Assembly: GCF_040938485.1 (NCBI RefSeq)
Contig: NW_027271853.1
Span: forward strand, 186,001-250,000
Reading direction: 5' to 3'
Source of the DNA: Diadema antillarum
Lineage: Eukaryota
Length of the DNA: 64,000 nucleotides
The translations under genes were made by a program, and so were the position numbers. A model generated the notes under the pieces. That model did no database searches. It saw only the letters and a list, made by a program, of their open reading frames with translations, and was not told where the DNA came from. Positions within the stretch are counted from its first letter, which is position 1. Each line of letters opens with the position of its first letter. Below, piece after piece: positions 1-64,000 of this stretch.

Positions 1-630
1 TGGCCGACTTACTGAGATGGCGAGTCTAACTCTTTAAATGTTAGTCTAAACGTAGTCGTTAGATCTGTCAGTGTCAGTGTCACCGGTTATTGTATGGTGC
101 CATCTCTAACGTACGTTAACAAGTTGATGTTAGTTATCTATGTCAACTTACTGATTCAGTAATAGTGGTACTGTCATCCTGTTGGATATCGCCGCAATAT
201 CATTTGTGACGTGTTAATTTCGTGTCACAAAGACAAAAGTTGCCAAGATCTAATAGTATTAGATGTCTAGATCTAGATGTAGTCTAGATCTATAATATAA
301 ATTTTGTGAACCACTGGTAACTTAAAAGTGAAAGGTCTAGACTTCACTTAGTCTATAATTAGACCAGACATTCATGAGGCAAAGGCCTATTTAGTAGATC
401 TATTATTCTATTTTGACGTCAATTCCTACTAACTCGCCACTTGTTATTCCTAAGGCCAAGGACTTCCGGGTTAGTGATTTTTTTTTTTCATAAATACCAA
501 ACAGCAGACGTGTTTCATTTGCATTCTTGTGCAGACTTCATGAAAATATGTGCAGTATCAAAGAAATATGATGCACATGACAATGCCAGTGTTTTATAGG
601 TGAATGGTTAATACCTTTAAAAGCTGAATG

Positions 631-1739
631 ATAATGTAGAGTCTAGGTCTAATTAAGATGTTACAGTCTCTGATAAGAAACAGGTTTGATTGTCATAGAC
701 TGTTTCCCAAATGCAGGTACATGTACACGTGTAGTAATATTCAGCTATTTCAATGCAATGCCATGTTTACAAATACATGTAGATTTATATTCATGTGAAT
801 GATAATTCAATTTCTACATGAGACATACTAAGTGCTAAACATAATATCTTGCATCAGTAAAATGTGTAAATGACAAGACAATTTCAATATGCAACAAATA
901 CGAACAGCAGCATTTTTTGACATTCTTTGATCCTGCATAGGCCTACCATTTTGTTTTATGTTTAATATAAATAGAGCAAAATAATTTCAACTTCAGTTTT
1001 GTTGGCTGATTTTTTTTTTCTTCTCAAAATTAAAGTTGTATCTTGTGCCATGATGTTTGATTTTAATCAAAAGTTCTTAATTTCTTTCTTTTCTTTCAGA
1101 TGACTGGTGCCATGTAGTAGCGAAGAATTGGACTGTCTCAGAAAAGAAAAGGAAAAGTACAGGGTCGTGTACATCACCAACGGATGTGAATACAATGGTA
1201 ATGTAGAGTCTAGGTCTAATTAAGATGTTAAAGTCTCTGATAATAAACAAGTTTGATTGTCGTAGACTGTTTCCCAAATGCAATTAGTAATATTCAGCTT
1301 TTTCAAAGCAATGCCTTGTTTACAAGGACATGCAGATTTATTCATGTGAATAATAATTTAAATTCTACATGAGACTTACTAAGTGATAGACATAAGATCT
1401 TGCATCATTAAAATATGTAAAAGGCGAGACAATTTGAGTATGCATCAAAGACGAACAGCAGTATTTTTTTTGACATTCTTTGATCCTGTATACCGTTTTG
1501 TTTTATGTTTAATATAAATAGAGCAAAATAATTTCAACTACAGTTTCATTGGCTGATTTCTTTTTCTCAAAATGAAAGTTGTATCTTGTATCATGATGTT
1601 TGATTTTAATCGAAAGTTCTTAATTTCTGTCTTTTCTTTCAGATGACTGATGCCATGCAGTAGCGAAGAGCTGGACTGTTTCAGAGAAGAAGAAAAAAGT
1701 ACAGCATCGTGCTGATCATCAAGGAATGTGAATACAATG
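631..1739. repeat. Two-copy tandem duplication (about 567 and 542 bp) of an intron-like plus exon-like module
   Basis: TAATGTAGAGTCTAGGTCTAATTAAGATGTT starts near 632 and again near 1199; colinear similarity continues to GAATACAATG at about 1197 and 1739. Confidence 0.85.
1100..1197 (+). other. Candidate 98-nt internal exon of an unidentified, possibly non-coding, transcript
   Basis: Pyrimidine tract TTTCTTTCTTTTCTTTCAG ends at 1099; ATG|GTAATG donor-like site at 1198; paralogous acceptor at 1642. No recognisable protein. Confidence 0.3.
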
Positions 1740-2482
1740 GCTTAGGAAAGAAGACAATCTACAGATAGGATAGAAGGGAGAAATTGGGATGAAGGGCGAC
1801 AACATAAGGACGGTATATCTACAGTGAAATGTGATTGTAAAGTGGAAACATGAAAGGAGATCCTAAGATTGAAGGTGAAAACAATGCATTCCATTCTGTG
1901 ATGTCGTAATTACAATTTTGCTACACTTTAATAACACTACAGAGAGACATTTATATCAAGGAAAGCTTCATGTGGATATGGAATGTTAGATCTTTTTAAG
2001 TGTTCATTGGTATGTATTTCATGATAAATCTTGAAGGTTTTGTGTGGTAATCATAACCTTGTGATAAATCTTGATAGATTTCTAAGTGCACATTGGCAAT
2101 ATTTAGATGATGCTGTAATCAGATTAAGTTCTATTCTCCTTTATTCTTTTATTTATTATTTTGTTGTCTTCAACCCACTTTGAATGTGTCACGTATGATT
2201 CTTATAAACATGGGAACATGCACTCCATGTAACTGATAGGACTTATAACAAATTGACATAATTATTCAACCATCACTAGACAGTTCTGTTATAAGATGTT
2301 CTTTATCTAACTAAAATTTATTTTATATATAAAAATTATGATACGTGTATGTTCCCATGCAAACTCACAACAAAATACAGAAATTTGATTTCTTTTGATA
2401 ATAATTCATTATGTCTCTAAATTTACAATTAAAGAAAGTGATTGCAATAAGGTTGTCAAACATTGTATATTAAAATAATAGA

Positions 2483-2639
2483 TTATTCATTTGTCTCCAT
2501 CCGTAGTAACGCACGCAACTGCAGTGTGCAGTTTGTAGGCTGCTGTGAAAAAAAAAAAATCACAGGCAGCCCAAGCAGGATTCGAACCCACGACCTCTGG
2601 ATTACTAGACCAGCGTCATAACCACTAGACCACCGGAGT
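2483..2639 (-). mobile_element. tRNA-Thr(AGT)-derived SINE-like element
   Basis: Minus strand 2639-2567 has A-box TGGTCTAGTGG, anticodon arm CTGGT-CTAGTAA-TCCAG and B-box GGTTCGAATCC, with a poorly paired acceptor stem; followed by an oligo-T run inside a CTGTGA/TCACAG hairpin and a short tail ending AAATGAATAATC. Confidence 0.6.
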
Positions 2640-4890
2640 GCCCTGGCGCTACCTTTACACATGAATAATTAAGTATAGAAGGGCTTGGGGGTGCTTCGAA
2701 GTTTACTGCTCTTACTAGTATTAAATATGTACATGTCATTTGCAACTCAACTAAAGATGATTAAACACACTGAAATTCTTACTTTAAATGATATTCATAA
2801 TCTGTTTTTTTTTTCTTTAATAGCTTGGGATGTACACTTTATACACTGTATCGGTCTACATTTCGCCTACAATATGGAATTCTTTACTTCGAGACGTTTG
2901 TTTTTAACAAACAAAAAATTAAGAGTCCTTTAAAGGTGCTGTAAAAAACTGGTGTTTGTTTGTTTGTTTGTTTTTTGGTGGGGGGGGGGGGGGGGAGGGG
3001 AGTCAAATTAGCCTTGGCCCCTCTCCGCCGTCTTTTTTTTTTCCTTTAGCTGCATTTTTTTTTAGTCATCACATGAAAATTCGTCTGCATCCACCCCGTA
3101 GTTTTGCTGATGACCTTTCTTTTTAATTATTTTAGCCACACACAATTTTGGCTGAATTTCCCCACCCCTCTTGTGAATTTGCTAGTACATGTACTAAAAC
3201 ACATTCTCAGAATGTGTTTATAGTACTGGTGGATTAAGGATTCACAGGGAGGGGGGGGGGGTCGGCCAAAATTTCTCTTTTCTCATATGTAACAAGCCTA
3301 CGGGGCGAAAGGCTGATATTATGGGCTTTCTACACACATTTTTAGATGCTAATGGTTAACATGAGCATGATCATTTATGTTGTGATTAATTTGTTTCCTT
3401 ATATATGTATGACTTCTATTAGAGACTTAATTGGCTTGGCACTCCTTACATCGACCTATTTTAGACACCCATTTCCTTCTCTCTCTCTCTCGTGCTTTTT
3501 CTCTACTGTCCTGTGAATAGTGTAACTACATGTACATGCAGTACCTCCTCCCTTTTGTATGATATACATCAAGTTTTTATCTGAGCATATGGGTGTTGCA
3601 GCACTCTCAAGCTTCATGCATATGCAGCAACATCTTTGGGTGTTCATATACATAGTTATGCTTGATATATTAATTTGAGAATGTTATTCTTTCTCTTGTA
3701 TATGTTCCGTCCGCACTCTATAGATGTAAATGTACGATGTAAGATTTGGTGTGCATGTTCGTACTGTGTTCCTCTTTTTGTGAACACACAAGAACTGATA
3801 TAATAATGAACTTGAATTACACATATTCTTGAATCTTGATTCCATCTCCATTTGCCATTAGATATGTATTGATTTATGGAGCTCTTCCACAATTGTTATC
3901 CTTCCCATTGGCATTACTCATCTCTGAATAATTCAAATTTGATATTTTATTGAGGACCTATGTTTCTTCGGTTACATAATGTACCTCTTCAATATATTGC
4001 TGCAAAAGGCATAATAAAACATGACCATTATTATATATTTAAAATGAAGCTTGAAATTCTGATAGTGTTGATATTTATGTATTTTTAGGAGTTTATCAGT
4101 TTCGAAGAGTGCATGCAGGATGAGTTTTATGTTTTTATATGATCATGTGCAGCTATCATAGAATCTGTTGAGCAGGAAAGAGAAAGATGGAAAATGAGAA
4201 ATTATGAGTGAATTCGCATGCGAGCCAAATGACAATAATGACACTGATAAAAATGGTGACAAAGTAAATGTCACAAATATGTGGAATAATAAGAAATAAA
4301 GAAATTAATATATTATTTCAGAGAAAGAAATAACAGAGTGCATGCATGAGTATGAAAGATGAGTAAATACAAGTAATTATTACTGACTGGCACGTCTTTT
4401 TCCCAAGATTTAGCGGTATCCTTCATCTTAGAACAAACATTCATAATTATTATGAAAGAAGTGAACTGAATTTGAATTAAAAATAATGTGAAAAAATGAA
4501 AAAGTAAGTTAATAAAGTAAAAAAAAAACAGTAAAAAGTAAAAAAATATGAAACACAGTATACCGAGTACATGTATTACAAAATGATAGATGTCCAAATG
4601 CAAAAGTGTTAAATAATAATATATCCACAAAAAAGGGGGGGCAAAGAAATCTTTGGAACGATCAACCACAGCTATAATAACAATACATGCGTGTACTAAA
4701 TGAAGATGAAAACAATGACAACACTCTTTTTAGAACAATTAAGAGAAACTGGCTTGTATTACATCTTAATTATCACTAAATGTATTGTAATCATCACAAC
4801 AATCATTACATGACAAGTAATTTCAATTAATAAGGTTATTGTTGATAAGCAGGTATAGCCCTAATAGTATTTGTATGTAAACACATACGA

Positions 4891-5285
4891 AAATGAAATA
4901 GCGACGGTTCGTAAATACACGCGTATTGCACGTTACCTATTGTACAGGCCCTACAGCGCGGGTCTCACGAACCGGCGTAATACAACTTACGTCGGTTCGT
5001 GAGACCCGCGCTTAAGTACATAACCTATGGTGCGCGCAAGAAACGATGGATTTACGAACCGACGCAGTGAGTTTGAAGACAGAAATATCGCAATTTTTTT
5101 GAATTCACACTAAAATTACACTATGGATAGGAAGAACAACTTCCACTCTCATCACCCTGTCAAAATTTTCACACACAAGACAGGAAAAGTCATTGAAAAC
5201 GTTGTCTAAAACTTGTGAGATCTTTAAACGCGATTTTCTCAGAATTGCATTTTCGCTCAAAAACGAAATAGCGTCGGTTCGTGAA
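4891..5285. repeat. Cluster of five CGNCGGTTCGTRA motifs in alternating orientation, including a 26-bp-arm hairpin; probable transposon-end remnant
   Basis: Motifs at about 4902(+), 4965(-), 4990(+), 5052(-), 5272(+); inverted repeat 4955-4980 / 4987-5012 with one G.T mismatch and a 6-nt loop. Confidence 0.7.
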
Positions 5286-5570
5286 AACGCCGACGATTTC
5301 ATTGTTTACAATATTATACATTAACAAACATCATTTCATAATTCCTTTGACCGGTCAAAATCTATGTGCAGTCACTAGATTTCGTAATACTTTCCAGCAG
5401 GCAGCTACCGGTTTTTAAGATGCATGTAAGTATATCTTGAGCACGTATCGTCTTGATCAGTATGAAATTAAACTTCATGTATTTTCAATGATCAGTAGCC
5501 CAAGAAATTTACTTCGATGTCTTTATTTACCATTTACATGGGGTATATGAAATTTAATGGTAGAATTTTA

Positions 5571-6539
5571 TCACAAAGTCAGGCTTATTAGTTGGTTTCT
5601 GAGATCACTAAATGCCTTGCGAAAAAGACGATCCCGGTAGCAGTAGATGATCGGATTAACGGCCGAATTTATCCCAACACTGATGACGCTGACTTGGGCA
5701 AGAACGGGTTGATGATAGTCGTTTAATGGTGAAAGTTCGACACCCAACTGTATTTGCGAGGGAACACAGCACAGAGTGAAGATAAAAACAACGATGGAAA
5801 TCGCTTGGGCCGCTTTAAAATTCTTGACCAATATTTCACGATTCTCCCGATTTCTTCCGAAAGCTTCGTTTGCCTGAAATATCACTCGGGACTGTCTGAA
5901 AGCAATTCGTAGTATGCGCACGTTGATACACGTCAACGTGAGGAGCACAAGAATACTACCCACAAGCACGCTCAGGTTCAGGGCCCACAAAATTGGGTCC
6001 TCAACATACCTTCCGGGACACTTTATCGTTATCACCTTGGCGTTTTTTGACGCAAGCATATAAGATCGTGTCAGAAGGGACGCACTTAGTGTAATGTATG
6101 TGAACGCGATCACAGCTTGAACGCGTTTCGTGGTTACTATGGCGGCGTAACGCAGTGGGCAAGTGATCGCGATAAAACGATCGAGGGAGATCGCGATTAT
6201 CTTGGAAAAAGACAAAGCACTGAAGATCGCTAATGGTGCTGTAAACAAAATCCCAACCAAGGAATCACAACGGGTGGTACTGGAGAGGTTGAAATACAGA
6301 TAAAGAGGAATACCAACAAGTCCATTGAAGAAATCAGCCACAGCAAGACTTGCAATGATGAAGTATGATGGTGTCCACAAACGATGATATCTGTAAACTG
6401 CAAATACCACCAAGCCATTTCCAACAATGTTGCCAACTATCATTGGTATCAAACACGTCAGGAGTAAAGCGGTATTCAGTGAGGTAATTGTTATAGTGTT
6501 GTTTGCTGGTTGATAGAGAATATCCGTTGCATTCCTCAT
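5571..6539 (-). CDS. Class A GPCR, odorant-receptor-like family (receptor 1, 322 aa)
   Basis: Intronless 7-TM ORF with GNGLV, LWTPSYFIIASLAVAD, DRF, KAAQA, CCVP, NPIIY. Start set at ATG 6539 because the ORF-track start at 6626 is TTG. Confidence 0.93.
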   Translation of the reverse strand: MRNATDILYQPANNTITITSLNTALLLTCLIPMIVGNIVGNGLVVFAVYRYHRLWTPSYFIIASLAVADFFNGLVGIPLYLYFNLSSTTRCDSLVGILFTAPLAIFSALSFSKIIAISLDRFIAITCPLRYAAIVTTKRVQAVIAFTYITLSASLLTRSYMLASKNAKVITIKCPGRYVEDPILWALNLSVLVGSILVLLTLTCINVRILRIAFRQSRVIFQANEAFGRNRENREILVKNFKAAQAISIVVFIFTLCCVPSQIQLGVELSPLNDYHQPVLAQVSVISVGINSAVNPIIYCYRDRLFRKAFSDLRNQLISLTL

Positions 6540-9500
6540 TTTGTGAAATTCTAAGATTTGGACGTTGAAATACACAATTACAACCTCCAAAACAATGATT
6601 TCAACAAGAATAAGATGATGTTCCAAGGGTAGTCAAGTCAAAATTAGATGCTTGAAGGAGTAGATTGTACTAACTGCCAAGCTTGTACGCCGACTGCCAT
6701 TTTTATAAGCTTGAGCTCAGTTGCTCAAATTGTATGGAAGAATTGGGCGGTTACCTCGGGTCCTTAAAAAGGTAGTAGCTTGGAAGTTAACGCGTAGTCT
6801 GCAGAGCGTTACGCAGTGTCTGATTCCAGTTTGAATCATGTTACTGGTTTTATATTGTCATTGACAAGTTGTAGATTTTGTGATTATTCACGTCAATCAA
6901 ATTTCCTTCGTCCTCATTCAAGTGATGTTATATCATTCATAGTTCTCATGATGATAACATGAAATCTGTTCTTCAATGAATAAGAAAGTGAATGAATACA
7001 TTTCTTGAAACTTCACAGAGAATAATTATTATGCGTTTATGGTTTTAAAAGTATACTTACGTGTGTAATATCCGTAAATGAATAGTTTCATCATGAAATT
7101 CATACTCGTTGGTCGAAGATTTACGATATTCAAATGAATGACACGAAAGCAAACGAGTACTGGATTGAATTAAAGGACAGGCTTTAAGGAATCCTCGTTT
7201 TACAATAAAGTATTCATGGCATATACCGATAAAGGCATATTGTCTTTGATCTTACTCGTTTCCCATGTTCTGAGCGAGCAGAATGAGCAGGCAAATGTAA
7301 CTGTAGAATAACAGAATGCTGTAAGAACGAATTGAATTCTAAGACAATGAATTTTCATACGCTACTAACGTCCATACAGCAACGGGTAGGCAAGGTAGGA
7401 GAGGGGAATTTGTGCGAAAAAATGAAGGCTCCTCGAAATATAAAACTATAGGAGATTATGGGCACCGATGCAGAATAGATTTTAGACCGCTGCGAGGAAG
7501 AGCGGGAAAGGATAAAAGATGTTTGTTTTTTTTGTTTTTTTGTTAGCTTCATCCCATTCTTTGTCAAGAAGCTATGGGTGTACTGAGTATAGCAGAGATA
7601 CAGTGGTCTGATCAAATGGTATCTAGAGGATGTCAACGAATATGTGTATGTGTGTGTGTGTGTGTATGCGTGTGTGTGTTTGAGGGTTTGTAAAATAAAC
7701 AAAATGATGAATCGATATCAAAGCATTTTTTTTTAAATCATAGAGGAATTTATTCCATGAAAATCATGTCATATACAAACAAAGTAAATAACGTCATCTT
7801 GATAAAATGGCTATATCTTAAATTACATTTTACAGTTCACATCATTTCCTCTTACTGTCTTATAGTACATTTAGCTTGCTAACCTTTTCACGAAAGTTTC
7901 AAATTAGTGAGCAATTGTGTTATGTATGTTTGCATTGAATTGATTACTAATGAAATGGTCAAGCTTTTACCAGATTGTGTACACGTGTGGGCAATGGAAC
8001 AAAATGTGACATCTGTTTAAACATCTTTAACATGTTTACGATGGTTACTATTCATATCTGGTCTAATTTCCCTTGAAACTATTTTTTTTTTGAAAGGTAA
8101 AGTCCAATGAAAACATGTTTATCAGAAAGTTATATTGCTTTACTGGATTATTTAATAGGTTTGCACATTTGAATTTGAACAATTTAGCCAATTACATTCT
8201 TTTAGAACACTGTTGGATAAGAATTTTTTATAATTAGCCAAATAATTTTCGGATTGTTTCTTTTTATATTGTGATGTGTATGAAATCAACGGTTTTTATC
8301 TGAATCAATCTAACATCTCGTATTATCTAATTATTCAAACTACTTACGATTTAACCTATTAAACCAAAACCTTGGGAAAAATGTTCTTATCTTTATACAC
8401 TGAGATACAAAGCACAAAGAAATCCTCTTCATCATGTCTTTTACATATCAAAACTTTTCCGTCATACATTGTCAATGAATTACTTTTTTTTACTGAACTC
8501 TTTTCATACCATTTTCTAATACAAAATAATCTGTTTTGATATTTCTTATCTAGTTTTTAAAAGAGAATTTCATTTTCAAATTCAGTTGCTTGGAATATAT
8601 CAACATGTAATGCAGCCGAAGATGTAATCATTCTGTTTGAAAATGTAGGTAATGATTATTTCTCACATGCTGTGAACATATGAGTTACTGAAAAAAAAAA
8701 CACACACCACTGCAGAGCCTAAAGATAATAACAATGTATAGCTCTTAATTTACACATAAAAACATAAATGTTTCATGACTGGTCATCACTATTTACAATT
8801 TTCAGTTATCAAGAAAGTAAAATAGAGTTTATTCTGTCATTTACATCAATCATTCCTAAACCCCTTTATTGTTGCGGATAATGTCTTCATAACTTTTTCT
8901 CTTTTTAAATTGAATGCGGAAAATGGTTATTGTATTCTTTATTTTTTGACTAATCCATTTGGCAGCTATAACATGTATATTTATGTATATTATCTGTGAC
9001 ATAAGTAGGATTTTGATAATTTTATTCCCATAGTATTACAAATTTCTCATCTTCCATAAAGATATGATACGTTTGATTTTCCTGTCTTACTATCTTGACT
9101 ATCCCGCAATTCAAAAGATCATTCGAATTTCTGCATTATACAACACCAGGATATTTCACTGATTCTACTGACCATAACGAATTACCTATATATAATTATT
9201 TCATCTCAATGTACACTCAAAGGTATAAATTAAGTTTTATCAGCACTAAGTTTTTAAGTGAATAGCATGTTTTCCGAACGTGATAACTTCCTGTATTGCA
9301 ATAGTCTCTGCCTGGACATATATATGTTGGTTTTTTTTTACAAAGACTGCAGCATCATCCACTACTGATAAAATTTCACTTCATGTCCTGTGCACACGCT
9401 TTTTATGTTTTTATTTTTTTTTCAAGAAGAGGATAACTGATACCATTGATATACTTATTAGACGTTTCGTGTCATGGGGTTACTTAAACAATTAAGACAA

Positions 9501-10136
9501 AAAGAAAAAAAGGCAGATGAGAGGGCAACGTTATCCTTCCCTTGTATACCTTAAAAATTGTAAAATCCAACCGTTATTGACCGTGTTTACTACTTTTATT
9601 TCTGCATTTCTAGACAACCCTGTTATCCACTGAATAAATGCTTCAGTGAAGTTAGACCTTTTGCGCTATCAAAAAAGCTATATGGTGTACACTATCGAAT
9701 GCTTGCTAAAAACAAATCAAAAGAAGTATCAACCCTTGTTATCCAAAATAATGCAATAATTGATTACATTATGAACCAATTTTGAATTATTTGAGGACGA
9801 ACATACGTAATTTAATCGGTTTGGTCAAAAGAAACAATTTTGTATATCACGTTTTAAAGTTTTTGCGACAAACACACGAATATGACTATTTTTCATATTG
9901 AAAAAAAGTGTCCAATGATTTAATAGAATCCCAAATCCTTTTTAAATAACAAGGAACGTATATCATTTCTCTGACTTTCTGTCAAACCTCTATTAGCGTA
10001 TCTTCCATTCAATCTCTTATAGCAAATCTTTGATATCTCACCAGAACATCAATAAAACTTTGAACTCAACCGGCCACTGCCAGGTACTTTATTATTCGGA
10101 ATTAAAAGCACAGCCTTATATTGTTATATTAAATAC

Positions 10137-10139
<3 letters not shown>

Positions 10140-10167
<28 letters not shown>
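10140..10167. repeat. (TC)n microsatellite
   Basis: Uninterrupted TC run. Confidence 0.95.
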
Positions 10168-10900
10168 ACAATCCTTCCCATTCGAAAGCATGTTCATCTT
10201 TTAACATTTTAAGTTCAATATCTTTCATATAATGAGTATATAGTGATACCACCATCATTACTACTTGATACTTGCATATAGAGTGAAGTGAAATAATTAC
10301 TAATCATCTACCGAATTTCAGTTCTCTTCGTGAACGTCTTTCCGTTCAGTAGTATGCAATATATCACATACATGTACTGTATTGCTCATTATTATTATAA
10401 TTACATGCATTATTATCATTATTACCAGACTCATTTCTTCTCTCTTTCTTTCTCTTTCTCTCTAAAGTCTACCTAATTCATTCCTATTTTTCTTCTTTCT
10501 TCTGTTTGATTTGGCCTTGCTTACCTGATAAAACAACATTCTCTCTAATTTTGCTCTTTTATGGAATATTTCATAGTAAATTCTTCGATTTTAATTTTGC
10601 AAAATTTCAATGTTACTTGTGGGTCTTCATGTAAAAACTCTAATATCTCTTTCTGAATCACATTTCCAATGCAGTTTGTGAACAGGTATTTTCTTCAATG
10701 AAAGTGCAATGTCTATTTTCAACAATATCCTATCCTTTCTCCCGTCTCTTATTTCCCATTTGAAAAAAAAAACAGCGTTATGATCACATTTTGATAGCCG
10801 GGCGCAAAATGCTGTAGATTGAGGATTACAACATATTTTGCCACCTTATTTGATATTACCCTGTCGGTAAATCAGTGTGTGAATCTAATGGCAGAATTCA

Positions 10901-11860
10901 TTAAAAAATGAAGGTCATAAGGCGGCTTCTCAGATCACTAAACGCCTTGCGAAACAAACGATCCCTGTAGCCGTAGATGATCGGATTAACAGCTGAATTT
11001 ATCCCCAAACTGATGACTACGACTTGGGCAAGAACAGGTTGATGATACTCGCTGAATAGACCGATGCCCAAAGGAATTTGCGAGGGAACACAGCACAGAA
11101 TGTAGATGAAAACAACGATGGAGATTGTTTGGGCGGCTTTTAGATTCTTCAGCAATATTTCACGATTCTCCTGATTCCTTCCGAAAGCTTCGTTTGTCTG
11201 AAATATCACGCGAGACTGCTTGAAAGCAATTTGTAATATGCGCACGTTGCTAACCGCCACGCCGAAAAGAGCAAGACCAACGGCCGCAAGTATAATCACA
11301 TTCAGGCCCCGCAGAACGGGGTCCTCAAAATATCTGCCCTGGCATTTGATAGTCATTATTATCGCGTTCTCGGACACATGCAAATAATAGTAATAATATG
11401 TTAGCATGAAGGCGCCGTGTAAAATCCATGAGGATGCAAGTACAACTTGGACACGCTTAGTTGTCACTATGGAAACGTATCGTAATGGTCTTGTAATAGC
11501 AATATACCGGTCGACCGAGATGGCGAGTATCTGCGAAAGAGAAACAGCACTGAACGCCGTTTGTGGCACTGTTAATAGGGTATCAGCGAATGAATCACAA
11601 TTGGTAGCATTTGACAAGTTGAAGTAAAGATATAAAGGAGTACCGATAAACCCGGTGAAGAAATCTGTCACAGCAAGACTTGCTACGATGAGGTACGCTG
11701 GTGTCTGCAAACGATGGTATCTGTAAATTGCAACTACCACCAAGCCGTTTCCAACAACGCTAAAGACAATTAATGGCAGCATACATGTCAAGAGCAACGC
11801 CGTGTTCAGTGGTGTAATAGTCGTGGTGTTTGCCTCTCTAGTGTCTAATGAACCCGTCAT
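10901..11860 (-). CDS. Class A GPCR, odorant-receptor-like family (receptor 2, 319 aa; TM4-TM7 resemble type C)
   Basis: 7-TM ORF with GNGLV, LQTPAY, LAVTD, DRY, KAAQT, CCVP, NPIIY; N-glycosylation sequon NTT. Confidence 0.95.
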   Translation of the reverse strand: MTGSLDTREANTTTITPLNTALLLTCMLPLIVFSVVGNGLVVVAIYRYHRLQTPAYLIVASLAVTDFFTGFIGTPLYLYFNLSNATNCDSFADTLLTVPQTAFSAVSLSQILAISVDRYIAITRPLRYVSIVTTKRVQVVLASSWILHGAFMLTYYYYYLHVSENAIIMTIKCQGRYFEDPVLRGLNVIILAAVGLALFGVAVSNVRILQIAFKQSRVIFQTNEAFGRNQENREILLKNLKAAQTISIVVFIYILCCVPSQIPLGIGLFSEYHQPVLAQVVVISLGINSAVNPIIYGYRDRLFRKAFSDLRSRLMTFIF

Positions 11861-12044
11861 TTTGTCAAACTTGATATCAACGCTACAAACACGTCTTCCT
11901 TAGCAATATCTTTTCCACGAAATCAAATGACTCAGTGGTCATACTTATTGCTCACACTTATCTTCTGCGCAACCGATATTACGCGGTCAGTTCTCCTCTC
12001 TGTAATCTCGAGTTCATGTACACGCAACTCAATATCTGAGGTAG

Positions 12045-12086
12045 GAATGAATGCGATAACATTGTACATTTATTGCGGCTTTTATA
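12045..12086 (-). promoter_or_regulatory. Putative TATA box plus initiator for receptor 2
   Basis: Minus strand TATAAAAG at 12086-12079 and TCATTC at 12050-12045; same flanking context (CTCGAGTTCATGT) as upstream of type A and C genes; spacing slightly long. Confidence 0.45.
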
Positions 12087-12494
12087 GACATGATAGATAC
12101 GAGGTGGAAAATTAATTTCCGTTTGGGTGTAGAGAGCGTTGCGACGTGTTCGATAGAGATTTTTGATAATCAACTGCTTGCTGTTGATATGGCACTCTCT
12201 TTTTATTCCACGTTTTAATACACTGGCATCAATCATGTTTTTCTACGCTCACTATGAAAATAATCATAACTATAAACTCTTGAACATTACTTGATACTGA
12301 AGATGTCATGAAACGCGTTCTAATAACAATCGTTTTATGAACGATAATCGCCTTCTTTGGGATTAAATCGAATGAGAGAAACGAGCAAAGAAATTTAGGC
12401 CTCTATACGAAAGCTCTACGAAGATCCAAGTGGAACAGATTTGTGAGAAAAATACACAAGGTGCCAATGAACCGCCAAGGAATAGTTACCCTTG

Positions 12495-12622
12495 NNNNNN
12501 NNNNNNNNNNNNNNNNNNNNNNNNNNNNNNNNNNNNNNNNNNNNNNNNNNNNNNNNNNNNNNNNNNNNNNNNNNNNNNNNNNNNNNNNNNNNNNNNNNNN
12601 NNNNNNNNNNNNNNNNNNNNNN
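12495..12622. other. Assembly gap (128 N)
   Basis: Run of N. Confidence 1.
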
Positions 12623-12659
12623 TGCATGTATCTAGGCTACCACATTCTGAGTTGACCAT

Positions 12660-13370
12660 GACTGTTGACTCTTATACGTCAAGACCTCTCCAAAGTGCCA
12701 ACTGCAAAGGCTCTCCAACGTGTTACAAGTGCTCCAGACCTGCCCGTCCAATGACGCATCAACGAAGTTCAACTTTCAACACTCCAGTGTAATAACAACA
12801 TCATTAACTTTCTGTCAGAACGAGCTTGTTTACAAGGTCCTTGTTGGTCATCGCACAACGGGTTTCGAAGTTCTCCTCAGCACGATAAATCAAATCTTTG
12901 CTCAACCTCAACAAAGCATCTCTTTCTGATCTTCGTTCCCTGCTGGCAGGAACACAGTGTTTCACAGTGTGATAAACACAGTGTGAACACAGTGTAAAAT
13001 CTTTTAACACTGTTAAATTCGAGCGGTTTAACAGTGTGAACACAATATAAGTCATCAATTCACCGTGTGAAACAAAACATTACTATAATGTGAACACTCT
13101 GTGAAAACCACACCACAGTGTGAAATCATCTTCACACTGTTAAATTCGAGCGTTTTCACATAGTCGACTAGGTGAACACACTGTGAACACACTGTGGGAC
13201 ACTGTGTTCTTTCCAGAAGGGAATTTCTTTACAATCTTTATATTATCTTCTCGTCCCCAAAACTAAACTATCACGGACAGATAAAGCATCTATGTCAGCT
13301 AGCAGTGACGGATGGTGAGATTTTAAATAACTTTAAGATTAAACTAAAAACTCATATCTTGACCGAAACA
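12660..13370 (+). mobile_element. Degenerate L2/CR1-group LINE 3' ORF2 fragment, interrupted by a MITE
   Basis: Broken translations ALQRVTSA, LVYKVLVGH, VPKTKLSRTDKA and FKIKLKTHIL resemble the L2 ORF2 C-terminus (LQRVQN..A, LVYK.L.G, FK..LKTHL). Confidence 0.55.
12938..13221. mobile_element. 284-bp MITE-like element with imperfect TIRs and internal ACAGTGTGAAC repeats
   Basis: Left CCCTGCTGGCAGGAACACAGTGT versus reverse complement of right end CCCTTCTGGAAAGAACACAGTGT; no TSD identified. Confidence 0.7.
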
Positions 13371-13899
13371 CTTCGTAAAGATGAATATGGTGTGCCTGCA
13401 TGTGACTAGAGAACTATGTATCTTATCACGAGCACTACCATTTTTGCGCACCTTTGGGACCTGGAATGAATGGTCCTCGAGGAAGACGTGGCGTTATAAA
13501 TGTCTTCATATTTCATCATTATGAGAAGGGCAAGACGGCGTTTGTTTAAAAAAAAAAATTAAAAAGCTAAAGTGGATTTATGAGTTATGAATAGGTATAT
13601 TGTATAAATCAGGGTGACTTAAGAAGGACATTTTTGTTGCTAGTTTCTTGTGAGGAGAATGATTTTTGTTTTCATTGACAGTAAGGAGTTGGTAAGAGCT
13701 TTGTTCTGAGTGAATCACACCCGTTTCTTATATGTTTACACCACTGGTAATATATCATTTTCTAAAATAGAGCTAAGATTGATAATAGATAATCATGTTG
13801 ATATGTCATCCCTTTGGAGTATACTGTCTTTTTTTTCAATTGTTGGGAAATGATCCGACCTTTGATAATAAGTATTAAAACAAAAACTTAAGTAGGCCC

Positions 13900-14680
13900 A
13901 ATTGCACCAGAATGCATTTAATCACACAATGACTGATGAACGCACGATAATATCTGCCATTGAATTTGGTTTCACTTGGTCATAGCTTTATCTTCTGTAT
14001 CGCTCTAAGAAGCAATCCTTCTGGTGGTTTAAATTTCCTTTATGACCAAGATGACGAATGCTGACATGATGAGAAACTCTTTAATCTTGCTAGAAGCCTT
14101 TTGATCGATACTTAAAGAAAATAAGAGTCGAATTTTGCTGCAAAGTTACCTCTTGATAATTATCTTTCACATGGGGAAAACTGAATTGCAAGGTAATTAT
14201 TGCTGTGAATCGGTTCTTGGCCAACCTAGCTGATAGCCGTCTGCTTTTATTAGATCTCACACAGGATATAGCTTGACATGTTAATTGCAACTTAGTAACA
14301 GTTGTTAGAAGAGATGATATGAAACGTCAAATCACAATTGATGCGCACTTGTCTTTCATGTTGGCATAATTTTTACAATACATATTGCTTTTCCAGCATT
14401 AATATGATATGATATTACCTATCCCATCACAGTTGACGTGCACTCACCATTAATGCATTATTGCTTTTGCAGCATTAACAATATCCAGCGTCAATCATAA
14501 AAACCAAAAACCAAACATACACAAAAAATGATTTAGAATGTGCCGTAAAATAAAAGTCAGATGATAGCATGAACAATAAAGGATTGGTCAGGACTACCTC
14601 TATAGGTCTACATATGAAGAGTTTCATTGCAAAACGACCTAACTCCATTCTTGTAATATATGATATTTGCAACTAAAGCT
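13900..14680 (-). mobile_element. Highly degenerate non-LTR reverse-transcriptase remnant
   Basis: Colinear traces CRPIEVVL (cf. NYRPIS.L), TAIITL and a D..KA-like segment (cf. ST..AL...D.SKAFD); many disruptions. Confidence 0.35.
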
Positions 14681-15697
14681 GCTAAAAAACAAATAAAATA
14701 ATAAGAAAATACAGGATATTTTGCTCTATCTGACGATGGACTTTGAAATGTTTAAAAATGGCGCTTAGCTCATTTTGCAACAAAACTCTTCAAGATCTTC
14801 TAGCAGCTGCAACTACGTAACTCACAAGTGTACAATGCAAGTGTCTACATATTTCATATATAATCACATACACACAGATACATTTTACATGAAGTGAAAT
14901 CTCTGAAAGTATAGGCACGTCAGTAACCTGCAACAAAGGCAGAGTTGTACCGGTGCTGTGTAGATACAGAACAAAAATTTTCCATATCGCGCCGGTGGCT
15001 GAATGAGTCGTTCAACAAAATAAAAACATGTCTCTACAACAGTGGCAAGCCACTACCGGCACGCCCTTCTCATATAGACTTTGTTATCCTCGCAAGCATT
15101 CTGGAAAGAATATCTTGCACTTTTGTTAAATACATGTATACAATGTAACGATATTCTTAGCATAAATGTGGCAACAACCTATATCAAACATTAGAAACTA
15201 AAATATGACTTAACGACGTTGTTGTCCTAAAATCTTTGTTTCATTTTCCAGCCTCACCTATACAAGACAACGCACTAACAATGAGAAACTGAAATTCAAT
15301 CACCATAAATCAACACAATTTACATAAAAGTTTGATGAATAAGATGATTACGTTTAGGAATATCACATGCTTTACTAACAGGTGCAATTATAATTGATTA
15401 CCTCGTGATTGTAAATTCACCAACTCTGTTTTACCATGTTAACTACTCGTGCCTGTAACTCTGTATTGAATAAAGAATTAATATCATACCTGTACCATAT
15501 ACAGTAGCTTTATGCAAACTTGTTCATATTCAGACACTGTTGTCACAATGCAACTTAATTAATGTCCTAAAAATATATCCTTGTTTTCGTCCATATATAG
15601 CTGGAGTGGGATTTTGCAATATTTTGTCAGCTAGCTTATATGATATTATCTTATACCCTATCGGTTGAGTCAATGTAAATCCACTGGCTGAATTCAT

Positions 15698-16642
15698 TCA
15701 AAAAATCAAGGTCATGGGGCGTCTTCTGAGATCACTAAACGCCTCACGAAATAAACGATCTCTGTAGCCGTAGATGAACGGATTGACGGCCGAATTTATG
15801 CCGACACTAATGATGCTGACTTGGGCAAGAGCAGACTGGTGAACGTCGTTCAACAGTGACAGTTCAACACCCAGTTGTATTTGCGTGGGGACACAACAAA
15901 ATATAAAGATGAAAACAATGATGGAGATTGTTTGGGCCGCTTTGAAATTCTTGATCAATAATTCACGATTCTCCCGATTCCTTCCAAAAGCTTCGTTTGC
16001 CTGAAATATCACGCGGGACTGTTTGAAAGCAATTTGTAATATACGGACGTTGATTGCTGTTAACGTAAGGATTACAAATGCACTGCCCACAAACACGATC
16101 ATATTCAGGGCCCACAAATAAGGGTCACCGACGGGAATTCCCTGGCACTTAATAGTAATAACCATGGCGTTTCTGGAAGCGAGCAAATAACACCGTACTA
16201 AAAATGATGCACTTAGTATCGGATAGATGATCGCAATTACACGTTGGACGCGTTTAGTGGTCACGATGGTGGCGTAGCGCAGTGGTCTAGTGATCGCGAT
16301 ATACCTGTCGACCGAAACTGCGATTATCTGGGCAAAAGAAACAGCACTGAAGATAATTAATGGTGCCGTAAATAAAATCCCATCGAAGGAATCACAACGG
16401 GTCGTGCTTGAGAGGTTGAAATAAAGATATAAAGGAATACCAAGAAATCCGATGAAGAAATCGGCCACAGCAAGACTTCCGATGATGAGGTATGCTGGTG
16501 TCCGCAAACGATGGTATCTGTAAACTGCAAATACCACCAAGCTATTTCCAACAACGCTACAAACTATTATTGGTAACACGCAAGTCAGGAGTAAAGCAGT
16601 GTTCAGCGGGGTAACTACCGTGATATCCGTTGCATTCGTCAT
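15698..16642 (-). CDS. Class A GPCR, odorant-receptor-like family (receptor 3, 314 aa)
   Basis: 7-TM ORF with GNSLV, LRTPAY, LAVAD, DRY, KAAQT, CCVP, NPFIY; very short N-terminus with NAT sequon. Confidence 0.95.
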   Translation of the reverse strand: MTNATDITVVTPLNTALLLTCVLPIIVCSVVGNSLVVFAVYRYHRLRTPAYLIIGSLAVADFFIGFLGIPLYLYFNLSSTTRCDSFDGILFTAPLIIFSAVSFAQIIAVSVDRYIAITRPLRYATIVTTKRVQRVIAIIYPILSASFLVRCYLLASRNAMVITIKCQGIPVGDPYLWALNMIVFVGSAFVILTLTAINVRILQIAFKQSRVIFQANEAFGRNRENRELLIKNFKAAQTISIIVFIFIFCCVPTQIQLGVELSLLNDVHQSALAQVSIISVGINSAVNPFIYGYRDRLFREAFSDLRRRPMTLIF

Positions 16643-17707
16643 TTTTGCTAAATTTTAAGATTTTGACGATATCACATCCACAGTCATGACTTGGAAAAGA
16701 ATAAGACGATGATCCAACAGTAATGAAATCACGATTTGATATTCAAAATTATCAATTTTTTAACCTGCGTGTCAGCCGTGGACGCTGAACGTCATTGTTG
16801 TGAAATCAAGCTCAGTCGCACAAAATTGTTCTGCGATTGGAACGTAATAGTCTTGTCGCCTCCCGTCCTTCAAAGGCCGGGAATTGAAAGCTTTTACGTA
16901 GTCGAGAGAGCGTCGGGCTGTGTCTAACGCCCGATTAAATCATACTGGTTTGATGTGATTCACGCCTTCTGCTTTTGAGTGCATTCTCCTCAACCATAAT
17001 TATTTCGCTTGCTATTATTCAAGTACAGAATAAAAAGCGATGCATCCATGCTGCTCCGCCAATGTTACACCATTAATAGTAATCATTATGATAACCATGG
17101 TAGTTATCAATCAATATACATAAAGTGAATAATCGGTTGTCATAATGTTTGAGAGAACAATAATTACATATTTTTCTTCATTGTGGTGCTAGTTGCTTCA
17201 AGTAGAGCAAGGCTTGATAATTACTTATGACAAGCTGTTGCTATAGCCAAGCAAAAACTGTATTTAAATGTGTAATCTCCATCACTGAACGGCTTCATTG
17301 TGTTGTGAAATCCGTACTCCTTCGTCAACGATACACTTGTTTCAAATGAATGAACACTAATAATGACAAAAACAGGCGCTGAAGTAAATTGAAGTCCATG
17401 CACCAAGGTTTTCTTTGTTTCGCTTCTAAAACTCAGGTGTTCAGGACTTGTGCTAAAAGAGAAGCAATATGTAAAAGAAGTTTAAGAGAATAATCATGTA
17501 CAAATGGAATTTTAAGGCTTGAATTGTTCATATTACAAAGTCACTGACACTATTCCGGGCAACATAGCAACGGGTAGGACAGAGCAGATTCTTCCAGAAA
17601 TGTAGGCTCTTTGAAAGTTATATAAATCTGTACTCGATTTATACTATCAAGGCATATGCATTTACATACAAACGTACAATACATACTGTTATATACATGT
17701 ATATTCA

Positions 17708-17708
<1 letters not shown>

Positions 17709-17763
<55 letters not shown>

Positions 17764-17779
17764 GTATATGTGTATATAC
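17709..17779. repeat. (TA)n microsatellite
   Basis: Long, slightly interrupted TA run next to a gap. Confidence 0.95.
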
Positions 17780-17843
17780 ATAGATGTATTATTATGCTAT
17801 ACATAGATATATTATTATGCATTCATGTATCCAATACTACAAA

Positions 17844-17983
17844 NNNNNNNNNNNNNNNNNNNNNNNNNNNNNNNNNNNNNNNNNNNNNNNNNNNNNNNNN
17901 NNNNNNNNNNNNNNNNNNNNNNNNNNNNNNNNNNNNNNNNNNNNNNNNNNNNNNNNNNNNNNNNNNNNNNNNNNNNNNNNNNN
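17844..17983. other. Assembly gap (140 N)
   Basis: Run of N. Confidence 1.
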
Positions 17984-18834
17984 CCGATAAGCATTTATAA
18001 TATTGTGACAATGCAACGAGTTCCTCTGAGTCCAAACTAGCCGAATGATCATCGGTGATCATCGGACCGTGGCTGCGTCTACGAGGGTCATTCTCCCCTT
18101 TATTTAATGGAATATATTATTGTCAGCCTGGGCCATGATGTTAGTCGAATGCGTTTCTCCTGCCCTTTAACAACATGCTCTAATTGCCTTTAACGTATCA
18201 CATTTGTTGTTCCTAATATGTGAAAAAACTCATCAATCTTCGTAGACACTTCCTTTCGCTTGATACTTATTAAAGATCTCGTGATATCTTATGTTTGGTC
18301 CAAGTTCAGTTGCAATAATATCGCTGTGAAACGGCTAGGCTGGCGGCTTATATTAGACACGACACACGATGTCGCTTGACATGTTAACTACAGCTCACGG
18401 AAAGTAATTAGAAGCGCTAATATAAGCAGTCGAAACACAGTTGATGTGCACTATCTTTCATGATGACATTTTACAGCACATACATCATAAACATGCTTTC
18501 GAAGCATTTATTAGGTTGATTATTCAGCGTCAATCGTTAAAAAACTCCAGCAAGACATGTTACTCAGCATGTACCGTGGAAACAAGGTCCGATATCATCA
18601 ACAATTCAAGATTGATGGAGGAGCGCGGCTATGTTCATAAAATCTTCCAGCCTATGTTTCGACGCACTTTGGAAACGTTTTATTGCCGCATAATCCAGCC
18701 TTTCACTACCCCTACACACTTTGCAAAATTATCTTGTAAGTGTTAATTTTTTTGAAGAAATTTTCATAACCCCCCCTCTCTCTCATCTCTTAGAAAATGA
18801 TTTAACTTCTACATGCAAAATTGCAATTGTTTAA

Positions 18835-19124
18835 AAGGGGTCATCCCACGAGAGCGACATCCACGTGTTAAACAACCCAGCAGTCCGACATTGAAAAAAA
18901 AATGTCCATGAGTCATTCAGCCCACGAGTCATAAAGCCCATGAGTTCGATGCTAATATAGGTAAAAAATAGCACATGCACGAGTTCGTTATTGCAACACG
19001 GGGCTTAATATGTCGGTCTGTGGGCCTTGTTGCTTAGTGTCAAACTTGTGGGTTGTATGACTCGTGGGCTTATGATTCATGGGCTGTAAGACTCGTGGGT
19101 GTCGGTCTGGTGACGTGCACCCGT
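18835..19124. mobile_element. MITE-like element with inverted arrays of CCCACGAGTCAT-type subrepeats
   Basis: CAGCCCACGAGTCATAAAGCCCATGAG on the left mirrors GACTCGTGGGCTTATGATTCATGGGCTG on the right; related right halves at about 34250-34925 and 62680-63365. Confidence 0.5.
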
Positions 19125-20912
19125 TTAAGATAGCATCCAATAATAATGAGTGCACACAGCCCTCAAGGAAGTTTAGAACTTTGGATGTTTCTTTTCAATT
19201 TTGAATTTAATTAATACATTTACCGTTTGAAAGTGACGATGGGCGAAAAATCGTCAGACAAAATCGAAATATCTATACAATAATCAACGTCAATCCAACA
19301 ACCTTTATAAATCAAAACATAACACATGCTTATCAATCTTTTCAGAAACATCTGCTTTATTGCACCGATTCATCCAATGAAAGCACTTGAAAACAGAACA
19401 TTCAAATTCAGTCAGCACATACACGTCAAGTCTCACGCCTCAGGCGTCTTTCTCAATCTCACACGCTTTTCAAACTTTTTTGTCACGCCTCACAAAATAA
19501 ACCCACTACACACACATACAGACACATACCAATAATATGGATTCCAAGAATCAAAAGAGTCACATTTTGAGACAAAATTTGTTCTAATCCCAAACGTTAC
19601 ATTTATTATGCACCAGATGATTGCACGATTTACAGCTTGAAAAGGCTAAAGTGCTGTGGCGCCGCAAAATTTCACGCCTATATAGCTGCTTTTTGGCCTT
19701 TACATGTATTTCAGCAGAAACTAACGCAATGAACATTACATCTTAATGAACTAGACAATTTCTTTTTGAAAATACATGCTTTACTAACAAGTACAATTAT
19801 TTCTCCATTGTTAAATTACCAAATAGGAATAATTATCTGTCTTTGCCCCTATTCATTTAACCCCTGCTTTTTCTTTATAATTTACTGAAATAAGTAGTCC
19901 TACAAATTTCAAGTCTGAGTATTTTACATGTAATAGGGATGAATTTGTTTCGTGAATACTAGCCTGGTATGTTGCAATTATCAATAATCTGCTATACAGT
20001 GAATGTTTATTGTTATTGAATAATGTCCGACGGCTCAAATCGTTTACACAAAATTTACATGCTTCTATGGTATATGTTCTGCATGTAATTACAATCATTG
20101 AATAACAGTAGTAGTGTTTTAATCAACTCTAAGAATGTGCATTAAAATTAAAAAAATCAGTCTGTTCTGACAGGTTTCTTTGAATGAACATGAAGTTAAA
20201 TAAATTGTTGAACTGTAATGAATTTTACTTTCTTGATTTCCCTTAATCTCCCAGCAGTTGTTCCACTGAATGAGACTGGAAATTCTATACTTATTTCGAT
20301 ATACAAAAAAAAAAACCAAACACTTATTTAGATATCATGCCTCTGAATACAATCAGCCTCAAAAGCTTTCAATACTTTATTTTCTAATGCAGTTTCGTCA
20401 AGTTCCAGTGACCATATGGCGAATCCGTAGGCCGTCGTGATCGCTTTAATTAATATGTCAAATCATTACCATTTGCGCTCCTTTGTTCCGTGGATAGAGC
20501 CATAGCTCTATTACCATACAAATTTTATGCACCTTATACTGTTATACACCTCCAGATATTATGGGAGCACCAAATTCGACGTACAATGTCCTTGGATAAA
20601 TATACATCCTTGTATTCATCCTTATATACGTCTACCTCAAGAAAATCAAATACTGTACATACGTATTCGCCATTAGGAGTTGTTTTCAAGGATTACATGT
20701 ATTGTGACCTCCGGATGATTTTCAGACTTGTAAAGCTGCATACATCTCTAATTATTGGTTATACTGTGTATATCATAAGATGTTATTAAGATATAAAGAT
20801 ATTTTGAGAAACATTCGGTCGTATTTCTCGTTACATCTAGTGAACTATTATTTGCTATATCTGTCTAGGACGTGTAAGCCTACTAAGCTATGCGTACACT
20901 TATATACATATA

Positions 20913-20953
<41 letters not shown>

Positions 20954-21121
20954 TCAAACAGGCACAGAAACACTTCCACATCAATGTTACGTTATACGCC
21001 TAAGTATTATTCCAAGGCATTAATATTGCTTTTTTTAAGGGGGATTAGGGAGGGGGCGATTTTGTCTATTGAAATCTTAACCTATCGCTTCAGTCAGTGC
21101 AAATCTTGAGACTAAGATCAG

Positions 21122-22081
21122 TTATAAAATCAAGGTCATAAGACGCCTTCTGAGATCACTAAATGCCTCGTGAAACAAACGATCCCTGTAGCCGTAGATG
21201 ATCGGATTGACAGCCGAATTAAAGCCCGCGCAGATGATGCTGACTTGGGCAAGAGCGGATTGATGATAGTCGTTCAATTGCGATAGTTCGATACCCATCT
21301 GTATTTGCGTGGGGACGCAACACACGATAAAGATGAAAACAACCAATGAAAACGTTTGTGTCGCTTTAAAATTCATGATCATTATTTTGCGATTACCCCG
21401 ATTTCTTCCGAAAGCTTCATTCACCTGAAGTATCATGCGCGACTGTTTGAAAGCAATGTGTAATATGCGCACGTTGATAAACGTCAAAGCGAAGTGAACA
21501 AGAATGCTGCCTACAAGCAAACTCAGATTCATGACCCACAAGTTGGGGTCAGCAACGTATTTTCCGGGGCACTTAATAGTTATCACTTTTGCGTTTTGGG
21601 ATGAGAGCACGTAAGATCGCATTATGAAGAACGCGCTTTGTGTAGTGCACGTAAATGCGAGCACGCATTTGACGCGCTTAGTGGTGACTATGGTGGCATA
21701 GCGCAGTGGTCTAGTGATAGCCAAATAGCGATCGGCAGACACTGCGATTATCTGGGCAAAAGACAAGGCGTCGAGAATCATTAATGGTGCTGTGAACAAA
21801 ATCCAATCAAAGGAATCACAACTTGTAGTAGTGGAGATGTTGAAATAAAGATACAAGGGAATGCCGATCAATCCGATAAGGAAATCGGACATAGCAAGAC
21901 TTGCAATGATGAGGTATGTTGGAGTCCGCAGACGATGGTACCTGTAAACTGCAAATACCACCAAGCCGTTTCCAACAATGTTGCCAAATATCATTGGCAA
22001 CAAGCAAATCAAGAGCAAGGCAGCATTCAGTGGGGTAACTACGGTGCTGTTTGCCTGTGTAGTGTCTACTGCATCCGCCAT
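21122..22081 (-). CDS. Class A GPCR type A, unit 1 (319 aa)
   Basis: 7-TM ORF from ATG 22081 (MADAVD; ORF-track start 22189 is TTG) with LRTPTY, LAMSD, DRY, KATQT, CCVP, NPIIY. Confidence 0.95.
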   Translation of the reverse strand: MADAVDTTQANSTVVTPLNAALLLICLLPMIFGNIVGNGLVVFAVYRYHRLRTPTYLIIASLAMSDFLIGLIGIPLYLYFNISTTTSCDSFDWILFTAPLMILDALSFAQIIAVSADRYLAITRPLRYATIVTTKRVKCVLAFTCTTQSAFFIMRSYVLSSQNAKVITIKCPGKYVADPNLWVMNLSLLVGSILVHFALTFINVRILHIAFKQSRMILQVNEAFGRNRGNRKIMIMNFKATQTFSLVVFIFIVCCVPTQIQMGIELSQLNDYHQSALAQVSIICAGFNSAVNPIIYGYRDRLFHEAFSDLRRRLMTLIL

Positions 22082-24935
22082 ATCGTCACTTTGAAAAAGG
22101 CAAGACACGAGGTACAACTTCCGTTGCAAGTCTTTCCACAAGATCCAAAATTCGATGGTCACCCGCACTGAAAGCGATCTGTCGCGCAATCTAGCTTAGC
22201 AGCAATATCTTAGTGGTTCAACTCTCCTTTTCATCACCTCCAGCTCATGCGCACTCAACTCTCCTTTATGTGGGAACGAGCACGATTGCAAAGTGTGCTG
22301 GCCTTTTTTAGACTTCAGGTGAACAAAATAAGCGCTTTGATCTCGAGGACGGGGGAGTGTTTAGTAGCACTTCCAATCAACTGATTGCTGTTCCCAGGTC
22401 ACTCACGTACTTCACCTTTTAATATGCTGATGTGCCAATCATGTTCCTTTCTCACCTTCATATAGATAAAAAGATTATATTCACCATGACGTTGTCATTG
22501 CGAATAATAGATTCATATCAATTGACTTATATCTGTGATTATTGGCCATACAAATTGATTTGGTCTGATGACCAATAACGTATATTTCAGAAGCTACATC
22601 TCCACTGGGTCTCAATCAAGCAAGTGGATTGATCGAGCAAATAATTGTGCGAGAGATAAGGCTATCAGAATCAAAATATCATTATAAGGACTTACGGAAG
22701 TGAGTGACAAGGAAACTTCATCAACTGAGGGGACAGAGAGTTTTTATGAAATACTAGACAGTATAAAGAATCATCGCTTTTTTAACTAGTCATTAAAAAG
22801 TTCATAGGCCTAATGCAATTGTAATGTACGTCATCATGATATATCAGTGATTACTTGAAACAAACGACAATGTATTTAAGCAAATCTTTCTTGCTGTATT
22901 TGTGTTGCATGGAGGAAGGAGCTAATACCTTTATATGTTTTAAGACATTTTCTTGAATTTTCCGAGGAAATTAAATGCTAGTAAGATGACCCCTAGTGAA
23001 CGTGTATAATACGCCTAAAAACATTGATTGATTTTGGAAACCGAGCGTACAGATAAAGAAGGAAACCTGAGAGCACTTGCGATTATGAAAGGGCTAATGG
23101 GTGAATGGAGTATATTTATAAGCTCTACATTTTTTATTATGTAATTTTATGTAAATGCTTATCACATTTTCTATTTCATTTTCAACTTATTTTCGTATTT
23201 CTTCATGAAAAAATAAATATAACAAAATTAGATGATACATAATGTCCAACATGGACGCAATATATAATAAAGGGAAATGCAGGGAACTGTGATGATTAAT
23301 GCTAAAGTATTCCCTATATGCGATTATGTGGATAACAACTATATTATACAGGTAAAGACATGGGTAAAATGTGAGTAGAAATCAATTATTTCATTGATAA
23401 GAGGAAAATAAGGTAGTAATTGACGCATCGACCGAGAGAGAGAGAGAGAGAGAGAAAAGGGATGTGGTTGTGAAAGTAAGATGAAACTATGTAATTAATA
23501 ATACCGTTCTCTGTAGAAAGAGGCAAACCCTAATTATTATGTATGTACAAAATGGACAAAATCAACTTGATACAATTTGTCTCTGTGGCATTGTTTAAAT
23601 CTTGGCGAAGAAATCTTCCCAGCAGGATTGCTTCGTGTATGGAATGGGTGCATAGTTGATATGCACACAGTTTTGTAATTATTTTGTAAGGCCTACGTAC
23701 TGCCACTGGCTCTAGCATTAGGTCTTGAAAAAAAGGTCTCAATCACTAGCTAAATTGTAAGTTTGCTTACCTCTAAAGCATCCTGTATTTGACTACTTTC
23801 TTAGTACGTGTATTTGCTGCTTCACTATCACTCTTGATGAAAAATGCGTTGAGATCCTTATGAGAGATGAGAACGAAACTCGGGTGAGTAGGGGTAGCCA
23901 TGTAGGCCTACTAATATTCGCGTGTAAAACAAAATACAGACCTGAACGGTCCCTGATCGTTGCGGAGTGTAGTGAACCGCATGGCCGTGGACTATCGGTT
24001 GCGCGCTGGCCCAGCGGAAACGGTTACGCGTATGCGTCAATGCCAGCTGTACGATACACGAGTTAGTGTGTCGTAGGAACTACTGCGCTGCTGGCTCGCT
24101 TGATTTACCTTTCAATAGTCGACTATTTCATTTCATTTCATTTCATTTCATTGCACTCACTATTGCACTGTCAGCGATAGTGAGCGTGGAATAGCTGATT
24201 CTTCTGAATGTCCAATTTGATGATAAGATTCCATACATGTGTTGTATAATGTGTGATAAATAATATTTTGATATTCTACATGCATTGATGTATGGGTGTG
24301 GGTTTAAAGGCACTTCGGCCCATATAGATAACAACTATCAAGCATTCTACGGTTGCGTAGTTGCACTCTCGCAAGGTTGTATACAACCTGTATACAGGTC
24401 TTTTGTTTTGTATGTATGTATGCATGTATGTTGTATTTTAAGGGAGGCGTTCTGATTGGCTAAAAACCTTACACCCATTCCTGAATTTGGGCTATCCAGC
24501 CTTCTTTTTTGGTTGAAAATGAAACAAACACACAAAACCGTCAAACACCATCGAAAAATTAGGCTTTATAACATTTATATATTTATTCAGTCTATTTTGT
24601 GGTAGATTTATCAATGTTTTTATTGCAGTCATTTTCTTATTTGATTTATAGGTCCATCATAAAACAATCTAAATACTACAAGTTTGCATATTACAGTTAA
24701 TCAGTGAAACATGGAATCGCATAAGAACAACTTTTCTGTTTAGATTACGTGTATCTAATGTGAAGTAAACATATCTAATGTAACGTATCAGACATCAGTT
24801 GTCATATACATGCATGGAATAGTATTAGACACGAGGAAATAAATCTACGCTAAGCGCTGTAACTGAAATCTTCAGAGGAATAGCATAACTATGAAAATAT
24901 ATAGCATCAGGTCCCTCAGGAAAGAAAGACAAAAA

Positions 24936-24966
<31 letters not shown>

Positions 24967-25270
24967 AACAGGGAGAAAGTGGAACATACATCTACACACT
25001 AGTTCACATGAAAATTTCACACACACTTTTCCACCAGTTGGGTGTTCAAGAAAAAAAAAAGAATTTGCTTGTAAAAGTGGCTTTCCGTGTAATGCCTGTA
25101 ATATGCAAAATAAAAGTGGAAATATGTCCAAAAAAAAAAACCTCACACACAAGCTTGAAAGTATACATAACTTTAATATAACGGACACGAATACACTTGT
25201 TTTGCCTCACTTAAGAACACTGTAATGTATGACAATTATATGTGAATATACATATATATATGAATATATA

Positions 25271-25798
25271 CACTGCAAAAAGTCCGGTGTTAAATAGTGA
25301 ACACCGAGCTGGTGTTAAATTTTCGGTGCTCATTTATGGTGTTAAATTAACACCTATGGGTGTCATTTCCAAATTTTAAACTGTTTTTTGAAGAGTTTCT
25401 TAGTAACTGCACTTCTTGTTGATTTTTAATTTAAACAAGACGATCAAGAATTTTACATTAAAATACTAGATTTTTGAAAAAATGTGAAAATAAATTTACA
25501 CCAAAGTAACACCAGCTGGTGTGGTCCCGTATTGAAGCTGGACGGGTGTTAAACCATTGATATTAACACCAGCAAATATCAAATCAACACCATGTGGTGT
25601 CATTTTTGAATTAACACCAGTACAGTGTCAAAACAACACCAGGTACAGTGTCAAATTAACACCACGAAGTGTCAGGTGAACAAATTTCAACACCATCAGA
25701 GTGCATTTTTAACACCTGTGGGTGTGGTCCCTTATTGAAGTTTGATCGGTGTTAGATTTAACACCCGTGGTGTTAAATCTAACACCGATGTTTTTACA

Positions 25799-25801
<3 letters not shown>
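25271..25801. mobile_element. 531-bp CACTG-ended non-autonomous DNA transposon (CMC/EnSpm-like), 2-bp TSD TA
   Basis: CACTGCAAAAA...TTTTTACAGTG termini, many AACACC/GGTGTT subterminal repeats, flanked by TA within a (TA)n tract. Confidence 0.85.
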
Positions 25802-25831
<30 letters not shown>

Positions 25832-25833
<2 letters not shown>

Positions 25834-26350
25834 TGTGACGGAGGAATGACTGCTCGCAGACGTTGCAGTATGTTCACTAATAGCCTTTTATTCTCCCGAG
25901 CTTTCGACCGAGTTACCAGTCTTTTTCAAGGGCTTGGGACGTAAACACAAAAGCAGAAAAGCAACCAGTTTGCATACATTTGAACAGAATAAGGCAAAAA
26001 CAAGAAAGAGAAAAGAATATCAAAAGAAAATCAAACGGAACATAGACTGCATGCATGACATTCACTACAACGAAGCGGCAATATTATCACATACACTGGC
26101 AGTGAAAATAATGGAACAGTAGTAGCAGTATAGTATAAGCAATAACAGCGGTAATTATTGCAATGAAATCATTCGAAATACATGTACATAGACCAACATA
26201 GGTTAAAACACTCTGGTTACGTTTTAAGGCGTTGGGGTATGCCTGGTGTGTGTGGTGTCAGTGGGATGAGTTTGAGGGGTTCGCAAACGTAATGTGGGGG
26301 TAGTAAAGTGTGAGGGGTGTGACTGGGAGCAGTCATTCCTTCGTCACACC
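25832..26350 (-). mobile_element. 519-bp element with 24-bp terminal inverted repeats carrying a hammerhead motif (Penelope-like derivative or MITE)
   Basis: GGTGTGACGGAGGAATGACTGCTC at 25832 versus GAGCAGTCATTCCTTCGTCACACC ending 26350 (1 mismatch); TA on both sides. Confidence 0.7.
25895..25932 (-). ncRNA. Minimal type-I hammerhead ribozyme candidate (U3-A8 core variant)
   Basis: Minus strand CCC-TTGAAAA-A-GACTGG(TAAC)TCGGTC-GAA-AGCT-C-GGG: 3-bp stem I, 6-bp stem II, palindromic stem III, CUC cleavage triplet; AATAAA 3 nt downstream. Confidence 0.65.
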
Positions 26351-27945
26351 TACACATAAGATAATGTAGCACCCACAACGCACGAGGCCATGCCCGCATA
26401 ATAGTCATCTACTTGAGTTTGACATGGAAAAAAAAATAGTAACCATTTTGATATCAATCTGCTGAAGAACCACTTTAAATTCCACAAATCTATACATGGC
26501 ACTACAAATTTATGCACTTCATGATGTGAAATTATGAAAATCGTTTCGTTTCCTCCTGTAAAACTGGACATGCACTTAGCGCCGTTTATCAAATAGTGTC
26601 TTCTTTGGTTTGCGCATGCGCATCTTGCTACATGACTTTTAAGTCTACATCTATTTTTTTATTTTAATTTTAATTTTCAAACATTTATAGTTCAATTTAT
26701 TTTGCTTTGTTGTTAAACTTAGGCAAGGCGTATTAGTCTGGTGAACAGTATCAGCTGAACGTTCTCTACTACACACATGTTTCTTATCTCATTCGTTATT
26801 GCGTCAAATTTTGAATTGATCAGTTTTATTGCTATCTTTGTTCATATCGGTTTATACTCGTTTTATAGAGCCATGCCATGGTCATTGATAGCTTTGCATA
26901 TTTTACAACTTACACATATTTAGATATTGTCGTATCATCACTTTCCAAGCAATAAGTCTTGCTTTATGATATCATAATCCATGCATCTTCTCTCGTGCAA
27001 GCAATCGCTGAGTTATCTTAAAAGAAAAGTCCATCTAAAATGGTGAGCTAAAGCAAACATATTATGATCAATTTTACCCATTGAACAAGCTATGTTCGAC
27101 GAACAAAATGTTACTTCGAGTTCACCACATCAAAGGCAGCAATTTTCGAATCGTCCCCTTTCCTTCGTTAAGTAATGAAATGTAGCTTATCCAAAGACAT
27201 TGTTCGAATAATAATCTAGTTTGAAGCATGTTTATTAAACGCATGTGACCTTCTTATCATTTTGTTTACCAGGTTTTGTTCTGAGTTTTGCGCTTTTTGT
27301 GATTAATAACGTCCTCGTTTATGAGTGCAAATGGACGTTTTTCCCGAGCAGTTGAAACACAGCTCATGGTTTAAAATAGAAACGATCTTACCGTACTAGC
27401 CTATTAACGTTACTGAGGAACTTTTGCAAACACGACGCTACCGCCAGTTGAGGGTGCCAAGTGCAAAATTTGCTTCTGCGCATGCTCAAATCCGAAAAAG
27501 CTCCTGTCCTGGGGAAAACGAGAAAGGTTTTCGGCCAAAATAGCATGTCAGTGGTCCGGTCCCGATGCGAAACTGCTATAACATCGGCTAAGAAATGGGG
27601 ATGGGAGTCCGAGTGTGGGGACCATAACAGCTGATTGCTTCCGCGTCCTTTCGGTCTTCCCGTCGTGAAGCGAAATTTTATTATTGTCGTCATTAAATCC
27701 GCAATTTTCGTTTTCTATCGCACTGTTCAGTATAAGCTAGGAGTTATCATCGTAACTCTTTGGAACAAGCGTATTAATTCGCGTAGGCCTATTGTGCAGA
27801 CATGGAATCACTGAACACACTTGTAGACTATCTAAGTTGGTAAAATATTGTTCCACGATATTGATATTGTGTTTATCATCGTATTTGTCATTATCTTACC
27901 CTTGAATTGTTCTGTCAGTTAGCTAAATATAATGGATGCCTTCAG

Positions 27946-28910
27946 TCATAAAATTAAGGCTATAAGACTTCTTCTGAGATCATTGAAAGCCTCTCGAAAC
28001 AAACGATCCCTGTAGCCGTAGATGAGCGGATTGACGGCCGAATTTATGCCCAGACTGATGATGTTGACATGGGCAAGAACGGATGATAGACTATAATCGT
28101 TCAATGGCGATAATTCGATACCGAACGAAATTTGGGTAGGCAGAAAACAGACAATAAAGATAAAGACTATAATGCAGATTGTTTGGGTCCCTTTCAAGTT
28201 CTTGATCGATATCTCATGGTTTCCCCGATTTCTCCCGAAATCTTCGTTTCCCTGGTAGATCATGCGGGACTGTTTGAAAGCGATTCGGAGTATCCGCATA
28301 TTGAAACCAGTCAACATGAAGAACACCAGCGAGCTGCCTGCAAGCACGCTCAGATTGACGGCCCACAATAAGGGATCCTCAAAGTATCCCGTGGGGCACT
28401 TCATAGTTATCACATTGGCATTTTTGGACACGAGCAAATAAGATCGTGTTAAAAAGAAAGCGCTGCATGCCATCCAGGTGAAGACTATCACAATCCGGAC
28501 GCGTTCGATGGTCACCGTAGAGACGTAGTGCAGTGGTCTTGTAATGGCAATATACCTGTCGGTCGTGATTGTGAATATTTGGAAAAAAGATACAGCGCTG
28601 AGGACAGTGAATGGCGTTGCAAATGATATTGTAGAAGAAGAATCACAACGGGTATTTTTTGAGAAGTTGAAATACATATATAAAGGAATACCGATAAAAC
28701 CGGTGAAGAAATCGGCAACAGCAAGACTTGCAATGATGAGGATGTTGGTGTCCGCAGATGATGGTACTTGTAAACTGCACATACCACCAAGCCGTTTCCA
28801 GCAATGGTGCAAATTAATATTGGTACCATACACGTCAAAAATAAAGCGGTGCTCAGTGTGGTAACGGACACGTTGTTGACCGAGCTGGTTAACTTATCTG
28901 TTGCATTCAT
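27946..28910 (-). pseudogene. Class A GPCR type B, unit 1, frameshifted by a 1-bp deletion
   Basis: GATGAGGATGTT at 28735-28746 versus GATGAGGTATGTT in the unit-2 copy; 965 bp versus 966 expected. Confidence 0.88.
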
Positions 28911-30421
28911 TTCGTCACTCCTGGCCCAGGCAGGATACAGTATTATGCCTCCCGTAACAAGCCTTTTCACGTGATCAAATGATTCAAAAGTCAAATGAAG
29001 CTATGATACACAAAGCAATTAAAATATTGAATTCAGTCATAATCAATAGATTAGCTGCACGACTCTGTTTCATATCAACTTCAGTTTATGAGAACAAAGC
29101 TGTACTGCGGTAGAAATGAATAGATACAGTACAGGGTCTTCTCGCGGACGTGCAAGCTAAATGCGCTGTAAAACTTATTAGTATAGTTTGATATGGAGAG
29201 TGTTTGGAGGTGTTGGTAATGGCAGATACGGCATATCGTTACAGTCATCTGATTGCTATGGGTATGTCAATCACGTACACTAATGAAAACATAACCTCAT
29301 CCCTTGGCATTGCTTGGCGGAGGTAATTAATATGCTGACATTAATCATGATTCTGTCGCTTAACTCTGGTCATAACGACCTCAAAATTGAAAAAGTAAAT
29401 CCCAATCAATCACCGTCCTTGTTGTCACCAAAACAACTTCATAACAATCATAATAACCGTTAATTTCATGAACGAAATTTGCTCTCTTTGTTACTACATC
29501 GTCGATGGGATCAAGCAAGCAAGAATAATTAACATGATATGAGACCAAAGACAAGCTTAAGCGAGTCCAAAAAATCCAAAACTTTTCGACTAAGACAAAT
29601 AGACACTTAAAAGCTGTTATTGGAAAGGGAAGTGACGACAGAGGAAATTATTTTTTGATTGAAGAAAAACATAGATTATATCTCAAAATGAAAGTCTAGT
29701 TTGTGAGTTTTTATCTTTGCAATATCAGTGATTGATGAAACGTCAAACACCTTAATACAGACATCCCACGGTCCCAAAATAGAGCACAGATGGACACACA
29801 ATAAAGGAAATGTTCAAATTCGGCTCTGATCGTATTTATTCGTGTGGGGCATGTTAAACCATCGTATATGCCGATGGTGTTTCTCATAGTTCAGCAGCAA
29901 CTTCGTGAGCGGCATCTAAATCTATGAGAAGGCAAAATATCCCGATGGTTCCGCAAAGGTTCATTTTACATCTTTGTGTAGCCCTCCAGTGCGGATGTTG
30001 TCATGGTGTTACCTGCTGTAAGCATCATGCCTGCTTCGGCTGTAAATTGGCTTTTAACTTCGATCGAGGCTAACGTCGTGCGGGAGTGAAAACTTCTATA
30101 TTCTTCTTGAAACCTTGCGTTAATTTCAGAAAAAAGAAAGAAAGAATAAGAACGACTCTGCCGGAGTTCTCGTTTTAATCGAACTGCTATCATAATGCTT
30201 GCATGCCGGTATGTTTTGATAATTCAGTGACTTACTAATCTATGTAGGCACGCAACCGTAGAACCATAATTATAGCCACTTCTTTACCAAGCAGTGTATG
30301 CATAGTAGCAAAAAAAAAAAAATCAAAATCAAAATCAGTATGATGTTGTAACAAAGACAAATACTGCGAACTGACCGTCATCTTTGGTCAGTCAGTGTAT
30401 TGATCTAACGGCGGAATTCAG

Positions 30422-31378
30422 TCATAAAATCAAGGCTGTAAGGCGTCTTCTGAGATCACTTAATTTTTCGCGAAACAGGCGATCCCTGTAGCCGTAGATG
30501 AGCGGATTCACAGCCGAGCTTACGCCCAAACTGATGAGGAGGACTTGGGCAAGAACAGGTTGATGATACTCACTCACTAGTCTTAAACCCACGGGTATTT
30601 GCGAGGGGACACAGCACATCACGCAGATGAAAACGACTATGGAGATTGTTTGGGCCGCTTTGAAATTCTTAATCAATAATTCACGGTTCTCTCGATTTCT
30701 TCCGAAGGCTTCGTTTGCCCGAAATATCACTCTGGACTGTTTGAAAACGATATGTAATATACGGACGTTGATAGCAGCCACGGTGAAAAGAGCAATGCTT
30801 AGGATTATTAGCGTGCACAGATCCAGGGCCCGCAAGAAGGGGTCCTGAAAGTATCTTCCGGGGCACTTAATACTAATCATCGCAGCGATTTTGGAAACAT
30901 GCACGAAATAGTAATATGTTAGAATATAAGCACCGAGTAGTATCCATGAGAATACAATCACAACTTGGACTCGCTTAGTGGTCACTAAGGTGGTGTAGCG
31001 CAGTGATTTGGTAACAGCAATATACCGGTCAATCGAGACAAGGGTTATATGAAAAACAGACACAGCAGTGACCATCATTAATGGTGCAGTAAATACAAGC
31101 TCTTCGAAGGAGTCACAACGCGTAGTACTTGAGAGGTTGAAATAAAGATACAGAGGGATAGCGACAAGTCCATTGAAGAAATCGGCCACAGCAAGACTTG
31201 CAATGATGAAGTATGTTGGTGTCCATAAACGATGGTATCTGTAAACTGCAAATACCACCAAGCCGTTTCCAACAACGCTACAAGCTACCACTGGTATTAA
31301 ACAAGTCAAGAGCAAAGCAGTGTTCAGCGGAGTAATTGCCGTAATGTTGACTGGTCTTGTATGTACTGAATCCATCAT
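30422..31378 (-). CDS. Class A GPCR type C, unit 1 (318 aa; an in-frame upstream ATG at 31393 would add 5 aa)
   Basis: 7-TM ORF with LWTPTY, LAVAD, DRY, KAAQT, CCVP, NPLIY. Confidence 0.95.
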   Translation of the reverse strand: MMDSVHTRPVNITAITPLNTALLLTCLIPVVACSVVGNGLVVFAVYRYHRLWTPTYFIIASLAVADFFNGLVAIPLYLYFNLSSTTRCDSFEELVFTAPLMMVTAVSVFHITLVSIDRYIAVTKSLRYTTLVTTKRVQVVIVFSWILLGAYILTYYYFVHVSKIAAMISIKCPGRYFQDPFLRALDLCTLIILSIALFTVAAINVRILHIVFKQSRVIFRANEAFGRNRENRELLIKNFKAAQTISIVVFICVMCCVPSQIPVGLRLVSEYHQPVLAQVLLISLGVSSAVNPLIYGYRDRLFREKLSDLRRRLTALIL

Positions 31379-31615
31379 GATATCTTCAAACATTCAAATG
31401 TGCACGACTTCTGTAGTGAGCCTATCCACAAGATCAAGAGATCCAATGGTCGAGTGAACTAAAAGGAATGTCCATGGCGCAACTGGTATCATAGATTAAC
31501 CGCTCAATTTTGCTCTTTATTAACCTCGGTTCATGTGCGCAAAACTCTCCGTAACAGTAATGAATACGATTTAATTGGTTGTCGGCGTTTACATCTTTGA
31601 AGTGGAAAAGTAATA

Positions 31616-32078
31616 CCCCTTTCAGGTAATCGCGGTTCAATTATCCGCATCCAAATAATGCGGATGAAGTAATCAAAATCGCGTTTATATATCCCATGAA
31701 GTGCGCACTACTTTTACGAGCGCCCGTTCATATAACGGTGCGAAAGACGGGAATATTTGTTATGGTTACTGCGCACGCCTCTATAATGACGTAATGTTTC
31801 CGGTGATATATACTCACGTGTATGCACAGCTCTCGCTCAAGCTCAGCAATCAGCGGTTTTGCGGGAAATCGAGTGACCTTTGACCGTTCTGTGGAATGTT
31901 AGTGCGCATAAGTCGTAAAACGCGTTCATGTATTCTCGATCAACTCCTCATGCTGTAATAATGCGCATAATAGCAGCATCAAAAGAATGCGCACTTTTTT
32001 ACTCCTCTCCCGTTCATGTCATCAAAATTTTACGACTTATCGCTCCTATTATCCGCATCCACGATTACCTGAAAGGCG
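31616..32078. mobile_element. 463-bp MITE with 17-bp TIRs, TA-flanked
   Basis: CCCCTTTCAGGTAATCG ... CGATTACCTGAAAGGCG (16/17 match); absent at the equivalent sites near 48870 and 62120. Confidence 0.85.
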
Positions 32079-32163
32079 TATTAGTTAAGAGGGATGCTGT
32101 GTGATTTTAGCAACTTCAATCAACAAAATGCTTCAACATGTCACTCATGTTCTCCCATCTTAA

Positions 32164-32735
32164 AGGACAAGTTCACCTTCATAAACATAAGGATTGAGAG
32201 AATGTAGCAATATTAGTAGAACACATCATTGAAAGTTTGAGGAAAATCAGACAATCCATTCAAAAGTTATGAATTTTTGAAGTTTTTGTGCAGTACCCGC
32301 TGGATGAGAAGACTACTGCAGTGTATGAATAACTTAGATGTCACATGCGTACAACAGTATATAAGGAAAATATAAAGAGAATTTCACAAAATTCCATCTT
32401 TTGAAAAAAGTACACATTCCCCTGACTCGTTACCGACAAATGTTATGGGTAATATTATTCCCCCTGCCTTTAGAAAGAGGCAAGTCAAGTGCACTTTTAT
32501 TATGCCAAAAAAAGTGAAAATATGTTGAATTTTCTTTTACATTTTCTTTATACTGTTGTACGCATATGACTCACAAGCTGTAGTAGTCTCCTCATCCAGC
32601 GGTTCCAACACAAAAATTTTAAAAATTCATAACTTTTGCATCGATTGTCCAATTTTCCTCAAACTTTCACTGATGTGTTCTACTAATATTGTTGCATTTT
32701 CTCAATCCTTATGTTTATGAAGGTGAACTTGTCCT
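32164..32735. mobile_element. 572-bp Kolobok-like MITE, TTAA TSD
   Basis: AGGACAAGTTCACCTTCATAAACATAAGGATTGAGA perfect TIR with long imperfect extension; TTAA on both sides; single TTAA at empty sites near 48955 and 62206. Confidence 0.88.
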
Positions 32736-32837
32736 TTAATATTCTGACGTCAATCACCTGTCTGTAGGTTAATGCTCACATCAGATTTATAACTAACAAA
32801 TGCTAAATTCAAATCAGTTTTCTTGTTAGTTACAATT

Positions 32838-33863
32838 CTCGCTATCGCCAATGACGTAAAAAGTACCCGGATGTTGATTTAAGCGTCATTTACGGTGCAT
32901 TATGGGATAGTCCGGTAGCAAAGTCACTTCCGTTCGCACGCGCGTGATACGTGACTAATGCTATTTACGTACACAACCGACTGTATTCTACGTGTACTTC
33001 CGGTTTTCTCGACTTGAATTACAGCTTTAATATGATTTGAAATTTCTCCATTCTTAAGAAATTGCTGTTAATACGACTATTGGTTGTTGCTGCGAAGCTG
33101 CCATGTGTTGTTCGCACGACAATAAATGAAAAAAATCTGCAGAAATAGGACCCTTACTGGCATGCGAGACGTGACGTGGCCGCGTGGGTGAAGTTTGCGG
33201 GTGACTCCACAGCGCAGTACGTGCACGCGCGACTTACTAGTAGTGGTAGTATTATAATATTATAGTAGCACTAGGTACTCAGTAGTAGGCCTAGTGCCTA
33301 CGTACATTGTACGTACTTACTTGGAAGAAATTGCTTCGGAGACAGGATAAGTTCGAGATCACTGTTCGTTCCCGATTGTGTTCGCGACATTTCGACAGAG
33401 AACAAAAAAAAGAAAAGAAAAAAGAAAAAGATGGGCATTCCATGACGATATACTGTATATCCAGGTGGGTGAATATTTTCCAGCATATTTTCAGCGTGTG
33501 CAGAGATGACTGATCTGTGATGTGCACATCGATCGCATGATCAAGCAGTACGCCGTACCGGTATGTGTTATGTAATTAGCTTATGCGCTGCGTGCAGTAG
33601 TGCATGCTAATGCAAGGCCGGCCGCCGGCGGGGACTACAGTGTACGAGTATGACAGGCCTGGCCACTCGCTGGCTCGGGCGGTACAGCGGCCTACTGTAC
33701 TAGTATCCGTGGTCGGCGCTGCGCTATAGGTAAGGTACACGTACGCGCACGCTAGCGTTGTGCAAATTATGCCCCGCGCCGGAAGTGCCCTTGCTACCAA
33801 ATGCACTAAATCTTGACGAAAAAACCACATCCGGGTACTTTTTACGTCATTGGCGATAGCGAG
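32838..33863. mobile_element. 1026-bp non-autonomous DNA transposon with 37-bp perfect TIRs and AATT TSD
   Basis: CTCGCTATCGCCAATGACGTAAAAAGTACCCGGATGT at both ends in inverted orientation; AATT at 32834-32837 and 33864-33867; empty site ACAATTCC at 62302-62309. Confidence 0.9.
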
Positions 33864-34358
33864 AATTCCATTTACATGTCCTGAGAAAAGTTGCTTCACG
33901 AACACTATCCACCTTCTTAAGGATTATGTAGAAAAGTGGAACGGGGAAGTGGAATGCATTGACGAAATATATGTGTGTAAACTACTTGCGAATTCCAAGT
34001 TTCGATGATAAAAAGCAATTTCAAGAAAATTTTGTCGCTAGTAAACACGCTTTCCAACGAAGAGAGACTTAGGAGCATTATGCTCTTCTTTTTAATTTGG
34101 CTCTTCAGAGCGATTAAAATGAGATTTTGAAAGGTGTAAGCACCAATGAACAATATAAAGTCCCGTCTTTACACACCCGGATGTTCGGCGGCGAAGATTT
34201 ACCCATTTTTATGTAAGTACAAACAGCCCCTAATTCGATATTGATACACGGGCGGGGCTTAATGTATTGGCCTCGTGGGTCTTGTTTGATTAGTGTCGAA
34301 CTCATGGGCTGTATAATTCACGGGCTGTATGATTCATGGGCTGTATGACTTGTGGGTG

Positions 34359-34895
34359 CACTGCAAAAAGGCCGGTATTAAATATGAAACACCGAGCTCG
34401 TGTTAAATTTCCGGTGCTCATTCATGGTGTTAGATTAACACCTCCGGGTGTCATTTCAAAATTTAAAATTGTTTTTTTTTAATAGTTTCTTAGTTACTGC
34501 GCTTCTTGTTAATTTTGAACTTCAACAAGACGATAGAGAATTTTCTGATAAAGAACTTGATTTTTTTAAAAAAATCTGTAAATACATTTACACCACAGTA
34601 ACACCAGTTGGTGTGGTCCCCTATTGAAGCTGGACGGGTGTTATACCATTGAAATTAACACCATTAATATCAAATCAACACCATGCAGTGTCATTATTGA
34701 ATTAGCTCTAGCGCAGCGTCAAAAATATCACCAGCCGCACAGTGTCAAATTAACACTACGAAGTGCTAGGCGCACACTTTTTAACACCGTCACAATACAT
34801 TTTCTACACCTGTGGGTGTGGTCCTCTATTGAAGTTTGATCGGTGTTAGATTCAACACCCATGGTGTTAAATCTAACACCGATGTTTTTACAGTG
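34359..34895. mobile_element. CACTG-ended EnSpm-like MITE, TSD TG, nested in another repeat
   Basis: CACTGCAAAAA...TTTTTACAGTG flanked by TG/TG; uninterrupted host-like sequence GGGTGTCGG at about 19097. Confidence 0.85.
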
Positions 34896-35875
34896 TGTCA
34901 GTTTCATGACGTGCACCCGTTTCAAATAGCAGCAACAGCTATTAGTGAAGACAACGCTCACAGAAGCATCAAACTTTTGATGTTTCTTTTCATTACAAAC
35001 TCGGTTTGGAATTTCATAACTATACTTAGGTAAAAGCATAGAGAAAGTATATGAACGCATAAAATTAAGAAAATGACTATCCGAATGCTCTGAAGGCATC
35101 ATTTTCTTTCTTTTTGTCAATGGCGTCTGTCAAGGTGTACTGATGTTTGTTGCATACTGTAAATATACTTTTACTACTCAGAAACCTTTATTCAGGGTTG
35201 TCATAACATGATATCCCTCTTGTCTTCACATGGTAATGCTTATGTCGTCAGTATGTTTTATCTGAAGGCATAATTGATGTGTTCTGGAGCCAACTATGAT
35301 ACTTGAATTACCTTCAGCACATTTGATTTTACTCAGGATTGGATGTCTGAATAATGACAATTACTCTGTGAGGGGACATTTTACCGGGAGCACCTAATGT
35401 ACGTTAGTGTGTGTGTTTGTGTGTATGGTTGGAAGGTATGCATGTGTATGTATTCATATACAAAATCATATCAAGGCTCGATCGATATTTTTTTGTAGTA
35501 GATAGTCTTCTGGAATCCATGGCTAATTGTGGGTAGGTCGATGGAGCTGCACACTGGCTTTGATATTCAGTTGGCATGGTAGGCGTATACATTTATTGTA
35601 TTCATTCACTGTATCTACCAAATGGTGTATCTACCAAATGTTTCTAAACACACAGTTTACGGGAAACATAATTTAGATAAATTATGTTTCCCGTAAACTG
35701 TGTGCTTAGAAACATCCGAAAAGAGTTCACAAAATGTATAATAAATACATTGTATTATCACCATCATTTCATATTTAGACAAAGCATTCAAATTCAGTCA
35801 GGAAATAAGCATCACGTTATGTCTCACGCCTCAGGGACCTTTTTAAAGTTCACGTGCCTGTCAAGATTGTTCTCA

Positions 35876-36003
35876 NNNNNNNNNNNNNNNNNNNNNNNNN
35901 NNNNNNNNNNNNNNNNNNNNNNNNNNNNNNNNNNNNNNNNNNNNNNNNNNNNNNNNNNNNNNNNNNNNNNNNNNNNNNNNNNNNNNNNNNNNNNNNNNNN
36001 NNN
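35876..36003. other. Assembly gap (128 N)
   Basis: Run of N; the paralogous position near 49518-49642 contains a (CA)n tract. Confidence 1.
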
Positions 36004-37048
36004 ACCAAACGAGTCACATTTAAAGACAATATTTATTTTCTTTTCTGTCAGAATTAGCCAAAAGCATTTCATTTAGCATGCGCCAGACCGCATGATTTAC
36101 AGCTTGAAAATGCTAAAGCGCTGACAAGCCCCAAAATCTCACGCCCCAAAATCTCACGCCCCAAAATCTCACGCCTGCTTTTTAGCTGCATGATGCTGCT
36201 CTATGGCTTTGATATCTATGTCAGCATGAATTAATGCAATCGACAGGAAAGCTCGATGAAGTAGATTTCTTATCGGAAATACAGTATGTCCCCCCCCCCA
36301 GCAAATTTTTTTGTCTAAATGCTACTTAAGGTTCTTAGAATACAACATCTCAGCTCTATGTTGCAGAAAACCTCATTCAATTTGGTTAAGCAGTCACAGA
36401 GAAATGTGGAATGTTGTAAAGTATGTCATGAGTCTTATTCCTCCAAGTTTAGCACTTCGATACTTTTGTGTGAATACAATAGACAGAACTTGGAGGGAAA
36501 AGATTCTTGACATCCTCTACAAAGTTTCATACCCTGAATTTGTATTTGGATCAACTGACTATCGTTAAAGATATCATTGCTGAGGGTCTCGTTCTAATTT
36601 TCCTTTTCATAAACTATAAATACAAACTTCAATCCTGAGTCATTTACAGGTGTTACCTATGAAGTTGTTTTATAAATACTACATTTCTATGTAGAAGCAG
36701 TCACCAATAATTCGCTATACAATACATTACTAATACTTATGGTCACTGAATAATACCCGACAGCTAAATATTCGTTTGCACAAATGTACATAATTCAATG
36801 AAATAATGTGTTATGCATGGGATTGCAATCATTGGATGACATTAGTAATGTATAAATCAACCCTAAGAAAGTACAGGAAAAAAAATCAGTGAACAATCGG
36901 CACGAAATGTTTCTTTGAATGACCAACAAGTGAAATAAGCTGCTGAAAGCGGAAACTATGCATATCATTAAAATCATATACTAAACAGGCACAGATCCAC
37001 TTCCATCGATTTCACGTCCTAAGTTTTATTCCAAGGTATTGATATATA

Positions 37049-37099
<51 letters not shown>

Positions 37100-37130
37100 C
37101 GGGGGAGGGATGAGGGGTTATCTTAATCAG

Positions 37131-38093
37131 TTATGATATAAATGACACAAAACGGCTTCTGAGATCACTAAATGCCTCTCGAAACAATCGATCCCTGTAG
37201 CCATAGATGACCGGATTAACAACAGAATTTATGCACACACTGATGATGCCAACTTGGGCAAGAGCGGATTGATGATAGCCATTCAATTGCGATAGTTCGA
37301 TACCCATCTGTATTTCATTTGGGATACAACACACAACAAAGATGAAAACAATCATTGAAAATGTTTGCGCCGCTTTGAAATTCTTGATCATTACTTTGCG
37401 ATTACCACGATTCTTTCCAAAAGCATCGTTCACCTGAAATATAACGCGGGACTGTTTGAAAGCAATTTGTAAAATACGCGTGTTGATACCCGTCAACGTA
37501 AGGTGTAAAAGAATCATACTAACGAGCAAACTCAGATTCATGACCCACAAATTGGGGTCAGCAACGTGTTTTCCCGCCGGGCACTTAATAGTTATCACTT
37601 TTGCGTCTTTGGCCGCGAGCAAGTAAGATCGGGTTAGGAAGAACGCGCTTTGTATAATGCACGTGCATGCGAGCACGCATTGGACGCGCTTGGTAGTCAC
37701 TATGGTGGCATAGCGCAGTGGTCTAGTGATAGCGATGTAGCGATCGGCAGAGACTGCGATTATCTGGACAAAAGACACGCCGCTTAAGATCATTATTGGT
37801 GCTGTGAAGAAAATCCAAGCAAAGGAGTCACAACTTGTAGTAGTGGAGAGGTTGAAATAAAGATACAAGGGAATGCCGATCAATCCGATAAGGAAATCGG
37901 ACATAGCAAGGCTCGCAATGATGAGGTATGTTGGAGTCCGCAAATGATGGTATCTGTAAACTGCAAATACCACCAAGCCGTTTCCAACAATGTTGCCAAC
38001 TATCAGTGGCAACAAGCAAATCAAGAGCAAGGCAGTATTTAGTGGGGTAAGTACAGCGCTGTTTGCCTGTGTAGTGTCTGCTTCATCCGCCAT
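37131..38093 (-). CDS. Class A GPCR type A, unit 2 (320 aa)
   Basis: 7-TM ORF from ATG 38093 (ORF-track start 38129 is TTG); a CCG duplication near 37574-37579 adds one residue in ECL2 (KCPAGK). Confidence 0.95.
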   Translation of the reverse strand: MADEADTTQANSAVLTPLNTALLLICLLPLIVGNIVGNGLVVFAVYRYHHLRTPTYLIIASLAMSDFLIGLIGIPLYLYFNLSTTTSCDSFAWIFFTAPIMILSGVSFVQIIAVSADRYIAITRPLRYATIVTTKRVQCVLACTCIIQSAFFLTRSYLLAAKDAKVITIKCPAGKHVADPNLWVMNLSLLVSMILLHLTLTGINTRILQIAFKQSRVIFQVNDAFGKNRGNRKVMIKNFKAAQTFSMIVFIFVVCCIPNEIQMGIELSQLNGYHQSALAQVGIISVCINSVVNPVIYGYRDRLFREAFSDLRSRFVSFIS

Positions 38094-38270
38094 ATCGTCA
38101 CTTTGAAAAAGGTAAAACACGAGGTACAACTTCAGTTAAGTCTTTCAACAAGATCCAGATTCGATGGTCACCCGCACTGAAAGCGATCTGTCGCGCAACC
38201 TAGCTTAGCAGCAATATCTTCTTTTCATTAACTCGAGTTCATGTGCACACATCTCTCCGTATATAGGTGG

Positions 38271-38306
38271 GAATGAATACGTTTGCCTAGTGCGGTAGCC
38301 TTTATA
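38271..38306 (-). promoter_or_regulatory. Putative TATA box plus initiator for the unit-2 type A receptor
   Basis: Minus strand TATAAAG starting at 38306 and TCATTC with A+1 at 38274 (TATA at -32). Confidence 0.55.
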
Positions 38307-50871: not shown

Positions 50872-51212
50872 AAACAAGAAAGGGAAAACTGACCAGAAAC
50901 AAATGATAATAAACAGTGAAAACTATGAGCATAGAAAATGGGTTTTCATCGGCATTCGAGCCCGAGACCTCCGGATTACTAGACCGGTGCTCTATCCGAC
51001 TGAGGTATTGAAAGCCCTAGATCGGTGTTCGTCCCAAAACCTTAACTCTCTTTGCTCGTGTGGTCAGAAGCTATAGTGTGTGTATGTGTGCCACACACAC
51101 ACACATTAACCTCACATAGACCTAAAGGACGTAAATCAACTTTGGAATAAATGCGAGGGATCACCGAAGCGATGCAGCTTTTTATTTTTTGTAATATATC
51201 CCTTTCTTGTTT

Positions 51213-51216
<4 letters not shown>
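50872..51216. mobile_element. About 345-bp TIR-bounded element carrying a tRNA-like cassette, inserted in (TA)n
   Basis: AAACAAGAAAGGG (50872) and CCCTTTCTTGTTT (51200-51212) are perfect 13-bp inverted repeats; the paralogous site at about 37045-37097 is a plain (TA)n tract. Confidence 0.85.
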
Positions 51217-51260
<44 letters not shown>

Positions 51261-51364
51261 TCATGTACATAATATTTGCGGGGGGGGGGGGAGGAGATGA
51301 GGGGTTGTCTCTTGTAATCTTACCCTATGGCTTCAGTCTGTGAGAATCTAATGGGTGCAATCAG

Positions 51365-52324
51365 TTATGATATATATGACTCAAAACGGCTTCTGAGATC
51401 ACTAAATGCCTCTCGAAACAAACGATCCCTGTAGCCGTAGATGACCGGATTAACAACAGAATTTATGCACACACTGATGATGCCAACTTGGGCAAGAGCG
51501 GATTGATGATAGTCGTTCAACTGCGAAAGTTCGATACCCATCTGTATTTCATTGGGGATACAACACATAATAAAGATGAAAACAATCATTGAAAATGTTT
51601 GCGCCGCTTTGAAATTCTTGATCATTACTTTGCGATTACCACGATTCCTTCCAAAAGCATCGTTCACCTGAAATATAACGCGGGACTGTTTGGAAGCAAT
51701 TTGTAAAATACGCGCGTTGATACCCGTCAACGTAAGGTGTAAAAGAATCATACTAACAAGCAAACTCAGATTCATGACCCACAAATTGGAGTCAGCAACG
51801 TGTTTTCCCGGGCACTTAATAGTTATCACTTTTGCGTCTTTGGCCGCGAGCAAGTAAGATCGGGTTAGGAGGAACGCGCTTTGTATAATGCACGTGCATG
51901 CGAGCACGCATTGGACGCGCTTGGTAGTCACTATGGTGGCATAGCGCAGTGGTCTAGTGATAGCGATGTAGCGATCGGCAGAGACTGCGATTATCTGGAC
52001 AAAAGACACGCCGCTTAAGATCATTATTGGTGCTGTGAAGAAAATCCAAGCAAAGGAATCACAACTTGTAGTAGTGGAGAGGTTGAAATAAAGATAGAAG
52101 GGAATGCCGATCGATCCGATAAGGAAATCGGACATAGCAAGACTTGCAATGATGAGGTATGTTGGAGTCCGCAGACGATGGTATCTGTAAACTGCAAATA
52201 CCACTAAGCCGTTTCCAACAATGTTGCCAACTATCATTGGCAACAAGCAAATCAAGAGCAAGGCAGTATTCAGTGGGGTAACTACAGTGCTGTTTGCCTG
52301 TGTAGTGTCTACTGCATCCGCCAT
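51365..52324 (-). CDS. Class A GPCR type A, unit 3 (319 aa)
   Basis: 7-TM ORF with LRTPTY, LAMSD, DRY, KAAQT, CCIP, NPVIY. Confidence 0.95.
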   Translation of the reverse strand: MADAVDTTQANSTVVTPLNTALLLICLLPMIVGNIVGNGLVVFAVYRYHRLRTPTYLIIASLAMSDFLIGSIGIPFYLYFNLSTTTSCDSFAWIFFTAPIMILSGVSFVQIIAVSADRYIAITRPLRYATIVTTKRVQCVLACTCIIQSAFLLTRSYLLAAKDAKVITIKCPGKHVADSNLWVMNLSLLVSMILLHLTLTGINARILQIASKQSRVIFQVNDAFGRNRGNRKVMIKNFKAAQTFSMIVFIFIMCCIPNEIQMGIELSQLNDYHQSALAQVGIISVCINSVVNPVIYGYRDRLFREAFSDLRSRFESYIS

Positions 52325-52493
52325 ATCGTCACTTTGAAAAAGTCAGTTAAGTCTTTCCACAAGATCCAAATTCGATGGTCACCAGCACTGAAAGCAATCT
52401 GTCGCGCAATCTAGCTTAGCGGCAATATCTTAAGTGGTGTAACTCTCCTTTTCATTAACTCGAGTTCATGTGCACACATCTCTCCTGAGGTGG

Positions 52494-52529
52494 GAATGAA
52501 TACGTTTGACTAGTGCGGTAGCCTTTATA
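52494..52529 (-). promoter_or_regulatory. Putative TATA box plus initiator for the unit-3 type A receptor
   Basis: Minus strand TATAAAG starting at 52529 and TCATTC with A+1 at 52497 (TATA at -32). Confidence 0.55.
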
Positions 52530-54644
52530 AGACTCGAGGTGAACAAAATACTTCGTGCTATGATGTCGAGGGTTGGGGAGTGTTCAGTTGCACTTCCAAT
52601 CAACTGATTGGTGTCCCCAGGTCACTCACGTACTTCACCTTTTAATATGCTGATATGTCAATCATGTTCCTTTCCCTCCTTCATATAGATATGTTTACCA
52701 TGACGTTGTCATTGACAATTATAGGTTCATATATCACTTGACTTATTATCTGTGGTTATTGGCAATACAAATTTATTTCGTCTGATGACAAATAACGTAT
52801 ATTTCAGAAGCTACATTTGTTTTCCCCGGGTCTCAATCAAGCAAGTGGATGGATCGAGCAAACAATGTGCGAGAGCTAAGGCTATCAGAGTTAAAATATC
52901 ATTATAAGGACTTACGGAAGTTAGTGAAAAGGAAACTTCATCAACTGAGGGGACAGGGAGATTTTATGGAAATACTAGGCAGTATTAAGAATCATCGTTT
53001 TCTCAACTAGTCATTGAAAAGTTCATAGGTCTAATTCAAGTGTAATGTCCGTCATATATCAGTGATTACGTGAAACAAACGACAATGTATTTAAGCAAAT
53101 CTTTCTTGCTGTATTTGTGCTGCATGGAGGAAGTAGCTAGTACCTGTATACGTTTTAAGACATTTTCTGAGGAAATTAGGCCTACATGCTAGTAAGATGA
53201 CCCCTAGTGAACGTGTATACGCTTACAAAAATATTGACTGATTATGGAAACCGAGCGTATAGATGAATAATTCGTGAAAGGAAGGAAACCTCCTTAAATT
53301 TGAGAGCACTTGCGACTATGAAAGGCCTAATGAGTAAAAGCAGTATATCTATCAGCTCTATAATTATTTTATTATGAAATGTTATGTTACTGCTTATCAC
53401 ATTTTCAATTTCAATTTCAATTTCAGATCATTTTCGTATTTCTTCATGAAATATACATGACATATGACAAAATTAGATGATACATAATGTCCAGCTTGCA
53501 AGTGAAGAGATGAGGTGTGAAGATTGATGCTACACAGGATTCCTATATGCGATTTTGTGGATAACAACTATACCATACAGGTAAAGACACGGGTAGAATA
53601 TTTGAGTAGAAATAGATTATTTCATTGATAAGAGGAGAGTGAGGAAGTAATGGATACACTGACTGTGTGTGTGAGAGAGAGAGAAATAGGATGCGGTTGT
53701 GCATTAAGTAAGAGATGAAACTGTGTAATAATACCGTCCTGTGTAGAAAGTGGCAAATCATTAGGGTATGTATATAATGAAAAAAAAAAATGAACTCGAT
53801 GTGGTTCGTCTCTGTGGCATCGTATTAATCTTGGCTAAGAAAATCTTCCCAGCTGGACTGCTTCGCGCAAGGAATCGGTGTATAGTTCCATGCACAATGT
53901 CGTGTGATTGTAATTGCCAGTAATGAAGGACGTGTGCAGCACTGGAAAATAGACCTCAAGTTTAGCGCAAAAATCATTTGTTACAAACGCTTACCGACGC
54001 GCAATTTTTTATCACTTATTTCTGAAAAAACAACAACTTCTAGTTCGTTTAGGAATGGTTTGCCACGAACATACCTCCGGACATCTTGGATTTTGAGCAA
54101 GTTCTCTATGTACCCAACAGGTATCCACCCAAAAGGTACATAAATATGTCGTTTTATAAATCAAATAACGCACATGTTTAATTTCGTGACTATAGAAGTG
54201 ATGCAGCTCACTGTAGGGTATTCACCATGTCCTGCAGCATAATTATACAGTACTACGCTGCGCCTCGTACACGCGCCACCAACTGACCATTGTAAATACC
54301 CACGAGTGTGTTGCATCTGCACGAACGCAGCCTCGCCTGTGCATTATTTGTAAAACACGGCTTTGCTTGGAACGGAATGAATTATGTTGTGTATAGTAAT
54401 TAATATCATTATATTATTTTACATGCATGCATGTACGGGTGTCCGTTTAAAGGCACCTTGACACGTATAGTTAAGTAACAATTATACAAGGGTTGCGTAG
54501 CTGATTGGCACAGTTGCAAAGTTGTGCAGGTCTTGTGTTTCGTTTCATTTCGTTTTGTATGTATGTTTGTTTGTTTGTTTGTTTGTTGTTGTTGAGTTTT
54601 TTTTTCTTGGGAGAGGGACGGGCGTTCTGATTGGTTAAAAACCT

Positions 54645-54729
54645 TACATCCATTCCATGGCTATACAACCATGTTGCACGGTTGTACATCCATTCCATGG
54701 CTATACAATCATGTTGCACGGTTGTACAT
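54645..54729. repeat. 40-bp tandem duplication
   Basis: TACATCCATTCCATGGCTATACAA(C/T)CATGTTGCACGGTTG twice. Confidence 0.9.
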
Positions 54730-55192
54730 GTTAATGGCATCAACCGCCCGCAATACCCGCTTCTTCAGTGATCGCGAAGATGATGCAAAATAACGCACGT
54801 TATCACCTGGGTTTTCTGCCTGCCCACTTTTGGACGGGGAGGGTGCTTCAGACCGGGGGGGGGGGGGGGGGAGGGGGGTGTACAGATCTTTTATAGATCT
54901 TTGGATGCTCGCACGGGCAATTCCCTTCGGTAGTTTATGTGTCAGCCGGACGGGTATTATAATCGGCCCTTTCGTGTATTATGCTGGTTGCAAATGGTGG
55001 AAAGTGTTTTCCGAACCTTTTCATGTAATACTTTTACTTGTAATTTAGCATTTTATACATAATGCATACGTGAATTTTTTTTTTTGATTTTGTATTGAGT
55101 TTGTAAGCCATGTGTGGTGCATTTTTTTCTCCCTTCTTTTGGACTTACTTTTGTATTCAATTTTGTATTACTGTATTTTGTATCTTTTTTAA

Positions 55193-55756
55193 AGGACAAG
55201 TTCACCTTCATAAACATAAGGATTGAGAGAATGTAGCAATATTAGTAGAACACATCATTGAAAGTTTGAGGAAAATAATCCGTTCAAAAGTTATGAATTT
55301 TTGAAGTTTTTGTGCAGTACCCGCTGGATGAGAAGACTACTGCAGTGTATGAATATCTTAGATGTCACATGCGTACAACAATATAAGGAAAATATAAAGA
55401 GAATTTCACAAAATTCCATCTTTTGAAAAAAGTACACATTCCCCTGACTCGTTACCGATAAATGTTATGGGTAATATTATTCCCCCTGCCTTTAGAAAGA
55501 GGCAAGTCAATTGCTCTTTTATTATGCGAAAAAAGTGAAAATATGTTGAATTTTCTTTTATATTTCCTTTATACTGTTGTACGCATATGACTCACAAGCT
55601 GTAGTAGTCTCCTCATCCAGCGGTTCCAACACAAAAATTTAAAAAATTCATAACTTTTGCATCGATTGTCCAATTTTCCTCAAACTTTCACTGATGTGTT
55701 CTACTAATATTGTTGCATTTTCTCAATCCTTATGTTTATGAAGGCGAACTTGTCCT
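55193..55756. mobile_element. 564-bp Kolobok-like MITE, TTAA TSD
   Basis: Same TIRs and body as 32164-32735; independent insertion site flanked by TTAA. Confidence 0.88.
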
Positions 55757-55774
55757 TTAATGCAGTGCCTCTTT

Positions 55775-55990
55775 GTTTTTTAACTGAAAGGGCTGTCCTG
55801 TGAAAATGAAACGGAGTAAATAGATAAATGAATGAATAAATAAATAAATAGAATAAATAAACGCAGCCTTGCTTGTACATTATCAGTTTTTTAACTGAAA
55901 GGGCTGCCCTGTAAAAATAAAACGGAGTATATAAATAAATGAATAAATAAATACATAAACAAAATAAGTAAACGCAGCCTCGCCTGTGCA
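55775..55990 (+). repeat. Two-copy tandem repeat (about 111 bp) with (TAAA)n-rich segments
   Basis: TTTTTTAACTGAAAGGGCTG at about 55776 and 55887, each followed by AATAAAT-rich runs and AAACGCAGCC. Confidence 0.7.
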
Positions 55991-56837
55991 CGTGATCACA
56001 TGGTTTTGTTTTGTTTTGTTTTGTTTTTTTGGTTTGCGCTGGAGCACTTTGTTACATGTCTATATACATCTAATTTTTTTTTCATTTGACACTGTTATTT
56101 TGAAGCATTCAGAGTTTAATTGGTTTTGTTTTGTTTTGTTTTAAATTTAGGCGAGGCGTATTAGGCTGCTGAACAGTCAGACTAAAATCAGCTAAAATGA
56201 TATGTTTTCTATATACTACATGCAAGTTTCTTATCTCATTTGCCATTCGGTCATATTTTGCATTGATCAGTTTCATTGCTATTTTTCGATAGACCAATAT
56301 CAAGGTCATATTATATAGCTTTCCATATTGTACCACTTGTACATATTTAGATGTTGTCGTAGCATCACTTTCCAATCAAAAAGTCTTGCTTTATACTATT
56401 AAATCCTTCCATCTTGCTCTCATGCAAGCAATCGCTAGTTTATCTTGAAGAAAAGTCCACCCAAGAAGGTGAACTAAAGCAAAGATATCATCACTATTAC
56501 CAATTGGAAAAAAAAAACACTATGTGAATGCAAGGAACAAATGTATATGTTATTGTGAGTTCACCACATCTAAGGCAGTAATTTTCGAATCATCCCCTTA
56601 CCTTTGTTAAATAAGTAAGGATATGTATTTCATCCAAAGACTTTGTCAGAATGATAATTTAGTTTAGCGCATGTTTACTCAACGCATGTGACCTTCTTAT
56701 CATTTTAATGACCACGGTTTGCTTTGAGTTTTGCGCCTTTTGTGATATAACCGGTAAGTCATTATTTAGAGTGTAAATGAACATTTTTCCAAACAGTTGA
56801 AGTAGTACACATTGTTTATAATAGAAACAAGTCTACA

Positions 56838-58293
56838 CAGTCAGTCCGCAGCGTGTGCGATAATGAGGCACGAACGACAATTTTATTCAGAATCACGTTT
56901 ACGCAGTTTGTGCCCTTGAGACTGACGAGATTTCGCGATACTTTGCGAGAGTTTTGCAGAGGTCGTAACAACAGCTTTCATAGCTTTCGCAGTGCATTGT
57001 TTGACCCAGGATGGTTAATTAAGTTATAGAGCTGATTATGCTCATTAATTTGATACCTAATTTCCCTATTTTTGATGTCAATATAGTAGTTCATTTTAGC
57101 ATCAAAGTATATTAGTTTGCCAATGTTCAAGAAGCTTTTAGATCATAGTTTGATGTTTTGCTAGTTCCTGACTGGTATTGAAAATAGATCTCCGTAATTT
57201 CTTCGATTTCACACTCGTGAAACTTGAGCGAGTATGATCAATTAAAAAACGAAGAGGGGCACCATTTTTAAGGTTGTGAATTTTCCTGTTGAAAACAAGG
57301 CAAATTATGTTTTCTTATTGGAAGTGGGGTGGTGAAAGAACACGCGTGGAATGTGTTGTTGATACCCAGACAATGGTCGTGGACAATGGCCAGGATTGAA
57401 ATGTTTCATGAGGAATTCCACTATCGCAGCTAGTCTTTGTTCATTCTGAAATGTGGTGTGTGCAAGCACATGGAAACATGTGCTTACTTATTTCATGTGC
57501 ATGCATTTCACCCTGTGTCAAGAATTCAGACTAGCAGTGCTCGGGGCAATCCACATGAATAATTGATTAAGCATTCATGTGCCTTGCAGCAGAGCTCGGG
57601 ACAGGTGGCAGCCAGGTCCATTGTTCAGGGTCATTGTAAGTGCACACTCACATACAGATCATTGGTTCCTGTGTAAAGTTCAAGTTTTGTATAGAGAGTG
57701 AAAATTCGATCACAATCTGGAACCTAACATTTAAAACTCACAGCATTGAGTCAGCAGCCAATGGATACTACGCAATGCGACACGCCGCGTCTTGCGACAG
57801 ATTTCGACCAATCACAGACCCGGAATTCCGGTGCGAATGCGAGGATAATCTTTTTAAACTCGACGCTAGACATGTCTCTGAATTTTGCTAGTTCCTGACC
57901 CGTATTGAAATGAAGATAGGAAAAGGTGCCCTTATTGTGATACTATATACTTTAGCGGACATAGTCTTCACCATATTTTAGAGGGGCATGAAAGATTTCA
58001 GGTTAGTTTTTTTGGCGTCAAACGTGAAGGAATATTTTTGAATACAATACCGAACTTCGAGAGGGATTTTGATATTCTATATTCTTCTTTTCTGTTTATT
58101 TTGATCATGAGCATATTTGCTTATGTTCTCTCTTTGAGTCGATACTAAAAGTGTCGAAAACTGACGAGAAATACTCGTTCTACACGGATTTATTCATGAC
58201 CATGTATCTGCTCATTACGTATGCAAGCACCGCTCAGCCGTGCATACGACTTGAATAAATACGTGCTTTTTCGCTCGCGCTGCGGACTGACTG
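56838..58293. mobile_element. 1456-bp non-autonomous TIR element with CAG termini at a TA site (Tc1/mariner-like ends)
   Basis: CAGTCAGTCCGCAGCG ... CGCTGCGGACTGACTG 16-bp perfect TIR; absent from units 1 and 2 (about 27385, 44645); no transposase ORF. Confidence 0.8.
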
Positions 58294-58925
58294 TACAGTA
58301 CTTGCCTATTAACTTTAAAAGGGAACTTTCGCAAGCACGACGCTACCGCTAGTTGAGCTTGCCGCGTGCAAAACTTGCTTCTGCGCATGCTCAAATCAAA
58401 AACAAAAAACAAAAAGAACCTCCGGTGTTGGGAAAAACGAGAACGTTTCTCGGCCAAAATAGCGTCCGGTCCCAATGCTGGACACTATTTGGGCAGCCAG
58501 CCAACAAGCGATTTTATCCCTAAAGCTGCGTCCACACAGAAAAGCGAAACTGCCAAGAAATGGGGATGAGAGTGCGAGTGTGGGGACCATAACAGCTGAT
58601 CGCTTCCGCGTCCTTTCGATCTTTCCGTCATTAAAACATAGCGAAATATCGTTATTGTCGTTATCAAATTCGCAAGTTTCGTTTTCTATCGCACTGTTCA
58701 GTATAAGCAAGGAGTTATATACCATCGTAACTCCTTGGGATAAGTGTATTCATTCACGTAGGTATGTACCATTATACAGACATAGAATCATTAAAAACAC
58801 TTCTACACTATAGAAGTTGATTAAGTATTGCTCGCGGTATTGATATTGCGTTTATCATCGTATTTGTCATTATCTTACCCTATTCTGTTCTGCCTGGTAG
58901 CTAATATCATAATGGATGTCTTAAG

Positions 58926-60892
58926 TCATAAAATTAATGCTGTAAGACTTATTTTCAGATTATTGAGAGCCTCGCGAATCAAACGATCTCTGTAGCCGTA
59001 GATGATCGGATTGACAGCCGAATTTATGGCAAGACTGATGATGTTGCCTTGGGCAAGAACGGATGATAGACTATATACCTGTTCAATGGCGATGATTCGA
59101 CACCGAACGAAATTCGAGTAGGGAGAAAACAAATAATAATGATAATAATAAGTACAGCATTTGTAATGCGCCATCGATCTAGTAACCTATTCTAAGGCGC
59201 AGAGGAAAATGATTATAAAAAGAATAACATACATTATAGTCATAGTTGTACATAAGAAGGTTGAAGAAGAAGAAAGAGATAGATAGAAATATATACCCGA
59301 TGAGCAATTCAATGAAAACGCAACCAAAACAAGATGCAAACATATGACTTCAGAAGCTTTTTAAATGTTTCAATGGTTTCAGCTGATCGGATCCTCAGTG
59401 GAAGAGCGTTCCAGAGAGATGGGGCTGCAGAAACAAAGACTTTTTCTCCGAGAGTCGAGATTGTTCTTTTAACTATTAATTGTTTACTATTACATGAACG
59501 GAGATTTCTGCCAGGGACGTATTCTGAAATAAGGTTTTGCAAATATTTTGGAGCTGAAGAATGTACTGCTTTCCATGTATGACGAAGAATTTCAAACTCT
59601 ATCCTCTTGGATCCATTTTAACCAGTGAAGATTTTTAATAACCGGAGTAATGCTGGAGAAGCGAGAAGTTCCACTGAAGATCCGAGCAGCAGAGTTCTGA
59701 GCACGCTGTAGTTTGGCCAGTTGGTAAGATGAAGCCTTGAAGAATAATGCATTTAATTCTATAATCTATACGAGACAAATCATACGAATGAATAAAAGAG
59801 GCTGCAAATTTGTGTGATAATGATTTCCTGATACTGTGAATATTGCGTACTTGCAAATATACAGATCGACACGTGTTTGTAATGTGTGTCGCCATCGACA
59901 TTTCAGGGTCAAAATAAACTCCCAGATTCCTACAATTTGATACAGATTGTACGTTAACACGTCCAATTCGTAATGAATGATTACGGACCTTAGCTGCCAG
60001 ATGTTTTGAGGCAATTATCATAAATTCACTTTTTTATCATTCAGTTTGAGTTTGTTCCGTATCATCCAAGCCCTCATATCATCAATACATGGTTCAAGTC
60101 TATGTCTGGTAGAGGCTTCGCTTAAAGGATCAGATGGATCGAATGAGGTGTACAGCTGGGTGTCATCGGCGTAAAGATGTATATGGATGCCATGGGTCCT
60201 TGCGATCTCTGCGAGAGGACTTGCATAAATGCTGAAGAATGACGGGCCCAAAACAGATCCTTGGGGGACTCCATACAGAAGTTCAGCGGAGGATGACATG
60301 CACTCATTGATCCTGACTACCTACGAATGGTTACACAAATAAGAAGATATCCATGCAAGAGCAGATCCTTTCACACCTATTGAACGAAACCTTGTGATAA
60401 GAATATCCTTGTCAATGGTGTCGAAAGCTGCTGACATATCAAGGAGCACCAAGAAAACCGCTTGCTTCTTGTCAAGTGCTTGACGTATATCATTATGGAC
60501 TTTTATCAGGGCAGATTCGGTGCTATGATGCCTTTTATAAGCAGATTGAAGTGGTTCACTTAAATCATTCAGTTCTAAATATTCTTGAAGACTATGGGCT
60601 TCGACTCTTTCCAAAACTTTCGAAATAAACTTGAGATTGCAACTGATTGACAATCAGTTGCAATGAAAACATCTCGACGGAAGAAATTAATGAATTTGGA
60701 AAAACTTGAGATTGCACACTGGTCTGTAGCTATTGAGGGTGTCGGGGTCTAAACCGTGCTTCTTCAGCAGAGGTCGAACGACAGCTTGTTAGATAAAAAG
60801 ATCTTTTAATAGTAAAGATAAAAACTATAATACAGATGGTTTGGGTCCCTTTAGAATTACAAGTATCTCGTGGGAACTTCATAGTTATCACA
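58926..60892 (-). pseudogene. Class A GPCR type B, unit 3; split by a LINE in TM6 and with its 5' part deleted
   Basis: 58926-59131 encodes the TM6 end, TM7 and helix 8; 60808-60853 continues in frame (KGTQTICIIVFIFTI|CFLPTR); an ECL2 remnant at about 60860-60892 joins directly to the type C downstream flank. Confidence 0.88.
59132..60807 (-). mobile_element. 5'-truncated L2-clade LINE (ORF2 RT and C-terminal region), disrupted
   Basis: KQAVVRPLLKKHGLDPDTLNSYRPV, QSAYKRHHSTESAL, LLDMSAAFDTID, YGVPQGSVLGP, YADDTQLY, APSLWNALP; 3' GCGCC...GGCGC stem and (TTA)n-like tail. Confidence 0.92.
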
Positions 60893-60923
60893 GTCAGTGT
60901 ATTGATCTAACGGCGGAATCCAG

Positions 60924-61888
60924 TCATAAAATCAAGGCTGTAAGGCGTCTTCTGAGATCACTTAATTTCTCGCGAAACAGACGATCCCTGTAGCCGTAGA
61001 TGAGCGGATTGACAGCCGAGCTTACTTCTAAATGCCAAAACTGATGAGGGCGATTTGGGCAAGAACGGGTTGATGATACTCGCTCACTAATCCTAAACCC
61101 ACGTGTATTTGCGAGAGGACACAGCACATCACGTAGATGAAAACGACTATGGAGATTGTTTGGGCCGCTTTGAAATTCTTAATCAACAATTCACGGTTCT
61201 CTCGATCCCTTCCGAAGGCTTCGTTTGCCTGAAATATCACTCGGGACTGTTTGAAAGCAATATGTAATATACGGACATTGATAGCCACCACGGTGAGAAG
61301 AGCAATGCTAAGGTTTATTAGCGTGCCCAGATGCAGGGCCCGCAGAAAGGGGTCCTGAAAGTATCTTCCGGGGCACTTAATAGTAATCATCGCAGAGATT
61401 TTGGAAACATGCAGGAAGTAGTGATATGTTAGAAAATAAGCACCAAGTAATATCCATGAGAATACAATCACAACTTGAACTCGCCTAGTAGTCACTAAGG
61501 TGACGTAGCGCAGTGGTCTGGTAACGGCTATATACCGGTCTACCGAGACGATGGTTATATGAAAAAGAGAGACAGAGGCGACCGACATTAAGGGTGCAGC
61601 AAATACAAGCTCTTCGAAGGAGTCACAACGCGTAGTCCTTGAGAGGTTGAAATAAAGATAGAGAGGAATACCGACAAGTCCAGTGAAAAAATCGGCCACA
61701 GAAAGACTTGCAATGATGAAATATGTTGGTGTCCACAAACGATGGTATCTGTAAACTGCAAATACCACCAAGCCGTTTCCAACAACGCTACAAGCTACCA
61801 CTGGTATCAAACAAGTCAAGAGCAAAGCAGTGTTCAGCGGGGTAATTGCCGTAATGTCGACTGGGCTTGTATGTACTGAATCCATCAT
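60924..61888 (-). pseudogene. Class A GPCR type C, unit 3, frameshifted in TM7 by an 8-bp insertion
   Basis: TTCTAAAT inserted at 61026-61033 relative to the other C copies; NPLIY and helix 8 lie in another frame; 965 bp = 957+8. Confidence 0.88.
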
Positions 61889-62792
61889 GATATCTTCAAA
61901 CGTTCAAATGTGCACGACTTCTGTAGCGAACCTATCCACAAGATCAAGAGATCCAATGGTCGAGTGAACTAAAAGGAATGTCCATATGGCGCAACTGGTA
62001 TCATAGATTAACCGCTCACTTTTTCTCTTTATTAACCTCGGTTCATGTGCGCAAAACTCTCCTTACAGTAATGAATACGATTTAATTGGTTGTCGGCGCT
62101 TATCTTTGAAGTGGAAAAGTAATTTCTTAGTTACGAGGGATGCTGTGTGATTTTAGCAACTTCAATCAACAAACTGCTTCAGCGTGTCACTCATGTTCTC
62201 CCATCTTAATATTCTGATGTCAATCACCTGACTGTAGGTTAATGCTCACATCAGATTTATAACTAACACATGCTAAATTTAAATCAGTTTTCTCGTTAGT
62301 TACAATTCCATTTACATGTCCTGGGAAAAGTTGCTTCACGAACACTATCCACCTTCTTAAGGATTATGTAAAAAAGTGGAACGGGGAAGTGGAATGCATT
62401 GACGAAATATATGAGTGTAAACTACTTGCGAATTCCAAGTTTCGATGATAAAAAGCAATTTCAAGAAAATTTTGCCGCTGGTAAACGCGCTTTTCAAAGA
62501 AGAGAGACTTAGGAGCATTATGCTCTTCTTTTTTATTTGGCTCTTCAGAGCGATTAAAATGAGATTTTGAAAGGTGTAAGCACCAATGAATAATATAAAG
62601 TCCCGTCTTTACAGACCCGGGTGTTCGGCGGCGAAGATTTACCCAATCTTATGTAAGTAAAAACAGCCCCTAATTGGATATTGATACACGGGGCTTAATG
62701 TATTGGCCTCGTGGGCCTTGTTTGCTTAGTGTCGAACTCATGGGCTGTAATTCACGGGCTGTATGATTCGTGGGCTGTATGACTTGTGGGTG

Positions 62793-63334
62793 CACTGCAA
62801 AAAGGCCGGTGTTAAATATGAAACACCGAGCTCGTGTTAAATTTCCGGTGCTCATTCATGGTGTTAGATTAACACCTCCGGATGTCATTTCAAAATTCAA
62901 AATTGTTTTTTTGTTGTTGAATAGTTTCTTAGTTACTGCGCTTCTTGTTAATTTTGAACTTCCACAAGACGATAAAGAATTTTCCGATAAAGTACTTGAT
63001 TAAAAAAACAAACACACTGTAAATACATTTACACCACAGTAACATCAGTTGGTGTGGTCCCCTATTGAAGCTGGACGGGTGTTATACCATTGAAATTGAC
63101 ACCACCAATATCAAATCAACACCATGCGGTGTCACTATTGAATTAGCTCTAGTGCAGCGTCAAAAATATCACCAGCCACAGTATCAAATTAACACCACGA
63201 AGTGCCATGCGAACACTTTTTAACACCGTCACAATACATTTTCTACACCTGTGGGTGTGGTCCTCTATTGAAGTTTGATCGGTGTTAGATTTAACACCTA
63301 TGGTGTTAAATCTAACACCGATGTTTTTACACTG
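62793..63334. mobile_element. CACTG-ended EnSpm-like MITE, same insertion as 34359-34895
   Basis: Same host sequence and TG flanks; right terminus mutated to TTTTTACACTG. Confidence 0.85.
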
Positions 63335-64000
63335 TGTCGGTTTCATGACGCGCACCCGTTTCAAATAGCAGCAACAGCTATTAGTGAAGACAACGCTCAC
63401 AGAAGCATCAAACTTTCGATGTTTCTTTTCATTACAAACTCAGTTTGGAATTTGATAACTATACTGATGTAAAAGCATAGAGAAAGTACTGACTATAATG
63501 TAAATGAAGGCACAAAATTAAGAAAATGACCATATGAATGCTCTGAAGGCATCGTTCTCTTTCTTTTTGTCAATGGCGTCTGTCAAGGTGTACTGATGTT
63601 TGTTGCATACTGTAAACATTCTTTTACTACTCAGAAACCTTTATTCAGGGTTGTCATAGCATGATATCCCTCTTGTCTTCACATGGTAACGCTTATGTCG
63701 TCAGTATGTTTTATCTGAAGGCATAATTGATGTGTTCTGGAGCCAACTATGATACTTGAATTACCTTCAGCACATTTGATTTTACTCAGGATTGGATGTC
63801 TAAATATGACAATTACTCTGGTAGGGGACATTTTACCGGGAGCACCTAATGTAAGTTAGTGTGTGTGTTTGTATGTATGGTTGGAAGGTATGCATGTGTA
63901 TGTATTCATATACAAAATCATATCAAGGCTCGATCGATATTTTTTTTTTGTGTGATAGTAGATAGTCTTCTGGAATCCATGGCTAAGTGTGGGTAGGTCG

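What the first reader, a model, noticed from the sequence alone, without database searches (positions are those of the whole stretch)
50872..51216. TIR-bounded, (TA)n-inserted element carrying a well-folded tRNA-like Pol III cassette
Seen: 13-bp perfect inverted termini (17 bp using the array-type left end TTTGAAACAAG), an internal tRNA-Thr(AGT)-like cloverleaf with A and B boxes and a TTTT terminator, and an internal (GT)n/(CA)n hairpin. It is inserted in a (TA)n tract that is empty in unit 2. The tRNA is internal, with no 3' tail, unlike a SINE. The same element forms the array at 41.3-43.1 kb, at a position that is (TA)n-rich in unit 1. Inference: an undescribed hybrid of a DNA-type (MITE or Helentron-associated) element and a Pol III unit that targets TA microsatellites and could seed TFIIIC sites, insulators or small RNAs among receptor genes.
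Basis: partly seen in the sequence, partly recalled or inferred. Interest (0 to 1): 0.75.

Follow-up and report, generated by a model that had tools for sequence, protein, structure and literature searches.

The report
tRNA-carrying retroelement with Penelope-style insertions
The "inverted-repeat-bounded tRNA element" is one decayed copy of a very abundant ~325-base, tRNA-derived repeat that lands in (TA)n tracts with the insertion anatomy of Penelope-like retrotransposons, so it is most likely a passenger of those elements and not a new DNA transposon.

Summary
There is a 13-nt perfect inverted repeat, (TA)n on both sides, a paralogous empty (AT)28 site, a GT/CA hairpin, and the same unit in the array at 41.4-43.1 kb. 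But this copy's tRNA part is decayed: Rfam gives 26.2 bits against a threshold of 29, ARAGORN makes no call, and both promoter boxes are broken. Only the family consensus and the array copies fold as a cloverleaf.

The family has at least 1,700 monomers. Only this locus and its duplicate contig carry that inverted repeat. Copies have variable 5' starts and two fixed 3' ends about 42 nt apart, both abutting (TA)n. Of 55 loci, 21 are partial head-to-tail tandems and 22 carry an inverted 5'-truncated partner, and 20 of those 22 are head-to-head with 3' ends outward. This is the published anatomy of Penelope-like element (PLE) insertions.

Intact RT + GIY-YIG PLEs in this genome show the same (TA)n ends, short/long end variants and head-to-head pairs (34 against 2). 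The "TIR" here is a 17-nt inverted mini-copy of the unit's own 3' end.

No hammerhead ribozyme was found, no autonomous partner with a matching 3' end was found, and no RNA evidence could be obtained. Other notes of this scan had flagged similar tRNA-derived arrays and PLE fold-backs elsewhere in this genome.

The parts
50872..51199 (-). Main copy of the ~325-nt unit. It covers consensus positions 19-341 and is 95.4% identical to the family consensus. Its 3' end (..CCCTTTCTTGTTT, read on the minus strand) lies at 50872.
51200..51216 (+). Inverted 17-nt mini-copy of the unit's long 3' end (CCCTTTCTTGTTTCAAA).
   Evidence: Only L001 and L002 have it. Longer inverted partners are common at other loci.
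50940..51017 (-). Decayed tRNA-like module with a Thr(AGT)-type anticodon arm. It has changes in the D stem, D loop and T stem, and both the A box and the B box are broken.
   Evidence: 26.2 bits, below 29; no ARAGORN call
50935..50938 (-). T4 run directly 3' of the tRNA-like module, a possible Pol III terminator.
   Evidence: read from the sequence
51067..51113 (.). Internal (GT)n/(CA)n hairpin, conserved across the family (consensus 112-141).
50854..50871 (.). (TA)n flank on the element's 3' side.
51217..51260 (.). (AT)n flank on the element's 5' side.
37042..37097 (.). Paralogous empty site: (AT)28 downstream of the sister GPCR gene, with no element.
41363..42712 (-). Left arm of the array. 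It holds head-to-tail monomers (consensus 163-344, then 34-344, then 34-311) and runs into the N stretch at 41230-41362. One monomer is split by a nested MITE at 41867-42395.
42711..43080 (+). Right arm of the array, inverted head-to-head against the left arm (consensus 124-344, then 34-166). It ends non-canonically against a Penelope-like remnant.
25802..25831 (.). (TA)15 at the place paralogous to the array, in the other duplication unit.

Best explanation
The 345-bp feature is one old copy of a short non-autonomous retroelement family. The unit is about 325 nt and 43% G+C, and the genome holds at least 1,700 monomers. The genome is an echinoderm genome of 1.75 Gb; earlier notes call it a sea urchin.

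The family most likely spreads through an RNA read in the tRNA-sense direction. That RNA is probably copied into nicked (TA)n tracts by the reverse transcriptase and GIY-YIG endonuclease of Penelope-like elements (PLEs) that are intact in the same genome.

Shown here:
- Polar structure: two fixed 3' ends and variable 5' ends.
- Integration into pre-existing (TA)n.
- Partial head-to-tail tandems.
- Head-to-head inverted 5'-truncated partners.
- An optional terminal segment of about 42 nt.
- The same geometry in the genome's own RT + GIY-YIG elements.

Inferred:
- Reverse transcription is primed by a (TA)n strand annealing to A/U-rich stretches of the RNA. Both 3' ends lie at the border of such stretches.
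- Multimers arise from multimeric or circular templates or from template switching, as proposed for animal retrozymes.
- The tRNA-derived module (intact A and B boxes and a cloverleaf in the consensus) supplies Pol III transcription and/or an RNA structure needed by the master copies.

This particular copy is 4.6% diverged from the consensus with a broken promoter, so it is probably inert.
For: - Copy number: exhaustive pattern counts give 1,724 for the tRNA 25-mer, 1,401 for a 5' 25-mer and 994 for the tail 25-mer, with zero hits for the reversed control patterns.
- Polarity: of 138 aligned copies from 55 independent loci, 89 end at consensus 341-350 and 32 end at 291-310. Starts are spread from 1 to 330, with none at 211-240.
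- 3' ends: both kinds of end are followed at once by (TA)n. This holds for 15 of 15 short ends and 10 of 11 long ends inspected.
- Architecture: 21 loci are partial tandems, 22 carry an inversion and 12 are solo. Twenty of the 22 inversions are strictly minus-then-plus, that is, 3' ends outward. Both arms carry the 3' region, so these are inverted duplications and not L1-type twin-priming inversions.
- The 42-nt terminal segment is usually on only one arm (L076, L080, L082, L092).
- Copies within a locus are 97.7% alike, against 95.2% between loci.
- Two paralogous sites hold only (TA)n.
- Craig et al. 2021 (PMC8557442) describe this same set for PLEs: strong 5' truncation, partial tandems, an adjacent inverted 5'-truncated copy, a 30-40 bp tail often at one end, a (TA)n preference, and non-autonomous derivatives forming multicopy head-to-tail insertions.
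- This genome has at least 585 GIY-YIG candidates, with open frames up to 1,031 aa. Four checked frames carry RVT_1 plus a C-terminal GIY-YIG.
- Those PLE copies end in (TA)n, have short and long end variants (L048 against L043/L050; L044/L051 against L049), and form 34 minus-then-plus pairs against 2 plus-then-minus pairs (my count from the list).
Against: - No autonomous partner was identified. The 3' ends of five sampled PLE families show no similarity to the unit. None of 22 PLE loci holds a tRNA. A search for the tail in a foreign context found only family contexts.
- There is no hammerhead motif, which animal retrozymes and most PLEs carry.
- Three T4 runs follow the tRNA module, so Pol III alone would rarely make a full-length template.
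- No RNA evidence: the public runs that hold the repeat are contigs of uncertain kind.
- Target-site duplications cannot be read inside (TA)n.
- The 55 loci came from three differently biased samples.
Confidence: 0.6

Rival explanations
1. It is an ordinary tRNA-derived SINE, or a SINE-derived tandem repeat, mobilised by a LINE whose machinery primes on (TA)n. The inverted pieces would come from twin priming or later rearrangement.
For: - It has a tRNA-derived module with A and B boxes in the consensus.
- It shows 5' truncation with fixed 3' ends.
- A simple repeat sits at the 3' end.
- Copy number is high.
Against: - The tRNA module is not the 5' head. About 180 nt of conserved unit lie upstream of it.
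- 78% of loci are tandem or inverted composites.
- Both arms of inverted pairs carry 3' ends, unlike twin priming.
- The optional 42-nt end segment and the head-to-head bias match the PLEs of this genome.
- No LINE partner was looked for exhaustively, so this is not excluded.
Confidence: 0.17
2. It is a satellite-like DNA that spreads at the DNA level. Extrachromosomal circles or fragments would be captured during repair of breaks at fragile (TA)n tracts, with fold-back repair giving the inversions.
For: - Short tandem arrays occur at many loci.
- (TA)n tracts are break-prone and can form cruciforms (established knowledge).
- Palindromic junctions with short loops are seen, for example at L080.
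Against: - Capture of circles or fragments predicts no polarity. Yet 121 of 138 copies end at two fixed positions on one strand, while the other end varies.
- Inversions are head-to-head in 20 of 22 loci.
- RT-encoding elements of the same genome share the geometry.
Confidence: 0.1
3. One reading: a TIR-bounded DNA element (MITE or Helentron-associated) fused to a Pol III unit and moved by a transposase or Rep/helicase.
For: - This locus has a perfect 13-nt inverted repeat.
- TA-rich targets suit Tc1/mariner-type or Helitron-type insertion.
Against: - The repeat arm is absent from 112 of 114 scored matches.
- One end of the family is variable.
- Inverted partners vary from 17 to more than 170 nt.
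- Neither end shows CTRR, TC or a subterminal 3' hairpin.
Confidence: 0.03

Closest known systems
Non-autonomous derivatives of Penelope-like elements: animal non-LTR retrozymes (Cervera & de la Pena 2020, PMC7229834; Li et al. 2026 preprint, 10.64898/2026.07.22.740005) and non-autonomous Chlamys elements such as MRC1 (Craig et al. 2021, PMC8557442)
   Same: - Protein-less units of about 150-450 nt.
- Dimers to multimers, head-to-tail.
- Low G+C.
- They coexist with autonomous PLEs.
- PLE-type insertion anatomy: 5' truncation, partial tandems, inverted partner, microsatellite bias.
   Different: - No hammerhead ribozyme in the unit. It carries a tRNA-derived module instead.
- No sequence link to a PLE pseudo-LTR or 3' end was found.
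- Circular RNA was not tested.
SMalpha / Sj-alpha SINE-like retroposons of Schistosoma (335 bp; Ferbeyre et al. 1998, as cited in PMC8490949)
   Same: - Unit of about 330 bp.
- Both dispersed and in tandem.
- SINE-like.
- From my own recollection, SMalpha also has Pol III A and B boxes.
   Different: - SMalpha carries an active type I hammerhead.
- No cloverleaf-grade tRNA module or (TA)n targeting is described for it in the text I read.
TRIMp3 (Helenus, Ajax, Cassandra): non-autonomous LTR retrotransposons with a tRNA- or 5S-derived Pol III promoter (Kojima 2024, PMC10886601)
   Same: - A small-RNA-gene-derived promoter module inside a non-autonomous retroelement that is not a classical SINE.
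- The module is not expected to make a working tRNA.
   Different: Those elements are LTR elements with a primer-binding site, a polypurine tract and 4-5 bp duplications. This one has no LTR features and shows PLE-type geometry.
Classical tRNA-derived SINEs
   Same: - tRNA-derived A and B boxes.
- 5' truncation.
- Dependence on a foreign reverse transcriptase.
   Different: - The tRNA module sits at positions 200-276 of the ~325-nt unit, not at the head.
- Most loci are tandem or inverted composites.
- There are two alternative 3' ends.

Membership tests
TIR DNA transposon / MITE | The same terminal inverted repeats at both ends of most copies | tested here: not met
   Only L001 and its duplicate L002 cover the arm. 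Inverted partners elsewhere vary in length.
TIR DNA transposon / MITE | Both element ends fixed, with a fixed-length target duplication | tested here: not met
   5' starts are spread over the whole unit. Duplications cannot be read inside (TA)n.
Helitron / Helentron-associated element (HINE) | Conserved 5' and 3' termini with a subterminal 3' hairpin (Helitron: 5' TC, 3' CTRR) | tested here: not met
   The 3' ends read ..TTGTTTCAA or ..TTTTCGCCA, with no hairpin nearby. The other end is variable.
Classical SINE (LINE-dependent) | A small-RNA-derived Pol III promoter forms the 5' head | tested here: not met
   The tRNA module is at consensus 200-276. Positions 20-199 are a conserved part of the unit.
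Classical SINE (LINE-dependent) | 3' end shared with a partner LINE | not tested
   The LINEs of this genome were not surveyed.
PLE-dependent non-autonomous retroelement | PLE insertion anatomy: 5' truncation, partial tandems, adjacent inverted 5'-truncated copy, optional 30-40 bp end segment, microsatellite bias | tested here: met
   compared with PMC8557442.
PLE-dependent non-autonomous retroelement | Autonomous PLEs present in the same genome with the same target and geometry | tested here: met
PLE-dependent non-autonomous retroelement | Sequence similarity to an autonomous PLE at the 3' end or pseudo-LTR | tested here: inconclusive
   None was found in five sampled families. Most of the 585 candidates were not examined.
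Animal non-LTR retrozyme | A type I hammerhead ribozyme in every monomer | tested here: not met
   No Rfam hammerhead at E<=10. No CTGANGA..GAAA core on either strand of a dimer. Rfam also missed the visible hammerhead core of PLE family A, so the motif scan is the stronger test.
Animal non-LTR retrozyme | Unit-length linear and circular RNAs | not testable with these tools
   Only contigs of uncertain kind were available.
tRNA gene | A cloverleaf above the Rfam/ARAGORN thresholds with a paired acceptor stem | tested here: inconclusive
   Array copies score 52.4 bits and are called Thr(AGT), but 3 of 7 acceptor pairs are non-canonical. The solo copy fails.

The most novel reading that the evidence does not exclude
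This would be a hammerhead-less 'retrozyme', in which a tRNA-like module has taken the place of the ribozyme in a PLE-dependent short element. The module would drive Pol III transcription and/or recruit RNase P/Z or another tRNA-handling enzyme to shape unit-length (possibly circular) RNA. That RNA would then be copied in rolling fashion from a (TA)n primer. It would be the first tRNA-headed partner family of Penelope-like elements, a 'SINE of PLEs'.
Probability: 0.18. Interest if true: 0.75.

Novelty: new variant of a known kind. Interest (0 to 1): 0.5.

Why it matters
If PLE dependence holds, this family shows that Penelope-like elements can support an abundant short passenger built around a tRNA-derived module and not around a hammerhead. 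That would widen the known ways short elements exploit retrotransposon machinery: SINEs on LINEs, TRIMp3 on LTR elements, retrozymes on PLEs.

It would also give a tractable system, with thousands of young copies and clear junctions, for studying why PLE integration produces tandem and inverted copies and prefers (TA)n.

For annotation, it warns that TIR-like ends and 'tRNA gene clusters' in this genome are by-products of this insertion mode. For the receptor cluster itself, this copy is most likely inert.

Tried and rejected
- Helitron/Helentron reading: rejected, because one end is variable and the termini do not fit.
- Hammerhead search: Rfam on the array and on the solo copy at E<=10, plus a core-motif scan on both strands of a dimer. 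Nothing was found.
- Autonomous partner search, all negative:
  - blastn and nhmmer of the unit against 22 PLE loci. The only hit was a 15-nt CA-rich match, which I judged to be low complexity.
  - Inspection of PLE 3' ends.
  - tRNA scan of the PLE loci.
- RNase Z-type 5' end: tested whether upstream partial copies start at the tRNA 3' end. Starts cluster broadly at consensus 261-279, with no single site, so I make no claim.
- Extra conservation of the tRNA module: only slightly higher identity once sampling bias is removed. This is weak.
- Expression: the one run search and the one read-laying run gave only contigs of uncertain RNA/DNA kind.
- The N stretch at 41230-41362 was left as it is, so the left end of the array is unknown.
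- No literature on tRNA-bearing PLE passengers was found in the held library. Dfam and Repbase could not be consulted.

Full report
THE OBSERVATION

- A 13-nt perfect inverted repeat (50872-50884 and 51200-51212; 17 nt if the CAAA at 51213-51216 is counted).
- (TA)n directly on both sides.
- A GT/CA hairpin at 51067-51113.
- A tRNA-like stretch on the minus strand (50940-51017), followed by a T4 run.

The flanks align to a paralogous GPCR gene copy. There, only (AT)28 (37042-37097) lies between the matching left flank (36605-37067, 82.6%) and right flank (37125-37566, 96.4%). So an empty (TA)n site exists.

The same unit builds the array at 41363-43080. The paralogous place in the other duplication unit holds (TA)15 at 25802-25831.

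The one overstatement concerns the tRNA in this copy:
- ARAGORN does not call it.
- Rfam gives 26.2 bits against a gathering score of 29.
- It does not fold as a cloverleaf, and both promoter boxes are mutated.
- The array copies score 52.4 bits. The family consensus folds as a cloverleaf with intact A and B boxes, though with a poorly paired acceptor stem in the standard register.

THE FAMILY

The window belongs to a 1.75-Gb assembly. Run metadata point to an echinoderm. Earlier notes of this scan call it a sea urchin (Diadema antillarum), which I did not check.

Exhaustive pattern counts, with reversed-pattern controls at zero, give:
- 1,724 hits for a 25-mer of the tRNA part.
- 1,401 hits for a 25-mer near the 5' end.
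- 994 hits for a 25-mer of the last 30 nt.

A consensus of 26 monomers gives a unit of about 325 nt and 43% G+C. The tRNA-like module lies at consensus 200-276. The solo copy is 95.4% identical to the consensus.

L002 is collinear with the window locus over 3.3 kb at 97-98%, so it is a haplotig or a very recent duplicate. The TIR is therefore a feature of one locus.

POLARITY AND ENDS

Copies are described here in the tRNA-sense direction. I aligned 138 copies from 55 independent loci:
- 89 end at consensus 341-350 (..CCCTTTCTTGTTTCAA).
- 32 end at 291-310 (..AAAGTTTTCGCYA).
- Starts are spread over the unit, with clusters at 261-279, 302-310 and 111-120, and none at 211-240.

Both kinds of 3' end are followed at once by (TA)n. 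A (TA)>=4 run lies within 46 nt of 42 of 55 left and 47 of 55 right boundaries, against 1.0% of random 46-nt windows in this window.

Fixed 3' ends with variable 5' ends point to a reverse-transcribed RNA read in the tRNA-sense direction. The paralogous sites that hold only (TA)n show that the microsatellite is a target and not only a tail.

COMPOSITE INSERTIONS

The 55 loci fall into three classes:
- 12 hold a single copy.
- 21 are head-to-tail partial tandems: a 5'-truncated copy followed by full monomers.
- 22 include an inverted partner.

In 20 of those 22, the order is minus then plus. The two arms meet at their truncated 5' ends and point their 3' ends outward.

Both arms contain the 3' region, so these are inverted duplications. 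L1-type twin priming instead inverts a different, upstream part of the RNA.

The 42 nt between the short and long ends are often present on one arm only (for example L076, L080, L082, L092). Copies within a locus are more alike (median 97.7%) than copies from different loci (95.2%), as expected if a composite arises from one event.

The window shows both forms:
- The array is three minus-strand monomers meeting a plus-strand arm at 42711/42712.
- The solo copy is the minimal case: a 17-nt inverted copy of the 3' end (51200-51216) placed against the 5' side of a near-full copy (50872-51199).

COMPARISON WITH PENELOPE-LIKE ELEMENTS

Craig et al. 2021 (PMC8557442) describe PLE insertions as:
- strongly 5'-truncated;
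- organised in partial tandems (pseudo-LTRs);
- often with an inverted 5'-truncated copy immediately adjacent, so that inverted repeats flank the unit;
- carrying a 30-40-bp extension, often at one end only;
- showing (TA)n as a preferred target (stated for Naiads);
- accompanied by non-autonomous derivatives that form multicopy head-to-tail insertions.

This genome carries many such elements. A GIY-YIG search gave 585 candidates, with open frames up to 1,031 aa. Four frames I checked have RVT_1 plus a C-terminal GIY-YIG.

Their copies behave like the tRNA unit:
- They end in (TA)n.
- Family A has a short end (L048) and a long end about 60 nt further on (L043, L050). Family B has a short end (L044, L051) and a long end 33 nt further on (L049).
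- In the list, I count 34 neighbouring minus-then-plus pairs against 2 plus-then-minus pairs.

The tRNA unit thus shares target, end behaviour and composite geometry with the RT-encoding PLEs of its own genome. This is the basis for my best explanation.

WHAT IS MISSING

- I found no autonomous partner with a matching 3' end.
- The unit has no hammerhead core on either strand and no Rfam hammerhead hit. It therefore fails the defining feature of animal retrozymes. Rfam also missed the visible hammerhead core in PLE family A, so the motif scan carries more weight than Rfam here.
- Three T4 runs follow the tRNA module, so Pol III alone would seldom make a full-length template. The role of the module (promoter, processing signal or RT-recognised structure) remains an inference.
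- Starts of upstream partial copies cluster near the T arm and the tRNA 3' end, but not at one site. I make no claim of RNase Z processing.
- The tRNA module is only slightly better conserved than its surroundings once sampling bias is removed.
- Public runs that hold the repeat are stored as contigs of uncertain kind, so expression is untested.

RIVALS

- A LINE-dependent SINE remains possible. It fits poorly because the tRNA module is internal, most loci are composites and there are two alternative ends.
- DNA-level capture at fragile (TA)n does not predict the strict polarity.
- The DNA-transposon reading (MITE or Helentron) fails on conserved termini.

KNOWN RELATIVES IN KIND

- Animal non-LTR retrozymes: monomers of about 300 bp, in dimers to multimers, with PLEs as the proposed mobilisers and a target-primed circular RNA proposed as template for tandem cDNA (PMC7229834; 2026 preprint).
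- Non-autonomous Chlamys elements.
- The 335-bp SMalpha SINE-like element with a hammerhead (cited in PMC8490949).
- TRIMp3 elements, in which a tRNA- or 5S-derived Pol III promoter sits inside non-autonomous LTR elements (PMC10886601).

I found no paper in the held library describing a tRNA-bearing, hammerhead-less PLE passenger. Dfam and Repbase could not be consulted.

VERDICT

The proposed class is wrong. The element is best read as a new variant of a known kind: a PLE-type short retroelement built around a tRNA-derived module. Interest is moderate, because the partner and the RNA are not yet shown.

Other notes of this scan had already flagged tRNA-derived arrays, PLE fold-backs and hammerheads around (TA)n elsewhere in this genome. 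They gave me the lead to PLEs, and I tested that lead here independently.

Noticed in passing
window 41867-42395 and 25270-25801: A ~530-bp MITE is nested in one monomer of the array. Its inverted ends are CACTGCAAAAAGTCCGGTGTTAAA.. and its target duplication is TA. A near-identical copy sits in the paralogous unit, but there it lies directly in a TA-rich tract without the array. How the same MITE came to lie at paralogous places in two different contexts (local hop, conversion or loss of the array) is unexplained. Related GGTGTTAAAT..AACACC repeats occur at about 34842 and 63281.
   Followed up: partly
window 25832-25990 (minus strand) and 43081-43140: This looks like a 5'-truncated remnant of a Penelope-like 3' end with a CGAAAGCTCGG hammerhead-like segment. 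It ends at the (TA)15 in unit 1. In unit 2 the array abuts it, and about 60 nt plus the (TA)n are missing. It overlaps another note of this scan (minimal hammerhead at 25895-25932).
   Followed up: partly
window 2565-2639 (minus strand): A separate tRNA-Thr(AGT) call (Rfam 44.8 bits), followed by a long T run. It shares the anticodon arm, variable region and T arm with the repeat's tRNA-like module, but its D arm differs, so the module looks chimeric.
   Followed up: partly
window 5571-61888: A cluster of about ten intronless open frames of roughly 290-355 aa on the minus strand. The two I scanned are rhodopsin-type GPCRs (7tm_1, E about 1e-29 to 1e-30). The solo element lies about 150 nt downstream of the stop of the gene at 51365-52324.
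   Followed up: partly
window 41230-41362: A stretch of N lies directly left of the array, so the array's left boundary and its flank are unknown.
   Followed up: no
L043 (G000:C753:449000-458500), L044, L049: Apparently intact Penelope-like elements: open frames of 1,031 and 961-962 aa with RT plus a C-terminal GIY-YIG. They occur in tandem with a 3,864-nt period. Family A has a visible hammerhead core (CTGATGA..GAAA) about 130 nt before its long 3' end, which Rfam did not report at E<=0.01.
   Followed up: partly
L016/L017, L018/L019, L020/L022, L025/L026, L076/L084, L080/L081: Pairs of loci on different contigs share both the repeat array and its unique flanks. This suggests many uncollapsed haplotigs or recent segmental duplications in this assembly.
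   Followed up: no
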